Shown here in pieces: positions 1 to 64,000 of a stretch of DNA of 64,000 nt (position 1 is its first letter; every line of letters starts with the position of its first letter). Origin of the DNA: an uncultured virus (IMG/VR IMGVR_UViG_3300033562_000771). Lineage: Duplodnaviria; Heunggongvirae; Uroviricota; Caudoviricetes. The position numbers and the translations under genes are program-made. The stretch covers positions 62,001 through 126,000 of IMG/VR virus record IMGVR_UViG_3300033562_000771; one strand, given 5' to 3'. The notes beneath the pieces were generated by a model, which was not told the DNA's origin, searched no databases, and saw only the letters and a program-made list of their open reading frames with translations.

Positions 1-1763
1 TTAGTATCAGGCCCTAGGAAGACGTCAATGGCTTCACCGTCTCCACCAACGGTATCGATGATCTCACCATAATCAACACTCTGAATGCTCTCCCAGGCAT
101 TCCCCTGGGGGTCTACCCCTGAGACCTTGCACCCAGCGGGACAATCTATACGAATTGGGAAAGTTCCAAATGTAGTCGTGACAGGCTCGGCATTACAGTT
201 ACGGGCTTTTTTCACGGACGCATACGCATTTCTTCGGGTAACTTCCTTAACACAGGCTTGTGCATTCATTTCATAGAAATCCTTAATGTATACACTAGAA
301 GTCCCACCTCTGTAGTCTTCTAATGTCACCTCAGTGGCACCATTCAAACTAAAATGAGTTTGAAGCGCATGAACTTGAGCATCACGCAGTTTATCTGCAT
401 TAAACTCCATGTATCCATTGGTTCCAAACACGAATCCAGCCCTAACCCAGCCAGCCAGAAAAGCATCTTCCTGAGTATTAAACCCCTGTTCTAAGGCAAC
501 GGTGGAATGATAAACCCCATCATTAACAGAACCTTTAACTTCAACAAGAGATCCATCCGGTTTGACCCAAACTCTAGCATAAAAACTCTCTGCGGTCTTG
601 GCAGCGGCCATTTTAGTGGGAAGAACTTGTAAGTCGGCCACCAAGTCACGATTAAGAATAACAACCCTATCAGTTCCAACAGCCTTTAAGAGACTGAAAT
701 CCTGCATGTAGTGTAGCATTTCCTTCCAGGAGGACGTAATGCTTTTAACCTGCTGTTTTAACTCGGGGAGAGTAACCTCGGACCCAGCATGTTCAGCAAC
801 ATACTTATTGACAGCCTGAGCTATTACGGGTGAGTATGCTTTTTTTACCGAAGAAGTAGTGACGTCAGGTCGAAAGTCCAGGCTACTCGCAGACTTCGCG
901 GTAGCCACCTCCTTTACGGACCCGTTTGCGACATCTTGCACGGGATTTTCGGTAGTCCCCATTAGCTGAGCCTCACCGTTAACGTTGGAGTCTGTGGTAA
1001 GGCCAGCGGTCCTGACTCGAAGTTGTGCTACCAGCTTGCTATCATCAGCTACTAGTAGACCCTTAGGGTTTACCCAAGGGGCAGAAGCTTCATGGGTAAA
1101 CCCAAATTGCTCAGAGGCTTCCTTGGAAGCCTGATGTTTTGCGAGGATATCAATTCCCCCCTGCTTATTCATAGACTCCTGCCCACCATGCTCATCGGCC
1201 CAGGAGTTCCAGTCATCTCGTAGCGTATTAACAAAATCAAGAGGGCGAACATACAGTTTGTCCTCTGGTTTGGGGCTGGGGTCAGAGGAGGCAGTTTTAA
1301 CCTTACCTGACACAGAGGCTAGTTTAGCCTTCATAGATTCTACCTCGGGACTCTTAGGTAGACTCGCAAGTTTGGCTGTCAGAGCGGCAACCCTAGCTTC
1401 CATATCGACATTAGAAGCCTGCTTAGGGGCTGGTGGAGCAGGGGAGGACGCTACCACGGGAGCGGCCTCTTCAGCAACCGTAGCTGCTGGACCGTCTGTG
1501 GGAAACTGATTCATCCAACCCTGTTTTTGGGCTGCTGAAAATAGCATCCTATAGCAACCCTGTAAGAATACTGAGTAGTTCTCATTTGAAGGGCCGAAGG
1601 TCATTTCACGAGCACCCACGGTAAAGTCAAGAGATCGACCTTCTGGGTCTATAACAATAGCTACAGGGGTCTCAGGGACAATCTCAGGGTAGAGGCTCTT
1701 GAATGGGTTCTGGCAGTCCTCAGGAAGTTGGGAAAAAGCGAGAACTACTTCTGTTTTACTCAT
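1..1763 (-). CDS. Large multidomain phage protein, truncated at the window edge; C-terminal part resembles the InPase domain of phage polyvalent proteins
   Basis: Absent from the ORF track because it has no stop in the window. Hand translation from ATG 1763 (MSKTEVVLAF...) is open in the stretches I read and ends ...WESIQSVDYGEIIDTVGGDGEAIDVFLGPDT. Confidence 0.7.
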   Translation of the reverse strand, partial: MSKTEVVLAFSQLPEDCQNPFKSLYPEIVPETPVAIVIDPEGRSLDFTVGAREMTFGPSNENYSVFLQGCYRMLFSAAQKQGWMNQFPTDGPAATVAEEAAPVVASSPAPPAPKQASNVDMEARVAALTAKLASLPKSPEVESMKAKLASVSGKVKTASSDPSPKPEDKLYVRPLDFVNTLRDDWNSWADEHGGQESMNKQGGIDILAKHQASKEASEQFGFTHEASAPWVNPKGLLVADDSKLVAQLRVRTAGLTTDSNVNGEAQLMGTTENPVQDVANGSVKEVATAKSASSLDFRPDVTTSSVKKAYSPVIAQAVNKYVAEHAGSEVTLPELKQQVKSITSSWKEMLHYMQDFSLLKAVGTDRVVILNRDLVADLQVLPTKMAAAKTAESFYARVWVKPDGSLVEVKGSVNDGVYHSTVALEQGFNTQEDAFLAGWVRAGFVFGTNGYMEFNADKLRDAQVHALQTHFSLNGATEVTLEDYRGGTSSVYIKDFYEMNAQACVKEVTRRNAYASVKKARNCNAEPVTTTFGTFPIRIDCPAGCKVSGVDPQGNAWESIQSVDYGEIIDTVGGDGEAIDVFLGPDT

Positions 1764-1796
1764 GGGGGGACCTTCCTAAAGTGTCTATTTAAAGGA

Positions 1797-2198
1797 TTAG
1801 TATAGAGAAGCTTCAAGGCGACCCATGCTGTAGGCACTTGCAAGGTCGGAGTGGATCTTAGGGTCAAAAGCATCAATAGTACCATCAGCAAATGCGCCAT
1901 CTGCACCATCGCCAACCATACGACAGAGGTTCCCCTCGTTGTTGAAGCCCCAATATTCGTTTGTAGCGGCACTCACAAAAAGTGACGCGGTGATTCGTCG
2001 GAGCCCCATTCTAGATAAAAATGACTTTGCCTTACTGGATAGGTGTCTAGCAAAATTACCTAACTCCTGAGCCACCGCAGAAGATGTATGAGCTGACACT
2101 AATCCATTGATGGAATCTGGATTGCACATAATCTCTGCCCGTAAATTTGGGCTGAGACTAGTCTTAGGGATCTCAATAATGTCATTAGAGAATTTCAT
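1797..2198 (-). CDS. Hypothetical protein
   Basis: 133-aa ORF with GAGG SD, co-oriented with neighbours. Confidence 0.6.
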   Translation of the reverse strand: MKFSNDIIEIPKTSLSPNLRAEIMCNPDSINGLVSAHTSSAVAQELGNFARHLSSKAKSFLSRMGLRRITASLFVSAATNEYWGFNNEGNLCRMVGDGADGAFADGTIDAFDPKIHSDLASAYSMGRLEASLY

Positions 2199-2295
2199 AA
2201 AGGCCTCGTGTCAAGACTCCTGGTACTCAGGACCACACTCTAGATAAGGAAATTTAGGCAGTTGGAAGGATTTAAAGCCTTCACTAAAAAGAAAT

Positions 2296-3288
2296 CTATA
2301 CTACTGCGGAAACTTCCTTGGAGTGTCTTGATACGGTTATTTTTCTGGCCTTTTGAGGAGGGGATTTCTTAACGATAGAAACAACAGTTTTAGCTGGATT
2401 AATAGGGATTTCAACGGATTCTGTGAGCGTTACATACGCAAATTGATCGGCACTAATAAGTCTAGATATGAATGATGGCACTAGGTAATCCCATAGATCT
2501 ACGGAAGAGTCCCCAAGTTGATGCGCCAGGATAGCTTGATTAACTGAAAAATAGGATGCTTGGTTAGCTAACTCAGAGAACTCTTGGAGAAGAGATGTGC
2601 TGGAATCCCCAAAGTTACCCAAGGATAATTTAGGATTTGCGAGGGTGCTAATAGCGTAGACTTGTTGAGGGCAACTGATAACATCAAAAACACAAACCCG
2701 CTCCGAAGGGTCTAATTGGCGAGTTTCTCGGGGGGATGCCACACTAGGGGATATAATCTTAATAAGATCCCTTAATTCAAGCGACAACTCACTCTTAGAG
2801 AGAGTTTCCACGATACGTTTAATTGAGGAACTAACTTGGTGAAATGTCAATCCCAAAACATGGGAGGTGCGCCTGCGGGATACCTCACGCAGAAAGGTCC
2901 TGAAGATAACTCTATCATACTCAGCAGTTATTACTTTGTTTATCTCTTGTAAAACAGATGTTGTAAGGAGTAAATTAATGTGCAATAACAGAGCTAGACG
3001 CTGTTCAGCCTGACTAATGAGTCCTGACACTTTAACAGGTGTAGTCTTCAGAATCTTGGCTATTTCCTTAACCTTCTTATCACAATAGTAATAAAGGATA
3101 AGGAGGTCTGCCTCAAGGGGATCCAACAATGCTAGATACTTTAAGTAAACCTCAAAGTTGTCTTTAAAACACACCCCTAAATTGAAAGCTGGTGTATAAT
3201 CCACAGAAACTGAACTTAGCGATTCGGGGTCTGTGGGGTCTATTTCTTCAACCCAGAAACTCTCGTCAAAAGAAATAGCATCCGCCAT
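2296..3288 (-). CDS. Sigma-70 region 4-like HTH protein (possible phage transcription factor)
   Basis: LDPLEADLLILYYYCDKKVKEIAKILKTTPVKVSGLISQAEQRL fits a sigma4-type HTH, followed by a second degenerate HTH; likely start MADAISF. Confidence 0.5.
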   Translation of the reverse strand: MADAISFDESFWVEEIDPTDPESLSSVSVDYTPAFNLGVCFKDNFEVYLKYLALLDPLEADLLILYYYCDKKVKEIAKILKTTPVKVSGLISQAEQRLALLLHINLLLTTSVLQEINKVITAEYDRVIFRTFLREVSRRRTSHVLGLTFHQVSSSIKRIVETLSKSELSLELRDLIKIISPSVASPRETRQLDPSERVCVFDVISCPQQVYAISTLANPKLSLGNFGDSSTSLLQEFSELANQASYFSVNQAILAHQLGDSSVDLWDYLVPSFISRLISADQFAYVTLTESVEIPINPAKTVVSIVKKSPPQKARKITVSRHSKEVSAVV

Positions 3289-3342
3289 AGTCGAACTCCA
3301 CTCATGTATATGATAATACAGCAATAAAACTATTACACAACA

Positions 3343-3525
3343 TTATTCAATGCGTAATTTTTTAACTAACCCAATAGCCTCTTGGGTAGACCTATCAAGA
3401 GCTTTAATTGCCTGTTCAACATTCTTAGCGTCTGAGAAATCCACGGATAATAAAAAATCTATCGCAAAAGACGATGTAGTGAGCGCATTTCGTAGGTCGT
3501 GAACCAACTGCCGCTGCGAGTTCAT
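3343..3525 (-). CDS. Stand-alone HisKA/DHp-like microprotein
   Basis: 60 aa with H-box-like LVHDLRNALT and a two-helix pattern. Confidence 0.5.
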   Translation of the reverse strand: MNSQRQLVHDLRNALTTSSFAIDFLLSVDFSDAKNVEQAIKALDRSTQEAIGLVKKLRIE

Positions 3526-3547
3526 TATAATATACCAAGTCTATATA

Positions 3548-4474
3548 TTATCCAAAGAAAATATTCGAAGACCAACCCAAATGGGTAGCATCAGGGGTTG
3601 TATCAAACGCATTTGATATAGCGGAACCCTGGATATATAAGATAGGAGCTGAGGCAGTTATCCCTAGAGACAGAGTATCGTCTCCAATAGTTTCTTGGAG
3701 GCCTGAGAGCACTGACAGAGCATACGATGAAGTAGCTGGGTCCCACACTGGCTCCAGGAAGCACTTTGTAGCCCCCCCTTCCTTCAGGGTTATGGCATTA
3801 TAACGGGATCTAGGAATCGCCGTTTGAATAAAAAATGAAGCTGGGTCAACGGGATCACTCAAGTCCATAAAACTAGGGGTGCATCCAGCACTTTTAACAC
3901 AGGATTGAGTGTGAGGGAACTTGGATAAATATGGAGTTAATACAAGGTTGGATATAAATGAATCAGAGCTATAGGGAGCACCCGTTAAAGTTGGCAGAGA
4001 TTCTAGAAGGTATACCGGGCAACCCACTGGCCAGAGAGGTAGCTCAAACGTATTCTCATACACCGTAACCCTTAGTCTAACCCATGTAGGAGCTTGTGGA
4101 AGAGTCCCCGTGATTTGGTATACCCCAGAGCCTAGAGACGCTACTGACAGCGTTCTCAACGTGGTGTCGGCATACCCGAGTGTAAAGCGCCCATATAGAG
4201 GATCCTCAATAAGAGAAACTTCTGGGAGGGGTAAATTAGGGATAGGTTCAAGATTATTATTTAGGATTGTCAAACTGCAGGTAGGTAGCGCTGCCCCCGG
4301 AAGACAATACCCAGAAGCAGTAATCCCTGGGAACCATCCAATTGTCCCAGGGTGCGTAGGGGTGCAGGCTACTTGCAATTGAAGAGTATGGTTCGACTCA
4401 AACTGAAACTCGGTTCCAGTAATGAAGGGAATAGCGGTACCAGAGATACTTGCACCTAATCTATAAGTTGCCAT
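3548..4474 (-). CDS. Hypothetical, probable virion structural protein
   Basis: 308-aa S/T/P/G-rich ORF abutting the upstream ORF. Confidence 0.55.
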   Translation of the reverse strand: MATYRLGASISGTAIPFITGTEFQFESNHTLQLQVACTPTHPGTIGWFPGITASGYCLPGAALPTCSLTILNNNLEPIPNLPLPEVSLIEDPLYGRFTLGYADTTLRTLSVASLGSGVYQITGTLPQAPTWVRLRVTVYENTFELPLWPVGCPVYLLESLPTLTGAPYSSDSFISNLVLTPYLSKFPHTQSCVKSAGCTPSFMDLSDPVDPASFFIQTAIPRSRYNAITLKEGGATKCFLEPVWDPATSSYALSVLSGLQETIGDDTLSLGITASAPILYIQGSAISNAFDTTPDATHLGWSSNIFFG

Positions 4475-5596
4475 TTAAATATCCTCATCAGCCCAGAACA
4501 CTAAGTAGGTTGAGCCCTGAACCCATACAATTGGAAATAGAGCGTCAATAGGAGTATTTGTATCTAAATTAGTGAACGAAATGGGTTGGTTTGATGAGTC
4601 TGCTGCAGATACACTAAACTTAGATACTGTAACAGGAAATCCTAGGCCATGTGAATGGTCAAACGTTAACTCAAATGTGCCTTCTACCCAGCCAACGTCC
4701 TTAATGAGTCCAAGGAGCAAAGTATATTGATCCTCCCAATCCGGGAAGGGGAACGTCATGGATATGGAAGTCTGATTAGCTGGGAGACTGACAGGCATTC
4801 TCCATTGAGGCACCCCCAAAGCATCCTTAAAGGCCACTTCAGCGGTAATTCCCTCAAAGTTTGTGCAGGATGCGTCAAGTGAGAAAGAGAACCAGGGGTC
4901 TACCAGAGGAAGCGATGGAGGGGTAGGGCCTGCAAGTGAGACAACCTGCATATCATTAGATACTGGGGGAACTATGTTAACCACTTGGGCTGTGGTCAAC
5001 GAAGAATTATTCCCAAAAGTTGTTATGGGGAGACCAGTTCCACGACTCTGGGCTGTAACACAAATAACAGTTACGTCCTGACTATCAAGAAACAGTTTAG
5101 TTAACGAGGTTAACACAAAGTCATTTAGAAGTGAGGATGAGACTCGTATAGTTGCAACCGCAGTTGAAGTCTGTATTTCAAATGCGGTTGTAAAAGCAAT
5201 CTTGTAAAGACCCGCAGTATCTGGCGATCTAAACTGTATGGTGGCACTGTTGTTTACCCATGATTTAGTATATGAGAACCCCCAAGGGACCCCATTTAGA
5301 GTCATAATTAGATCAGAAGATAAGTCTACGTCAAAGGGTACTACAACCTTGCTGGTTGCGATAAGCGATACAGTGACATATTCATTAGCATAGCAAGAAC
5401 TTCTGTTGCAGAAAGCCTGTAAAGAATAAGAAGCACCTACAGAGGACGCATCAGAGGGGCCTCCAGTTAGCGAGTTAATACGAGCAAATGGACTCTTAAT
5501 GCTATGGTCCATAGACGTTCCGAACACCGTTCCAGGCTGTCCTACCGAGTTATACAGTTGGTTAAACTCAACTTGGTCTGCAGATATTTTAGCCAC
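4475..5596 (-). CDS. Hypothetical, probable virion structural protein
   Basis: 373-aa S/T-rich, beta-strand-like ORF. Confidence 0.55.
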   Translation of the reverse strand: MAKISADQVEFNQLYNSVGQPGTVFGTSMDHSIKSPFARINSLTGGPSDASSVGASYSLQAFCNRSSCYANEYVTVSLIATSKVVVPFDVDLSSDLIMTLNGVPWGFSYTKSWVNNSATIQFRSPDTAGLYKIAFTTAFEIQTSTAVATIRVSSSLLNDFVLTSLTKLFLDSQDVTVICVTAQSRGTGLPITTFGNNSSLTTAQVVNIVPPVSNDMQVVSLAGPTPPSLPLVDPWFSFSLDASCTNFEGITAEVAFKDALGVPQWRMPVSLPANQTSISMTFPFPDWEDQYTLLLGLIKDVGWVEGTFELTFDHSHGLGFPVTVSKFSVSAADSSNQPISFTNLDTNTPIDALFPIVWVQGSTYLVFWADEDI

Positions 5597-5619
5597 AATA
5601 GTTCCCCTATATAAAAATA

Positions 5620-5648
5620 AAAATAGGCCGCGAGAGCGGCCTATTTTT
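5620..5648. terminator. Intrinsic terminator
   Basis: aaaataggccgc-gaga-gcggcctattttt hairpin flanked by A/T tracts. Confidence 0.75.
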
Positions 5649-5649
5649 A

Positions 5650-6252
5650 TTAGGGGGTTCTATGTATTGGGAATCCCCCTGGTGCAACCTTTGAATAGAA
5701 ATATGGTCTATTTCCAATTAGTGCTGCTGTTTCAGCATCTGGGACATGGATGTCAAATGAATGGTTCTCAATAGAAGGACCTTTTTTGTCCTTGATTTGC
5801 CCAATCAAAATAACATAGTCCCCCATGGCAACAGACCCATTTTTAAGTGCTTGTCTTGAAGCTGCCAGCGGTAATACGGGTTCGCCATTTGCGTAATTTT
5901 TCCCGCCGCCATTAATTCCACCTAGATAGGGGACATACGCGGTAATTCGGGTCTTTGAAAACGCCTTGTTGAACCAGTTTGCAATTTTTGCATTATCATC
6001 CCCTACCTGTTGAAGATATGAAATGTGCCCCCGGAGCCTTTGGCTCTCTGCTTTTAGGTGATGGATATACAGACCTACCATCAGGATTCCCCCCAATACA
6101 CTGAGAACCCCCAGGGTAGAACAACTTCTGATGACCCACTTTCTAAGTGAGAAAGCTTTCTTGATTAGCTGGTTCCTCCTAATCCCCAGCCTTGGTTGTC
6201 GTGCGGTTTGGGCGTGGTTAGCCTCGATGGTCGTGCGAGATCTAAATAGCAC
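5650..6252 (-). CDS. Membrane-anchored 3D-domain-like (cell-wall related) protein
   Basis: TM segment followed by RITAY...ANG...LAAS...GD...DKKG.SI...FDIHV pattern. Confidence 0.5.
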   Translation of the reverse strand: MLFRSRTTIEANHAQTARQPRLGIRRNQLIKKAFSLRKWVIRSCSTLGVLSVLGGILMVGLYIHHLKAESQRLRGHISYLQQVGDDNAKIANWFNKAFSKTRITAYVPYLGGINGGGKNYANGEPVLPLAASRQALKNGSVAMGDYVILIGQIKDKKGPSIENHSFDIHVPDAETAALIGNRPYFYSKVAPGGFPIHRTP

Positions 6253-6290
6253 GAGTCCTCCTTTGGTTAGTGGCGCTTGGCCGTAAATTT

Positions 6291-6320
6291 AAATACGCTA
6301 TGCATCTGTCAAAAATTCAG
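6291..6320 (-). promoter_or_regulatory. Phage promoter motif copy
   Basis: CTGAA-N18-CGTATTT. Confidence 0.55.
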
Positions 6321-6363
6321 TGGGGTCCCTCAAGACCCCACTCTTAAAAGAAAAGTTTAAAAG

Positions 6364-7014
6364 TCACTTTTGAGTTCGCTGTAAAAGTTGATTGAAGCTA
6401 GCCCCAGCTAGTGTCATAGCCTGTTCAAGTATATCAAAAGCGGCCCCTCTCAGGAAAGACGCTTCAATTACACGTTTTGTCTGGATTGCAATTTTGTCAA
6501 GTCGATGGGATGCGACTTTATCTGCAAAAGTGGGGTGATTACGATACATAAGCATCATAGAATACACATACATATAGGTATTTAATGCCACCCTAAACCT
6601 CATTTTATTTAACAAATCTGCGTCAGATCCAATATAGGCTACGAGCCTCCTCGCAGAATAGGCTGATGTGATTGACGAATTTATGGATACTTCTAGCTCA
6701 GCCGTTGGAACTAGAATTGACCTAGTAAAAGATGTTAGGAGTCTCCCTATCCCCTCCCAGGCCAGCTCTAGCTGACCATCTGGGGGTGTTTTAAGACTTT
6801 TAGACGGGACCCCCAGGTAGGCTTTTGTAAGCCAAGCCCCCAGGCTGGCATGTCCCTGAGCCTGAAAATGAAAAACTCTCTCAGTCTCAGTTTCCAGGTC
6901 TTCATCAACACTTATGGATTCCCACACCACAGGGGATGGGGCTAACTCCATTGTTTCAAATAAAGTTAGATCCAGTGCCAAGTTTGATATAAATTTGTGG
7001 GTGTGGGTATCCAT
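6364..7014 (-). CDS. Hypothetical protein
   Basis: 216-aa ORF. Confidence 0.6.
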   Translation of the reverse strand: MDTHTHKFISNLALDLTLFETMELAPSPVVWESISVDEDLETETERVFHFQAQGHASLGAWLTKAYLGVPSKSLKTPPDGQLELAWEGIGRLLTSFTRSILVPTAELEVSINSSITSAYSARRLVAYIGSDADLLNKMRFRVALNTYMYVYSMMLMYRNHPTFADKVASHRLDKIAIQTKRVIEASFLRGAAFDILEQAMTLAGASFNQLLQRTQK

Positions 7015-7034
7015 GGGACCTTATGGCTCAGACC

Positions 7035-8669
7035 TTAAAGGGCTGTCTGAATTAAGATACCATTTACAATGTTAAGACTGTAATAAGATCCCGCTACACC
7101 AAATCTTAAACCATTGGCAGGAAGATCCGCACGACTATTTGCATCAATGGGGACATATGAGTTGCCACCTAATGCATTTTGTTTGTTATTAAACGTGTTC
7201 CAGTCAGCAGCGGATAAATACCCGGCAGTGGTTGATGTTGCCTTGGCAATCGAGATAGCTGGGGTAGTTGTATTGTTTACAACTGAGATAGGAGCGGTCC
7301 CAGTAACCGTTGAAACCGAGGCCCCAGCGGAAATACCTGCCAGTTTAGACACACAGTTAGACAAATCAGTTACTTGGGTTGCTGTCATATGCCCAGCACC
7401 TGCCACGGTTGCAGCAGGCATAGATAAACTGTAGGTTAGATATGAACCTCCCGCAGCCTCTCCCGCAGACACACTCCTAACAAGGGGGGCGGTTACGGAT
7501 ACGGATGTCATACGGGCCGTTATCTGCCCCTGGAGTTTACCAAAAGCTGACCCAAAGGTATCTGTAGCTGCCAGGAGGGTGTTCGACCCTACTGAGTATC
7601 CTGTAAGTGGAATCTCGGATATATTAGCATTAACCCAATCACCAGAACTCTTCATCAGTAGTTCACCCGTGGCAGGGGAGGCTATAGTGACGTCATTAAT
7701 ACCATTCAGAGACAAACCACCCACCGCAGAAGCAATATCAGACGTAAGAGCAAGAGTTCCGGATGTATCTGGCAACGTAAAAGATCTTGCAGCGGTTGCT
7801 GTCGAACGTATTTCTGAGTTAAATGCAGAGTCCCCAGGAGTAAACGAGAACGTCCCAGGTCTCCCAGGAGCTTTAAGAAGCCACGAATTCCTTACATTCC
7901 CTACTTTTAAGAAACCCTCTGGTAAGTTATTCTCTTCAACTTCAAGGCCACAGGCGTCCCCAGATGATACCAAGCCACCCTTATTGAGGGTTATTAGTTT
8001 ATCTGTAACCGTTAAGTTAGTGGTATTGATGTAGGTTAGAGTCCCCGCCACGTTGACAGTATCCCCGGCACCCCCAAGGTTAATGGAGGTAACGCCAGAA
8101 CCAGTGCCTATATTGATAATCTGGGTACCTGCGGCAGTCCCCATATTAATGGTTGAAGCTAAAGATGTCCCTAGATTCAGCGTGGCGGCATCAAATGAGC
8201 CTGCTGCTAGGTTGCCCGTAAAAGAGGCGGATGACCCACTTAGGGGTCTAACTAAAGTGATGGCCCCTCCGGAAGTGTTAGCCACTGAGATAGGGAAATC
8301 AATAAAAGACCCCGTAAATGCAGCATAGGAAGCCCAGTTAGTGGAGTCCCCTAATGAATCAACTTGAATAGCCCCACGGACAGCACCATCTTTTGTTAAG
8401 TCTAACGAAGATACCTGCCCAGCTATACTATTAATAATAACGGTAGAGGTAGATGTTGGATGTGATACTGAAAATGAATCCGTTGCCGTGAATTTACCAT
8501 AGTGAAGTTCATCCGCAGCCAATAAAGCGGTCCCACGATTATGCTTCGCCGTATCTAATGTAGTAATACATGTATTTACAGAATTTAGATACCCAGATGG
8601 AATTGGCTGGTGGACTGTAAAAGCAATCAAACCAGATGGGGACGAGAGCGCATTCTCATTTGTAGCCAA
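7035..8669 (-). CDS. Tail fibre-like virion protein
   Basis: G/T/S/A-rich with GYLSAADWNTFNNKQ repeat; shares an internal block and the C-terminus with 44983..47715. Confidence 0.7.
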   Translation of the reverse strand: MATNENALSSPSGLIAFTVHQPIPSGYLNSVNTCITTLDTAKHNRGTALLAADELHYGKFTATDSFSVSHPTSTSTVIINSIAGQVSSLDLTKDGAVRGAIQVDSLGDSTNWASYAAFTGSFIDFPISVANTSGGAITLVRPLSGSSASFTGNLAAGSFDAATLNLGTSLASTINMGTAAGTQIINIGTGSGVTSINLGGAGDTVNVAGTLTYINTTNLTVTDKLITLNKGGLVSSGDACGLEVEENNLPEGFLKVGNVRNSWLLKAPGRPGTFSFTPGDSAFNSEIRSTATAARSFTLPDTSGTLALTSDIASAVGGLSLNGINDVTIASPATGELLMKSSGDWVNANISEIPLTGYSVGSNTLLAATDTFGSAFGKLQGQITARMTSVSVTAPLVRSVSAGEAAGGSYLTYSLSMPAATVAGAGHMTATQVTDLSNCVSKLAGISAGASVSTVTGTAPISVVNNTTTPAISIAKATSTTAGYLSAADWNTFNNKQNALGGNSYVPIDANSRADLPANGLRFGVAGSYYSLNIVNGILIQTAL

Positions 8670-8696
8670 GGTAGGACCTCTTCAAAAAGACAAGCT

Positions 8697-9059
8697 TCAT
8701 TGAAAGTAATTCTTAACGATTGCCCGGAGATCCTTGAGGGAAATCGGTTTAGATCTGAAACATGTACACCCTACATGGGTGGCTTTAGCTCTAACTTCAT
8801 TCGAAGTATATGCAGTTATTGCTATCACTGGACCTAAAAACCCCATAGATCTTATTCGTTGTGTAGTCTCAAAGCCATCAATCCCAGGGAGCCCAATATC
8901 CATTAGGATTAAATCAAACGTGTCCCTAACAAATTTATCTAGCGCCTCTTCACCAGATTGAGCTGATTGAACTTTATGCCCATCTTGCGTTAACACCCGC
9001 TCAAAACACTCGGTATTAACCGCGTTATCTTCAACTAGTAATACATTACACATAAGCAC
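8697..9059 (-). CDS. Single-domain response regulator (CheY/DivK-like receiver)
   Basis: VLLVEDN, DLILMDIGLPGIDG, IAITA and KP motifs. Confidence 0.92.
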   Translation of the reverse strand: MLMCNVLLVEDNAVNTECFERVLTQDGHKVQSAQSGEEALDKFVRDTFDLILMDIGLPGIDGFETTQRIRSMGFLGPVIAITAYTSNEVRAKATHVGCTCFRSKPISLKDLRAIVKNYFQ

Positions 9060-10527
9060 TCCTGAGAGGGAGCGCCACGGTAAACGAGGAGCCTACCGTT
9101 AAAGTAGATTGTAAAACAATGGATCCACCAAGCATTTCTGTGAATTTTTTAGTTAAAGAGAGCCCTAACCCAGTCCCCCCAAATTTCTTTGAAGTAGCTT
9201 GGTCAGCCTGCTCAAATTCACCCCATACACGTATAGCTTGTTCTTCACTCATCCCTATCCCTGTATCCAATACTGTAAAGAGTATTGAACTATCAACATC
9301 TTGGATTACCAGCGATACTGATCCAGAATGAGTAAACTTTGCAGCATTGCTTAATAAATTTAACAGTATTTGCTTAACTCGCTTACCATCTGTATATAAA
9401 CTCAAATTTGGTGTTGCGTTATTATGAACTGTAAACGTGTTATCATTTACTTCCATTAAAACAGTAGCCTGACTCGTAACTTCTTCCAGAAGATCCCCTA
9501 AGGTGGTATCTTCAAGGTAAAGTTCAAACTTACCTGTCTCCACTTTAGCTAGATCTAAAATATCATCAATTAGACTAAGCAGGTGCTCACTAGCTGCAAT
9601 GACCTTATCTACGTCCTTAATACTTGACTGTGTAATACTACCAGATTCAAGGTCTTCTTTAACAATTTCAGAATACATCATAATAGATGTTAATGGGGTT
9701 CTTAGTTCATGACTCATATTTGCAAGGAAGGATGACTTAGTTTTAGACGCAAATTCAGCTTTTAGTTTGGCAGCTTCTAACTCAACGGTCCTCTCTTGCA
9801 CAAGCGTCTCTAGAAGACCTCTTTGACTAGAAATATGTGTCTCTCTTCTTTGGAGTTCTTCAAATAGATTATTGCAAGATACCTCAAGAAGGGTAACTTC
9901 GTGGGAGTGCCTGGACTCAGGAACTCTAATACTATAATCTTGTGTAGTTTTAACGTAGTTTGCAGTCTCCGCTAAAACAAGAATAGGTGTGATCATAGCT
10001 TTAGCAGCTCTGTATGCCAAATAGCTAGCTATAAAAGTGGAGACTACGGATAAACTTAACAGGGTTAACATCGCTAGGTTTAGGCGTGAATTAAGTGTAT
10101 CTAGGGATACTGAAAGATGTAGTTCAGCTTTATCTCGTTCACCTAAACGTATACTTGTGCAAGTTTCAAGGTGTTTGTCAAAATAGTATGGTTTGTGGTT
10201 TATGAGGCCATCCTGAACATGAAGATCTTCAGGGAACTTAGCAAATACGGCCCCATTCTTATAAATAATAGCTCTCTTTATACTTGGGTTTTCACTTAGT
10301 GCGGATAGTGTGTCCGTGGCATCTTTAGTATCGTTAAAGATAAGCGAGGCCTCTAAGTTTTTAACTGTAACGGAGGCTTGAGACTGGGTATCTTGGATTA
10401 GATTCTTTCGAACCGTATAATAGGTATACCCATAAAATGACAGGAGAGTTACGCAGGCTGAGGCAATAGCTGACGTAGCCACCGCAGCAGTAACTTGATA
10501 TTTGATACTTCTAATCTTAATTGCCAT
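9046..10527 (-). CDS. Sensor histidine kinase (2 TM, periplasmic sensor, HAMP, HisKA, HATPase)
   Basis: FLANMSHELRTPL, NLLSNAAKFT, DTGIGM, FEQAD and GGTGLGL boxes. Confidence 0.95.
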   Translation of the reverse strand: MAIKIRSIKYQVTAAVATSAIASACVTLLSFYGYTYYTVRKNLIQDTQSQASVTVKNLEASLIFNDTKDATDTLSALSENPSIKRAIIYKNGAVFAKFPEDLHVQDGLINHKPYYFDKHLETCTSIRLGERDKAELHLSVSLDTLNSRLNLAMLTLLSLSVVSTFIASYLAYRAAKAMITPILVLAETANYVKTTQDYSIRVPESRHSHEVTLLEVSCNNLFEELQRRETHISSQRGLLETLVQERTVELEAAKLKAEFASKTKSSFLANMSHELRTPLTSIMMYSEIVKEDLESGSITQSSIKDVDKVIAASEHLLSLIDDILDLAKVETGKFELYLEDTTLGDLLEEVTSQATVLMEVNDNTFTVHNNATPNLSLYTDGKRVKQILLNLLSNAAKFTHSGSVSLVIQDVDSSILFTVLDTGIGMSEEQAIRVWGEFEQADQATSKKFGGTGLGLSLTKKFTEMLGGSIVLQSTLTVGSSFTVALPLRSAYV

Positions 10528-10532
10528 ATAGG

Positions 10533-11024
10533 TTATATCTCAACAATTTTAGCCAGTTTAAGGACTTTTGAGTCAATTTTAAGCCCACTCTTTAAGACTA
10601 CTCGTAGATTAATAGATAACCTAAGGTGTTGATGTTCGTTTAGAAAAATATGAACCATACCCCCACGTTCAGCAAACAGGGGTGCATCCGAAATAGTTAA
10701 GACACCCGGTGGAACTACCTGTGGAAAGAAAATATCATCACAAACATATAAAACATCAATTTTTGCAGCATCAACCTCACTCCATCGAAGCGGTATCCAC
10801 TTTACGGGATACTTTTTAGATCTAGAACCAATTGCATCCATAAAATACTTAGAGGGTGACCCTACAAAACCAACCCTAAGCTCCCCACATTTATACGTGG
10901 GCCATGTTGTAAAGGTAGATATGATACTAACTGCCGCGACCTTGGCCTCGGGATCAGTTAGCTCTTGGCTATACATAGGGAGTAGAAATACTATGTGCAA
11001 GAGGAAAAACCATTTAAGAAGCAT
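10533..11024 (-). CDS. YfiR-family (DUF4154-like) periplasmic protein
   Basis: Signal peptide; KVA...FTTWP; VLTISD...FAERGGM...L.INL...SGLKIDSKVLKLA. Confidence 0.8.
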   Translation of the reverse strand: MLLKWFFLLHIVFLLPMYSQELTDPEAKVAAVSIISTFTTWPTYKCGELRVGFVGSPSKYFMDAIGSRSKKYPVKWIPLRWSEVDAAKIDVLYVCDDIFFPQVVPPGVLTISDAPLFAERGGMVHIFLNEHQHLRLSINLRVVLKSGLKIDSKVLKLAKIVEI

Positions 11025-11081
11025 ATTTAGGTCTCATGTATTTAAGTATCGTTAGATAAGAACCCCTCTAAATAAAAGCAA

Positions 11082-11111
11082 TAAAAAAGCCCCCGATGAA
11101 AGGGGCTTTTT
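11082..11111. terminator. Intrinsic terminator after the Ro60 gene
   Basis: aaaaaagcccc-cgatgaaa-ggggcttttt. Confidence 0.75.
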
Positions 11112-11128
11112 GGGAATGACCTGAGTTG

Positions 11129-12595
11129 TCAGGTCAAGCTAATAGACTCGATTTCATGCACGAGGGCATTAGGGTCCATTTCGAGGTTCTGCATGGTCTT
11201 CAAAACGGCGTCACTAAAACCCGCCAAAGCGAAAACCTTGCTCTCGGGGAACTGGAGGGTCCCCTGACCCGTCAGATCGAAAGAGAAGATCCGAGGATCC
11301 GCTCCAAATTTCTGCTTGTAAGCCTTATGTGCGGCATGAGGGGTCCCAGCGCAATAAGAACTAACCTGACGAGTTACCCAAGCTTGCATGTCCGAAAGGA
11401 TGATAATTCGGTCATAGACCTTATTAGCAGTTTCGAAGATACTGTGGAAATCGGTCCCACCCCCGGAAGCGCGGTGAATCTTCTCGGTGAGCGTGGTAAG
11501 ACTATCCGCTGGGTGGAGGTCCAGGTAGGTAGCGCCCGAAGCAAAACGCAGAACGTCTGCATCGTTAGACTTAAACAGCACAGCCGCAAACAACGCAGCA
11601 ATCTGAACGGGGCGACCAGCCATAGATCCACTGGTATCAACAGCAATCAGGGTCTTACCTGAAAACTTGGGAACATTGACAAGGCTCAACTCCATCGCCT
11701 TTTCCAGAGCCAGCTTAACCTCACGGGTATCAGCCTTAGTGCCACGAATTGCTTCGGTAGCAGTATAAATCTGGAAGGGGAACATCAGGGACTTCTTAAC
11801 CTGATGAGGGTCCGTAATGAACTCCAGAGCCAAAGGCATTACATCAGGAGCCTGTTCCGCAATGTTGCGAAGATTGCGGATGCAAGCCATGAAGCCCAGC
11901 TTGTTAGCAGTCAAAAGCTCACGCCATGCCTGACCCTTCATTTCGGCCTTCTCGGTATCCGAAGATGCCTTCTGACCAGCCTGAGTAAGCTTGGTCTCCC
12001 AAGTTTCGGCTGGCTTAAGAGTCCCGGTCATCAGCTCGGTCAATGCAGCAGTAGCCTTAGGGTGCAGCAAATTGACCGCATCATACAGATTCAGATCCTT
12101 ACCCTCTCCACGATACTTGGCAAGCTGATAAGAATCAAACTTACCGAGAGCCGCGCCGAAACCCTTCTTCATAGCGTTGCTCAACTTACGGAGGTTCTGA
12201 CCACTCGTGGACTTGATATATGCAAGAGTCTCGGTGATGTCATCAGGACGATTGACAACCCGCTCGTAGAACTTACGAGTCCACTCCAAGCCCTTGATAT
12301 CCACACGCTGAGAGAGTTCCCCGGCCACAATGTGGCTTACAGACCGGAGGCCATTCTTCTTACGAGTAAAGATAGCTGCCTTTGCTGCAAACAAAGGGTC
12401 AACAGTCTTGGACAAATCGGCAATGCGACTAACCTGACCCTCACCGGACTTGTAATAAGTATCCGTGGTGAAGCAAGTCAACAGCGCCGAAGCAAACTCA
12501 AGCTTAGGGGACATAGCAAAAGCTTCCCCTCCAGCCAAGTTAACAGTAGTAGGAGTGTTAACAGTAGAGACTTCCGTCTTAGCGAAACGAGCCAT
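11129..12595 (-). CDS. rsr: Ro60/TROVE-domain RNA-binding protein (Rsr)
   Basis: VNLAGGEAF, FDSYQLAKY, TWET and RNLRNI motifs; vWA DTSGSM...GGGTD...IILSDMQ. Confidence 0.93.
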   Translation of the reverse strand: MARFAKTEVSTVNTPTTVNLAGGEAFAMSPKLEFASALLTCFTTDTYYKSGEGQVSRIADLSKTVDPLFAAKAAIFTRKKNGLRSVSHIVAGELSQRVDIKGLEWTRKFYERVVNRPDDITETLAYIKSTSGQNLRKLSNAMKKGFGAALGKFDSYQLAKYRGEGKDLNLYDAVNLLHPKATAALTELMTGTLKPAETWETKLTQAGQKASSDTEKAEMKGQAWRELLTANKLGFMACIRNLRNIAEQAPDVMPLALEFITDPHQVKKSLMFPFQIYTATEAIRGTKADTREVKLALEKAMELSLVNVPKFSGKTLIAVDTSGSMAGRPVQIAALFAAVLFKSNDADVLRFASGATYLDLHPADSLTTLTEKIHRASGGGTDFHSIFETANKVYDRIIILSDMQAWVTRQVSSYCAGTPHAAHKAYKQKFGADPRIFSFDLTGQGTLQFPESKVFALAGFSDAVLKTMQNLEMDPNALVHEIESISLT

Positions 12596-12670
12596 GGGGC
12601 ACCGTCCTTCTATGTGCTACCCTAGTGCGCCAGGGAGATGCGGGGACCATCTATTTGGTCGCCATAGATA

Positions 12671-12700
12671 TAATACGCAGAAAGTTATTCAAAAGTCCAG
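12671..12700 (-). promoter_or_regulatory. Phage promoter motif copy upstream of Ro60
   Basis: CTGGA-N18-CGTATTA. Confidence 0.6.
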
Positions 12701-12708
12701 AAAATTTT

Positions 12709-12894
12709 TTAGGCTACATATCTTTTTCTGATTAAGGCTGCGGCCACCTTATTATCGTTTTCTCGAAAGAGGTCAGGATCTGATATATTAAAATCAGAAC
12801 AGAAGAGTCTCCCCAAAGGGTTGCCTTGTATTAGGTGGCCCTGCTTTTCGTAAGAATCCAAATAAGTTGAATACTGTGTAGATGTTATGTACAT
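12709..12894 (-). CDS. Hypothetical protein
   Basis: 61-aa ORF with GAGG SD. Confidence 0.5.
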   Translation of the reverse strand: MYITSTQYSTYLDSYEKQGHLIQGNPLGRLFCSDFNISDPDLFRENDNKVAAALIRKRYVA

Positions 12895-12910
12895 GACAGT
12901 TCCTCACCTA

Positions 12911-12939
12911 AAGAAAAAGCCCCTCGGAGTAGGAGGGGC
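12911..12939 (-). terminator. Terminator after the Y-RNA-like pair
   Basis: GCCCCTC-ctactcc-GAGGGGC-TTTTTCTT on minus strand. Confidence 0.65.
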
Positions 12940-12948
12940 CGGAAAGAA

Positions 12949-13006
12949 CACGGAGGTTTGTTGTATAGAGTTTCATAGCCGAAGGAACTCTTTACTTGCT
13001 ACCGTG
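12949..13006 (-). ncRNA. Minimal Y-RNA-like RNA (scaffold only)
   Basis: CACGG-TAGCAAGTAAAGAGTTCCTTCG...AACTCTATAC...CTCCGTG; same scaffold as the YrlA-like copies; next to Ro60. Confidence 0.6.
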
Positions 13007-13014
13007 AAAGTGCT

Positions 13015-13226
13015 GTCCAGAGATTAACGTATACGGGGTTCACTTTTTAAGCATCTGTGGGATGCCCACCCGATAAGAGATGCCATGAGGGAAGTTACTC
13101 ATGTATCTCAAGGTTAGTTTTTACGCTAACCCCCCTACCTTCAGGTGGTTCCTTCGGGACCTTACATCCAAGGTAAATATAACACTGAGTCATATTAACG
13201 AAGTAACCGGATACTCGCTACTGGAC
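13015..13226 (-). ncRNA. Y-RNA-like RNA with a large non-tRNA insert
   Basis: GTCCAGTAGCGAGTATCCGGTTACTTCG...AACCCCGTATACG...TCTCTGGAC closing stem around about 150 nt of hairpins. Confidence 0.6.
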
Positions 13227-13626
13227 AAATTGTCAAGGATCTTACCTAAGAGAGATACCAGGAATTAATTTCATTAAAAGAAAAAATTAGGATTCTTCTC
13301 CAACTTCAATAACTGCGTCATCGGGAACCGACAATTTCTTCAGAAACTCGGACTGCTCCTCGGGACCCATCTTGCTCAGTCTCCTAAAAAACTCATCCTG
13401 GGCGAGAGATTTATGAGCATTTTCCAATGCCAGTCTATAATCAACCTTAGCCATAAGGCCTCCCATGCTACAGATACAACTAATAAAAACACACTCCCAC
13501 CTTCCTCATGTTGGCCTCTCCCGAGGCACACAGATCAGTCACGCTTGAGGTGAGATTCCCTGATACAGGTTATGCAGATCAACGGGGTATTACCGCATCG
13601 TAGCTACGCATTCCCGTGTGTTTTAT

Positions 13627-13929
13627 TTAAGCGTGAGCAAACTCATGTTCGTGCTGCTTCTCACGCAAACCCAGTTTATCAATGAATTTTTGAGCACTTT
13701 TTTGAAGACCGCTATGAGCTGACTTAAGACTAACTTCCCACTCAGATTCAATAGTCTTACCCATAACGCTAACTTTACCTACATAACCACCATTCTCACG
13801 CTCGATCAAGCCCGTCAGGTCTATATTGGCACCTTTCAGCATAACCTGAATGAGAACATATTTTGACTGCACAGGTTTTACCAGACCCGCTGCATCATGA
13901 TGGATTGTTAGGGAAGTAGTGTGAATCAT
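13627..13929 (-). CDS. Hypothetical protein
   Basis: 100-aa ORF with GAGG SD. Confidence 0.55.
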   Translation of the reverse strand: MIHTTSLTIHHDAAGLVKPVQSKYVLIQVMLKGANIDLTGLIERENGGYVGKVSVMGKTIESEWEVSLKSAHSGLQKSAQKFIDKLGLREKQHEHEFAHA

Positions 13930-13967
13930 GATATCCTCTACCTAAAAGGATATCTCCTAAACAAGAT

Positions 13968-14054
13968 TGGTGCGAATGGTCGGAATCGAACCGACACGCC
14001 CTTTCGGACACAGGCTTCTAAGACCTGGGCGGCTACCAGTTACGCCACATTCGC
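13968..14054 (-). tRNA. trnL: tRNA-Leu(TAG)
   Basis: caggt CT TAG AA gcctg; long V arm; CCA. Confidence 0.9.
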
Positions 14055-14199
14055 ATTGAGGAGCCCTACGTTATCTACTCCATTGGAGGGCCGCAATAAA
14101 CAAGCGTCTTAAGCCACTTGCCTACCTACCCCTTTCCGGTTGTCCCAGCCTATCACCCGCATCCCGAGGGGGCCTGTAAATCCAGGTCAGATGGTGCGC

Positions 14200-14463
14200 T
14201 TAATTCTTACGAACCAGAGGCGTACCGGGTGTGTTTTGCTCTAATTTACCTACTAGGATCTCGGCTGGAAGGCAATGCCTGAACTTTTCAAGCATGATAT
14301 CCCAAGCTTTCAGGTCTGTCTTAGGTGGCACACGCCACTTATGACCCACACAAACACAGGGCTTCTGGCATATCCCACAAATTGCAGTCCCACCCCCCCA
14401 CGCCTTCCGACGATAGTGTGTGCGGCAAGAGAAACAAACATAATTGTAGGAACACGTAGACAT
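14200..14463 (-). CDS. Small Cys-rich (zinc-binding) protein
   Basis: CFSCR...CGICQ...GHKWRVPPK. Confidence 0.55.
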   Translation of the reverse strand: MSTCSYNYVCFSCRTHYRRKAWGGGTAICGICQKPCVCVGHKWRVPPKTDLKAWDIMLEKFRHCLPAEILVGKLEQNTPGTPLVRKN

Positions 14464-14484
14464 CTTGCACCGTGAAAGAGGTTA

Positions 14485-14558
14485 TGGAGCGGGTGAAGGG
14501 ATTTGAACCCTCGACTTCCAGCTTGGAAGCTAGCACTCTACCACTGAGTTACACCCGC
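14485..14558 (-). tRNA. trnG: tRNA-Gly(TCC)-like with 6-nt anticodon loop
   Basis: Body identical to 37899..37973; arm ctagc TTCCAA gctgg. Confidence 0.7.
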
Positions 14559-14559
14559 A

Positions 14560-14727
14560 TTACTCAACTTCCTTACAGACCAATTTAGTATGCTGCCTTG
14601 CCTTACGCTTTTGCAGCTTTTTCATGGTCTGCTTTTGCGCTGGATGCCCTGCTGTTTGATGCGCCAGTTCAACAGGAAGCGACTTATCGTAGGGATAAGT
14701 ATGGCGTGAATGACTACCGTTTTTCAT
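14560..14727 (-). CDS. Small basic protein (55 aa)
   Basis: MKNGSHSRH...KEVE; GAGGAG SD; promoter copy upstream; below the ORF-track cutoff. Confidence 0.55.
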   Translation of the reverse strand: MKNGSHSRHTYPYDKSLPVELAHQTAGHPAQKQTMKKLQKRKARQHTKLVCKEVE

Positions 14728-14745
14728 GCGAGTCTCCTCAATGAA

Positions 14746-14775
14746 AGATACGGTAGAAATTCCCGATAAATCCAG
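14746..14775 (-). promoter_or_regulatory. Phage promoter motif copy
   Basis: CTGGA-N18-CGTATCT. Confidence 0.65.
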
Positions 14776-14787
14776 CCCTAGTAACTA

Positions 14788-14997
14788 TTACCCCCTAGCA
14801 TTCTTTTTGGAAATTCGATGCTTCTTGCTCTCCGACATCGGATTAGCAGGGGTGGTGTTCTTCACCCAGGAAGTCCCTTCCCCCTTCTTCCAAGTTTCCT
14901 TGGAAACAAAGGCCCAATCCTTCTGGGTCAATTCAAGGGCGCGATCTTCACTCACGCGCCGGATTTCCTTTGTAACGGTATTCTGTACGCACTTCAT
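14788..14997 (-). CDS. Hypothetical protein
   Basis: 69-aa ORF with GGAGG SD. Confidence 0.55.
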   Translation of the reverse strand: MKCVQNTVTKEIRRVSEDRALELTQKDWAFVSKETWKKGEGTSWVKNTTPANPMSESKKHRISKKNARG

Positions 14998-15276
14998 AGG
15001 AAATTAATCCTCCATCCGTAAAACTGCCGGGGAATTACTCGGCCCCCGGCTTACCGATCCAGACCTACTTTTTCCTGACTGACACCCCCCGCTTCTGCAA
15101 CTCGGCCTTCGCCGCTGCGGAAAGAAGGGTCCCAGCCTGGACCACCGACTGCAACTGCTCGGTGGACATCTTCTGCACAGACTTACTGTGCTTTGCACTT
15201 AGCGCCATTTGGCACCTCCAACTTGGTCAATTTGACCTAAGCAGGAGGACTTTCAGTGGGTGCGTTCATGACAGCC

Positions 15277-15714
15277 TCATTCAAAGTCAGACGATCTTCG
15301 GATGTGTATGTTAGCATTTAGCAACGATTTTTTCGCTTCTGGACTTGCGTTAAAAGCAGCGATTAATGACGGTGTGGGATCTTCAAAAATAAAAACCTTT
15401 AGCCCACGTTTTGTTGCATAGTCGATCATATGCTGGGTTCCTCTGGAACCATTTGTAACCGCTACAAGAGCTTCCGCATAAAGACCCATTTCTTCATTAC
15501 GAATAAAACCAGCCTCTTTCTTGTAAGCATCCCAGTTAGCTGGGAAACGCTTGACTGGAACCCCGTGTCGCGCAGCCCACTCTTCACCTAATCTATCTAC
15601 ACCCCTAGCGGTTCCAGAAACTACTTCTGTAATGGTAAAACCAGATTGAGCGACAGCGGCTTCTACTAGAGAGTAATCTTCAATTTCCCTGGACCCTGCT
15701 ATGATGGTTTTCAT
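15277..15714 (-). CDS. SLOG-superfamily protein (DUF2493/YspA-like)
   Basis: MKTIIAGSR...VVSGTARGVD..GE.WA...AG.IRN.EM...SRGT.HMI. Confidence 0.8.
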   Translation of the reverse strand: MKTIIAGSREIEDYSLVEAAVAQSGFTITEVVSGTARGVDRLGEEWAARHGVPVKRFPANWDAYKKEAGFIRNEEMGLYAEALVAVTNGSRGTQHMIDYATKRGLKVFIFEDPTPSLIAAFNASPEAKKSLLNANIHIRRSSDFE

Positions 15715-15729
15715 TTGTGTCCTTAAACT

Positions 15730-15804
15730 TGGAGCCGTAGGAGGGATTTGAACCCCCGACAACTGGTTTACAAAACCAGGGCTCTACCCCTGAGCTACTA
15801 CGGC
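15730..15804 (-). tRNA. trnT: tRNA-Thr(TGT)
   Basis: ctggt TT TGT AA accag; CCA. Confidence 0.9.
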
Positions 15805-15904
15805 TTAATAAAAGGCACTAACGCAGCCTTACTCGTTGCGGTGCTGTGCCGCCCACGGCAATCCCCCGAAACCCACATATAGGGTAACACGAAGAAACGT
15901 GCTT

Positions 15905-15932
15905 GTTTCAATCCACTCCCTTTACGGGAGAC
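15905..15932 (-). repeat. Solitary type I-C-like CRISPR repeat unit
   Basis: GTCTCCCGTAAAGGGAGTGGATTGAAAC. Confidence 0.55.
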
Positions 15933-16116
15933 ATAAAAAAGGTTGCTAGTGCTACAGGGTGACTGTTTTCGTCCACCTGATTGGTTACAGTAGGATTTAT
16001 TCTCAGTTAGTAGCTTTTCCGAAGGGACTCGCTTCCAGGCCCAGTGTTTCCACTGTTAGGGGTACATCGTGACTACGGCGGGGCACTAGCATTCCCCGTG
16101 GGCGGTTAAACCCAAA

Positions 16117-16492
16117 TGGTGGAGGTGATCGGAATCGAACCGATGTCCAAGAAGCCTCTAAAGGTAATTCATTCACAGGTTTAGCCCATTTTTCGTGACC
16201 TCTATAGGGAGTTGGGCTAACCCTATTCAAGGACTTGCTCTCTACGCTCTTAACTCAGGCTAGGAAAGCGTCACCGGAGTCCAGTCTGTTATCCCCCATC
16301 AGTAGGACGAATCCACCCTCTGAAGAACATACAACTTAGTTACCAAACGCTCACTAAGAGGTTGCTGCTTACGCAGCCTGAAGAAGCATTGTGTCTTCGG
16401 CAGTTATAGCTTTTGGGCTTATTAAAGGGGCCAGCCCACCCCTACCTGCACTACTCTTCAAATAAACAACCTGTCAAAACCATGGCACCCCC
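16117..16492 (-). ncRNA. ssrA: tmRNA
   Basis: 5' GGGGGTG...TTGAC and 3' GGTTCGATTCC..CACCTCCACCA with G3.U70; tag ORF AEDTMLLQAA* at 16369..16401. Confidence 0.93.
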
Positions 16493-16545
16493 ATACTACA
16501 GGTAAGAGGCTGGGGGGGTCATGACTCCCCCCACGGTTTGATGAG

Positions 16546-16941
16546 TTAAGATTTTGGGGTATTCTTTGAACCTACTGGCCTACCCTTTCGCTTAGGAGCC
16601 CCCTCAACAAATTCCCTGGGAACCAGGGGATTGGGTGGGCTTCCTGCGGCCTCTTCGCTAGCAGGGGTATTTAGTGCGCTGAGTTCCTTCTGGAACGCAC
16701 CCACAAGCTCAACAAGCAATTCATGCTTGTTGAGTTCCCAAGGGGTCAGAATACTAACCATGGGACGAGAAACCACAACATTTTCGGTCCCTGGCTTCAT
16801 TGTAGCGATGAAAAGACCCACTTGCCCCTTATCAGGACTTATTTCGGGAAGCACAGTCCAATCCTGATCCGGAAACACAATCTTTAGCGAGGTTGCAGTC
16901 ATCGTGCAGATTTCGGAAAGGGTATTTGCAGTAAAATTCAT
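16546..16941 (-). CDS. Hypothetical protein with AT-hook-like C-terminus
   Basis: KRKGRPVGSKN. Confidence 0.55.
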   Translation of the reverse strand: MNFTANTLSEICTMTATSLKIVFPDQDWTVLPEISPDKGQVGLFIATMKPGTENVVVSRPMVSILTPWELNKHELLVELVGAFQKELSALNTPASEEAAGSPPNPLVPREFVEGAPKRKGRPVGSKNTPKS

Positions 16942-16977
16942 GCTTGCTCCATCATATATAAAAACAATACAGACTAA

Positions 16978-17085
16978 TTAATCTTCGTCAGGATTTTCTC
17001 GCTCGTAGCGATCAAATTCGTCATCGATGGCATCAAGAACCTTGTTGTCATCGTCATCGCCCCAGTAACCAGTTGAGTCAGGCAT
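16978..17085 (-). CDS. Small acidic peptide (35 aa)
   Basis: MPDSTGYWGDDDDNKVLDAIDDEFDRYERENPDED; AGGAGG SD. Confidence 0.5.
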   Translation of the reverse strand: MPDSTGYWGDDDDNKVLDAIDDEFDRYERENPDED

Positions 17086-17117
17086 ATAAGCCTCCTAAGT
17101 TAATTAGGTTATAAAAA

Positions 17118-17208
17118 CCAAGGGGAGGGAATCGTCAGTGGGTGTCTTTGCATATGGTGAGCTTGTGAAGGCTCTCGAAGTAACCCATTTTGACTTACTG
17201 CCCCTTGG
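17118..17208 (-). ncRNA. Y-RNA-like RNA
   Basis: CCAAGGGGCAGTAAGTCAAAATGGGTTACTTCG...CACCCACTGAC...CCCCTTGG. Confidence 0.6.
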
Positions 17209-17522
17209 GTTTGATGATTCCCCGGAGTGTCGCAACTACTCATTCTACCAGTTTGGCTCACTGGATTCACAGCTAAAAGCCGCGTTCTATTCAGACCTTA
17301 GAGGTTAATGCCTCCAGGAGACTCTTTACTGCACGAAGGGTTACTGCCCCTCATGGCCGTTTGAATTACAGCCTAGGAAGCTACTAGGACGGGGTTTTGA
17401 TTGGAGGCCCGACCAACGCTGGAGCGCTACGGCACCGAAGTGCCTAGTCAGGCCATAGTTAGTTTACTTAAATATGTTGCCAAATTTTCAAGGATTCAAC
17501 GCCCCCTCAGGGGACTAGTTTA

Positions 17523-17552
17523 AGATACGGCACAAATTTCAAAAAGGTTCAG
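17523..17552 (-). promoter_or_regulatory. Phage promoter motif copy
   Basis: CTGAA-N18-CGTATCT. Confidence 0.65.
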
Positions 17553-17569
17553 AAAAATGTGCCGTAAAA

Positions 17570-18112
17570 TCAGTCTGCGTATGTTTTTTCAAACATATCA
17601 AAATCAACCAACTTATGGAAGCGCTCCATGAGAACCATGGTGGGGGTGGTAGGCCTACGGAGTAAGGTCATACCGCTTTCTTCCAGAAGCTTGCTGCCCT
17701 TCATCTGGTTGCATCGGAAACAACAAGCCACGAGGTTTTTCCAGTTAGTTTGACCGCCCTTACTTCGTGGGACAATGTGGTCCACGGTGCAGTTGGTACC
17801 CTTTAGCTTAGCCCCACAATAGCAACACCTATGACCGTCACGACGAATAATCGCCTTTAGGCCCTTGTTGCCTGAGTGCAAACGGGGCTCTCCGGGAGAC
17901 TTGGAAACCATCTTATAGATAATCATCTTAATAGGTTGTCCAGGCTCAATCCAAGAAGAAGTCTCCAGCGTCTTAGGATTAGTGATGATGTCAGCCTTAC
18001 GAGTGACGATGGCCTTGATTGCTTTTCTGCGTGAAATTTCAGCCATTGGGATGAAATGACACGATAAAGCTAAAACCGTGTTTCTGTTCTGAAATCTTTT
18101 TGAGTGTCCCAT
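17570..18112 (-). CDS. HNH endonuclease
   Basis: RDGHRCCYCG...TVDHIVPRSKGG.T.W.NLV.CC.RCN..KG. Confidence 0.9.
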   Translation of the reverse strand: MGHSKRFQNRNTVLALSCHFIPMAEISRRKAIKAIVTRKADIITNPKTLETSSWIEPGQPIKMIIYKMVSKSPGEPRLHSGNKGLKAIIRRDGHRCCYCGAKLKGTNCTVDHIVPRSKGGQTNWKNLVACCFRCNQMKGSKLLEESGMTLLRRPTTPTMVLMERFHKLVDFDMFEKTYAD

Positions 18113-18166
18113 TTTAGTCTCCTTTCCAATAAGTATCCTAACAGGGAATCTACCGTTTGTAAACTG

Positions 18167-18310
18167 TTAAGACCCCCAAAACATATGTTTTCGCATTTTA
18201 GTCTCAGATATGCGTTTACCTGTTTCCGGTGAGCGTTTTCTTCCCGTATGGAACGCAACCGTCTTTGCAATGGACTCAGGTGACTGCTTTCTTCCCGTTT
18301 GACTAGCGTT
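18167..18310 (-). pseudogene. NUMOD3-motif remnant of a homing endonuclease
   Basis: Start-less frame reads TGRKQSPESIAKTVAFHTGRKRSPETGKRISETK. Confidence 0.5.
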
Positions 18311-18454
18311 TCCCCGTTTTAATCTCTTGCTGCTGGTAGGTATCTTCCAGAATAAACGTTGGCTGGCAGGCTTGAATGCCCAGCGACAAGAGACTACATA
18401 AAATAATTTTCCAGATTTTCATAGTTAGTCCCTCATGAGAATACTCGGAAGATT

Positions 18455-18756
18455 TGGTGCGCCCACCCGGACTCGAACCGGGACGCCCTTACGGGCATTG
18501 GATTTTCATCACACTCCATATTGCTATGGCCAGTTTCCTGTTGTGCGCTGGACTATGCCTTGACCATAGATATTTAGTATCCTTAGGCCCCCACCGTCTA
18601 GTCTCTACACCTTCCTGTCTCCAGGCTTGGCTCGGCGTTGTCCACTTGGGGTATTCACCGAATTTGATGGGATTCACATCAGCAGTTTCCTACTAAGTGC
18701 TCTACATGTAATACTTACGTGAAGTCCAAGGCGTCTACCGATTCCGCCATGAGCGC
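18455..18756 (-). tRNA. trnL: tRNA-Leu(TAA) interrupted by a group I intron
   Basis: Exons 18722..18756 and 18455..18506 join to ttgga CT T|AA AA tccaa. Confidence 0.9.
18507..18721 (-). ncRNA. Group I intron (215 nt, no ORF, IC3-like)
   Basis: Inserted after U34 and ends in G; core AAATTCGGTGAA...GCCGAGCCAAGC...GTGTAGAGACTAGACGG...AAGGCATAGTCC. Confidence 0.9.
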
Positions 18757-18793
18757 AGTATCATTCTATGCAATATAGCATTTTCAAAGAAAC

Positions 18794-18825
18794 TGGCCCC
18801 AGTGGGAGTCGAACCATCGGGGCCA
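18794..18825 (-). ncRNA. tRNA minihelix-like hairpin
   Basis: GGCCCCGATGG TTCGACT CCCACTGGGGCCA just downstream of a promoter copy. Confidence 0.4.
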
Positions 18826-18833
18826 ACAAGGTA

Positions 18834-18863
18834 AGATACGGATGGTATTTCTAAAATATCCAG
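18834..18863 (-). promoter_or_regulatory. Phage promoter motif copy
   Basis: CTGGA-N18-CGTATCT. Confidence 0.65.
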
Positions 18864-19157
18864 GAAACTTAAAATTGTAACTCGGGAGCATCTATTTCGA
18901 CAAAACCCTTGAAAAGGTCCGTAATGTCATAGATTTTATGTGGGGTTCGGAGGATTTCTGGAAACATTCCAGGTGGCCCACTCGAAAAAGAATCCGAGGT
19001 AAAGGAAATATCTGTTTCGTAGTTCATAACTACTCCATTATGAGATTAGGTGTGTAGAGGCTTTGAGGGCTTCTAACTAAAGAGTATATCATACAAGCAT
19101 CTACATTCCAAAGATATTCTTCGGTAAGCATGGAGTTCCCTTTAGAGGGGCTCCAAA

Positions 19158-19946
19158 ATGTTGACAGTATGTATCACATGTGAAAAAGAATTTGAAGCAA
19201 AAACTAAGGCAAGGAAATATTGTTCAAAGAAATGCAATGACGCTGCACAGCGATCTTTCCAACGTATTTGCAATTTATGTGGAGATATAAAATATGTCAA
19301 GCGATGGAACGCCTGCAATGCCCATCTATGCCTAAAGTGTGCGAAAGCATCCCATAAAGGGCACCCGACTTTTAAGTCTGGATCGGAAAATTTACAGTGG
19401 AAGGGTGGGCATAGGTATTATTCAAGGGGGCGATTTTGTTCTGACTCAAACGGTTTAACTTGGAAATCACAGCGTAAGCTCTGTCTGCAACGAGATAATT
19501 ATACGTGTCAAGGCTGTGGAGTGTCCAGGGTCACGGAAGGCCCCTCCTGGACTCCCGCGATTCACCATAAAACGCCATGGATGTATAGTCACTCGCATGA
19601 AATAGATAACCTAGTATGCCTTTGCAATTCCTGCCACATGAAGGAAGAACGTAAATGGCACAAAGAGCACCCTAGTATGACCCCATTAGAACCATACCCG
19701 AGCCGAAGTCCGCAAAAAACAGGATGCGCTAGCTGTGGAAATATACGCAGGAAGCAACATGAGGGGCTTTGTTTATTTTGCTTTTGTTCAAAACAAAAAC
19801 AAGCCATTCAAAACCTTAGGGAAAAGGGATACACATATGAAAAAATAGCTAGTATCCTCAAATTTAATAGTAGACATGCAGTTCGTGCTGTATTAATGCA
19901 GTCAAAACGGTGTGCGATCAGGAAGTTAGCCACTTGTCAGACTTGA
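19158..19946 (+). CDS. HNH homing endonuclease with zinc fingers
   Basis: CxxC repeats; RDNYTCQGCG...IHHKTP...NLVCLCNSCH; C-terminal HTH. Confidence 0.85.
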   Translation: MLTVCITCEKEFEAKTKARKYCSKKCNDAAQRSFQRICNLCGDIKYVKRWNACNAHLCLKCAKASHKGHPTFKSGSENLQWKGGHRYYSRGRFCSDSNGLTWKSQRKLCLQRDNYTCQGCGVSRVTEGPSWTPAIHHKTPWMYSHSHEIDNLVCLCNSCHMKEERKWHKEHPSMTPLEPYPSRSPQKTGCASCGNIRRKQHEGLCLFCFCSKQKQAIQNLREKGYTYEKIASILKFNSRHAVRAVLMQSKRCAIRKLATCQT

Positions 19947-20000
19947 ACTGACTACCTCAGCTTTACCGAAGCTGTGCTCTACCAGATGAGCTAAAGTGGC
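19928..20000 (-). tRNA. trnT: tRNA-Thr(GGT), no encoded CCA
   Basis: cagct TC GGT AA agctg; 3' end overlaps the HNH stop. Confidence 0.8.
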
Positions 20001-20015
20001 GACAAAAAGAGTGTA

Positions 20016-20630
20016 TCACATTTCCTGCTCAAGTCTAGCATAATTTTCATCGGGAACTTTTTTTGCTTCAATCCAGTAAAGATCAATAAATGGAGTCACA
20101 GCATGAAGATTCTGATGACCATCTTTTGAGATATTAAAAATTTCTTTCCAGGTTTCTTCCTTAGCTTCTTGATTATTCTCATAGAGATTATGCAGCTTAT
20201 CCCAAAGAACGTCAAATTCAGGGGTCCAAGTATTAGATGAGAACAAGGGGTGTGCGCCCCAACCACAGGACGCATTATTCAGAGGGCAATACCATCGCTC
20301 AGAATCATGTAAAAGAACCCATTTATCGGGAACCTCCGCCTTAATCAAAACAGTAGCGGTAGAATCCCTTTCTTCATACCCTAATTGGTGATCTTCTCTA
20401 AGAAAGTTCCGCTGGGCCTCTTTTTTATCAGTATACCACCAAACCGGAGCCGAGGAAAACTCGTGACCCTTCCGCTTATTATATTGCTCCATCATCCAAT
20501 GGTAGAGGTATTCAAACCACTCCATCCCGTCACCTTGAAGCATATCGGCTTTCTCATAGGTGGGGAAGTAAATCTTATATTGTTTGAGAAGACTTATGAC
20601 CTCTAGACTTTGGCTAGTATATAAGCGCAT
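20016..20630 (-). CDS. DUF3841-like protein
   Basis: MRLYTSQ...YHWMMEQ...PVWWY...EVPD..VLL.D...W..PLN. Confidence 0.6.
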   Translation of the reverse strand: MRLYTSQSLEVISLLKQYKIYFPTYEKADMLQGDGMEWFEYLYHWMMEQYNKRKGHEFSSAPVWWYTDKKEAQRNFLREDHQLGYEERDSTATVLIKAEVPDKWVLLHDSERWYCPLNNASCGWGAHPLFSSNTWTPEFDVLWDKLHNLYENNQEAKEETWKEIFNISKDGHQNLHAVTPFIDLYWIEAKKVPDENYARLEQEM

Positions 20631-20651
20631 GGGTCATCCTAGAGGAAATAT

Positions 20652-20733
20652 TGGAGCGGGTGAAGGGACTCGAACCCTCAATGCTTGCGCGTCAGCTTGG
20701 AAGGCTGATCCCATACCATTAGGGAACACCCGC
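20652..20733 (-). tRNA. trnG: tRNA-Gly(TCC) with long variable arm
   Basis: tcagc CT TCC AA gctga; V region cgcgcaagcatt. Confidence 0.85.
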
Positions 20734-21006
20734 AGAAGTATAATTGTAACAGATACACGTAACAAAGGTCAATCTGAATTCTCAGGAATATATTTACCGG
20801 GGGGTGGGTGTAGAAGACTCATTGGAAAAAACTCTGCGTGACCTTCACACGCATAATAAAGGGCTTCATCAACAACATCGCCATATTCATTACAGATATC
20901 ATCAACATCAACTAAATGAACGGTGCCCCAGCAAGGTTCATTTGCATGTTCATCTAGAAAAATACAATCATGGAAATTATGTTTATAGCTAGGGGAGTTA
21001 GTCATA

Positions 21007-21267
21007 TTAATTCTCGCTAGAAGGACCACCAGAAAACGAGTCCATAAATTCCCGGTGTTCTTCAAAGAAATCTTCGGCGGAATACCCTGAGTGAGCTTGC
21101 ATTACAATCCTAAAGTTATTTCCGGCCTTAATTTTAGTCTCACGGGGACGAATAAGTAGACCAAGGCTAGTAATCGAGTCTAAAAATTCTTTACTATCAA
21201 CCATACCCTCTTCATTAAATTCAATTTGAATTCGATGAGTGGCTGTTTCTTTTTCAATCAAAGCCAT
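21007..21267 (-). CDS. Hypothetical protein
   Basis: 86-aa ORF in a tightly packed minus-strand run. Confidence 0.5.
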   Translation of the reverse strand: MALIEKETATHRIQIEFNEEGMVDSKEFLDSITSLGLLIRPRETKIKAGNNFRIVMQAHSGYSAEDFFEEHREFMDSFSGGPSSEN

Positions 21268-21593
21268 ATAAAGGTGCCCAATAAAAAAGGTTCGGAAAAA
21301 CCCAGAACTTCTTGGAGTTCAGCTAGCAGAATATGGGGACTGTCGTAAGTAACACCCAGAAGGGTAGACCCACCAAACCTTCTACCTAGAACACAGGCCA
21401 CAGCGTGGGATATATCTATAACATTAGCTTCTGGAGAAGAAGAGTCTAATAGGAGAATCTGCCAACTATACTCATTTGTTGGAGTCTGCGCGAAAACTAC
21501 GGATTGGGCTGGACGCAGTATTGCAAGCAGAGACTGGTGAGCTAGGGCCTTATCTTTTTTAGACCACTTTGACTTAACTACATTAAAAGCCAT
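21258..21593 (-). CDS. Hypothetical protein
   Basis: 111 aa, translationally coupled to the upstream ORF. Confidence 0.55.
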   Translation of the reverse strand: MAFNVVKSKWSKKDKALAHQSLLAILRPAQSVVFAQTPTNEYSWQILLLDSSSPEANVIDISHAVACVLGRRFGGSTLLGVTYDSPHILLAELQEVLGFSEPFLLGTFIWL

Positions 21594-22003
21594 TACCTAG
21601 CCCAGGCTTCTTCTTGGGTACGTCTCTCCTGCACCTTGGCTTTATGACACGTATCACAAAGAGTCCGAAGATACCCATTAATGGTCGAATGCCCCGCTGG
21701 GGTTGCCCCACAAATCTCGCACACTACTGCGGACTGCTTCTCAGCATCACTAATGATACTATTAATAAAGATTGTGTTTGCAGATGTGTAGACTCTCAAG
21801 TCACCAAATTTTTCTTTAATCTGGGTAATTGAGAAGTCTTCGGGCAAGTGCTCTAGCAGACTCAAGCGTTCACACATGGTGTAAATTATATTGAACCAAC
21901 CTGGGCTGCACTCAACCCCCCAGAAATTATCATTAAAAAATTTAGGGAAGTCCTCGTATAGCTTAGAATTAAAGTCCAGGACATTCATTTTAGAATACAT
22001 CAC
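21593..22003 (-). CDS. Conserved phage hypothetical protein (QIKEKFG.LR + CxxC)
   Basis: GWF...ITQIKEKFGDLRVY...CEICG...TLCDTC. Confidence 0.65.
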   Translation of the reverse strand: MMYSKMNVLDFNSKLYEDFPKFFNDNFWGVECSPGWFNIIYTMCERLSLLEHLPEDFSITQIKEKFGDLRVYTSANTIFINSIISDAEKQSAVVCEICGATPAGHSTINGYLRTLCDTCHKAKVQERRTQEEAWAR

Positions 22004-22021
22004 GATCTCTCCGGAAAGAGG

Positions 22022-22327
22022 TTAATCAAGAAGGGAACGAATCTTGGCAGAGGGGACATTTCCCATCACATGCCCAACCTTACGCCCACCTTCGAAGTAA
22101 ATTACCGTAGGAATACTCTGGATACCAAACTTAGATGATATAGTCTGACCTTCCTCCGTATCAATATTCACCTTGACAAACTTAACATCTGGATAGGCTC
22201 CTTCGAGCCCTTCCAGTGTAGGGGAGAGCGCCTTACAGGGTCCACACCAGGGAGCCCAGAAGTCTACTAGGACTTTACTGGAGGCTGTGAGGGCTGTGAA
22301 ATCGTTTGCGGTAGTAACTTCTTGCAT
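22022..22327 (-). CDS. trxA: Thioredoxin
   Basis: VDFWAPWCGPCK...KVNID...SIPT. Confidence 0.95.
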   Translation of the reverse strand: MQEVTTANDFTALTASSKVLVDFWAPWCGPCKALSPTLEGLEGAYPDVKFVKVNIDTEEGQTISSKFGIQSIPTVIYFEGGRKVGHVMGNVPSAKIRSLLD

Positions 22328-22357
22328 ATTAGAATGCTCCTAGATTAAAGGAAAATT

Positions 22358-22447
22358 TGGTGCTCCCGGCAGGATTCTAACCTGCGTAAACCTTCTTAGG
22401 GCGACCCGGTTATGAGCCGGGGACTCTGAACGCTGAGTTACAGGAGC
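22358..22447 (-). tRNA. trnM: tRNA(CAT), Met or Ile2, with long variable arm
   Basis: cccgg CT CAT AA ccggg; V arm tcgccctaagaaggtttac. Confidence 0.8.
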
Positions 22448-22455
22448 AATAAGAG

Positions 22456-22683
22456 TTATACAGCGGAGGAATGCTTAGACCAATAGCCTCGTGGAGGCTT
22501 ACTATCAAGGTGATGGACCACTTCTGTGGGAGTTAATTTTCGTTTTAGAAACTCCTCAGCAATTACAATATGCTCATATATATACCCCATCCAATTCAGG
22601 GAAGTCATAGCACATGGGTGATCTGGCAGATACACACACAGATACCCATTTAAGGTTCTGAGAGGAGCTTTGATTCTTGACAT
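22456..22683 (-). pseudogene. Truncated HNH endonuclease
   Basis: GYIYEHIVIAE...VVHHLD then diverges; lacks the N...NL half. Confidence 0.6.
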
Positions 22684-22709
22684 GAGAACTCGAAGAAGAC
22701 CAACAGTAT

Positions 22710-22738
22710 AGATACGGACTGATTTTTTTAAAATCCAA
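22710..22738 (-). promoter_or_regulatory. Phage promoter motif copy
   Basis: TTGGA-N17-CGTATCT. Confidence 0.55.
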
Positions 22739-22742
22739 AAAA

Positions 22743-22925
22743 TCAGTCCCCAAATATATGCATCTGCTTGAGATGTTTTTTAGCCTCTTCCCTTGTGGGG
22801 TGGCTACTTAAAATCTTATCCGTCTCGTGAGAGCGAATAACAAAGGGGGCAGCTTCACCTTTACTATCTGTGTGCCCAGGCACTTCTGCAATATACGCTA
22901 CAAGTATCTGCGAGACTCTCAGCAT
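22743..22925 (-). CDS. Small protein with MLKVS-type leader
   Basis: Starts MLRVSQILVA. Confidence 0.65.
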   Translation of the reverse strand: MLRVSQILVAYIAEVPGHTDSKGEAAPFVIRSHETDKILSSHPTREEAKKHLKQMHIFGD

Positions 22926-22928
22926 AAC

Positions 22929-23255
22929 TCACCAGTCCTCAACAAGCACTCTAGATACTCCGTAAGAATCACGTTCACCTGCACGATTAAGGGCCTTATA
23001 ATTCTGAGTCATAGCATGACAGTTTGGGCAAAGAAGTCTAAGATTGCTGGGATGGTTATTCTTACGATTACCATCTATATGATCTACCTCAATTATATAC
23101 CTACCAGTAAAAGGGTTTTGACCAATCCAATCACATTCAGAACAGGCTGGACCACGTTTCTGTATGAGATACTTTCTAATTCTATCATAACTGGGGGCTA
23201 TGCCTGACTCACCTGAATACCACAGATCCATTTGTGCAAGTCGCTTAGCATGCAT
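22929..23255 (-). CDS. HNH endonuclease
   Basis: CSEC...EVDHIDGNRKNN..SNLRLLCPNCHA. Confidence 0.88.
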   Translation of the reverse strand: MHAKRLAQMDLWYSGESGIAPSYDRIRKYLIQKRGPACSECDWIGQNPFTGRYIIEVDHIDGNRKNNHPSNLRLLCPNCHAMTQNYKALNRAGERDSYGVSRVLVEDW

Positions 23256-23316
23256 TTGAGACCCTTATATTGCCAGTAGGAGTGAACCGCACTGTGTATA
23301 TAAAAGGGAAAACTAC

Positions 23317-23394
23317 TGGTGGACACAAGTGGATTCGAACCACTGACCTCTTGCGTGTCGAGCAAGCGCTCATACCAGACTGAGCTATGTGTCC
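23317..23394 (-). tRNA. trnV: tRNA-Val(GAC)
   Basis: cttgc TC GAC AC gcaag. Confidence 0.88.
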
Positions 23395-23852
23395 ATTGGC
23401 TTTCTAAAAACTGCAGGAATATCTTTAACATAATCAGCATCATTTTGGTCGAAAAGAAGGATTGAGTTAATCCCGGTGCGTTCGCTTAACCAAATCCCTT
23501 TAAACCCTAAAGATTTTAAAAGACTTTCACCATCATCATGGTCATCACTAGCTATATTAGAGTAAGCTGCCCAGTCCATTTCACCATGAGAAGAGGCTTT
23601 CATTATAGATTGGGTGGCTTCCGGGTTGTTCATGGCAGTGGTTAAAGCAGATAGATCCCCAGCCTTTCGCAGTGAAAACAATTCATTTTCATGAATTTTA
23701 AGCTTATAGACTTGGATTGTCTTACCATCTGAATACCCGGAAGCATAGGCCGGATCTGCGGTCAAGAATATATACTTGCCAGTATATGGGCGGGTTAGGC
23801 CCCTCCCATGATAGAAGACTGTGGCAGATAGAATTCTAGATACTTTTAGCAT
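23385..23852 (-). CDS. ADP-ribosyltransferase-like (ART-PolyVal type) protein with MLKVS leader
   Basis: MLKVSRILSA; VFYHG...IFLT.D..YA..Y...GFKGI...ILLFD. Confidence 0.55.
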   Translation of the reverse strand: MLKVSRILSATVFYHGRGLTRPYTGKYIFLTADPAYASGYSDGKTIQVYKLKIHENELFSLRKAGDLSALTTAMNNPEATQSIMKASSHGEMDWAAYSNIASDDHDDGESLLKSLGFKGIWLSERTGINSILLFDQNDADYVKDIPAVFRKPMDT

Positions 23853-23875
23853 AACCTGTCCTACCTAAAGGAAAG

Positions 23876-23949
23876 TGGAGCCGATAAAGGGAATTGAACC
23901 CATATCTCTGGTTTACGAAACCAGAACTCTACCATTGAGCTATATCGGC
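23876..23949 (-). tRNA. trnT: tRNA-Thr(CGT)
   Basis: ctggt TT CGT AA accag. Confidence 0.88.
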
Positions 23950-23951
23950 AC

Positions 23952-24027
23952 TGGTGGTCCCGGTCAGATTCGAACTGACGTAAACCCGTTTAGAAGACGG
24001 GTGCTAAATCCACTCAGCTACGGGACC
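23952..24027 (-). tRNA. trnR: tRNA-Arg(TCT)
   Basis: cccgt CT TCT AA acggg. Confidence 0.88.
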
Positions 24028-24409
24028 TATTAGGTATTTTTGTGAGCATCCACTGGGCAAATAAGGAATCTACCGTAAGAGTATGTTCAAGGAAGATACT
24101 CTGCAACTTATTAATAGCCTCTCGTTGTTCCAAAACACCTTTAAGGACATCACGCACAAGGGCAGTGAAAGCGTCCTGTAAGTCTCTGTGAGAAGACCTA
24201 TGTTCTGAATAGCCTGGGTATTTTAGTTTACGCATGAGCTGTTCCTCACGACCTAAATGAGAGGTTGCGTAGTCTATAAAGTCCCCCACGGCTTGAACCC
24301 TAAGAACAGTATCACGATAAACCTCAGGGCTACTTAGATGTGTAAACGATTCAAAAAGTTTGCGGTGGTCCTCATCAATATCTGGGACCCCCAGGTTAAA
24401 ATCGGGCAT
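24014..24409 (-). CDS. Bacteriohemerythrin
   Basis: IDEDH...H..REE.LM...YP...EH...H...EH...VD iron-ligand pattern. Confidence 0.85.
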   Translation of the reverse strand: MPDFNLGVPDIDEDHRKLFESFTHLSSPEVYRDTVLRVQAVGDFIDYATSHLGREEQLMRKLKYPGYSEHRSSHRDLQDAFTALVRDVLKGVLEQREAINKLQSIFLEHTLTVDSLFAQWMLTKIPNRSRS

Positions 24410-24410
24410 G

Positions 24411-25556
24411 TCACATCCCTAACGCTGAAGAAACTGTTTTAAGCATCAAAGCAGGAATTTCGGACGGTGGGACCTCTTGGAGCTTTAGATTTTGAAGAGC
24501 AGCCACCGCTTTCTTAAGGGAGGTTTGGCTTGAAGTATCCCCATTAATCTCTAAAAGTCTGTAAATACTATCAAATGGGAGCCTTCCTTGACGCCCACCT
24601 TTATACACCATCAAGAAATCTTTAGGGGAGGTAAAAGAGCAGGCGTGGATATTACGCCACAGCGCCATTTCCCGATCCCATGCAAGAGAAAGCCGTTTAC
24701 AAAAAGTCTTTACGTCACCATTAGATTGCATTGTCTGGGCTAATAGGCAATACATCTCAATTAAGCTAACTGATTTTGCAGACTTATTTACCAAATTAAT
24801 TAACGCTGGGAGATTTGACTCCAACTCTGGGAACCAATAACTCATGCAATCAGCTTGATGTAGTACCTGAAAGAAGTTCCCTGGTTTTGCTGCCCTGAGA
24901 GATTTTTCTAGCTCAATTCGAATCCTATCCAATGCTAAAGAAGGCAACTCACCCTGGAGACTATTCATTAATTTGATAGTCTCGGGGTCCACTTTCCAAT
25001 CACCTGGGAGTTGTGCTGAAAATCTAGCTGCTCTCAATACACGAAGAGGGTCTTCCGCAAAAGCTTCCGTGACATGCCTAAGAGTATTAGTCTGCACATC
25101 ATCCATAGCCCTATCATCAAAAGATACAAGTCCTGCAGTAGGGTTCCAGGCGAGAGCATTTATAGTTAGATCGCGTCTAGCTAGGTCCTCTTTAACATCT
25201 GAAACGACCTCAAAATCAAAACCCTTATACCCAATCCCTGTTTTTGTCTCTTTACGGGCATAGGCGAATTCAATAATGCCTAACTCTGGGTCCTCAGTAT
25301 CATATAGATATACAGGAAAGGCGGCTCCGACTTGCTTCACGGGGAGGATCTTTTCAAGCTCTTGCGGGGAGGGAGCCACAACCATAACATCAAAGTCTTT
25401 AGGCGTTCTACCAAGAAGCGCATCACGGATGCAGCCCCCAACGAGATAAAACTCACCAAAAGAATTCAGCTTACGAAGTAAGGTAATTAATTGAGGAGGA
25501 AACTTAGAGGATATCTCCGGGGTTGTAGCTCTTAACAATCGTGAAACCTTTAGCAT
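24411..25556 (-). CDS. cca: CCA-adding tRNA nucleotidyltransferase with MLKVS leader
   Basis: YLVGGCIRD.LLG..PKDFD, EDLARRDLTINA, EDPLRVLRAARF; likely start MLKVSRLLRA at 25556. Confidence 0.9.
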   Translation of the reverse strand: MLKVSRLLRATTPEISSKFPPQLITLLRKLNSFGEFYLVGGCIRDALLGRTPKDFDVMVVAPSPQELEKILPVKQVGAAFPVYLYDTEDPELGIIEFAYARKETKTGIGYKGFDFEVVSDVKEDLARRDLTINALAWNPTAGLVSFDDRAMDDVQTNTLRHVTEAFAEDPLRVLRAARFSAQLPGDWKVDPETIKLMNSLQGELPSLALDRIRIELEKSLRAAKPGNFFQVLHQADCMSYWFPELESNLPALINLVNKSAKSVSLIEMYCLLAQTMQSNGDVKTFCKRLSLAWDREMALWRNIHACSFTSPKDFLMVYKGGRQGRLPFDSIYRLLEINGDTSSQTSLKKAVAALQNLKLQEVPPSEIPALMLKTVSSALGM

Positions 25557-25751
25557 GAGTATAATATCCTCTTCTACCCTAAAAAGAAATCTAAGCACCC
25601 CAATAGGGCTGAGAGATTCTCTTAAAAAATCCATTGGGGAAAACGTCTCCCCAAACCCTTTTACGAAAATGTTTAATAAACATCCCCCCACAACGGTGTG
25701 GGCCGGGAGTGCTAAATCTATCGCGTCTACACCGCAAACACATATAGCGTT

Positions 25752-26144
25752 CTAAGAGAGTGTCCATGCCGAACTCCAACGGGTATTCCATCTAAGAATT
25801 GCAGCGGTTTTATAGGCGTCACTGCCACGAGTGTCTACAATAGCCTCACCATCTCTGACAATAGGCTTTGCGACACACTCAGGGTTAAGGCAACGAACGG
25901 CACCCCAAGCGTCCCCCTCGGTCCTGGGGTCTACCGGGAAAACTTTGGGGACCACCCCACAAAACGGGCAGGGGAGGGGGCTTGGCAAAGCAGACTTGGG
26001 GCGATCTTGTTGGCAGACTTTACAAATAACCCTACGTTTATGCCCCGTGAAAGTATGGCTACAGATAGAGCAAGTGCAGAGGTATATACCATTTTCATGG
26101 GCAAAATCCTCAGGCCAGTCACGGATTGAGTCACTAAAATTCAT
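25752..26144 (-). CDS. Lar-like (restriction alleviation family) zinc-binding protein
   Basis: PCPFCG...C...C...AI.RWN. Confidence 0.5.
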   Translation of the reverse strand: MNFSDSIRDWPEDFAHENGIYLCTCSICSHTFTGHKRRVICKVCQQDRPKSALPSPLPCPFCGVVPKVFPVDPRTEGDAWGAVRCLNPECVAKPIVRDGEAIVDTRGSDAYKTAAILRWNTRWSSAWTLS

Positions 26145-26569
26145 GCTGAAGCCTCACCAGAAACAACTGCTACAACAAAAGCATCCGTAGGAATTTCATA
26201 CTCCCTAGACAATGACTTGATGAATGACTCACTTACGTGTCTACCATCATTTCTATAGGCTACATTTGCAAAACAAATTTCAGGGGAATTCTCAAAAAAG
26301 ATCCAGGTTTGTTCAAAATTAGCAAAGAGTCTCTTAGCTGCTTCTCGAAAAATACCCCGACAAAGAAAAGGGTCCGCAATAACAATCAAAGGATGGTTTT
26401 GAATAGTCCCCACCAAGGATTCTTTGTTGAAGCTATGGGAAGTATCGTCCAAGACGGTGTAATCGCGTAGCTCCTCAAAATGGGACTCAATATAGTGGGT
26501 CTTCCCGCTTCCAGGAAGACCCACTAAAAAAAGAACCTTAGAGTTGGTTATACTCGACGAGAATATCAT
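26141..26569 (-). CDS. P-loop kinase (PNK/AAA_33-like)
   Basis: LVGLPGSGKT...C..NV..R..GR.V. Confidence 0.6.
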   Translation of the reverse strand: MIFSSSITNSKVLFLVGLPGSGKTHYIESHFEELRDYTVLDDTSHSFNKESLVGTIQNHPLIVIADPFLCRGIFREAAKRLFANFEQTWIFFENSPEICFANVAYRNDGRHVSESFIKSLSREYEIPTDAFVVAVVSGEASA

Positions 26570-26978
26570 ACAACCCCTTGATATTTATACTCTTACTTAC
26601 GTAATTAGTTGAGTTCCCATAGTATTCATACTCGGAATACTCACGAATCTCAAACAAATCATCAATTTTCTTGTAAATGATAAACGATAGATTTGGGCAA
26701 ACCTTGAGAAGAAACGCATCCAATGTGGTGAACCTAGGTTCAATATCCCCCGAAACGTGATAGTGAGGATCACGATCCCCCTCATCCCAGCAAGACCCTC
26801 CCGAAATACCGCCCGTGCGCCACGTTATTTCAAAAAACCCTTTCTCAGGGATCGAGAGGGAGTTCTTCAACTTAAGATATTCATCAGTGGACAAACCGCG
26901 ACGAGTACTCAAGTTAGGTTCGGGATATTCAACCTCCCCGGTAGCCTCGGCCAGTTTATAAAAGTCAGCAAAGTTCAT
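26538..26978 (-). CDS. Hypothetical phage protein
   Basis: WRTGGISGGSCWD...EYYGN; AGGAG SD. Confidence 0.6.
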   Translation of the reverse strand: MNFADFYKLAEATGEVEYPEPNLSTRRGLSTDEYLKLKNSLSIPEKGFFEITWRTGGISGGSCWDEGDRDPHYHVSGDIEPRFTTLDAFLLKVCPNLSFIIYKKIDDLFEIREYSEYEYYGNSTNYVSKSINIKGLYDILVEYNQL

Positions 26979-26996
26979 AATAGCTCCTATGTGTCT

Positions 26997-27026
26997 AGAT
27001 ACGGGAGGAATCCACCTGAGATACAG
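26997..27026 (-). promoter_or_regulatory. Phage promoter motif copy
   Basis: CTGTA-N18-CGTATCT. Confidence 0.5.
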
Positions 27027-27029
27027 AAT

Positions 27030-27690
27030 TTAGTCCCAGAAGCCATTTAACCACTTATCCAGGTTCCATTTCTGCCCCGTCCGGTGATCCGTTACAGTGT
27101 TATCACGCACTCGATAAGTCTTGACCTTATCCCCACGCTGGCCCGAACCGACTTGATCTCGTCTGTGCTTACTTAAGGCTTGATGCTGGGAAGCAGCATG
27201 AGCGGCCTCTAAACGAGTTGCAAGGACTTCTAACGCCACCTTCTTATTATGAAGTTGGGAGCGCCCGTCAATTCTTACAGAGAGTCCTGTGGGCCTATGT
27301 ATAGCCAAGACACAGGATTCTACTTTATTCCTGTTTTGACCGCCAGGGCCTGATCCTCGGGTGGTTTGAATCTCCACATCGTTGGGATTGAGGTAGACTG
27401 AGGAATGCTGTAATGCTAAAACAGCAACGGTAACAGTTGAAGTATGAACGCGCTTATTTTTGTCAGTTGGACTAATATGTTGCCACCGTTGACCACCAGC
27501 TTCATTAAAGAATTCTTGGGATGGATCTTCTTTTACCAAGAAGGACACAAAACCCGAAGTTTCCTCTAGAATCTCGGTCTCAAAGTCCCCTCCGCTCAGC
27601 CCTCCGAAGATAGGCCTTTAATTGGTCTCGAACCAATAAAACAGCATCATCGCCGCCTTCTGCGGCACGTATTTCTACAATAATATCCAT
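27030..27690 (-). CDS. Short class I peptide release factor homolog (about 219 aa) expressed via +1 frameshift
   Basis: MDIIVEIRAAEGGDDA... (36 codons) then CGG AGG GGA CTT TGA G; +1 frame gives NEAGGQRWQHISPTDKNKRVHTS and GSGPGGQNRNK. Confidence 0.85.
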
Positions 27691-27762
27691 GACATTAATC
27701 CTTTTAGATTGGGTTTGGGTGCTCAAAATTGACGGTTCACGTAAACAATTCCATGAGCATAC

Positions 27763-27939
27763 CTAATTATGCAATCTAAAATCAGTCTCATAGAGCCAAT
27801 ACGCGGATTTACAATCGGGGCAGTCAGACCCATCCAAAAGCGTTCCATGACCACCATTACAGGTATTATTACCACAAGTCCCGCAGATGACCACACGGGC
27901 ATTACAATGATTACAATATTCCCACAGATGCTGGGCCAT
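27763..27939 (-). CDS. Small Cys-rich protein
   Basis: MAQHLWEYCNHC...CGTCGNNTCNGG...CPDC. Confidence 0.5.
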   Translation of the reverse strand: MAQHLWEYCNHCNARVVICGTCGNNTCNGGHGTLLDGSDCPDCKSAYWLYETDFRLHN

Positions 27940-27974
27940 AAAAAAACCTCTCCCTAAAAGATACATATAAGTAT

Positions 27975-28049
27975 TGGTACGCCAGGAGGAATTTGAATCC
28001 CCGACCTAGGCCTTAGGAGGACCTCGCTCTTCCGCTGAGCTACTGGCGC
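27975..28049 (-). tRNA. trnR: tRNA-Arg(CCT)
   Basis: aggtc CT CCT AA ggcct. Confidence 0.88.
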
Positions 28050-28104
28050 ATGTTTATCTGTTTTTAAATTTACTCACCACTGCTTAGGTGGGGAAACTGA
28101 GCCT

Positions 28105-28437
28105 TTAGGAGTTGGAGTGAGACGCAACTAGCGTTTCAGGGCCTGTCAGTTTTTTTAGGGCTGCTAAATCAGTTACCAGTTGTTCAACATCTGTAGATAG
28201 ATTTTTTACAACTGCAGTAGTGGGATCACAGTGCTTACAATCCTCTTTTCTGCGGTAATTGTCGGTGAGATCTTTTTTGATACCCTCAACTTGAACCTGG
28301 AATGCGTCAACTTTAGTAACTAACCTGAGCCCAATCCATATAAGAAGAGACCCAAAGGCCGTGCCTAAAGCACCAAGTAAAGCGGTCTGCAACCAAGAAG
28401 ATGCGTAAACAATCACCTGAGGGGACTCTATAAGCAT
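28105..28437 (-). CDS. Single-TM membrane protein with coiled coil
   Basis: WLQTALLGALGTAFGSLLIWIG followed by heptads. Confidence 0.5.
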   Translation of the reverse strand: MLIESPQVIVYASSWLQTALLGALGTAFGSLLIWIGLRLVTKVDAFQVQVEGIKKDLTDNYRRKEDCKHCDPTTAVVKNLSTDVEQLVTDLAALKKLTGPETLVASHSNS

Positions 28438-28492
28438 AGCTTGGCTTCTCCTAAAAACGTCTCTATAGAAAGGCAACCTAATAAATCAGAGC

Positions 28493-29347
28493 CTATAGAC
28501 CATGTTCGTAGGTCATCCCTAGAGCTATACAGGCTTGGTATGCTTTTTCAACTGCAAGATCATGTTCTTTGGACCCCTGTGGGGTTACAAAAACGGACCC
28601 CATATATCTGTCCTGGTTAGCTACCGCCCTATTATAGGCATCCAGGGCTTGTTTCTGTGCGGGAGTTTTTCTAATTGCAGCAGTCTTACCCACAACTTGG
28701 AATATTTGATTAGCGTGTTTTGCCATCAGGAATTCTGTGGTATCCAGTTCGGCATACCTATTTGTGCTAATTTCATCAACGCATATAGAACCTGGGAGAG
28801 GGTTTTCTGCGTCTAGTCCGTTTTCATCTGCTTTCTCAAGAACGAAATCCTGCATGGCGTTTATCATCCTAGGAGTTAACTGCCAAACACTAAAGTTATT
28901 ATTAATCACATGGGCGGCTTTAAAATACTTAGAGTAAAACAGCCGGATATCCTTGTTAAACTCGTCCCACTGCCCAGGCGGAAAAGCTTCCTCCCCAACA
29001 GTCACGGGGATATGATAATTATAGTAAAGATCCGACATTTCAGCATTATCTAACGTAAAATCATCCGGATCAGTTCCTCTAAAGAAGTTGCTATAACCTT
29101 CGATAGCCCCAGGGTATTCCTCGGGGTATTTTTCCTTTACTTTTTGAAAGTATTTAATGAAAGCATTTTCAAGCTGGGTTGAGAAGTGGTTAAAGATATT
29201 CTCCACGGCAATCTGCTCGTGCCCACGATCCCCAGTATCCCCATCAGCAAACTCAGCTTCGCCACTTTCGTGTAGCCAGTATTCCCCAAAAATCCAAGAT
29301 TTCCACCCCCTATAATCTGAAGTTAACAACTTAGACACTTTTAGCAT
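28493..29347 (-). CDS. Hypothetical protein with MLKVS leader
   Basis: Starts MLKVSKLLTS; internal GKTAA. Confidence 0.7.
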   Translation of the reverse strand: MLKVSKLLTSDYRGWKSWIFGEYWLHESGEAEFADGDTGDRGHEQIAVENIFNHFSTQLENAFIKYFQKVKEKYPEEYPGAIEGYSNFFRGTDPDDFTLDNAEMSDLYYNYHIPVTVGEEAFPPGQWDEFNKDIRLFYSKYFKAAHVINNNFSVWQLTPRMINAMQDFVLEKADENGLDAENPLPGSICVDEISTNRYAELDTTEFLMAKHANQIFQVVGKTAAIRKTPAQKQALDAYNRAVANQDRYMGSVFVTPQGSKEHDLAVEKAYQACIALGMTYEHGL

Positions 29348-29410
29348 GGATGCCTCTTGTATGCCGATTTTTAGTTTGATTTGTGACCCCAGAATCTCTC
29401 AAGTATTTTT

Positions 29411-29498
29411 TGGCGGAAGGCAACGAAATCGAATCGTAATGCTTTAACACATCCACTCGCTTTCCAGGCGAGGCCAGTCCCAGACCGGATTACCTTCC
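29411..29498 (-). tRNA. trnS: tRNA-Ser(GGA), 8/4 fold
   Basis: 8-bp acceptor GGAAGGTA/TGCCTTCC, 4-bp T stem, 6-bp D stem. Confidence 0.8.
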
Positions 29499-29760
29499 TA
29501 TAAAAGACATTATAATGTATTTAACTTATGTCTGAAATAAAACATCGTTTCAATACTTGTAGTAGGTTTAAAGAAAAACGTAGTTCTTTTAGGTCCCACA
29601 GATACCTTAAAACAACAATCTGAAAAGAGATCTCTCAGATCTTTCTCGGAATGCCCTCTAAAAGAGCTGCCATCATCTGAGGTTGTAAAAAAATGATACG
29701 CATACCCAGAGTCTGTTTTAAACATTTGTAATAGGTCTAATTCTGGTAGAAGGGGATTCA

Positions 29761-29946
29761 CTAAACCTCCGAAAGACACATGAACTTCTCATAGAACTCA
29801 GACTCTTCCCTAACGTAAATAGTGTGTTCGTCATCGTCTGGACAATAGATAACTACCAGAGCACCTTCTCGTATGTTAGTGCAATCTACTCCAGTAGCTA
29901 GGTATCGGTATATAGCACCTGTTTTTAAGTGTTTATAATAAAGCAT
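29761..29946 (-). CDS. DUF1653-like protein
   Basis: YKHLKTGAIY...VVIY...IYVRE..EF..KF. Confidence 0.65.
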   Translation of the reverse strand: MLYYKHLKTGAIYRYLATGVDCTNIREGALVVIYCPDDDEHTIYVREESEFYEKFMCLSEV

Positions 29947-29982
29947 TGTATCGTCCTTGAGTATTGTATTTATTATTTGAGG

Positions 29983-30504
29983 TCAGGCATCCTTGACTAA
30001 TCTAGCTAACTTAGCAGAGTCAGTTTGAGTGCTCAGCCGATCCTTTACAATCTTAGTGACAAGACCCCATGATTCGGGACCCGTAAAGGTGATAACCTCC
30101 CCACCAAACTCAGCGGCACCATTCCATTCTGGATGATCGTCAACGAGTAAAGATTCGGGAGATCCTACCCCAGCTTTAGACCCAACAATAAGAGCGGTAC
30201 TAGCTAGCCATGGTAAATGCTCTTCTAGCCACGCCACTTTTTCAACCCTTGCAACACCTGCGAGAGAGGGGTCCGAATGGGGAACAGCAGAGAGAATTCT
30301 TAGCTGACCGGGGATCAAACGTTCTAGTTCATCAACCGCAGCAAGAGCACCTGGGAGGGGCTCCAGATTTTTAAAAAAGTAAGGGGTTCGCATACACTCC
30401 CTGACTTCTTCTCGCTCAGCGGGGAAGTGCCCAACCATCTGAGCTACACGGCCATCAAAGTCAGCAATGACGCCATCAAGATCAAGGAAGAGTGTCCAAC
30501 TCAT
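29983..30504 (-). CDS. HAD-family 5'(3')-deoxyribonucleotidase (NT5C-like)
   Basis: LFLDLDGVIADF...FF..LEP.PGA...EK..WL..H...LVDD. Confidence 0.85.
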   Translation of the reverse strand: MSWTLFLDLDGVIADFDGRVAQMVGHFPAEREEVRECMRTPYFFKNLEPLPGALAAVDELERLIPGQLRILSAVPHSDPSLAGVARVEKVAWLEEHLPWLASTALIVGSKAGVGSPESLLVDDHPEWNGAAEFGGEVITFTGPESWGLVTKIVKDRLSTQTDSAKLARLVKDA

Positions 30505-30563
30505 TTGTACTCCAGCAATAATAGTAATACCGAAAGTTAAATCAAAGAAGCTAGAAATAGCTT

Positions 30564-30650
30564 TGGCGGTAGAGATAGGATTCGAACCTACAACCCCCTT
30601 ACAGGAGCGACTGTTTTCGAAACAGTTTGCCGACCACTGGCCACTCTACC
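30564..30650 (-). tRNA. trnS: tRNA-Ser(CGA)
   Basis: actgt TT CGA AA acagt; long V arm. Confidence 0.88.
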
Positions 30651-30940
30651 ATATGCGGATGATGCAAAAGGGGGGACCCCGTCTTTGCACCTACAGCCCT
30701 AGTGGTCTGGATATATAACACTAGGAGGGAGCCGCATTCTTGACTAAGTCTTGCCGTTTACCAGGGGTTTTGCTCCTACCTGACTGCACAAGCCTTCATC
30801 AAAAACTTCATCCTGCGAAAACAGCCACCCTGTTTAAACCACACAAACTGTATGGACTGTTCTCGCTTCGGTGCATTACAATGTAAAACACTCCAGGTGG
30901 GACACACCTGATAACCCCACGGTGTGATTTCAGCTAGGGG

Positions 30941-31567
30941 TTAAACTTTACCGTTAGCCGCATCACGCTGGCTATCTGAAAACGACACACTAGTCCCCAT
31001 AGAACGCACCTTCAATACGCTATCGGACACAACAGAATAGGTTGCCCCCACGGAACAGGCATCATAGGTCATGGAACTACCCTTAGCAATGCCTAAGTGA
31101 CCTCCAACCTTAATGGCGTCCTGATTGGCTCCCAGATAAATAACGGTCCAACCATAGACCTCCTGCTGATGCTCAAGCATACTCTTAATGGTATCCAGAG
31201 TATATTCCTGGCTGGCGTTTTCTTCCCCATCAGTCATAATAACAAATATGACATGCTCGGGACGTTTGTCTTCATCCATTTCGGTATATCTAGCGCCTCT
31301 AGCTTCAACTGTGCGACCAATTGCATCGAGAAGAGCAGTATTCCCTCTGGGAATGAGCACGAGAGGGGGGGCCGCAGCTAGCGGGGTATCCTCGTAAACA
31401 ACTTCATACTTATTATCGAACTGATAGAGATTGACTGTGCATTCGCCATCTACCTTTTTTTGTTCTTCAAGGAAAGTATTAAAGCCGCCCTCGGTATCCG
31501 CTTTGATCCGTGACATGGACCCACTACGGTCTAGAATAAACGTAATATCTGTCAACCCTGCTTGCAT
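30941..31567 (-). CDS. vWA domain protein
   Basis: FILDRSGSM...T.LLDAIG...IMTDGEENAS...YLGANQDA; start MQAGL. Confidence 0.85.
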   Translation of the reverse strand: MQAGLTDITFILDRSGSMSRIKADTEGGFNTFLEEQKKVDGECTVNLYQFDNKYEVVYEDTPLAAAPPLVLIPRGNTALLDAIGRTVEARGARYTEMDEDKRPEHVIFVIMTDGEENASQEYTLDTIKSMLEHQQEVYGWTVIYLGANQDAIKVGGHLGIAKGSSMTYDACSVGATYSVVSDSVLKVRSMGTSVSFSDSQRDAANGKV

Positions 31568-31654
31568 GTAATGCCTCCTGAGAATACATACCAACAAGAA
31601 TATTGATATATAAGCAAAATTGTTGCTTACATCTATAGCAGTACTAGTAAAATC

Positions 31655-31730
31655 TGGTGGGATGAGAGGGATTTGAACCCCCAGCCTCTTCCGTGTAAAG
31701 GAAGCCATCTACCATTGATGTTATCACCCC
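31655..31730 (-). tRNA. trnV: tRNA-Val(TAC)
   Basis: cttcc TT TAC AC ggaag. Confidence 0.85.
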
Positions 31731-31746
31731 ATAACTAACGAGGGAT

Positions 31747-32121
31747 TTAGAAATCCCCCCAAGTGCCAGCATCATCATAATCGGGTTCATGAGCTGACGC
31801 AAACTGCGATTCCCAACTAGGGAGGTCTACCTGTTCTCGAATCTGTTCGTCACATAGATTCTCTTCCCAAACTGTTTTCCCAAGCTCATTGTATATGGAT
31901 AAGGAGGGGGTGTCTAACGTATACTCAAAATCTTCATCTGGAGTATACCAACAAGTACCTGCAAGTGGGAATTCTTTAGAACTCCCATCTGGTAGCAAGA
32001 TGGCCACATCCGCTGTAAAGTTCTCAGTTGGGTATTCCCAGCCAGACCCAGTATCAGGACCGTTAATCCAGGACGGATCGCGTAGAGCTATATGGGATAA
32101 AAGTCTGGAAACTTTTAACAT
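31747..32121 (-). CDS. Acidic protein with MLKVS leader
   Basis: Likely start MLKVSRLLSHIA with GAGG SD. Confidence 0.65.
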   Translation of the reverse strand: MLKVSRLLSHIALRDPSWINGPDTGSGWEYPTENFTADVAILLPDGSSKEFPLAGTCWYTPDEDFEYTLDTPSLSIYNELGKTVWEENLCDEQIREQVDLPSWESQFASAHEPDYDDAGTWGDF

Positions 32122-32122
32122 A

Positions 32123-32851
32123 CTAATTACCTCTAGTAAAAGATTTCTTCTTATTCCACAATTTCTTGAGCAACACAACTAACCAAGCGCCAACTGCGGC
32201 CCCAACTGCTGATAGAAACTTCCCACTGTGTTCACGTAGAAAGGTTTTAATAGATACATAGACAGATTGTTTATTAACCTCAACCAAGATATCCCGATGC
32301 AACTCAGGAAGACCTATACCTGGGGTATTCAGCTCCAATTGAGCCTTAACGAAGTATGTAAGTTTTTTCTGCCCTCGACTTAGAGGGGTCACGCTAAAAT
32401 ATGCGGTTGATGAAGGGATCCCCGCAGTAGGTGCCTCAATAACTTGCTGTTGAGGAGTTATAATGAATTGATCCACTGGATCACCCTGAAGGACTATCGA
32501 GTATGCTACCGCTTGAGGGATTAAATCGGTTTGTTCCAACGTCCCCACCTTCTTAACTAGAGCATCGCCAAAGGTTATTGATACAGTAGCGGGGATACCT
32601 CTATAAAAATGATCAGGATGTCGGGCGTGAACTGGAATGGGCTCAGAGGCATGGCTCTCTACACGAGGGGTCACTACACGCTTAAGGTGTTTCTTGGGCA
32701 CCATCTGGGCCTTCATAACCATTTGCTCTGGCTCTTTCGGGGGTGCCACTTGTGCAGAATACACAGATATATTTGAAGAGTCTTCAGGGGAGTAGCAACT
32801 AATAACTGTAAAAGAAAGACTTATTAATATAACCAGTTTAAGAATCATCAC
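32123..32851 (-). CDS. Putative lipoprotein/membrane protein
   Basis: Lipobox-like VISC; C-terminal TM segment. Confidence 0.55.
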   Translation of the reverse strand: MMILKLVILISLSFTVISCYSPEDSSNISVYSAQVAPPKEPEQMVMKAQMVPKKHLKRVVTPRVESHASEPIPVHARHPDHFYRGIPATVSITFGDALVKKVGTLEQTDLIPQAVAYSIVLQGDPVDQFIITPQQQVIEAPTAGIPSSTAYFSVTPLSRGQKKLTYFVKAQLELNTPGIGLPELHRDILVEVNKQSVYVSIKTFLREHSGKFLSAVGAAVGAWLVVLLKKLWNKKKSFTRGN

Positions 32852-32893
32852 GAAGACCCCTTTTTAAAAGAACTCTTTAGTTAAGAGGTGTGT

Positions 32894-33364
32894 ATGCTTA
32901 AAATAAGCAAAATTCTGAGTGGGTCTACTAAAAAGTCCATGACGGACTCCCTTACGACACTCCTAACTGGACTTCTCCAAAAGAAAGGGGTTCTATCAGA
33001 TGACTATCAGACCCTTGTATCAGCTATTGGGGACGCACTCTACGAAGTAGACCAGATGGTCCAGGACGGGGAGGCAGTAACATTTCCCAACGGAAACCGA
33101 TATGTAAAACACGATTTCCGTAAGCAAGGATCTATTTGGCACCTGTATGGAGATGAGGATGAGTCTCCCCGTGACTGGGATGATGATGATGACTTTGCAG
33201 ATCCAGGCGGGAATAGTTCCCTCAGGGCTGGAGATCGAGTATACCCATGCCCAACATGCGGAAAAGAAAACTCGTTAACAGCGGGAGATGTTCGCAGAGG
33301 CTACCAGTGCGACAGGTGCGCCGATAGAGACGAAGGCCGGGGGTATGGCCGAGAGGAATACTAG
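32894..33364 (+). CDS. Protein with MLKIS leader and C-terminal Zn ribbon
   Basis: MLKISKILSGS; CPTCG...CDRC; GAGGT SD. Confidence 0.65.
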   Translation: MLKISKILSGSTKKSMTDSLTTLLTGLLQKKGVLSDDYQTLVSAIGDALYEVDQMVQDGEAVTFPNGNRYVKHDFRKQGSIWHLYGDEDESPRDWDDDDDFADPGGNSSLRAGDRVYPCPTCGKENSLTAGDVRRGYQCDRCADRDEGRGYGREEY

Positions 33365-33365
33365 A

Positions 33366-33749
33366 ATGATCAGAACAAGTAAATTAACCATTAGTTCGGA
33401 TATGTTCACTGCAATAAACGGTAAGCAATACCGTATTGATCTCCTGGGCGCAGGCTATAAGTGTGATGCAATGAAGGTTTACGGAGAAAGAACCCGTAAG
33501 ACTTGTGAAAATGCAATTAACAGGAAACTTAAGAAGCAGGAGACCAAGACAGGGTCAGTAGATGACCCTGGTTTTGGTATTCTTAGACTCTCGCAGATAA
33601 AGGCTAAGGCTAAATCCTATATGACTGAAATGTTAGCCCGTGCTGAAAAAGATGACTGGAACAACGTCCCATATTTCGCATACAAGAATGGAGTGCTCCG
33701 GGCACTCATAGAAGCCATTGTCAAACATGAACAGGGTTCAGCAACCTAG
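33366..33749 (+). CDS. Hypothetical protein (possible degenerate leader MIRTSKL)
   Basis: ATG 1 nt after the upstream stop; hairpin plus T-run downstream. Confidence 0.55.
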   Translation: MIRTSKLTISSDMFTAINGKQYRIDLLGAGYKCDAMKVYGERTRKTCENAINRKLKKQETKTGSVDDPGFGILRLSQIKAKAKSYMTEMLARAEKDDWNNVPYFAYKNGVLRALIEAIVKHEQGSAT

Positions 33750-33803
33750 AGACCTTTAGAGAAGACCCACAGAAACCCTATTACAGCTATTTCTGTGGGT
33801 TTT

Positions 33804-33899
33804 TGGCGGAGGTGACAGGGGTCGAACCTGCACAGGACATTACTCATGCCCCGACCAGTTTTCAAGACTGGGCCGATACCAATTTCGGTTAACACCTCC
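33804..33899 (-). tRNA. trnS: tRNA-Ser(TGA)
   Basis: ccagt CT TGA AA actgg. Confidence 0.88.
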
Positions 33900-34492
33900 A
33901 AGGTATTACATAAAGAATCTAAAATTCAAGTGTGCTCAGGCATTATTGACTTCTTCCAAGCTTTTTTAATTGCCGGGACCATCCACTCCGCACCCATATT
34001 AGAGAAAGTGCGGTCAAACATAGATACAAACCCATCGTCTCCAGCTTTAAAAACAAAATACACCCATAGATGTCTCCCGAGAGTATCCTTTAAACAAATG
34101 GCAGAACTCTGCGAGTCTGTATCGTGACTAACAGATACAGACTCTCCGTTTAGCAACAGAGTAGGTCCATCCGTAAAAAAGGACCTGGGGATCTTTAGTT
34201 TGGTTGTCCAAGATTCGCTCAAAATATCTCCACAAACAGCTTATTAGAGATACAACAAAGTTATTTGAGAGCTTTAAGCTGCTCCAAAACATATTCAACT
34301 TGCTTGATTCGTTCACGTATTAATTGAACCCCACCCATGTTCTCAGTTTTTAGGAGAGAAACCCGTTCAGCATGTAGCGAGTCAGAATACGCCGTTATAT
34401 ACTTGATAACCTCTACTAACAAAGCTTGATCCATGATCTGCCTCATCAATATAGGGTCTAATTTAGGATGACTTCCTAAAAAGGAAATACTT

Positions 34493-34567
34493 TGGTTGGG
34501 ATGCTCCGATTTGAACGGAGAAAGACAGATTCAGAGTCTGTCGGTTTACCAATTAGCCTACATCCCA
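34493..34567 (-). tRNA. trnQ: tRNA-Gln(CTG)
   Basis: acaga CT CTG AA tctgt. Confidence 0.88.
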
Positions 34568-34633
34568 ATGGAATTAATAATTGCGGTAGAGTTCTCCAGG
34601 GCAACTGATTCGTAAGAACTGCATGAATACTAC

Positions 34634-35557
34634 CTATAAACGTGCTAAGAGTTCGTCCCTGGATACCGTAGAGGTTCCCAGCTTACCTACAGCAATTCCT
34701 GCTGCAACATTGGCAAGTTTAGCGGCCTCAATCCAGGAAGCTCCCACACCCAATGCTGCACTAAACGTTGCAATAACAGTATCACCTGCACCGCTAACAT
34801 CAAAAACCTCTTGCGCTACTGTGGGAATACTGTGACTAGAACCCCCTTCACAAACCAACATGCCATGCTCACCCCTAGTTATGAGCAATCCCTTTAGCCC
34901 TAACTCATCAATTAAATAATGACCTTCCTGCTCTAAAGGACCCTTCCCACACATACCCAACATTTCACTCATATTAGGAGTTAAGGCTGTTGCCCCCCGA
35001 TAAAATTCCTTATGAATTGGCTTGGGGTCAACCACCCAAGGAACCCCGCAACATCGAATAAGCCCAAGAACCTCTTGGTTAACAACACCTTTTGCATAAT
35101 CCGAAACAATTACTGCACATGGTGACCCCTTTAAAGCTGCTAAAATACCCTCACGAACCCTACGATTGAGGGAGTCCCCATGAGGAAATGTGTCCTCCTC
35201 ATCAATACGCAACATTTGCTGCTGATGACCTATAACCCTTGTCTTTACAGTAGTGGGCTTATGTGAAGTTACCAGGGTATGCTCAATCCCATGTTCTTCA
35301 AGCATGGCTTTTAACTGTAAACCCGCTTTATCAAATTGACAGATACCAATTAGAGTGGGATTAGCGCCGAGCGCGGCAAGACCAGCAGCTACATTAGCAG
35401 CACCACCTAATGAGTAGACTCGGCGCAACACGCGAACAATAGGGACGGGAGCCTCTGGGCTTATTCGAGTGACTTCCCCATAGACGTATTCATCTAGCAT
35501 TAAGTCGCCAAGAACTAAAACCTTCTTACCCTGAAGTTTATCAAGCACATGCTTCAT
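34634..35557 (-). CDS. rfaE1: D-glycero-D-manno-heptose-7-phosphate kinase (HldE/RfaE kinase domain)
   Basis: GDLMLDEY.YG...RISPEAPVP; GGAANVA; SDYAKG; DVSGAGDTV. Confidence 0.92.
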   Translation of the reverse strand: MKHVLDKLQGKKVLVLGDLMLDEYVYGEVTRISPEAPVPIVRVLRRVYSLGGAANVAAGLAALGANPTLIGICQFDKAGLQLKAMLEEHGIEHTLVTSHKPTTVKTRVIGHQQQMLRIDEEDTFPHGDSLNRRVREGILAALKGSPCAVIVSDYAKGVVNQEVLGLIRCCGVPWVVDPKPIHKEFYRGATALTPNMSEMLGMCGKGPLEQEGHYLIDELGLKGLLITRGEHGMLVCEGGSSHSIPTVAQEVFDVSGAGDTVIATFSAALGVGASWIEAAKLANVAAGIAVGKLGTSTVSRDELLARL

Positions 35558-35837
35558 GGAAATCCTCCTATAAACATACAGGAAGATTTTTAGTGAGTCT
35601 TAGCCGATTCTAAAAGATCCACATGCTTGCGGATATATCTCATAAAAAGAATGGCTTTGTCTTCAGACTTAAGCAGGGCGGTCCCTACCTCGGAAAGGGG
35701 ACTGGGAACTCAAACCCACAATCTGTGACATACCACATATCCCCATCCCGATACCAAGAAAAACGGACCTTTTTACCTTTATCAACTAAACTCTTTATGG
35801 AGATCATGGATCACCTTTTAAATTATACGGGTATTGA

Positions 35838-35913
35838 TGGTGGATCTGACGGGGATCGAACCCGCCTAATCTCCCGTGCGAGGGGAGTGCCTCCCCATTG
35901 AGGCGTCAGACCC
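35838..35913 (-). tRNA. trnA: tRNA-Ala(CGC)
   Basis: ctccc CT CGC AC gggag; G3.U70. Confidence 0.85.
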
Positions 35914-36003
35914 GTAAATGAAATTCTATAAACCCGGCCTCCCTGCCCGAAATACAGCGCAGCAATAGCGCTGTATCCTTTGTGTGGGTCGCAGCCGGGT
36001 CAT

Positions 36004-36079
36004 TGGTGGAACCTACGGGAGTCGAACCCGTCACCTCTTCCATGCCGAGGAAGCGCTCTCCCATATGAGCTAAGGCCCC
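36004..36079 (-). tRNA. trnA: tRNA-Ala(GGC)
   Basis: cttcc TC GGC AT ggaag. Confidence 0.88.
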
Positions 36080-36184
36080 AATTAATTAGTTTGTATCTAG
36101 ATTACACACGGCGTGGTGCGGTAATGCAAGGCGTGGCGTGGTAAGGTAGGGAATAAAGAGGGTCTTCTGGACCCTCTTAGTTAT

Positions 36185-36262
36185 TGGTCCTCGCAAGTGG
36201 ATTTGAACCACTGACCTAACGCTTATCAGGCGTTCGCTCATACCAGACTGAGCTATGCGAGG
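36185..36262 (-). tRNA. trnI: tRNA-Ile(GAT)
   Basis: aacgc CT GAT AA gcgtt. Confidence 0.88.
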
Positions 36263-36265
36263 ATT

Positions 36266-36341
36266 TGGTGCGCCCGACCAGACTTGAACTGGTAACCCTT
36301 CGGTTAAAAGCCGAATGCTCTGCCAATTGAGCTACGGGCGC
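36266..36341 (-). tRNA. trnK: tRNA-Lys(TTT)
   Basis: ttcgg CT TTT AA ccgaa. Confidence 0.9.
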
Positions 36342-36364
36342 ATGACTGTAATACAAACAATAAT

Positions 36365-36439
36365 TGGTAGCCCCACACGGACTCGAACCGTGATCTTCCG
36401 CTAATCGGGAGGAGGCCAAGGCCATTGGACGATGGGACC
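36365..36439 (-). pseudogene. tRNA-like gene with Glu-type body and scrambled anticodon arm
   Basis: Intact acceptor, T arm and CCA; arm tcctc CCGATTA gcgga is non-canonical. Confidence 0.55.
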
Positions 36440-36444
36440 ATAAA

Positions 36445-36523
36445 TGGCGGGAGAGACAGGAGTCGAACCTGCACTAAAACAACGGTTTTGGAGACCGTCT
36501 GCCATCCATTGGCACTCACTCCC
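36445..36523 (-). tRNA. trnW: tRNA-Trp(CCA)
   Basis: acggt CT CCA AA accgt; G73. Confidence 0.85.
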
Positions 36524-36528
36524 AGGTA

Positions 36529-37869
36529 TTAACCTAGCTTACAAACATACCGCACAGCGCCATACTCTTGATCTTTACGATCCTTAAAAGCACGGGCTCT
36601 ATTGCGATTCTTATAGATGTATTTCCCAACAATCTCGCCCGTCTTAATATCTACTACATAGTAAGGCGTATTTGGATCGATCTCAGATGAGTATCGCATC
36701 TCTTCATTAGAAAATAACTGAGGCTGCTGCGCCACAACAGGCTTAACTGGCGCTGGTGTAAGAGAGTCCAAAAGTGGTTTAACATCTTCTAATGGTGTAA
36801 GATTAAAACCACGCTTTGATAACTCACTTCGCGTTAACGCAATAGCCTTCCCAAGCTCATACTTTGGATAAAAGCCTTTGAATATGTCACAGGCTGCACC
36901 GTTTGTCTCATCTGATTTAAAATTCGTGAGCGTTCTAGGGATATATGAAGCAGTCAAGTAATGACTTTTTGGATCCCACTTCCCTTTATTGGCTACAGAC
37001 TTAAGCTGATGTGGGTGGAAGACAAACCCAGTAAAGGAGCCATCCTTCTCGGGAAGAATTGCACCATCAAAACCCCTAGCTTTTAATTCCCCCAAACCAT
37101 ACTGATCGTATTCTTTCCATCCAGCGGGATTCTTAATGCAGGCGTAGAGTTCCATAATGACCCCACGACCCTGTGCGCCTACGTCACCAGCCTCTACTGA
37201 GGCCTTGTCAGAGGTAAACCAAATAATACCCTGCGTGGTTTTATTGAGATTAAAAGAATTGAACTTTTTGTCAGTGCCGTGAAAGACCCTGGCAGGCTTC
37301 CCAGCGGCATCTACAACCTTGGAGCCAGCGAACCACGCTTGGAACGCAGGAGACTCTGTGGGGTCCTCTAGGAGCTTGGAAACCTTAAGCATAGCAGTCC
37401 TGGGGAAGTATTCAGCGTAATTTGGATACTGAGCCTGCACATCTAAAGGAATCTGCTTCTTGGCTCTCACGGCATCCCTAATTAAACTAGAATGGGAGGG
37501 AATCCCTAGACTCTGACCGACCTCTACACGCTCCCTTTGAGAGATTAAAGGCTCGATCTGGTTGTGAAGACCCTCTGTTGCTTTCCAGATCCAACGATTG
37601 CCGAAACTATCAAGGGTATATCTTAACAGCGGATCCCCCGAGAAGTCATTTCCAATCTCAGATCTGATTTCATTTGCCATACCTCTATAGTCAGCACCCG
37701 TTGGATTACGAATAATCTCAATATCACCAACATAGAAAACCTCATGGGGAAGAGGTTTAATTTCACTTATGAGTCTATCGTAATCTTCACGAAGTAGCGT
37801 ATGGCCAGTCTCAAGAAGAGATTCTTTGGATGCACCGTCAGTTGAAAGAATCCTGGAAACCTTAAGCAT
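36529..37869 (-). CDS. Polyvalent protein with ART-PolyVal-like domain and two MLKVS leaders
   Basis: MLKVSRILST at start; MLKVSKLLE at Met 37392 followed by FQAWFAGSKVVD..GKP..VFHGT...GIIWFTSD. Confidence 0.75.
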   Translation of the reverse strand: MLKVSRILSTDGASKESLLETGHTLLREDYDRLISEIKPLPHEVFYVGDIEIIRNPTGADYRGMANEIRSEIGNDFSGDPLLRYTLDSFGNRWIWKATEGLHNQIEPLISQRERVEVGQSLGIPSHSSLIRDAVRAKKQIPLDVQAQYPNYAEYFPRTAMLKVSKLLEDPTESPAFQAWFAGSKVVDAAGKPARVFHGTDKKFNSFNLNKTTQGIIWFTSDKASVEAGDVGAQGRGVIMELYACIKNPAGWKEYDQYGLGELKARGFDGAILPEKDGSFTGFVFHPHQLKSVANKGKWDPKSHYLTASYIPRTLTNFKSDETNGAACDIFKGFYPKYELGKAIALTRSELSKRGFNLTPLEDVKPLLDSLTPAPVKPVVAQQPQLFSNEEMRYSSEIDPNTPYYVVDIKTGEIVGKYIYKNRNRARAFKDRKDQEYGAVRYVCKLG

Positions 37870-37898
37870 CTACACCTCTAATAAAAGAGGGAATAAAT

Positions 37899-37973
37899 TG
37901 GAGCGGGTGAAGGGATTTGAACCCTCGACTTCGACCTTGGCAAGGTCGCACTCTACCACTGAGTTACACCCGC
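37899..37973 (-). tRNA. trnG: tRNA-Gly(GCC)
   Basis: cgacc TT GCC AA ggtcg. Confidence 0.92.
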
Positions 37974-38170
37974 ATAGAAATATCTTGGTAGGAGTTGAAC
38001 CTACAATGTAAGGATTGCGTTGCACTACTACCCCACAGGTGGTTTCAGCCTTGAGTGCAGAACTGGGTATCTCTACTACCAGCCCATCCATGAAATATGA
38101 AAAAACATTCCAAATCATGTATAACCTTAGACCAACTAAAAGTTGATATTCTGGTATGGGACACTAAATA

Positions 38171-38247
38171 TGGAGTTCCGTGTCGGACCCGCCCCGACTA
38201 AGAGTGCTTTTGCAGAGCACCGCCTCGACTACTTCGGCATACGGAAC
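38171..38247 (-). tRNA. trnC: tRNA-Cys(GCA), atypical T loop
   Basis: gtgct CT GCA AA agcac; U73. Confidence 0.75.
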
Positions 38248-38251
38248 ATGA

Positions 38252-38325
38252 TGGGGTGTCCGAGGAGACTTGAACTCCCAACCCGCAGGATCAGACCTAG
38301 CCCTAGCCACTCGGGTCACATGCGC
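38252..38325 (-). pseudogene. Chimeric tRNA remnant (Cys-like 5' half, His-like 3' half)
   Basis: Acceptor halves GCGCATG and CGGACAC do not pair; no anticodon loop. Confidence 0.5.
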
Positions 38326-38330
38326 GTTGT

Positions 38331-38416
38331 TGGGGTGTAGGACGGGACTCGAACCCGCATAGGACTTTCGTCCACAGGATCACAACCTGTTGCATAAACC
38401 ATTCTGCCACCTACAC
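38331..38416 (-). tRNA. trnH: tRNA-His(GTG) with long variable arm
   Basis: acagg TT GTG AT cctgt; V arm ggac-gaaa-gtcc; C73. Confidence 0.85.
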
Positions 38417-38457
38417 ACTCTGGGAATCAACAACCTCACCTAGGCTGCAAATTCGAT

Positions 38458-38534
38458 TGGTCGGAATGGTGAGATTTAAACTCACGGCCCCTGCCACCCC
38501 AAGGCAGTGCGCTATCAGGCTGCGCTACATTCCG
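38458..38534 (-). tRNA. trnP: tRNA-Pro(GGG)
   Basis: ctgcc TT GGG GT ggcag. Confidence 0.85.
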
Positions 38535-38538
38535 GTAT

Positions 38539-38613
38539 TGGTACCGACCCCCGGATTTGAACCGGGACTTGTTAGTTTCGAAGACTAAAGCTCTTCCGTT
38601 AAGCTAGGTCGGC
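38539..38613 (-). tRNA. trnR: tRNA-Arg(TCG)
   Basis: ttagt CT TCG AA actaa. Confidence 0.85.
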
Positions 38614-38619
38614 ATTGAT

Positions 38620-38698
38620 TGGTATCCCCGACTGGGTTTGAACCAGCGACCTCAAGTTTCGCAAACTTGCGCTCTAATCCGGGCTGAGCTACGGGGAT
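38620..38698 (-). tRNA. trnR: tRNA-Arg(GCG)
   Basis: caagt TT GCG AA acttg. Confidence 0.85.
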
Positions 38699-38705
38699 AT
38701 TGAAT

Positions 38706-38797
38706 TGGTGCGTTAGAGAGGATTCGAACCTCCAGTGCGGGGTCTCCCCCATTCCGGGTTACAGCCGGATGCAGTCCACCGTCTCTGCGGCTAACGC
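38706..38797 (-). tRNA. trnY: tRNA-Tyr(GTA)
   Basis: tccgg CT GTA AC ccgga; long V arm. Confidence 0.82.
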
Positions 38798-38804
38798 ATT
38801 GTAT

Positions 38805-38891
38805 TGGTGCCGAGAGTGGGAATCGAACCCACTAACCCTTGCGAGTGCCAGTTTTACAGACTGGTGCCCCGTCCAGTGAGGCGCTCTCGGC
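38805..38891 (-). tRNA. trnY: tRNA-Tyr(GTA), atypical D arm
   Basis: ccagt CT GTA AA actgg; G8; D stem GCCTC/GGGGC. Confidence 0.75.
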
Positions 38892-38898
38892 ATTGTAT

Positions 38899-38990
38899 TG
38901 GTGCGCGTGATGGGGATCGAACCCACAGTCGGCCTTTCGGCACACAGGAATCTCAGTCCTGCCCCTTTGCCAAGATTTGGGCACACGCGC
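38899..38990 (-). tRNA. trnL: tRNA-Leu(GAG)
   Basis: cagga CT GAG AT tcctg. Confidence 0.85.
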
Positions 38991-39255
38991 ATTAATGAAT
39001 TAAAGAACCTTAAAGGGACTATACTTAGGAAGAACGAAAAGTTTCATCTCATCTGGCAACATATTTCGAGTATCCATGTCCAGAATTAAGTCCCCAGTAT
39101 CCGTATTCCCCTGGTAGATCCCAACACGATCAGGATTAAACCCAGACCCATAAACGAGAAGTCTAGCACCCACTCTTGGGTATCTGAAATCAACACTCAA
39201 TGCTCTTGCAACCATTTTGAAACCTCAACTAAAGACATTTACTAAAGGAGAGTCT

Positions 39256-39813
39256 TTAGTGAAGATTGGTCGGGGTGAGAGGATTTGAACCTCCGCAACC
39301 ATTAAATCCTTCAGAAATGTTAGTATAGTCTGGAAGTATTATATGCCCCGTATGATACCCTGTGTGGCAATTCATGCAGAGTAAAATGCAGTGTTCAATC
39401 TCTTTATCTATTCTAGAAAAGCACCAACCAGACATATTTTTAAAGTTATCGTCTTTAAGACTAGGATCCAGGTGATGAATTGCTAATGCTTCATTAAAAT
39501 AATTGAACCCACAGACTGCACATTTCCCACCCAATTTTGTAGTAGCATATAACCTTTTCTCTCTAGCTTTTGCCATCGTGTAATCATTATGACACTTCCC
39601 ACACCGTGTAAACTTTTTACCGTAGAATCTGGATGGGTTTTCCTCACCACAAATTGAACACTTTGGAACTTTTTTAAGGTGTATCCTAACGGTATTACGA
39701 CACTTGTAGGGAGAACAGATTAAACAATACTTTCGAGTATTAATAACCCGATCCATACCGTCAATCACAATTCTATTAGGAAATGATACCCCACAATTAA
39801 GACACGTAGGCAT
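39256..39813 (-). CDS. HNH homing endonuclease; 3' end overlaps a tRNA-Pro 3' fragment (39267..39300)
   Basis: LGGKCAVCG...AIHHLDP...EIEHCILLCMNCH. Confidence 0.85.
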   Translation of the reverse strand: MPTCLNCGVSFPNRIVIDGMDRVINTRKYCLICSPYKCRNTVRIHLKKVPKCSICGEENPSRFYGKKFTRCGKCHNDYTMAKAREKRLYATTKLGGKCAVCGFNYFNEALAIHHLDPSLKDDNFKNMSGWCFSRIDKEIEHCILLCMNCHTGYHTGHIILPDYTNISEGFNGCGGSNPLTPTNLH

Positions 39814-39865
39814 GTAAGCCTCCTTATAAAGGAAATACCCTGTGTGTCTTCCTTACATCATGTAA

Positions 39866-39943
39866 TGGTCGGCCACCTCAGATTCGAACTGAGGACCCCT
39901 AGCTCCCAAAGCTAGTGCGCTAACCAGACTGCGCTAGTGGCCG
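39866..39943 (-). tRNA. trnP: tRNA-Pro(TGG)
   Basis: ctagc TT TGG GA gctag. Confidence 0.9.
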
Positions 39944-39975
39944 ATGATTAAATTATAACACACTTCGTTAACATT

Positions 39976-40064
39976 TGGTAGGCGTGTCCAGAGTCGAACT
40001 GGAACAAGGAGCTAATCTGCTAGCGGTTTATAAGACCGCCTATGCAGCCATACATCACACGCCT
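39976..40064 (-). tRNA. trnI: tRNA-Ile(TAT) with long variable region
   Basis: gcggt CT TAT AA accgc. Confidence 0.75.
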
Positions 40065-40073
40065 GTCAAAGAT

Positions 40074-40147
40074 TGGTTAGGATGCCCCGACTCGAACGGG
40101 GAAAGGGAGGATCAAAACCTCCTGGTTTGCCATTAGCCTACATCCCA
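40074..40147 (-). tRNA. trnQ: tRNA-Gln(TTG)
   Basis: ggagg TT TTG AT cctcc. Confidence 0.88.
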
Positions 40148-40192
40148 ATTGTCTTAGTTACGAGTTAAGAATAGTAGATTCGAACTAATTTT

Positions 40193-40269
40193 TGGTACCC
40201 CCACCCAGACTCGAACTGGGAGAACTCTCGGATCTGAACCGAGCGACTTTGCCATTTGTCCATGGGGGC
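40193..40269 (-). tRNA. trnL: tRNA-Leu(CAG), short variable loop
   Basis: ctcgg TT CAG AT ccgag. Confidence 0.8.
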
Positions 40270-40274
40270 TAGAT

Positions 40275-40352
40275 TGGTGCCGATGGAGGGATTCGAACCC
40301 CCAAGACCCATATTTTGAGTATGAGATGTCAAGCCAGTTTCATCACATCGGC
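40275..40352 (-). tRNA. trnL: tRNA-Leu(CAA), short variable loop
   Basis: tcata CT CAA AA tatgg. Confidence 0.8.
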
Positions 40353-40357
40353 ATTTT

Positions 40358-40434
40358 TGGTCCGCACGGAGGGGGTCGAACCCACACTGACAAGAATTTG
40401 AACCTTGTGCCTCTTCCAATTGGGCTACGTGCAG
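40358..40434 (-). tRNA. trnL: tRNA-Leu(CAA) second copy, short variable loop
   Basis: caagg TT CAA AT tcttg. Confidence 0.75.
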
Positions 40435-40437
40435 CTA

Positions 40438-40707
40438 TTACCAAGAATCCTGGTTGAAGGCTTGAGATTCAAACTCCACGATTTTCCGTAGGGAATCATT
40501 GTGGATCATCAACTCCCCAGAGGAATTGAGCATGAAGTCCCTCAAGCCAGGGGTGGATACTACCAGTCCCCTATCCAAAGCCAGTTCAAGAGCTTCCTCC
40601 ACCAAATCTAGGGGGAGGCTAACTTTCTTAGATATCCTTACAGGTGAGTTAAATCCCGTATTAAGCAACGCTCGTAGGGTGTCATACATCTCATCATCTG
40701 TGACCAT
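40438..40707 (-). CDS. Winged-helix-like hypothetical protein
   Basis: ISKKVSLPLDLVEEALELALDRGLV; GGAGG SD. Confidence 0.5.
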   Translation of the reverse strand: MVTDDEMYDTLRALLNTGFNSPVRISKKVSLPLDLVEEALELALDRGLVVSTPGLRDFMLNSSGELMIHNDSLRKIVEFESQAFNQDSW

Positions 40708-40738
40708 GTAGGCCTCCAGGAAAAGGAGATGTTAGCAC

Positions 40739-41089
40739 CTAATCCCCAAAACGTCCACCCTCTCTACGGAAGTCATCATAACCAGGGTGGGAACTCGAAG
40801 CCGTGGGGCCACTTGAGTAGCCATGTTTGGCGAGAACTTCTCGAAGATCCCCCGCCAAAGCTGAAGATGCCTGAGCTTCGGATTCATCGAGATCCTCGTC
40901 CAAAGCATTAAAAAAGCCGCGAAGATGAATAGAGAGTTCTGTAATGTCAGCCTTAGGGATGGGAACGTGCCGCATAAGGCTCTTAGAGTTTTCACTAGCC
41001 AAAACCATACTCCTCATAAGGGTTAGAATCCGTTCTCGCCGCTCATGCTGTCGTTGCTGTTGGATAGGTGTCATCATTTGAAGCTCCAT
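40739..41089 (-). CDS. Hypothetical protein
   Basis: 116 aa; promoter copy immediately upstream. Confidence 0.55.
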   Translation of the reverse strand: MELQMMTPIQQQRQHERRERILTLMRSMVLASENSKSLMRHVPIPKADITELSIHLRGFFNALDEDLDESEAQASSALAGDLREVLAKHGYSSGPTASSSHPGYDDFRREGGRFGD

Positions 41090-41095
41090 GCCACT

Positions 41096-41125
41096 AGATA
41101 CGCTCGATTCCAGTAAAAGATCCAG
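41096..41125 (-). promoter_or_regulatory. Phage promoter motif copy
   Basis: CTGGA-N18-CGTATCT. Confidence 0.65.
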
Positions 41126-41131
41126 ACATAT

Positions 41132-41208
41132 TGGTACCAGCAGCCAGTTTCGAACTGGCCCTATCAGGGATATGAATCCTGCGCCTCCACCGAGTTGGCT
41201 TTGCTGGC
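41132..41208 (-). tRNA. trnM: tRNA-Met(CAT)
   Basis: cagga TT CAT AT ccctg. Confidence 0.75.
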
Positions 41209-41215
41209 ATAAGAT

Positions 41216-41291
41216 TGGTGGGTCCTCCGGGATTTGAACCCGGAACCTATCGCTTAAGAGGCGAGTACTCTAGCCATTGAGTTAAGGACCC
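41216..41291 (-). tRNA. trnK: tRNA-Lys(CTT)
   Basis: ctcgc CT CTT AA gcgat. Confidence 0.88.
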
Positions 41292-41297
41292 TTGGAT

Positions 41298-41371
41298 TGG
41301 CAGGTGCGGAGAGACTCGAACTCTCATAACTGGTATCACAGACCAGCACTCTTCCTTTGAGATACGCACCG
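41298..41371 (-). tRNA. tRNA with GTG anticodon but G73 (identity uncertain)
   Basis: ctggt CT GTG AT accag; C1xU72; G73. Confidence 0.65.
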
Positions 41372-41404
41372 TTTATGGGGATGCTCAGCATCCGATTTAA
41401 AAAA

Positions 41405-41499
41405 TGGAGGCGGGGGCTGGATTTGAACCAGCGACAGGGTTTGTGACCCTTTTTCGAGTTTATGAGACTCATGAGGACTCCAGGCTCCTCTACCCCGCT
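41405..41499 (-). tRNA. trnM: Initiator-like tRNA(CAT) with long variable arm, copy 1
   Basis: 1:72 mismatch; tgagt CT CAT AA actcg; V arm agggt-cacaa-accct. Confidence 0.75.
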
Positions 41500-41580
41500 A
41501 TTGTTTTGAATTTCCGAGCGGGGAGGGAGTGCATGCCCTCGTTACCCCGACCTCTCCATGAGGCCAGCCCGAATTTATTA

Positions 41581-41918
41581 TAGGTGAACCATAAGCGGGA
41601 TTCTGTCGTGTGACATCATTCCTCTGGGACCAGCATCACTGTTGGCCTCTAGCAGCAACCCGAAGACTACCCGAGCAGGGTCATCATCCTCTGTTTGCCT
41701 TGCTCCACAAGGGGTTTACCATGCCTGTCCTGTTACCAGTCCAGCGGTGGGCTCTTACTCCACCCTTTCACCCTTACCTGATCCCTTTCGGGCCATCGGC
41801 GGTTTGCTTTCTGTTGCACTTTCCGTCAGGTTGCCCTGCCCAGTAGTTAGCTGGCTTGTTGCTCTGTGGAGTCCCGACTTTCCTCTGGTGGTTAGCCAGC
41901 GATGTCCAGGTTTACCTA
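41581..41918 (-). ncRNA. rnpB: RNase P RNA (type A-like)
   Basis: GAGGAAAGTCGGG...AGTGCAACAGAAAGCAAACCGCC...GGTAAACCCC...ACAGAATCCCGCTTA; P1 TAGGTAAACC/GGTTCACCTA. Confidence 0.95.
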
Positions 41919-41923
41919 AAAAT

Positions 41924-41999
41924 TGGTGGACCGCATCGGGATCGAACCGACATTCTCCGCCGTGCAAGGGCAGCGATTTCCCATTAAATCTTCCGGCCC
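41924..41999 (-). tRNA. trnA: tRNA-Ala(TGC)
   Basis: ctgcc CT TGC AC ggcgg; G3.U70. Confidence 0.82.
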
Positions 42000-42030
42000 A
42001 TTTCAATCCACTCCCAGTTTAGTGGGAGAC
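42000..42030 (-). repeat. Solitary type I-C-like CRISPR repeat unit abutting tRNA-Ala
   Basis: GTCTCCCACTAAACTGGGAGTGGATTGAAAT. Confidence 0.55.
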
Positions 42031-42050
42031 ATACAAGATACAGAAAAACT

Positions 42051-42123
42051 TTCTCAAGAGAAAAGTGGATCGCGTGTTTTTTGCACCAAAAGCGAAGTAA
42101 CGCTACTCCTAGCTACTTGAGAA
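42051..42123 (-). ncRNA. Short Y-RNA-like RNA
   Basis: TCTCAAGTAGCTAGGAGTAGCGTTACTTCGC TTTTGGT GC...CGCGATCC...TCTCTTGAGA. Confidence 0.65.
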
Positions 42124-42128
42124 AAGAT

Positions 42129-42309
42129 TGGCTCCCACTCTCGGACTTACTGCCAGACCACTAGGCGTCCCAGGAATGGTCATGATTGGCGAACTGGGAG
42201 AATTACGATATCTCGACATCAACCTTAACAGGGTTGCGCTCTTCCTCTGAGCTACCAGTCCTTAGTTTCTTAAACCAGTCATTCGCTTTAACCACTGAGC
42301 TAAGCGGGA
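42129..42309 (-). pseudogene. Outer degenerate tRNA-Asn-like gene interrupted by an inner tRNA
   Basis: TCCCGCT/AGTGGGA-G-CCA acceptor, D arm and ATGA/TCAT anticodon stem flank the inner gene. Confidence 0.55.
42187..42261 (-). tRNA. trnN: tRNA-Asn(GTT), atypical T loop
   Basis: caacc CT GTT AA ggttg; G73. Confidence 0.78.
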
Positions 42310-42315
42310 ATGATT

Positions 42316-42867
42316 TTAATTCTTCAAAGCTTTATATCTTGCATTTGTCAGTTCCCGAGTCTCGGGCATCCCTGAGAATTCTTTAGGGTTAGCTTCAAGA
42401 AGTTCTTTTCGTATTACGTTTTCCCATGCTACAGCTTCAATCTCAAACGTCCTATGGGACCAGTCCGTGGTGGCTTTCTCACGATTAACCATTTCAATGA
42501 ACTGTTCTGGAGTTGACTTAACAGTTGCTTGCCATACATGGAAAATTTCATGGGCTAGGACTGGTTCTAACCTATCATAGCATCTTTTGACATCTTCCAC
42601 ATCTATTTTTATTGTAAATGACCCATCTGCATAAATGGCAGTCTGACCTAGATCAGAGCCCTTAAGCTTTTCATTAGATATCTTAGTGATATCTACCGCA
42701 CCAAGAATTTTAACCGTAGAAGGTGAGTTAGCCAAGAGTTTATTGAAGGCTAGTTCAATCTGCTGTTGGTCAGTGAGGGCATTTATATTCCCCTTATAGA
42801 TCCCATACCCAGCGGCAGCTAAAATAATTACGGCCCCTACTGCGATACCGACTTGCTTGAGTGTCAT
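42316..42867 (-). CDS. Membrane-anchored HExxH metallopeptidase-like protein
   Basis: N-terminal TM; VLAHEIFHVWQ...FEIEA. Confidence 0.6.
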   Translation of the reverse strand: MTLKQVGIAVGAVIILAAAGYGIYKGNINALTDQQQIELAFNKLLANSPSTVKILGAVDITKISNEKLKGSDLGQTAIYADGSFTIKIDVEDVKRCYDRLEPVLAHEIFHVWQATVKSTPEQFIEMVNREKATTDWSHRTFEIEAVAWENVIRKELLEANPKEFSGMPETRELTNARYKALKN

Positions 42868-42906
42868 GGTGGCTCCTTCTATGAAAGAAGAAACCGTATA
42901 AAACTC

Positions 42907-43044
42907 CCAGAGAAACTTAAAGAAGGGCTTGATCGCCTAACCATTAGGCAATTCCCCAGAGATTAAACTTGGCGGGGAATCTTGGAATCGAACCAAGAAA
43001 CTTCAGCGTGAGCTGAATCGAAGTATCCTGCTTCTTACTACTGG
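42907..43044 (-). ncRNA. YrlA-like Y RNA with permuted tRNA-like domain
   Basis: CCAGTAG..GGATACTTCG, T arm GGTTCGATTCC, acceptor-like stem, then D arm GCCTAATGGTTAGGC, closing TCTCTGG. Confidence 0.78.
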
Positions 43045-43048
43045 AAAT

Positions 43049-43126
43049 TGGTGGAAGGTAACGGAATCGAACCGATTTCTAAGGATTTTCAGTCCTTCGC
43101 TGAATGACCACACTAGCTCACCTTCC
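43049..43126 (-). tRNA. trnF: tRNA-Phe(GAA)
   Basis: aagga CT GAA AA tcctt. Confidence 0.85.
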
Positions 43127-43133
43127 ATATTGG

Positions 43134-43285
43134 AACCTTGCAAAGAAAATTGACTAGCCGAATTTTACGTGCCTCTACCACTGGGCTAATCCGGCATGGG
43201 TTGTTCTGGTGCCGGATGATGGAGTCGAACCACCGCTTTACGCGCTTAACGGGCGAAGTAAGGCTTGTCTAGCTATTGCAAGGTT
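43134..43285 (-). ncRNA. YrlA-like Y RNA
   Basis: TTACTTCGC CCGTTAA GC, T arm, acceptor TCCGGCA/TGCCGGA, D arm AGCCCAGTGGTAGAGGC; closing stem CCTTGCAA. Confidence 0.8.
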
Positions 43286-43295
43286 TAAAAAGAAA

Positions 43296-43429
43296 TCTTT
43301 CAGAGAAAGGCCATCCGAGAGGTTTAGGCGCTCTATCCAACTGAGCTACAGAGGTTGCCCCCTGGTGAGACTCGAACTCACGACATCCCGCTTTACAGGC
43401 GAAGTATCTCAAATGTTGCTACTGAAAGA
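43296..43429 (-). ncRNA. YrlA-like Y RNA
   Basis: GATACTTCGC CTGTAAA GC, T arm GTGAGTTCGAGTCTCAC, D arm GTAGCTCAGTTGGATAGAGC; closing stem TCTTTCAG. Confidence 0.8.
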
Positions 43430-43434
43430 CTTAT

Positions 43435-43508
43435 TGGCGGTTCCAAGGGGAGTTGAACCCCTGACATTGGCGTGACAAGCCAACATTTTACCGTTAAACT
43501 ATGGAACC
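43435..43508 (-). tRNA. trnD: tRNA-Asp(GTC)
   Basis: ttggc TT GTC AC gccaa; G73. Confidence 0.88.
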
Positions 43509-43516
43509 AAATGAAA

Positions 43517-43605
43517 CCTTCAGAGATAGTTGAGGAGGAGGTTAAACCCTTTCGGGTTCGGTTGGATTTGAACCAACTACTTACGGCTTACAAGGCTACG
43601 CGCCG
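43517..43605 (-). ncRNA. 5'-truncated Y-RNA-like element
   Basis: GC CTTGTAA GC, T arm GTTGGTTCAAATCCAAC, 3' TCTCTGAAGG; no matching 5' strand. Confidence 0.45.
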
Positions 43606-43610
43606 ATTGT

Positions 43611-43705
43611 TGGAAGCGGGGGCTGGATTTGAACCAGCGACAGGGTTTGTGACCCTTTTTCGAGTTTATGAGACTCATGAGGACTCCAGGCTCCTCTACC
43701 CCGCG
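43611..43705 (-). tRNA. trnM: Initiator-like tRNA(CAT) with long variable arm, copy 2
   Basis: Near-identical to 41405..41499; C1xU72. Confidence 0.75.
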
Positions 43706-43720
43706 ATATTTTGCCCTCCT

Positions 43721-43803
43721 TGCCTAGCCAGGGATCGAACCCTGTTGCTGTTTCCAACGCTGGTGTTACAGACCAATACCCCGTCCAGTGAGGTGCGCTC
43801 GAC
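43721..43803 (-). tRNA. Degenerate tRNA-Tyr(GTA)-like, no CCA
   Basis: ttggt CT GTA AC accag; D arm like that of 38805..38891; acceptor mismatch. Confidence 0.5.
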
Positions 43804-43816
43804 ATTGTTTAAATTT

Positions 43817-43893
43817 TGGTCGGTGTGGTCGGATTTGAACCGACGATCTCTCGCTTCCGGGGCGAGCCGTGGACCAGACTCACTTTCACACCG
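43817..43893 (-). tRNA. trnP: tRNA-Pro(CGG)
   Basis: ctcgc CC CGG AA gcgag. Confidence 0.8.
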
Positions 43894-43894
43894 A

Positions 43895-43969
43895 TGGTAA
43901 CCCCAAGGGGAATTGAACCCCTATTTACTGGATGAGAACCAGTTTTCCTAGCCGTTAGAAGATGGAGTC
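43895..43969 (-). tRNA. trnE: tRNA-Glu(CTC)
   Basis: actgg TT CTC AT ccagt. Confidence 0.85.
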
Positions 43970-43971
43970 AT

Positions 43972-44051
43972 TGGTAGCAGTGACGGGACTTGAACCCGCT
44001 AGAATAACCTGTTTGAAGGACAGGTCGCTCGACCACTTTGCGCTCACTGCT
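43972..44051 (-). tRNA. trnE: tRNA-Glu(TTC), atypical
   Basis: cctgt CC TTC AA acagg. Confidence 0.7.
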
Positions 44052-44434
44052 ATAGTAACCCCGAGTATTACTCTGTGGGGTTGCTCCAGAGCGGTCTTTT
44101 ACATTTATATTGTCACCTAAGTCCCGTTGATACCGATGATGCTCCATGGAGTATGCTCCACCGAAAGTTGATCTGTCGAGTATCCTAGCTCTCAAAGTAT
44201 GTCAAAAAATGCTAGACCAATTATCGACTTGAGTATCAATTACCTCAAAGTCTCTCCCCTCCCGCCCATAAGAACGGGAGGGGGTTGGCTTATTATATCT
44301 ATTATTTAGTTGTCTAGGATCTGTGATAGGCCCGTGAGCCTAATGGAGGTGGTCCAAAGGGAGGTCGCCCTTCAGCTTAGTCAGGTAGCGTTTGAGACAA
44401 CGTGGGGGGACCCACATTACACTCCTGAACCGAT

Positions 44435-44524
44435 TGGCGGAAGATAAGGGAATCGAACCCTTTCAACTCTTTCAAGTCGCTGGTTTAGCAAACCAGTGCA
44501 GCACTCCAACTCTGCCGATCTTCC
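44435..44524 (-). tRNA. trnS: tRNA-Ser(GCT)
   Basis: ctggt TT GCT AA accag; long V arm; G73. Confidence 0.88.
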
Positions 44525-44946
44525 ATATTTTCTAGGATCTGAGGTCGTTCCCGTGAGACTGACCTTTGAGTGTAACAAAGAGAAAGGGCTGCGGTCCCTT
44601 TCGGTGTTCCGCAGCCCTTATCAAGGGTACCAATGGGTCTGCGGTTAGGGCGGGGAGGGGGCGTCAAGGTTCAGTGCGAAGGTGCTATTAATAAAGGGGG
44701 TCGCGCTGGAAGACGTATGGCTACGATATCCTTTGCCACAACCCTGTTCTGGGCGTGAGCACACCTCGGCCTTGGCGGATTGCCGAGGCATCGAGGATAG
44801 TAAGGACCAAGTAGACATTGAAGTGAAGCTCCTGTGGTAGTGCTGTATATAAAGAAAAAGTTTGGTTTCTGCTACCCAACCAGACTAGCGCAGGTGGGGG
44901 CGCATGTCAAGAGGAAAGTTTTGAGTCCCTCTAACAGGCTACCTAG

Positions 44947-44976
44947 AGATACGGGTGGGTTTTCTTAGAAGTTCAG
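44947..44976 (-). promoter_or_regulatory. Phage promoter motif copy at the head of the tRNA/ncRNA array
   Basis: CTGAA-N18-CGTATCT. Confidence 0.65.
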
Positions 44977-44982
44977 AATATT

Positions 44983-47715
44983 TTAGGTAGCACTGTAAGT
45001 TTGTGTAAGAATCCCATTCACCATGGTCAGAACATAGTAGCCTGTGGAGCTATCTTTTAGTTTAAGTCCAGCAGATGGTATGGTAACCTGTCCGGTGAAA
45101 GCAGCTCCCGAAAGCGCAGCCCTAGTAGTATCCGTGGGATGTTTATGATCTTGTCTAGCTGCTAATGTTGATGTTCCTACTGTAGCAGTTCCATCTATTA
45201 CTGGTGCTACAGAAGCTAATCCAGTGATACTATTAAATGATGTTCCAGTTACAGCATCTGAAAAATCAACTCCAGCTAATGTTAACGCTGCACTAGCTCT
45301 ATTGATAGCTACTGCTGTAGTACCAATATACATTGTTTGTGCTACGGCAGCCCTAGTAGTATCTGTAGCAGCATTACCTGAAATAGATATAGCATAGGTT
45401 GAAGAGTCTTCTTTTAGGATGCGAGTCCAGGGTCCCCAGGTGGAGTTGTATAGGCTACGCATCCAATATTTAGACGTTGCAGCAGTGGGGTATTCCCAAA
45501 GAAATTGAGACGCTCCTGAGGCATTTGCGACCAGCATCCCAAAGGCGTTGGCAGTTGGGCAATTTGTGAGAGTGGCAGCGGTTGCATTGGCTGGACAATG
45601 GTAGAGACCCGCTGTTGTATAGCTATTTAGATCAGTTGACGCGGCTACCGCATTCATAACAAGGTGAGTAGCAGTAGCAGCATTTCCAGTAATTGAAGCA
45701 GAAGCAGTGATGTAGCCGGGGCCATTGGTTAACTGATTTAGATTGGATAGATTACCAGAGTGCCAAATGGAGACTTCAGAGGACCCAGGTGTTAGCGTAG
45801 CTACCCCTGCGGTAGCAGGAGCTTTAAACTCAAAGCCAGTTCGATCCCCAGAGGATCGTAGATAACCTGTAATAGCAGCATTCTCTTCTATTTCAATACC
45901 AGTGGCCGAACCAGAAGCTGCACCCCCTCCTTTATTTAACGTAACTAGCTTGTCCAAAATATTGGTGTTAGTTGTATTTACTGTAGTTAAAGTTCCTGCT
46001 ATAGCTACAGTATCTCCAGCTCCACCAATATTAATGGTAGTTGCACCTGAACCTGTACCAATGTTGATTGTCTGGGTGCTTGCAGCAGTTCCTAGGTTTA
46101 TAGCTGAGGCGGTTGCCGTTCCTAGATTCAGCGTGGCGGCATCAAAAAGAGGGGCCGACACAGTTCCAGAGAAGGTTCCAGAGCCTGTCTCGATAGAGGT
46201 AGGGGTAATTTCCCCCAAGCCTATCGAGAGTCTTGGGGCAATGGATATATTAGACCAACTAGTAGTCACCCCATTAGTTGCAGCAGCCGTATCTACTGAG
46301 GTAACAGTACCTGGCCTAGCATATGCTGAGATACCATCCAGTTTTGACGCATACCCAGCAGTCATGTATCCATTAACGCCATCTGATGCAGGAGGCATCG
46401 ATATAGTAGGGGAGGTCCCTGTTGTGCGATAAATAGGTGGGGTAGCGGTAATCGAAGAAATCTGGGTATTCCAGATAGATTTTTCCTCAGCGGTAACAAA
46501 TAGATTTGACGAATCCTGAGCAATAATTGAGGGTGGATGGGTCAGGGGGTGCGTATAATTAGTAGCATTATTGGACACCCCCTCCAACTTAGTAGCTTGC
46601 TCTGCGGTCATATACCCTGAGACCAGGGTAGTGGCGGCAGGCATAGTTAGCGTTAAATCACTGGAAAGGTTGCCGCCTCCAGTTAGGGGTAGTGTAGTAT
46701 TAATTCTCCGGGTTGTTGGGGCAAACCCAGTAAGAGCACCCCCTAGAGTCAAAGTCCCCGAAGAAGTTATGTTCCCAGTCAGGGTGATCCCATTGACCAA
46801 GCCAGACCCAGAAACGGAGGTAACTGTTCCAACATTGGCAGTAGCCCCCTCAGCAATCCCCTCTAATTTGGTTGCATACACCCCAGTCATGAAACCATCA
46901 ACCCCAGGAGATGCTGGAGGAATCTCTAAAGTAGGCGTTGTAGTGCCCGTAGCTATAAGAGGGGAAGTAACCAGAATGCCCGTTAAGACGGTTGAGTCAA
47001 GCTCCCACGTATCAGCCAGTGTTTTTCTCAGCACCCCTGTAGTTCCCGTGAGGGTTGCTATAGCTGATAGGCTAGAATTCAAAGGTTGAGCATCGGAAAT
47101 ACCATACCCTGCCAGTGTAGTAGGCGATGACCCAAATAGAACTCTCCCCTTAGAATCCACCGTAACCGTTGAATAGGTCCCCGCTGGGACCCCCGTATCA
47201 GCTAACGTGGTGGATATCGTGGGGAGTCCCGTCCCTGTGATATCCCCAGAAAGCGTAACCTCCGTTAGGTATCCCTGAGCCTTAACAAATGCCGTGGTTG
47301 CTATGGCTGTTGAATTATTAACCGTGGAAGGTGTGGGTGCGGTAGGAACCCCCGAGAAACTAGGGGATTCCAGGGAGGCTAGAGAAGTATCCGTGGGATG
47401 GCGGTGATCCTCCCTGGAGTGCCGTAGCGATGTGCCTACCGCAGCTAGCCCATCCATAAGAGGCGCTACTGAGCCAGCTTGCCCAGCGTAAAATTCCGTT
47501 GTAGCTATTTTTGTAGAACTATCATCTTGAGTTGGAGTCACAGATAGAGGGGTTCCAGTAAGCTCAGGGGAGTGGATCGGAGCTTTAACAAGATCAATTC
47601 TTGTAGCCTCATCATCAATGAGGGTAAAATTAGTGTTGATGAGTGTATCCCAGGGAATAGTCCCCTGCGCTGGACGAGCTAAGTTAAGCTTAGTTGTATT
47701 AGTAGCCATATCCAT
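44983..47715 (-). CDS. Tail fibre protein with knob-like domain
   Basis: SP.FSG.PTAPT...T.IATTAFV and TTLAGYGISDA repeats; DLNSYTTAGLY...NCPT...W.R....TWGPW knob pattern. Confidence 0.8.
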   Translation of the reverse strand: MDMATNTTKLNLARPAQGTIPWDTLINTNFTLIDDEATRIDLVKAPIHSPELTGTPLSVTPTQDDSSTKIATTEFYAGQAGSVAPLMDGLAAVGTSLRHSREDHRHPTDTSLASLESPSFSGVPTAPTPSTVNNSTAIATTAFVKAQGYLTEVTLSGDITGTGLPTISTTLADTGVPAGTYSTVTVDSKGRVLFGSSPTTLAGYGISDAQPLNSSLSAIATLTGTTGVLRKTLADTWELDSTVLTGILVTSPLIATGTTTPTLEIPPASPGVDGFMTGVYATKLEGIAEGATANVGTVTSVSGSGLVNGITLTGNITSSGTLTLGGALTGFAPTTRRINTTLPLTGGGNLSSDLTLTMPAATTLVSGYMTAEQATKLEGVSNNATNYTHPLTHPPSIIAQDSSNLFVTAEEKSIWNTQISSITATPPIYRTTGTSPTISMPPASDGVNGYMTAGYASKLDGISAYARPGTVTSVDTAAATNGVTTSWSNISIAPRLSIGLGEITPTSIETGSGTFSGTVSAPLFDAATLNLGTATASAINLGTAASTQTINIGTGSGATTINIGGAGDTVAIAGTLTTVNTTNTNILDKLVTLNKGGGAASGSATGIEIEENAAITGYLRSSGDRTGFEFKAPATAGVATLTPGSSEVSIWHSGNLSNLNQLTNGPGYITASASITGNAATATHLVMNAVAASTDLNSYTTAGLYHCPANATAATLTNCPTANAFGMLVANASGASQFLWEYPTAATSKYWMRSLYNSTWGPWTRILKEDSSTYAISISGNAATDTTRAAVAQTMYIGTTAVAINRASAALTLAGVDFSDAVTGTSFNSITGLASVAPVIDGTATVGTSTLAARQDHKHPTDTTRAALSGAAFTGQVTIPSAGLKLKDSSTGYYVLTMVNGILTQTYSAT

Positions 47716-48463
47716 TCAACCCATATGAAAATATTCCATAGCCTAAGTTATGATGATCCGCTATTATTCCACTAGTGGTTTTAATAATAACACTGGTGAT
47801 ATACGGAACTTCTATTGAAGCTGTGATCTGTTCGTGATTATGCACTACAAACCTAGTTGGGGACCCATTAATGACAACACTAGCGATATTGCCAAAGTTA
47901 CTCCCCCCTATTTTGCAATAATTAGGGAAGTTAATTGTGTAAGTTTGCCCCGTTGGTGATGTAGAAAGACCGTCAACTGGATGGGGGGCTACTTCTTCAT
48001 ATGGGAGAATACTTTGGTTAAAAGCCAGAGCCTCAATAGGATTGCTGGTATGTACCTGGACATACGCAATATGCGGCTCAAAAACGAGTTTAAAATCTGA
48101 GGGCGTGGTATACGTGGATAGGTTTCTTGCAACAGTAAATTTACCTGAAACAGCACCCGTGGGGATAGTCACCTGGACGGTATTAGAATCTAGTATAACT
48201 AAAGATGCTGGGTCAATTTGAGTCACGCCTAGTTTAAACGACAGACGGGGGTATAATAGGTCCCACCCAAATAAACCCATAGGGTTTAAGTTTGAATGAG
48301 CATGACGAGCAATATAGTAGGTGCCTAGATGGGCCACCACGTCATTAGCATTATAATAGGTAGAGGCATTCCAGGAAGACTTCCATACAATCTGGAAGTC
48401 ACCTATGAGAGTAACCGTAGACCCAATTGGACCCCTAGATGGGCTAAAGCTTAAAATTTGCAA
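47699..48463 (-). CDS. IPT/TIG-like plus carbohydrate-binding (CBM5/12-like) virion protein
   Basis: SFSPSRGPIGSTVTL.G; WNASTYYNANDVV.H.G.YY; VTIPTGAVSG. Confidence 0.55.
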   Translation of the reverse strand: MQILSFSPSRGPIGSTVTLIGDFQIVWKSSWNASTYYNANDVVAHLGTYYIARHAHSNLNPMGLFGWDLLYPRLSFKLGVTQIDPASLVILDSNTVQVTIPTGAVSGKFTVARNLSTYTTPSDFKLVFEPHIAYVQVHTSNPIEALAFNQSILPYEEVAPHPVDGLSTSPTGQTYTINFPNYCKIGGSNFGNIASVVINGSPTRFVVHNHEQITASIEVPYITSVIIKTTSGIIADHHNLGYGIFSYGLNGYGY

Positions 48464-48769
48464 AAGGTATACCCCAGAAACACCTACATCAAAAGGGTTT
48501 GTTGGAGGACCGTTTGGTGTAGGTGTTTCTGGTAGTTTTAGTTTCCGCGTTTACTACGTGGTAGCTGGTATGTTGGGTAACGGTTAATAATAGTTTTCTT
48601 TTCTTCCACTTCGGCAATCAGAAAGACAATTGTAGCTTGGAGTTCTCTCTTAGAGAGACTTGAAAGTGAGTGCCCCAAAATGGAGACGCCGCTAGCTGGT
48701 GGAAGGAATTCTTCAATAAAATCATTTGGCAATCCCATGGGGGCGTCCTCCGGGGTTTCAACTCTCTGT

Positions 48770-49162
48770 TTAAAGAGATTTGCAGTTGCCGAGAGTTGTA
48801 TGAAAACACTTAAGAAAACCATCGGGAGGTTTGGTGTAGGGGCTAGTCACGGGGAGACCTAACTCGACCCTAATAACTTCCAATCGAACCGAGAAGACAT
48901 TTAACCAATAATAAAGGGTATCATTTTGAATAATTGGGTCATACAAGAATAAGATGCGCTCACCCTCATATTTACCCCATAGGTTCATATTAGGTGGGAC
49001 CTCATTTCGTACAACGGAGATATGCGGAGCATACCGTTGACCAGCAACATTCTTATACTTAGGGATGAGGGATCTGTAAAATAAAGCCAGTTGAGGGTCT
49101 ACAGATACAATTAACTTACGATCCCCATAGTGTAGAATCCCATGAGATTCATGAAGTGTCAT
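48770..49162 (-). CDS. 2H phosphoesterase-like protein
   Basis: Two Hx(S/T) motifs: APHISVV and FHTTLG. Confidence 0.6.
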   Translation of the reverse strand: MTLHESHGILHYGDRKLIVSVDPQLALFYRSLIPKYKNVAGQRYAPHISVVRNEVPPNMNLWGKYEGERILFLYDPIIQNDTLYYWLNVFSVRLEVIRVELGLPVTSPYTKPPDGFLKCFHTTLGNCKSL

Positions 49163-49184
49163 TCGGATACCTTTAGGCTAAGGC

Positions 49185-49700
49185 TTACAGGAGAGCTTTC
49201 AGTTTAGCATAGAACTCATCCAGTGTACCATTATTTTCAATCACAGAGTCATACTCTGAATCAGGGATATGGTCCAGGGCGGTTTCAGACTCATGTGTGA
49301 GATTTGTAGCACCATAAAGGATGCGATCTTCTAGAGGCCTTTTAATCTTGATTTTCAGAATCCCAAACTGATCTAGAAGCCGGAACTCATTGGGAAATCT
49401 TACATCAGTCAGGTAAATATTGGCACCTTTAGGAATCTCACTAAGGGTGGCTTGCATGACATTAATCCAAATGTCGGGATTAATAGTTTTACGCCCCCAA
49501 TCAGTCCCAATAAACTGGAGTAATCCTCGGTCCCGACCCCCCTCAGGAGGGGTAAGTCTGGAAATCTTGTAAATTGCCTCCTGAATCTGATACAAAGGAT
49601 CTGCAAATTTCAGAGTGGGGCCTGGAGCTGTCTGCTTAAGAAAATCTGCAGCCGTATCTTTACCAACCCTCATCCCCCCAATAAAACCATACCGTACCAT
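49185..49700 (-). CDS. Deoxynucleoside monophosphate kinase
   Basis: GKDTAA..FADPL..R.LLQ.IGTDWGR..DVRFPNE..HESE. Confidence 0.88.
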   Translation of the reverse strand: MVRYGFIGGMRVGKDTAADFLKQTAPGPTLKFADPLYQIQEAIYKISRLTPPEGGRDRGLLQFIGTDWGRKTINPDIWINVMQATLSEIPKGANIYLTDVRFPNEFRLLDQFGILKIKIKRPLEDRILYGATNLTHESETALDHIPDSEYDSVIENNGTLDEFYAKLKALL

Positions 49701-49710
49701 TAATTCTCCA

Positions 49711-50358
49711 TTAGAATGCTGTGTTTTTTACATAGTAGAATGGGTTGCACTGATCTTGATTACGCTGGGGGTCTGTATAGCGATTCATGGCAGTAACCAT
49801 GAGCATGACCGCGTATGCATAATGCTTGGGGAAAGCTGTTTCATCAACTCTAAGCACCCAGGAGGGCTTAGAGTTATATATACCCAGGGACATTTCAAAA
49901 GCATACGAGTTTGCGTATGGGTATACCGAGTCTGAAATACGCCCAATAATACCATATTGCTGACCAACTCTAGCATGGACTTCAACCGAAATTGTTTTTG
50001 AGACAATCCTAAATGAGTAGCTACGATTCTCTCGAAGGGAGCTAGTGTCCAGGAACAAGGTTGTTTTATTAATGGGTCTATTAAAGGTGTCGGTGGACGT
50101 TCGAAGGTCAAACTCAATGTCCCTCAAAGGCTCAGATGCTCGAAGCCCTGTAAGCCAAATAGTAGGGGAGAACATATTAAACGTATCCAGGTCATCACAA
50201 TAATCGATGTTATGCCCTGCTGCATTGGCAATATGCCATTGAACTCTACCCGAAAGGATAAACGAAGGAGTGGCCTTCACCTCAACCCAATGCTGGGCGG
50301 GGGCTGATGCTACCAACATCGAGATGCTAAGAATCCAGAAGTAAATAAATAGGCGCAT
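49711..50358 (-). CDS. Secreted hypothetical protein
   Basis: Signal-peptide-like N-terminus. Confidence 0.55.
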   Translation of the reverse strand: MRLFIYFWILSISMLVASAPAQHWVEVKATPSFILSGRVQWHIANAAGHNIDYCDDLDTFNMFSPTIWLTGLRASEPLRDIEFDLRTSTDTFNRPINKTTLFLDTSSLRENRSYSFRIVSKTISVEVHARVGQQYGIIGRISDSVYPYANSYAFEMSLGIYNSKPSWVLRVDETAFPKHYAYAVMLMVTAMNRYTDPQRNQDQCNPFYYVKNTAF

Positions 50359-50377
50359 GTGTTAACCCCTCTACACT

Positions 50378-50407
50378 AGATACGAGGGGTTCACACAAAA
50401 GATCCAG
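50378..50407 (-). promoter_or_regulatory. Phage promoter motif copy
   Basis: CTGGA-N18-CGTATCT. Confidence 0.65.
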
Positions 50408-50434
50408 CCTACGATAAACAAACCCATGGATTCA

Positions 50435-51013
50435 TCAAAACCCATGTTTCTTAAACCAAATACAGCAAATTTGCGCTAGAGCTTTTCCAATTGTTTGATC
50501 TGTTTCTGGGAGTCCATAATTATAATTTACATCCTCAAGTTCTACACGAACCAACCTACAGCCCAATTCAACCATAATTGGGTCCAAATCATTTTTAATG
50601 TTGAAATGAGAGTCTCTACCCACCTCATCTCGTGTTTTAGATATCGAAAAACTACATTTATGATCCGAATTAAATCTAGAGGGCCAGCGCTCTTTTTCAT
50701 AGAGTGTGTAATCGGGGATTGTAATATAAATCCACCCCCCATCCTTTACAACCCGTACCCAATTGGCTAAAGCTATCTTTAAATCAGGTAGATGCTCTAA
50801 ACAATGAGATGAGTATAGACTATCAAAGGATCGATCTGGAATGGTTTGTAAATAGGAGGCATCACCATCAGTTAAGTCCCATGGACGAACAACGCCTTGG
50901 GGAGGTTTTAGTGGGTCAGGGCCGCAGCCAACATCCAAAATGTCTCCATTTAGGTAATTTTCAAAATCCCCACGAGCGGCGCGTAGGAGGTGACATTTAG
51001 ACGTCTCACGCAT
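50435..51013 (-). CDS. Class I SAM-dependent methyltransferase
   Basis: ILDVGCG...FD.LYSSHCLEH...W.RVVK.GG. Confidence 0.85.
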   Translation of the reverse strand: MRETSKCHLLRAARGDFENYLNGDILDVGCGPDPLKPPQGVVRPWDLTDGDASYLQTIPDRSFDSLYSSHCLEHLPDLKIALANWVRVVKDGGWIYITIPDYTLYEKERWPSRFNSDHKCSFSISKTRDEVGRDSHFNIKNDLDPIMVELGCRLVRVELEDVNYNYGLPETDQTIGKALAQICCIWFKKHGF

Positions 51014-51030
51014 ATATACCTCTTCTATAA

Positions 51031-51657
51031 CTAATCTAGAGCTTCAACCTCAGAACTGTCACTTAGAACAGCGGAAGTAAAGAACATTCCAAGACTATTA
51101 ATATTGTTATCATTATCCCCGGTTAGATCATATTTTTCTAGGTAGCGGGACGGAAGAGTTATAATAAATTGCGCGGAAAATAGGTTTAGAGCCACCGTGC
51201 TATAGGTAGGATTTTCAGGATCTGGATGATGTTGAAAAACTCCTCGCAGATTTTTATACACGGTTTCCCTAAAAATTACATTATCCCCATGAGAAAAAAC
51301 ACAATTTTCTTTAAGCTGTGTCTCATATTCTGCTTTTAAAAATTTAATCCACTCGTCATCCATCATGCAGATACGCTTAGTAGCTGGGTCTGTTGGGATC
51401 TGATAGACATATGGGCAACTATTTGGGTCGAGTAGCTTAATATCTGAGGGGGAAAAATCATCTAGGCTAATATAGCCATAGGGATCTGTGATAAGTTTGG
51501 ACCCCTTAATGGGTAGGAAAAGAGCCCAGGGCTTGGTCACATGGAGATCTAGCCAGTCTACAAATTTAGTGAAGAAAACCTGGAGTCGCTCATGGGTTAT
51601 ATGAATATTAATGGGGATCCAAATCTTCCCCTGTGGGTTATGTCGTTCCACGTACAT
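51031..51657 (-). CDS. NusG-like protein (NGN + KOW)
   Basis: PYGYI...F..GD.V......YK.LRG...V.LNLF......LP..YLEK. Confidence 0.5.
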   Translation of the reverse strand: MYVERHNPQGKIWIPINIHITHERLQVFFTKFVDWLDLHVTKPWALFLPIKGSKLITDPYGYISLDDFSPSDIKLLDPNSCPYVYQIPTDPATKRICMMDDEWIKFLKAEYETQLKENCVFSHGDNVIFRETVYKNLRGVFQHHPDPENPTYSTVALNLFSAQFIITLPSRYLEKYDLTGDNDNNINSLGMFFTSAVLSDSSEVEALD

Positions 51658-51660
51658 TAA

Positions 51661-53043
51661 TTACTCCTGAGCATCGCCAACTTGCGGAATGGGGGATTGT
51701 ACAGAAAATTGAGCTAAAAAAGATGCAACCGAGGGTGCCCCTACAGTAGGAATGGGAGTAGGAATGGGAGTAGGAATGGGAGTAGGAATGGGAGTAGGAA
51801 TGGGAGTAGGAATGGGTGTAGGAATGGGTGTGGGAATGGGTGTGGGAATGGGTGTAGGCGGGTTTGTGATAACACTAGGAGTCTCAGCGGGGCGCGGGAG
51901 AGGGGTTGGCCTGGGAGCTAATACGACACTTCTAGGGGAAGGCCTTAACTTAGCTTCTGGCTTGGGTTTTCTTACCACATCGCTATCAGAAGCAGTCTGG
52001 GTGATGTCCTGTTTTTGCGGAGATACTTTAAGCCTGGAAACCAACTGAATCATAAAATTTTGAAGTTGAGAGGGGGTTGTTGGGGTGGGTGCAATAGATA
52101 ACCAAGTCATAATGGGAATCACATCCCCCCACCCTACAAGCATATTGTGTGGCTCTACTTTTAGTAATGCCAACTGATGCTTAATAATAACATCATGTAT
52201 AGATAAAGCAATATCGGAGGGTGTCATGAACTGTAGCCATTCTGCGAGGGCTACTAACATAAAAGAGGGGTCTCGCAACGTGGCTTCCAAGGCAGCTTTA
52301 ATACGCGAGGTATCTACCCTACACGTGAGCCTAGTCACACAGTCTAGCGTGATACCTTCAGCTAGATGAGCCTGTTCTAGGATATTTAATGCGTCCCTAA
52401 GGTGACCATGAGACGCTTCTGCTATAGCCCTGAGAGCGTCTTCTTCAAAATCCCCTACCCCCTCTGTTTTCAGAACATATTTCATCCGTTCGATCATGAG
52501 GGTGGTGGAAATTGGGGTTAGCCTAAAATCACGCGATCTTGATTTAATGGAGTCTAGAATCTTGTCAGCTTCGGTAGTGCAAAAAATAAAAACAGTATAT
52601 TGCACGGATTCTTCAAGGGTTTTTAGCAGAGCATTCCACCCTTCCGGGGTAACTCTATGGGCCTCATCCAGAACTACCACCCTTCGAGATGAACCCATAG
52701 CTGGGTAGGCACAAAGTTTAACTAGTTCTCGAATGTCTGCGACCTTCCCTGAAGACGCCGCATCACGTTCAATGTAATTAATATTGTTCCCCGATGTGAA
52801 GGCCTTACAGGATTCACATATATTACAGGGCATACCCTCAGAATCGGGGGACTCACATAGGAGTGCTTTAGCTAGAATCCGTGCAATACTAGTTTTACCA
52901 ACCCCATAGGACCCTTCGATGATTATTGATGGGATAATAAATTTGCCTCGAAGCATACCCTTAAGAATGGTGAGGGTATCATCCTGCCCTACAACATCCA
53001 AGAATGTGGTGGGCCTGTATTTAGTCATCCAAGAATCAGTCAT
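51661..53043 (-). CDS. dnaX: DNA polymerase III clamp loader gamma/tau
   Basis: KYRP..F.DVVGQ; GVGKTS.ARI.AK; Zn Cys; LDEAH...NALLKTLEE; SR; G.LRDA. Confidence 0.92.
   Translation of the reverse strand: MTDSWMTKYRPTTFLDVVGQDDTLTILKGMLRGKFIIPSIIIEGSYGVGKTSIARILAKALLCESPDSEGMPCNICESCKAFTSGNNINYIERDAASSGKVADIRELVKLCAYPAMGSSRRVVVLDEAHRVTPEGWNALLKTLEESVQYTVFIFCTTEADKILDSIKSRSRDFRLTPISTTLMIERMKYVLKTEGVGDFEEDALRAIAEASHGHLRDALNILEQAHLAEGITLDCVTRLTCRVDTSRIKAALEATLRDPSFMLVALAEWLQFMTPSDIALSIHDVIIKHQLALLKVEPHNMLVGWGDVIPIMTWLSIAPTPTTPSQLQNFMIQLVSRLKVSPQKQDITQTASDSDVVRKPKPEAKLRPSPRSVVLAPRPTPLPRPAETPSVITNPPTPIPTPIPTPIPTPIPTPIPTPIPTPIPTPIPTPIPTVGAPSVASFLAQFSVQSPIPQVGDAQE
51746..51857. repeat. 12-nt tandem repeat encoding (PTPI)n in DnaX
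   Basis: About 9 copies of gtaggaatggga/gtgggaatgggt. Confidence 0.9.
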
Positions 53044-53089
53044 TATCCATCCACGAAAGTAGAGTCACAATATAGGAGATACAGAATAT

Positions 53090-53119
53090 AAAAGTGGCCC
53101 CATGTGGGGCCACTTAAAA
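53090..53119. terminator. Hairpin terminator
   Basis: aaaagtggcccc-atgt-ggggccactt. Confidence 0.6.
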
Positions 53120-53136
53120 TAACTAGAAAAAGAACC

Positions 53137-54276
53137 TTAGGCTTCGCGTGTAGCGTCAGCCTCTTCCTTTTTCTTCTTACGACTATGGGGGGAGTCATAC
53201 GCTAGAGTAAACCCAAAAGTTTGACCAATACACTTCTCAATAGCTCTGCGCCTACGAAGATTAGGAATAGCCTGTGCTTCTTGAGTTAGGTCATTTAGAA
53301 GATTCCACTGGGACCGTGTAACATCTTGAGCAACCTTCTCCTCAATCATTGCAATGAAGGCATTGGGGGTTCCGTTATAGGCCAAACGCTCCAGAGAGGT
53401 CTGAAGATCCATTTGTTCCAGCATGAGTTCATCACGCCTAGTCGCAAGACGTTTCCCAATGGCGTCATTCGTGACAACTTCCTTCAGCAGCCGCGAGAAG
53501 ATGTAGGCGGGAACCGTGGGGTCCAACCCTCTATAGGGGTGCTTATAGGCTTCCTTGCCATCCATTGATGGGACAGCAAGCCCATTGGAGCAGATCTTGC
53601 GCCACAGCCCTAAACCCAACACCACTCCAGTATCAGCGCACTCAGAAAACTGGAGATCATATGCGAGGAAGATTTTATCTTCATCAGACGTTGGGAGGAA
53701 ATTGGGCGACAAAAGACGCAGATAATTAGCGCCGTAGGGATCAATATTGCACATATTGCGATCAACAACAACATGGCCCCCAAGGGCATCCACGAGTCCC
53801 TCAAAAATTGTGGAGTTCTTAATGGTCTGAAAAGTACCCTTGAGAACTGCACACAATTCATTCTTTTGGGTAGATGCGTTGTAATGATACTTGAGCAGGA
53901 TCTCTTTTTCAGCAACCTGGGTTTTAAGCGCAGTATGCGTGGAGAAAAGCTGGATATTATCAGCACCGGGGTTCTTACGAGCAAACGCTCCGGGGATACC
54001 GAGAGCCGCGCAATACTGAGTGAAGGCAAGGCCATTTTCAGGGAAATGATACTTATCCCCAAGAATATCAAGGTGATAGGTATTATCCTCGAAAACACAC
54101 CTCAGATCGCTCAACCCAACAAGCTCTTCCTGAATATCCTCACAGGCCTTAAAGGAATCCCTTACTTCCTGGATAAAATCGGAGTCCACCGCTTGAGCAT
54201 CGTCATACTCAAGATACGTAGCCCCTTCAAAATTAATGGGAGGTAGCACAGCAGATGGTTCAAAAACTTCGGACAT
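53137..54276 (-). CDS. DUF932-like protein
   Basis: GLWRKICSNGL...S.WNL.N.LT..AQ. Confidence 0.55.
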   Translation of the reverse strand: MSEVFEPSAVLPPINFEGATYLEYDDAQAVDSDFIQEVRDSFKACEDIQEELVGLSDLRCVFEDNTYHLDILGDKYHFPENGLAFTQYCAALGIPGAFARKNPGADNIQLFSTHTALKTQVAEKEILLKYHYNASTQKNELCAVLKGTFQTIKNSTIFEGLVDALGGHVVVDRNMCNIDPYGANYLRLLSPNFLPTSDEDKIFLAYDLQFSECADTGVVLGLGLWRKICSNGLAVPSMDGKEAYKHPYRGLDPTVPAYIFSRLLKEVVTNDAIGKRLATRRDELMLEQMDLQTSLERLAYNGTPNAFIAMIEEKVAQDVTRSQWNLLNDLTQEAQAIPNLRRRRAIEKCIGQTFGFTLAYDSPHSRKKKKEEADATREA

Positions 54277-54973
54277 AAAGCCCTCCTGGAGTATTACAGG
54301 CCGATGTGACCTTGTTAAGAATCATGGAATGAAACTCGGGACCCATAACCGCAAAAGCTTGGGCTGGGTCTTTTAAGTGAATCCCTGGAATTGGGACGGG
54401 AACACCTTGTGCGGATAAAACCATTCTTGGGGGGCTTCCTGATGGCAGTCTTACGTGAGTAACTTTACAACCAGCCTCATAAAGTTCCTGGGTGATTTTC
54501 TGAGTAGCGTCTTGCCCCGTGGCTTTTTGTGTTTTTGGGTCGGGTAGATCCAAATCAAAAGATGTATACACATGAAGTTTCCACATTTTACACCATTCTA
54601 GGATTTCTTTTTGAACCCTGGAAGTGTTTGTGCTAATAACCCACGGTATTACAGGAGCTAATGCAAGAGCATCGTAGGACCCCTCCACTAAAAAAATACT
54701 CCTACTAGCATATACAATACGAGAAAGTTGAGGTGTCCAAGATGTAAATCTGGGGGCAATTTCAGAAGTTAGGGTCTGACTCCAGATTTTCTGATCCGGA
54801 GCACGGCCATTCCAGCCTACAGGGGTCCCATCAAGGGCATAAATAGGAAAATAGATAGCACCGGATTCATGAAGGATTAGGCTTGATAAAAATTCCTGGG
54901 GGACAACAAAGTTAGGGCCATCCCGTAAGCGTAGGGTTCTAATTTGCTCAGTGGTGGGTGTGGTCCAGGTCAT
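54260..54973 (-). CDS. Toprim-domain primase-like protein
   Basis: FPIY..G..VGWNGR; LVEGSYDAL; FDLD...GQ.A; KDP. Confidence 0.7.
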   Translation of the reverse strand: MTWTTPTTEQIRTLRLRDGPNFVVPQEFLSSLILHESGAIYFPIYALDGTPVGWNGRAPDQKIWSQTLTSEIAPRFTSWTPQLSRIVYASRSIFLVEGSYDALALAPVIPWVISTNTSRVQKEILEWCKMWKLHVYTSFDLDLPDPKTQKATGQDATQKITQELYEAGCKVTHVRLPSGSPPRMVLSAQGVPVPIPGIHLKDPAQAFAVMGPEFHSMILNKVTSACNTPGGLYVRSF

Positions 54974-56214
54974 TCCGTGGTATCTCTGAGAAGGTCTTCC
55001 ATAACCTTCATGAAACTAGCCACAACAGCCCGAACCGTGTTAGCATTATTGACACGTTTAGTTAGCTGATAAATCTCAGTTTGTTGTTCAGTAATTTTTT
55101 TGTAGAGAGCCACCTGCGCCCGTAGATAGGCATTCTCGGTATGTGGGTCCATAAAACTGGGGGGATCTTCACGATCACCAGGACCCTCAAAGTCACCAGA
55201 AGACCCATCATCAAAGACCTCTCCAGAATCATCCCCTGGTGCATCGGGAGCATCAATAAACTCCTCTTCCGGGGCATCTAGAACCTCCTCACCCACAGCA
55301 TCAGTTTGATCGGGGGCCTCATCAGGAGCGTCAGGCGCATCCTCAGGCTCGGGATCAGGAGTGCTTGGATCTAACAACAGGTATTCCGGTGGATCACATA
55401 GATACGTAGTGATACGTTCCATGGTAGCTATCTCACAGGCCTTTACAGCCGCCATAGAATCAGACAGCTTAATCTTATCGATAGTAAGCGTCAGGGTGTC
55501 CAAAGGAGCCTTGAAAAGACGTTCTTTAATGGAATCCCCTACCATATGCTCAATTTTACAGGGGACCTTATTCCCCGCCTGAGGCCCAGTAATGGACACC
55601 AAATAAACTCTATTGGGCATACAGACATCCAAGACATCAGCAACGTCTGCCGAACTACGAGGAACGAAGATAGCCCCCTCTCCAGGGATTGCACACCTAC
55701 CGTCTCGGGTGGAGTAAGCTTCCTTCAAAATTTGCTCAATAGTGGACTCACCCTCTGCAATAAAAGAATCAATCATTGAGGTTAAAGCAGGGGTTAGTTT
55801 AGACGGGAATACAAAGCACCCAGCAGGAGCCCTAAGAGTCTTAGTCGAGTTGAGAAACACGGATTGATAGTTATTAATTTTGGTTAGGGTGCTAGTAAGC
55901 TGCACGGGATAGGCTGCAATCGTATTACAAAATTTCCGAGCAGAGAATGTGATATCCTCATGCGCCCATGGGATAAAGAGCGCCTCCACCCCAATGGGCA
56001 TAGCTACATACTGGGGAGTTCTAGGCACAGGCCTTGGGCATACCATAGAAATACCTCTAGGAGAGACCTCTAAGGTTTCCTTGGGGGTTATCTTAGGCTT
56101 AGAAGAGGATCCCACCAGTAGTCCAGACTCGGTTAGTTTTTTCTTAGCAACCCTAGCGGCTTTTTTAAGAAGTCGGCTATTTGGAACGACACGACCAGTA
56201 TGGATTTCATGCAT
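54970..56214 (-). CDS. Hypothetical protein with acidic linker
   Basis: 414-aa ORF; stop overlaps the primase start. Confidence 0.65.
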   Translation of the reverse strand: MHEIHTGRVVPNSRLLKKAARVAKKKLTESGLLVGSSSKPKITPKETLEVSPRGISMVCPRPVPRTPQYVAMPIGVEALFIPWAHEDITFSARKFCNTIAAYPVQLTSTLTKINNYQSVFLNSTKTLRAPAGCFVFPSKLTPALTSMIDSFIAEGESTIEQILKEAYSTRDGRCAIPGEGAIFVPRSSADVADVLDVCMPNRVYLVSITGPQAGNKVPCKIEHMVGDSIKERLFKAPLDTLTLTIDKIKLSDSMAAVKACEIATMERITTYLCDPPEYLLLDPSTPDPEPEDAPDAPDEAPDQTDAVGEEVLDAPEEEFIDAPDAPGDDSGEVFDDGSSGDFEGPGDREDPPSFMDPHTENAYLRAQVALYKKITEQQTEIYQLTKRVNNANTVRAVVASFMKVMEDLLRDTTE

Positions 56215-56337
56215 TTGTGGACTCCTAAGAGCGGTGGTCTGGGCTGGGCTGGGTTGAATAAATTACATTAGACAGAGTAATACAGAAAACTTTTCTAGAC
56301 AATAGATAAATATTAATGCCCATGATGGGGCTACACA

Positions 56338-56367
56338 AGATACGGAACCACGCATGAAAAAATCCAA
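56338..56367 (-). promoter_or_regulatory. Phage promoter motif copy at the head of the replication block
   Basis: TTGGA-N18-CGTATCT. Confidence 0.6.
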
Positions 56368-57228
56368 CTATTTTTTAGGGGGTTGGACCTTCTCAACAAC
56401 GGATTGCATATGCTTTTCAGAGGTAGCTGCAACCTCTTGGATAGCCCGTGCCGCAGGATTGACTATGAGCAGCCATAGGACACCTAAAATAATAATATCA
56501 AAGACTCTTTGCCAGATATTAGTTCCAACGTAGTCTAAGAAAGACTCTCCTATTGTCTCCCAACGACTCATTTTAGAGCCATCAGAACGCATATAGTTTT
56601 TCTTAAAGAACTCATCTAGTAAGGCGGAAAGCCTATCGTGTGCCCCTTCCTTGGGTTTCCCAAACTCGTCTTTACCTGTCAAACTAAAGACTACACGGGC
56701 CATATTCCGGAGAATGAACTTATCTTCTACATACCTACCATGAGCGTCCCTACCTAGAAGTTCCTGCATGGGCTCTTGGAAGGAGGACGCAAATCTACCA
56801 GCGGCTTCTGTATCTGCCTTAATAGGAGCTAGGTTGGCCACAACTGAGTTCACCGAGTCCTTCAGAAGGGGAATACTATTCTGAAAAGCCTGCACGGTTA
56901 CTGTCAGAGCACTAGCATTTTCAACAAGCTGGGGGATACCCTCGTGATGCAGGTATTTTAGCGTAGCAGCAAGAGGCTCAATGTCAGATGAGAACGATTT
57001 CTCAAGTTGCTGCTTCAGCGAGATTATAAGGGACCTTAACTCAGCGGCATCATTTGCGATAGCAGAGGCATCCGGATTTTCCTCGGCAAACGCACCATTC
57101 TCGAAACTAGTTATTTGGGTATTTAGATCCGAAAGATGGGTCTCAAACCGACATATAGTTTCACTAACGTCTTCAAGAAGGGTTAGAGTTGCATTTAATT
57201 GTGATTTTACCGTTTGAATTTCAGCCAT
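56368..57228 (-). CDS. Coiled-coil membrane protein
   Basis: Heptads plus C-terminal TM segment. Confidence 0.6.
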   Translation of the reverse strand: MAEIQTVKSQLNATLTLLEDVSETICRFETHLSDLNTQITSFENGAFAEENPDASAIANDAAELRSLIISLKQQLEKSFSSDIEPLAATLKYLHHEGIPQLVENASALTVTVQAFQNSIPLLKDSVNSVVANLAPIKADTEAAGRFASSFQEPMQELLGRDAHGRYVEDKFILRNMARVVFSLTGKDEFGKPKEGAHDRLSALLDEFFKKNYMRSDGSKMSRWETIGESFLDYVGTNIWQRVFDIIILGVLWLLIVNPAARAIQEVAATSEKHMQSVVEKVQPPKK

Positions 57229-57229
57229 A

Positions 57230-57547
57230 TTAATCCTGTGAAGGGTCTGAGTATCCGAGATGCTCTAGGATCCTAGCGAGATCCCCCTTAAAAGCTGAAT
57301 GCTGCTCTGATAGTTTTGTTATCATTGAAATAAGGTCTGGATCTGTTTTAACCTGGATCATGGGTAGAGACTCTCGAAGCCGAATAAGTTCCTCGGATAT
57401 CCGAGACATTGACCTAGCTAGACTAACTAGGTCAGGGTTGGATGGAGTCTCCTCAAAAGAAGCTACAACAGGCATTGTTTTCTGGGACTTACCCTTAAAG
57501 TCTGGTCTAAGGGACTCCCTCAATGCGTCTAGACTCTTCTCAGGCAT
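57230..57547 (-). CDS. Hypothetical protein
   Basis: 105 aa; GGAGG SD. Confidence 0.6.
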   Translation of the reverse strand: MPEKSLDALRESLRPDFKGKSQKTMPVVASFEETPSNPDLVSLARSMSRISEELIRLRESLPMIQVKTDPDLISMITKLSEQHSAFKGDLARILEHLGYSDPSQD

Positions 57548-57564
57548 AAACCCCTCCCCTAAAA

Positions 57565-57596
57565 GAAAAAAGGCCCAGTATCAAGCTGGGCCTTTT
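57565..57596. terminator. Intrinsic terminator
   Basis: aaaaaaggcccag-tatcaag-ctgggcctttt. Confidence 0.75.
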
Positions 57597-57613
57597 AGTA
57601 AAGTCGTATAATA

Positions 57614-58294
57614 TCACCATCTATGCTTAGATACTTTTTTCTTAGCTGGAAGGGCCTTAACAGTAGCTTTCTTAGCTGGAGTGGATACCTTCTTACTAGA
57701 AGTGGTAGGCTTAGAGGATACTAACACCTTTTTAGGAGTAGCTTTAGCGGAAGCCTTATTAACGGGCGGCTTCTTAGCTGGAGTTTTCTTCGCGGGTGTT
57801 GCAACCTTGGCAACAGGCTTCTTTTCAGCAGCCTTAGCCGCAGCAGCGGCCTCCGCTTCTCGCACATGATGGGGCTTGAAGGTGGCGGTTGTATTTGCAA
57901 TAATGGGTTTAGCTTCTGGATTAGCTTGCTTTTCAGCTTCACGAGCGGCCCACAAACGCTCCGCCTCTTCCTTGTCCTGGACAGCCTTCTGTTCTGCTAC
58001 AAAACGCTGCAGCAGGGCCTTATTATATGTAGACACCGGGACAGACTGCTGGACGGTCTCAATTAGAATCCCACGCTTAACAATTTCGGCCCCACCCAAC
58101 ATTGAAGGGGTAGAAAGAATCCCAAGAATGTTATCAAGCTGGTGCCTAGTTAGATAGATAATGTAGGGGGTGTCCGGTGAAATTACTGGAACGGGGGGAG
58201 GCGCTACAGGAGTTGGAGCGGATGCCGCTGGAGTTGGAGCGGATGCTGCTGGGATTTCTTTGGAAGAAGTCTTTGGAAGGGGTTTAGACACCAT
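57614..58294 (-). CDS. Protein with histone H1-like K/A/P-rich tail
   Basis: PAKK/KKP repeats. Confidence 0.65.
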   Translation of the reverse strand: MVSKPLPKTSSKEIPAASAPTPAASAPTPVAPPPVPVISPDTPYIIYLTRHQLDNILGILSTPSMLGGAEIVKRGILIETVQQSVPVSTYNKALLQRFVAEQKAVQDKEEAERLWAAREAEKQANPEAKPIIANTTATFKPHHVREAEAAAAAKAAEKKPVAKVATPAKKTPAKKPPVNKASAKATPKKVLVSSKPTTSSKKVSTPAKKATVKALPAKKKVSKHRW

Positions 58295-58377
58295 AGTAGA
58301 AGTCTCCTAATAGATTGTTGGCAGTCTGATTGTCAGATCCACTCAGAATCACTAATACAGTCTAATATTTGTAGGCA

Positions 58378-58416
58378 TAAAAAAATGGCCGGGATTTCTC
58401 CCGGCCATTTTTTTTT
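58378..58416. terminator. Intrinsic terminator
   Basis: A8-tggccggga-ttt-ctcccggcca-T9. Confidence 0.85.
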
Positions 58417-58431
58417 GTAAAGGACTACGTG

Positions 58432-60615
58432 TTAGACGTAGAGGAGGTGAACGCTACCCTTGAAGGCTGCGTTGTTGGCCACGGTCAGGATAACCTGGGT
58501 GGTCGTGATTTCAACATCAACTCCGCCAACCAACTTCATGGCACCAGAGACATCCTCATAAACGGTAACCTGAGGAAGCATGTTGCCAACCATGGTGAGC
58601 CCATGGGCGAAAGACACGGTCTTATCAACGGCACCCGTGAAATCAGTTGCCACGAAAGTCCCGGTGAACGCAGGAGCGCTTGTCCACTGAGCAGCGGACC
58701 CAGAGGTTGCCTTAAGGGTCTGACCAGCGGTAGGAGCTGTGGCACTAATGGAGATACCTTGGATCTTGACCACAGTGGGATTGGGCAGGTTGCCCGAGAG
58801 ATCACCAGAGACTGCGAGAGTCTGGCTAGCTAGATCACCATCTGCACGAAGCGTGGCTTCTGCTGCGATAGCAGCAATACGGGCAGTCACTTCAGCAGCG
58901 AGGTTCGTGGTGAGGGTGGTGTCAGCAGCCTGACGAGCAGTCACTTCAGCAGCAAGGTTCGCGGTGAGGGTAGCATCAGCATCAGTACGAGCAGTAGTCT
59001 CAGCAGCGATAGCATTAGTCAGAACTGTATCTGCAGCAGTACGAGCAGTAATCTCAGCATTGAGGTTCGTGGTGAGGGTACCTTCGGCACCTGTTGCACG
59101 GGTGGTCTCAACCAAGATAGCTGCATCACGAGCAATCACTTCAGCAGCGTCAGCCGCTGTGCGGTTGGTCACTTCAGCAGCGAGAGCGTTGGTCAGAACT
59201 GTATCAGCGTCTGCACGAAGAGTTGCTTCGGCAGCAATAGCTGCGTTGCGATCAATTACTTCTTGAGCAATGGCATCTGCAATTGCCTGAGTGGAATCTG
59301 TACCCGAAGTCTGCAACTGATAGAGAGTTACAGGAGAATCTTGCTCCACAGCTTCAGGAATGTGAATGGCGCTACCGTCAATCGACAGTAGCAAATTTGC
59401 CTCATTAGAACCGCGAACCTCCACGAGCAGACCATTAAACCCGTCACCGGGTGCAACCTTCAAACCAGTCACGGCTCCGTCAGGAGACAGTTCAAGGTGA
59501 TCAGCGCTGGTGATGGTGGAGTCAATCTGAACAGTGGAACCAGTGACGTAAAGCTCACCAGATACAGTCATGTTGCCCTGAATAGCCACAGGGCCGGTCA
59601 TGGTGGTCTGGCCAGTCTCAGCGTCAACACCAAAGTAAATGAGGTCATCATCATTATCAGTGATGCGGAAATCCTTACCCGTGGCCAACTTAATGTTAGC
59701 AATGCCACCAGTTGTCTGGTTGTAGACTGTCTGGAGAGACATCGACTCACGAGCAGTAGTCTCAGCAGCAAGAGCGTTAGTCAGAACTGTATCTGCATCA
59801 GTACGAGCAGTAGTCTCAGCAGCAAGAGCGTTAGTCAGAACTGTATCTGCATCAGTACGAGCAGTAATCTCAGCATTCAGCGCAGTAGCAACAGCCAGAC
59901 GAGCAGTAGTCTCAACAGCAATAGCTGCGTTGCGATCAATTACTTCCTGAGCATCTGCAGCAGTACGAGCAGTAATCTCAGCATTGAGGCCCGTGGTGAG
60001 GGTGGTGTCAGCACTCTCACGAGCGGTGACTTCAGCAGCGAGGTTCGTGGTGAGGGTGGTGTCAGCAGCCTGACGAGCAGTAGTCTCAACAGCAATAGCA
60101 TTAGTCAGAACTGTATCAGCGTCCGCACGAGCAGTAGTCTCAGCAGCGATAGCTGCGTTGCGATCAATTACTTCCTGAGCATCAGCAGCCTGACGAGCGG
60201 TGATTTCCGAATCAATACGGATCCCAAGGGCAGTATCAGCAGCGATACGAGCAGATTCTTCAGCTTCAACAAGACCCGCGCCGAAACCTGAAACATCTGT
60301 ATATACGAAGCTGGAAGTAGCATGATCATAAGTTACAGCATAACCATTATTACCAGCCGCAGGAGCAGGAATAGCAGCTCCACGAATGGCGGTCACGGTA
60401 GCCGAACCATGGGTCCCAGAGAGATCACCACCAAGAGCGGTGATGTTGCTGACCATAGAAAGATCTTCTGTCCCGTTATAGAAATGCAGAACATTTCCAG
60501 TGGTGAAAATATGACCCAGCGCAGGTGTCCCAGGAGCTGCCGTGGGAACCACAAGGGTCTTGAGGTAGGAAGCTGCACCATGTACTACATGCAGTGGTTC
60601 GCGGAATTCAGCCAT
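58432..60615 (-). CDS. Coiled-coil repeat virion fibre-like protein
   Basis: Many 18-aa (AAEVTARQAADTTLTTNL)-type repeats; GDLSG..PNPTV motifs; start MAEFRE. Confidence 0.75.
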   Translation of the reverse strand: MAEFREPLHVVHGAASYLKTLVVPTAAPGTPALGHIFTTGNVLHFYNGTEDLSMVSNITALGGDLSGTHGSATVTAIRGAAIPAPAAGNNGYAVTYDHATSSFVYTDVSGFGAGLVEAEESARIAADTALGIRIDSEITARQAADAQEVIDRNAAIAAETTARADADTVLTNAIAVETTARQAADTTLTTNLAAEVTARESADTTLTTGLNAEITARTAADAQEVIDRNAAIAVETTARLAVATALNAEITARTDADTVLTNALAAETTARTDADTVLTNALAAETTARESMSLQTVYNQTTGGIANIKLATGKDFRITDNDDDLIYFGVDAETGQTTMTGPVAIQGNMTVSGELYVTGSTVQIDSTITSADHLELSPDGAVTGLKVAPGDGFNGLLVEVRGSNEANLLLSIDGSAIHIPEAVEQDSPVTLYQLQTSGTDSTQAIADAIAQEVIDRNAAIAAEATLRADADTVLTNALAAEVTNRTAADAAEVIARDAAILVETTRATGAEGTLTTNLNAEITARTAADTVLTNAIAAETTARTDADATLTANLAAEVTARQAADTTLTTNLAAEVTARIAAIAAEATLRADGDLASQTLAVSGDLSGNLPNPTVVKIQGISISATAPTAGQTLKATSGSAAQWTSAPAFTGTFVATDFTGAVDKTVSFAHGLTMVGNMLPQVTVYEDVSGAMKLVGGVDVEITTTQVILTVANNAAFKGSVHLLYV

Positions 60616-60706
60616 GAAAATACTCCTTGATTGGGGCCTACAAAAGGCCATTAGGTTTTAGGTGTTGAGCAAGGTGTCCCTGCCTATATAAAGGCAAAAA
60701 GAGAGA

Positions 60707-61438
60707 TCAGAGTATCCTTACTTCCAATTTACCGGAGAATGAAGCATTAGTAGATATCAAGAGCTTTAACGTGGTATCGTTAGCAACCCAATCTACATGA
60801 GTAGGCTTAAAGAAAGATTCCGCTAGACTTTCAAAAACATCCACCTGAAGCGACGAGGTTCCTAATCCATGGACAAAATTTAAAGCCAGGGCATCAGACC
60901 CAGCATCAACACCCCAGTCACCTGTAGAAAAAGTATCCGAGAATGTTGAGGTTGCTACAGAGACCCCCTTAAGACCAATATATCTCCAACCCTTAATTAG
61001 GTAGGGCTTTACGTGAGACGTATTTGTTCCAAAGAAAGTAAGGGTCCCAGAATTATAATCAAAGACCCAATCGGAAGTATCCGTAGGGGGGACTTCTGCC
61101 CCAAGGCCTCCAGACCCATTATTTTGATACACACGAACCTGATAGGACCCATCAATACTAGGATGAATCCAATCTGTTAGAGGGGTCTTAAACGACTTTT
61201 GCCCAGTTACGGTAACATCCTCAGACAGTAGCACGGAGGCATGATAACTTATCACGGCACTGGAGGACGCTACGGCTGGGGTGGGAATCTGCTCCGCTTG
61301 GGACCAAATCTGACTACCCATAACGGAGCTAACAGAATAGTTAGCCTCCTCGTAGAAGGCCTTAGCTGTTGAAGAAGTAGCGCGTTTCTGGAGAGACTTC
61401 CAGAGAATGTCTACTTTTTGGGAGTCTGTAAGTGCCAT
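60707..61438 (-). CDS. Probable virion structural protein
   Basis: DWVFDYNSGTLTF...GWRYIG.KG; C-terminal HGLG..QVDV.E also seen in 58432..60615. Confidence 0.6.
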   Translation of the reverse strand: MALTDSQKVDILWKSLQKRATSSTAKAFYEEANYSVSSVMGSQIWSQAEQIPTPAVASSSAVISYHASVLLSEDVTVTGQKSFKTPLTDWIHPSIDGSYQVRVYQNNGSGGLGAEVPPTDTSDWVFDYNSGTLTFFGTNTSHVKPYLIKGWRYIGLKGVSVATSTFSDTFSTGDWGVDAGSDALALNFVHGLGTSSLQVDVFESLAESFFKPTHVDWVANDTTLKLLISTNASFSGKLEVRIL

Positions 61439-61449
61439 GCCAGTCTCAC

Positions 61450-63483
61450 TTAACTAAGAGCGATTCGGAGTTTAGTCACATTAAAGGTGGGCGAGACTGT
61501 AGTATCCCAATAAAGTTTAACCAACACAAGGCCACCAGAATTTACAGTTGAATTAGTCCCAAAAGTCATGGGGATCTTTATCTCTGTAGATACAACAGAA
61601 GTTGATCCTACGAGACACCCATCACCATCATTTGTGGGAGTCCCCCCTAAATAAGGAGATAGGGGGTTAATCCAGCCAGTTAAACCAGGAAGTTTCACTC
61701 GGATATTAACACCACTAGGAAGGCTGTTGGGTGTTAAGTAAAGAACCGCGTTTGTGGTGGATGCTAGGGTAAACTTCCTAGCATATGCTTGCGTCCCTGA
61801 CCGCCCTGAATAATCGGGACCTACAGGAGCATACGTGGTAAAATTTTTATTGGAATACCTTAGGCTACCTAAAAATAGCATTAATTCTGAGGTAGCCAAA
61901 GCCGCAGAAGAATCCCACGTGGCTGAAGTTACAGAGGAAACAGAATCATAGATACCGTCAGCGGGAATTCTGTAAAGTTCATCCACAAAAGTATCTTGAA
62001 TTGCAGTTGAGTCATTCCCATATGTGTTAATATAAAAGCTTGATTTAGAATGACTTGCAGCCGAACTGTTACCTCTGGGGCTCACAATAATGGCCGACCA
62101 AGCGGGACTATCAGTAGTCTGACTAGAGTTAAATGAAAGAACTTTGCTGGAGATAGATGGGGTATCCGCAATAGCGGGTGGGTTCGAGACCCCTACCGCA
62201 GAAGCATCTGTTAAAACGATATTAGTTGAGGACACCGCAGATCCAGCTAGAGTAGCCCAAACCCCTGTAGTCATGTAGGTATTTGCAAAAGGAGCTGTAG
62301 CCGCAGCCATGGAGAAACTCATGGAAGATCCAGCCCCATATGCAGGGATACCCGAAAGATACTTTAAGGAACTTGTCTGGATACTCCCGGAAAGAGCACC
62401 AGCGGTAGGAAGAGTTGAGGAATCATAGTAGAGAACATACGTGGGAGAAACTTTATCCCCACTAACCGTATGGATCAACTCATAGGTATTATACCCAAGA
62501 GCTGCATCCGTGGATAAAGGACTATAAATTACAGTCCCTGTCTGGAAAGCTCCAAAAGAAGCGTATCTACCCACAGAGGTAATCTGAAGGCGAGACGATG
62601 AAGGAGAGTAAGGTAGCGCCGAACCTGCATAACCATCCCCCTGATTGCCATTTCTATTGGCTTCAACAAAAGCCGTTTCTAAATTAAACGAAACAAAATT
62701 TGTTGAGTTAATCCTAGAATGGATTAAACCCTTATCTGCAGACCCAAAACCCGTATATGTCAAAACGGGTGTGGGAGTTTTTGTAACCCGTGGAAGCGTT
62801 TCTCCTGCGGCATAGGGTCCGGGGACAGGGGCATTTGCCGACAACTTGGCAGTATAAGAAGTTAAAGACACTGTGGGAGTGATTGTGTCTAAGCTAGGGG
62901 GTGCCGTTGGAACAAGGAAACCCATTATTGAGTTGATCTGGTCTATCGCATCCGAAATCTTCTGGTCTTCAGTTAGCGGGACCGCACCATTAAGATAGGA
63001 CCCGTCAGGAGCTGGACCTAGGATTAACCCAGATCCTGCCAGATTATCAGTTATAATACTCGTATCCAAGTTTAATGCTGCTAACGAGGTCCCACCTGCT
63101 AGTGTGGGATACACCATTTCACTAACAGGGAACCCAAAAATATTATTAACCGAAGTTTGCGAGATAATGGCATCAACCCCTACTCCAGGGTAATCTAGTT
63201 CAGCCCCCTCTTCATTCCATATAATCGTTCCGCTAATATGCGAAGAATCTTCGATAGTTAATGCTGTAATTTTGTATCTATGGGCAACCCCTGGGATTGG
63301 GTAAAAATTAACATTATCAACCGCAGGAATATAGATGAGGAAACCTGTCGCTAATGCAGAGGTGCCCAGGCCCTCTACATCAGCGACATTAGAGTATACA
63401 GCATTTGTGAAGGTGTATTCCCCCGGCATCCCCGTGGGGTCATAAGACGTTGCAGAGATTACACCATGAATAAACCGACCCAT
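61450..63483 (-). CDS. Probable virion structural protein
   Basis: 677 aa, S/T/G-rich; YLSGIPAY, F.DE.YR and KLPG.TGW motifs. Confidence 0.6.
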   Translation of the reverse strand: MGRFIHGVISATSYDPTGMPGEYTFTNAVYSNVADVEGLGTSALATGFLIYIPAVDNVNFYPIPGVAHRYKITALTIEDSSHISGTIIWNEEGAELDYPGVGVDAIISQTSVNNIFGFPVSEMVYPTLAGGTSLAALNLDTSIITDNLAGSGLILGPAPDGSYLNGAVPLTEDQKISDAIDQINSIMGFLVPTAPPSLDTITPTVSLTSYTAKLSANAPVPGPYAAGETLPRVTKTPTPVLTYTGFGSADKGLIHSRINSTNFVSFNLETAFVEANRNGNQGDGYAGSALPYSPSSSRLQITSVGRYASFGAFQTGTVIYSPLSTDAALGYNTYELIHTVSGDKVSPTYVLYYDSSTLPTAGALSGSIQTSSLKYLSGIPAYGAGSSMSFSMAAATAPFANTYMTTGVWATLAGSAVSSTNIVLTDASAVGVSNPPAIADTPSISSKVLSFNSSQTTDSPAWSAIIVSPRGNSSAASHSKSSFYINTYGNDSTAIQDTFVDELYRIPADGIYDSVSSVTSATWDSSAALATSELMLFLGSLRYSNKNFTTYAPVGPDYSGRSGTQAYARKFTLASTTNAVLYLTPNSLPSGVNIRVKLPGLTGWINPLSPYLGGTPTNDGDGCLVGSTSVVSTEIKIPMTFGTNSTVNSGGLVLVKLYWDTTVSPTFNVTKLRIALS

Positions 63484-63514
63484 GTTATTACTCCAGTGGT
63501 TTCCTAATTAGAGC

Positions 63515-64000
63515 TTAGAACTGCAGAAGAATGAAGATACCGTTGCTAGCAACACCAAGGTTGCTTAGTTGGAACCGTCCCCAGTTAGATGAAGCATGCA
63601 TAGCAATAGCACCTGCAATACCAGAGAGCGAATCACCATCAGAGCGCACGGAATGCATGGGGATATACGTGGATCCCTGATCTGCATTAGCTCCAACCCC
63701 GTTAGTTGCAGAAGCCGGGGCAATTAAGTCATAAGTAGTAGTGGATCGGGTATTCCCGGCTAAATGAATACGGGCAGAAATTAATTGCACATTTTCATTA
63801 CTAGGAGCCGAGAGTGTGCCCGAAGTGATAGACCCAGGGGTTGAGGTATTATGAGCATAGGTGAACCCCATGCTATAGTTAGCGCTGGAACCACTGGTCG
63901 CACCTGAATCTACGCAAGTTACGGTGTAGGTATCGGTGGCAACCGAGTTAATCAGAACACACAGATAATCTACATTCACATTGCGAAGAATCACACGTTC
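63515..64000 (-). CDS. Probable virion structural protein, start outside the window
   Basis: S/T/G-rich frame open to the window edge. Confidence 0.55.
   Translation of the reverse strand, partial: ERVILRNVNVDYLCVLINSVATDTYTVTCVDSGATSGSSANYSMGFTYAHNTSTPGSITSGTLSAPSNENVQLISARIHLAGNTRSTTTYDLIAPASATNGVGANADQGSTYIPMHSVRSDGDSLSGIAGAIAMHASSNWGRFQLSNLGVASNGIFILLQF

Follow-up and report, generated by a model that had tools for sequence, protein, structure and literature searches.

Three intact look-alikes of type I-C CRISPR repeats and a truncated fourth copy are present in a phage genome in which searches over the full 278,785 bp found neither cas genes nor a CRISPR array. One of the intact copies ends exactly at the 5′ boundary of a tRNA-Ala gene, which is followed at once by a gene for RNase P RNA (rnpB). 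The repeat pattern is beyond chance, and the unit looks to have been kept. We regard it as about an even call that the three intact units are Racr-like RNA decoys against a type I-C system of the host, expressed on tRNA transcripts.

Genome context and candidate host

The window, i.e., the whole stretch of 64,000 nucleotides that was analysed, belongs to an IMG/VR record classed as viral (G000, 128,938 bp), which is 99.995% identical to part of a longer IMG/VR record (G001, 278,785 bp; CheckV completeness 95%) representing the source phage genome of about 279 kb. The sequencing runs containing the phage DNA are microbial-mat metagenomes, and none of those listed is a dependable RNA library; a second mat sample yielded a contig identical to positions 41686-42121 (0 differences). 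A 205-nt contig that matches 41964-42167, also with 0 differences, and spans copy 1 of the repeat unit comes from a library labelled as RNA-Seq and annotated as "probably DNA"; the library type is doubtful, and the contig gives neither a transcript nor an end nor a strand.

The phage genome is about 90% coding, with 243 of the 259 called ORFs on one strand, and the window is an island of RNA genes, containing 44 tRNA genes and a tmRNA gene, all placed on the minus strand by ARAGORN. G001 was searched over its full length for copies of the repeat and for cas genes. No Cas family was recognised in any of the 271 ORFs that reach 80 aa, a six-frame search of the phage genome for Cas5d gave no match, and no CRISPR array was detected in the window or in the rest of the 278,785-bp genome; what the first-pass annotation had said of the window, that it holds no cas genes and no array, extends to the genome as a whole. 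Since cas genes were not found in a phage genome that is 95% complete, any Cas partner of the units must be the host's. No known acr/aca or other informative families were recognised beside the repeat units. No sister phage was found: searches with a 183-aa ORF of the neighbourhood and with a 26-nt anchor from tRNA-Ala matched only this phage, and a tail-fibre-like protein yielded distant partial matches only.

Two loci of the phage have a host-like appearance, namely a TonB-dependent receptor gene (G001, L195:7951-9828) and a trio of genes encoding a YfiR-like protein, a CHASE8 kinase and a response regulator (L204:5762-8089). The best named homologues of the TonB-dependent receptor and of the CHASE8 histidine kinase are from Acidobacteriota (35-47% identity), where they are found in Holophagaceae, Geothrix, Acanthopleuribacter and Sulfidibacter. 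An acidobacterial MAG (L081) contains a 159-repeat array with the frame of the phage unit, and the Cas5 family PF09704 scored above the cut-off in 53 of 401 sampled genomes of the phylum to which this MAG belongs. The similarities weakly suggest Acidobacteriota as the host, as a lead and not as an assignment. A comparison of 1405 spacers from the sampled arrays with the 129-kb record gave best matches of 15-20 nt, at the level of noise, and no arrays bearing the stems of copies 1-3 were present among the viral, genome and metagenome matches listed.

The unit at the tRNA-Ala gene

Copy 1 is a type I-C-like repeat unit of 31 nt (GTCTCCCACTAAACTGGGAGTGGATTGAAAT; 42000..42030, minus strand), composed of a 5′ GU, a 6-bp stem (CUCCCA/UGGGAG), the loop CUAAAC and an 11-nt tail, UGGAUUGAAAU. 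With up to three mismatches allowed, the 31-mer has a single match (0 of 100 shuffles). The unit ends at position −1 of the tRNA-Ala and makes up the final 31 nt of the 5′ leader, so that the fusion to the 5′ end of tRNA-Ala(TGC) described by the first-pass annotation is borne out by the ARAGORN gene boundaries. This tRNA-Ala(UGC) gene (41924..41999, minus strand) was predicted by ARAGORN and is a weak match in Rfam (29.4 bits at a cut-off of 29); the tRNA has the G3:U70 pair and an encoded CCA, and position 8 is A instead of U. Its CCA is encoded like that of nearly all tRNAs of this phage (43 of 44).

The gene rnpB begins 5 nt past the CCA of tRNA-Ala, as the earlier reading of the sequence had also placed it after the tRNA; it encodes a class A RNase P RNA (41577..41918, minus strand; Rfam, 268.5 bits) that covers model positions 1-367, that is, the full length. 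An RnpA-like protein was not seen among the 271 phage ORFs. An unannotated rnpB-like match is present in the Microcystis phage record MaAM05; a search of 8 other phage records gave no rnpB.

On the upstream side, the nearest same-strand neighbour is tRNA-Asn(GUU) (42187..42261, minus strand; ARAGORN), separated from copy 1 by a spacer of 156 nt (42031..42186, minus strand), in which an AU-rich hairpin is followed by a U run (CUUUUCUCUUGAGAAAGUUUUU) and which includes the heptamer TGTATCT. The likeness of this heptamer (42036-42042) to a −10 box was not upheld, as it falls in no sigma-70-like site in a consensus scan. The same scan showed no sigma-70-like site directly upstream of any of copies 1-3, with the proviso that the phage's own promoters may differ from this consensus. 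Since copy 1 directly abuts the tRNA, a promoter cannot fit between the two, and the unit lies inside the tRNA-Ala precursor unless transcription starts within it.

In the predicted fold, the hairpin of copy 1 and the acceptor stem of the tRNA form independently of each other. The end of the unit also resembles the usual leader ends of this phage; U occupies position −1 in 33 of the 44 phage tRNAs, AAU occupies positions −3 to −1 in 14 of the 44, and copy 1 ends in AAU, copies 2 and 3 in AAC. The spacers within tRNA clusters are 6-7 nt long, e.g., ATACAAT.

Further copies and their common frame

The unit had been described as solitary. The description is right insofar as copy 1 has no adjacent repeat and resides in a cas-less element, but further copies exist in the genome, and one of them is in the window (15905-15932). 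In total, a search of the whole of G001 revealed three intact copies, a truncated fourth and no others. The copies that had been missed make a stronger case for a kept unit and, at the same time, bring in recombination with host arrays as a rival origin.

Copy 2 is an exact match in the handle-motif search (28 nt, GTCTCCCGTAAAGGGAGTGGATTGAAAC; 15905..15932, minus strand) and consists of GU, a 5-bp stem (CUCCC/GGGAG), the loop GUAAA and the tail UGGAUUGAAAC. It is located 184 nt past the tmRNA gene (16117..16492, minus strand; ARAGORN and Rfam) and 100 nt ahead of tRNA-Thr(UGU) (15730..15804, minus strand; ARAGORN). Copy 3 (36 nt, GTCTCACCACCTAAACAGTGGTGAGTGGATTGAAAC), revealed by a motif search of G000, lies outside the window (L001:2589-2624, minus strand), 57 nt before the GGAGG-GTG start of a 105-aa ORF; directly 3′ of it there is an (AAAC)5 microsatellite, likewise outside the window (L001:2567-2588, minus strand). 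The fourth copy, at the start of an ORF outside the window, is a fragment (GTGATGAGTGGATTGAAAA) that lacks the 5′ arm and the hairpin and has 17 of 18 bases in common with the 3′ arm and handle of copy 3. No paralogous ORFs were found in the flanks of copy 3 and the fourth copy.

The three intact copies are all intergenic and are spaced 26 kb and 51 kb apart. They have 18 identical flanking bases, and the stems and loops differ; the stems of copies 1, 2 and 3 are 6, 5 and 8 bp long and the loops 6, 5 and 7 nt, each followed by the 11-nt single-stranded tail UGGAUUGAAAY. All 19 pairs of the three stems are intact (19/19), and the energies of the hairpins alone range from −8.4 to −12.1 kcal/mol. 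The 13-mer GAGTGGATTGAAA occurs four times in the genome, every time on the transcribed strand, compared with 0 of 60 first-order Markov simulations.

Relationship to type I-C repeats

Canonical I-C repeats contain a 7-bp stem flanked by 2-nt and 11-nt overhangs, and Cas5c is described as reading U22-G23-G24, the base of the stem and the 3′ overhang, and not the loop (PMC8524198). All three intact copies have this I-C anatomy, with a 2-nt overhang, a stem-loop and an 11-nt 3′ tail led by UGG, the tract after the stem that corresponds to the Cas5c target; the features in common with the canonical repeats of that paper are the 2-nt overhang, the closing pairs, the UGG and the 11-nt tail ending in AUUGAAAY. 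The phage units differ from canonical repeats in lying outside arrays and, for copies 1 and 2, in being shorter (31 and 28 nt versus 32-37 nt).

Searches with the pattern GTCTC-N(8-18)-GAGTGGATTGAAA, which was built to fit the three phage copies, revealed 73 viral loci, 7 of them arrays with a periodicity of 66-67 bp, and at least 120 genome loci, many of which are arrays. In three of seven loci (L116, L144 and L098), originating from an Anaerolineales MAG, a Myxococcota MAG and Bariatricus, arrays of the form GTCTC...GAGTGGATTGAAAY adjoin genes for Cas3, Cas5d, Csd1 (Cas8c), Cas7, Cas4 and Cas1; of the remaining four array loci, one has a Cas1 fragment and three have no cas gene among the ORFs examined. 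Judged by sequence, the phage copies are look-alikes of type I-C repeats with the same frame as these cas-adjoining arrays, and the assignment to an I-C-like repeat made in the first-pass annotation stands.

Among 46 ungapped 33-nt array repeats, helix columns 3-10/15-22 are paired in 97.8% of cases, and five of the eight helix pairs change on both sides; the observed values were reached in 0 of 500 shuffles. The 54 distinct array repeats are all 32-37 nt long, and the stems of 53 reach 7 bp or more; copy 1 (31 nt, 6-bp stem) and copy 2 (28 nt, 5-bp stem) fall below the size range of the arrays, and copy 3 (36 nt, 8 bp) falls within it. Of 71 distinct solitary units whose stems have 4 bp or more, 31 measure 31 nt or less and 33 have a stem of 4-6 bp; the three phage copies are counted here, and the search pattern dictated where the units end. 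The shortened stems of copies 1 and 2 could weaken the binding of Cas5c.

Proposed expression and action

Solitary repeat units (SRUs) have been shown to act as Racrs that sequester Cas proteins, and RacrIC1 inhibits type I-C in a dose-dependent manner (PMC10651486). The phage units have no neighbouring repeat, are intergenic and belong to a cas-less viral record, as SRUs do. In smaller viral contigs, many of the solitary units are preceded at about 6 nt by a TATAAT-like box and followed by a terminator, the arrangement typical of a Racr gene; in the phage, tRNA transcripts would stand in for the units' own promoter and terminator.

We infer that the units are transcribed, released by RNase P and bound by Cas5c/Cas7, and that immunity is thereby inhibited. 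In the maturation of the tRNA 5′ end, RNase P cuts at the last base of the leader. Any transcript that yields tRNA-Ala would carry copy 1, barring a start inside the unit, and RNase P, either the host's or an enzyme built on the phage rnpB, would cut exactly at the boundary between the repeat and its "spacer". The product would be a repeat RNA that lacks a spacer and retains the hairpin, the 11-nt handle and the UGG context of the cut site; it could be bound or cut by host Cas5c, which could not assemble it into a functional Cascade. The idea of a crRNA mimic released by RNase P, raised in the first-pass annotation, appears sound, since the unit is the 5′ leader of a tRNA. The other two intact copies, of which copy 2 precedes tRNA-Thr by 100 nt and copy 3 belongs to the 5′ UTR of a small ORF, may act likewise with longer 3′ extensions.

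The tRNA operons are plausibly highly expressed. A broader proposal, which we put forward tentatively and consider rather doubtful, is that phage tRNA operons form a production line for CRISPR decoys, where the tRNA serves as a handle, RNase P trims the repeat RNA to an exact end and the output is tied to that of the tRNA. The same junction would then be contested by RNase P and Cas5c, and the presence of several stem variants in one genome would trap a wider range of host Cas5c proteins.

Alternative origins and functions

The units might instead be scars of recombination, in which a crossover between a host spacer and a phage protospacer brought in the repeat and replaced the PAM flank, leaving an uncuttable site and relics devoid of RNA function; this is, in our judgement, an unlikely alternative to decoys. 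Varble et al. are said to have described, in 2019, recombination between phages and CRISPR loci at spacers. A crossover of this kind would leave a repeat ending exactly at native phage sequence, as at the tRNA-Ala gene, and the hairpin-less fourth copy, in which only the 3′ portion of a repeat resembling copy 3 is left, is what an exchange within the repeat could produce and suggests that the units arose by capture. Such an origin is compatible with a later use as decoys. As a complete account, recombination leaves the maintained pairing of three different stems, perfect throughout, unexplained; it also has to accommodate ends that are identical across the copies while the middles differ, the sense orientation of all four copies, and a site exactly at tRNA +1, which is one among many positions. 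Moreover, copies 1 and 2 are shorter than all 54 array repeats, so that neither is a fresh copy of one of the repeats sampled.

Perhaps the repeat together with the RNA downstream of it works as a guide of the Cracr type, loading the host Cascade and directing it to the promoter of cas genes or of a CRISPR-guarding toxin, which would be repressed, or to competing phages; we find this improbable. Viral single-repeat units that consist of a repeat, a spacer-like sequence and a terminator are known, predicted I-C representatives included, and multiplexed viral units aim at different variants of a system (bioRxiv 10.1101/2024.10.29.618823); with this precedent, the non-tRNA sequences past copies 2 and 3 (100 nt and 57 nt) could be taken for guides. 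Nevertheless, the 50 nt past each copy, when compared with 1.27 Mb of sampled I-C loci and with the phage, gave best matches of 13-14 nt (exact) or 17/18, none above noise, although the sample does not contain the true host locus and is a weak test for downstream "spacer" matches. The first 22 nt after copy 2 occur, among viral contigs, in this phage only. The "spacer" of copy 1 would be a structured tRNA that RNase P would remove, and copy 3 is followed by (AAAC)5.

The first-pass annotation had also suggested a role for host Cas5d in processing or regulating the tRNA transcript, and adjacency was the one observation in favour of this. In such a scheme, cleavage by host Cas5c at the units would separate or tune a polycistronic transcript of tRNA, tmRNA and rnpB, and two of the three copies are indeed in tRNA leaders; yet the remaining 42 tRNAs, with their short AU-rich spacers, need nothing beyond RNase P and the usual 3′ nucleases, copy 3 is away from any tRNA, and reliance on a defence protein that is absent from many hosts would be fragile, all of which makes this function very improbable. 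That the likeness arose by chance, or that the units are hairpins of some general kind (a terminator, for example, or a regulatory site of the phage), is next to negligible as an explanation; the hairpins are modest in energy and the Rfam CRISPR-DR models stay below threshold (CRISPR-DR9, 12.6 and 16.6 bits versus a cut-off of 45, in a collection without a model for the exact repeat class), but the fourfold 13-mer absent from the simulations, the frame identical to that of arrays adjoining I-C cas genes and a tail that is exact in both length (11 nt) and sequence (PMC8524198) argue against it.

Comparison with known systems

Solitary I-C repeats in phages are already known. With RacrIC1 and other Racrs (Camara-Wilpert et al. 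2023, PMC10651486), the units share the character of a lone, intergenic I-C mimic in a cas-less phage and the proposed action, competition for Cas proteins, which here is deduced from sequence. Compared with the Racrs as described in that paper, promoters of their own were not found for the phage units in the consensus scan, two of them reside in the leaders of tRNAs, one of these directly abutting tRNA +1 beside rnpB; this phage also carries three copies with different stems, two of them shortened, and no acr gene was recognised nearby. In the main text and the supplementary text searched of PMC10651486, the word "tRNA" is absent, and the record number of the phage does not appear in the SRU table as given in the searched supplement text.

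The Cracr/crlRNA units (bioRxiv 10.1101/2024.10.29.618823) resemble the phage copies in being single phage repeat-like units followed by non-repeat sequence, and several units per element can address variants of one CRISPR type. Set against the Cracr units described there, the phage copies have no match to cas promoters in the sampled loci and no evident terminator, and copy 1 is followed by a tRNA. Relative to the published Racr and Cracr descriptions, as far as their searched text extends, what is apparently new is that units sit in tRNA leaders, that one of them is joined directly to tRNA +1 next to rnpB and that a single cas-less genome has three stem variants.

In engineered tRNA-gRNA arrays and in bacterial sponge RNAs derived from tRNA spacers, the 5′ cut of RNase P at a tRNA defines the end of the adjoining RNA. 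The difference from these systems of tRNA-linked RNA release is that the passenger in the phage would be a natural, putative decoy of Cas proteins.

RNA anti-CRISPRs are known as small genes with promoters of their own. If repeats in tRNA leaders are decoys, searches that require a promoter or mask tRNAs would miss the whole class, and the tRNA arrays of large phages, and even their RNase P RNA, would have a second reason for being there, as a platform for counter-defence RNA; several stem variants would give cover against diverse Cas5c proteins of hosts. If tRNA operons do produce decoys in the manner of a production line, they would parallel in nature the engineered processing of guide RNAs from tRNA fusions and add a new mode of expression for RNA anti-CRISPRs of large phages. 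If the units are scars instead, they would record past CRISPR attacks on the phage and the route of its escape.

Lone units in other phages

Stem-diverse units are also found in other large phage records, four in G002 and five in G003. Each of these two records contains a tandem pair of I-C-like units with differing stems (L210 in G002 and L217 in G003), with 17 nt between the members of one pair and about 70 nt in the other; neither has the spacing of an array. The 149-kb phage G006 has a sense unit 102 nt upstream of a tRNA, inside a tRNA cluster, and two further loci have tRNAs nearby. A direct fusion of an I-C handle to a tRNA was also sought elsewhere; in 3 of 61 viral loci (L232, L257 and L272, the latter two identical to each other) a tRNA lies within 5 nt of the handle, none of them with a hairpin, and by estimate the three adjacencies are consistent with chance.

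Other features of the genome

The phage encodes several RNA ligases, an RNase T-like exonuclease and a Ro60/TROVE protein (11129-12595, minus strand). About 2 kb from the Ro60/TROVE gene, ARAGORN reports a "tRNA-???" gene with a 2-base anticodon (14485-14558, minus strand), which could be a Y-RNA-like partner of Ro. Located among the tRNA genes are those for a CCA-adding-enzyme-like protein with a PolyA_pol head domain (24411-25691, minus strand) and for an RF-1-domain (ArfB-like) protein (27030-27548, minus strand), which, together with the tmRNA, make up a set for translation rescue and repair.

A group I intron match (18527-18720, minus strand; 51.2 bits versus a cut-off of 50) is adjoined by an HNH endonuclease ORF (17570-18112, minus strand). 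Inteins are present as well; a 1097-aa protein contains an intein and LAGLIDADG domains (G001, L205:425-3718), and an RNA ligase carries an intein (G001, L207:2378-3487). Two tRNA-Met(CAT) genes (41405-41499 and 43611-43705, minus strand), 96% identical to each other, are unusually long, at 95 nt each.
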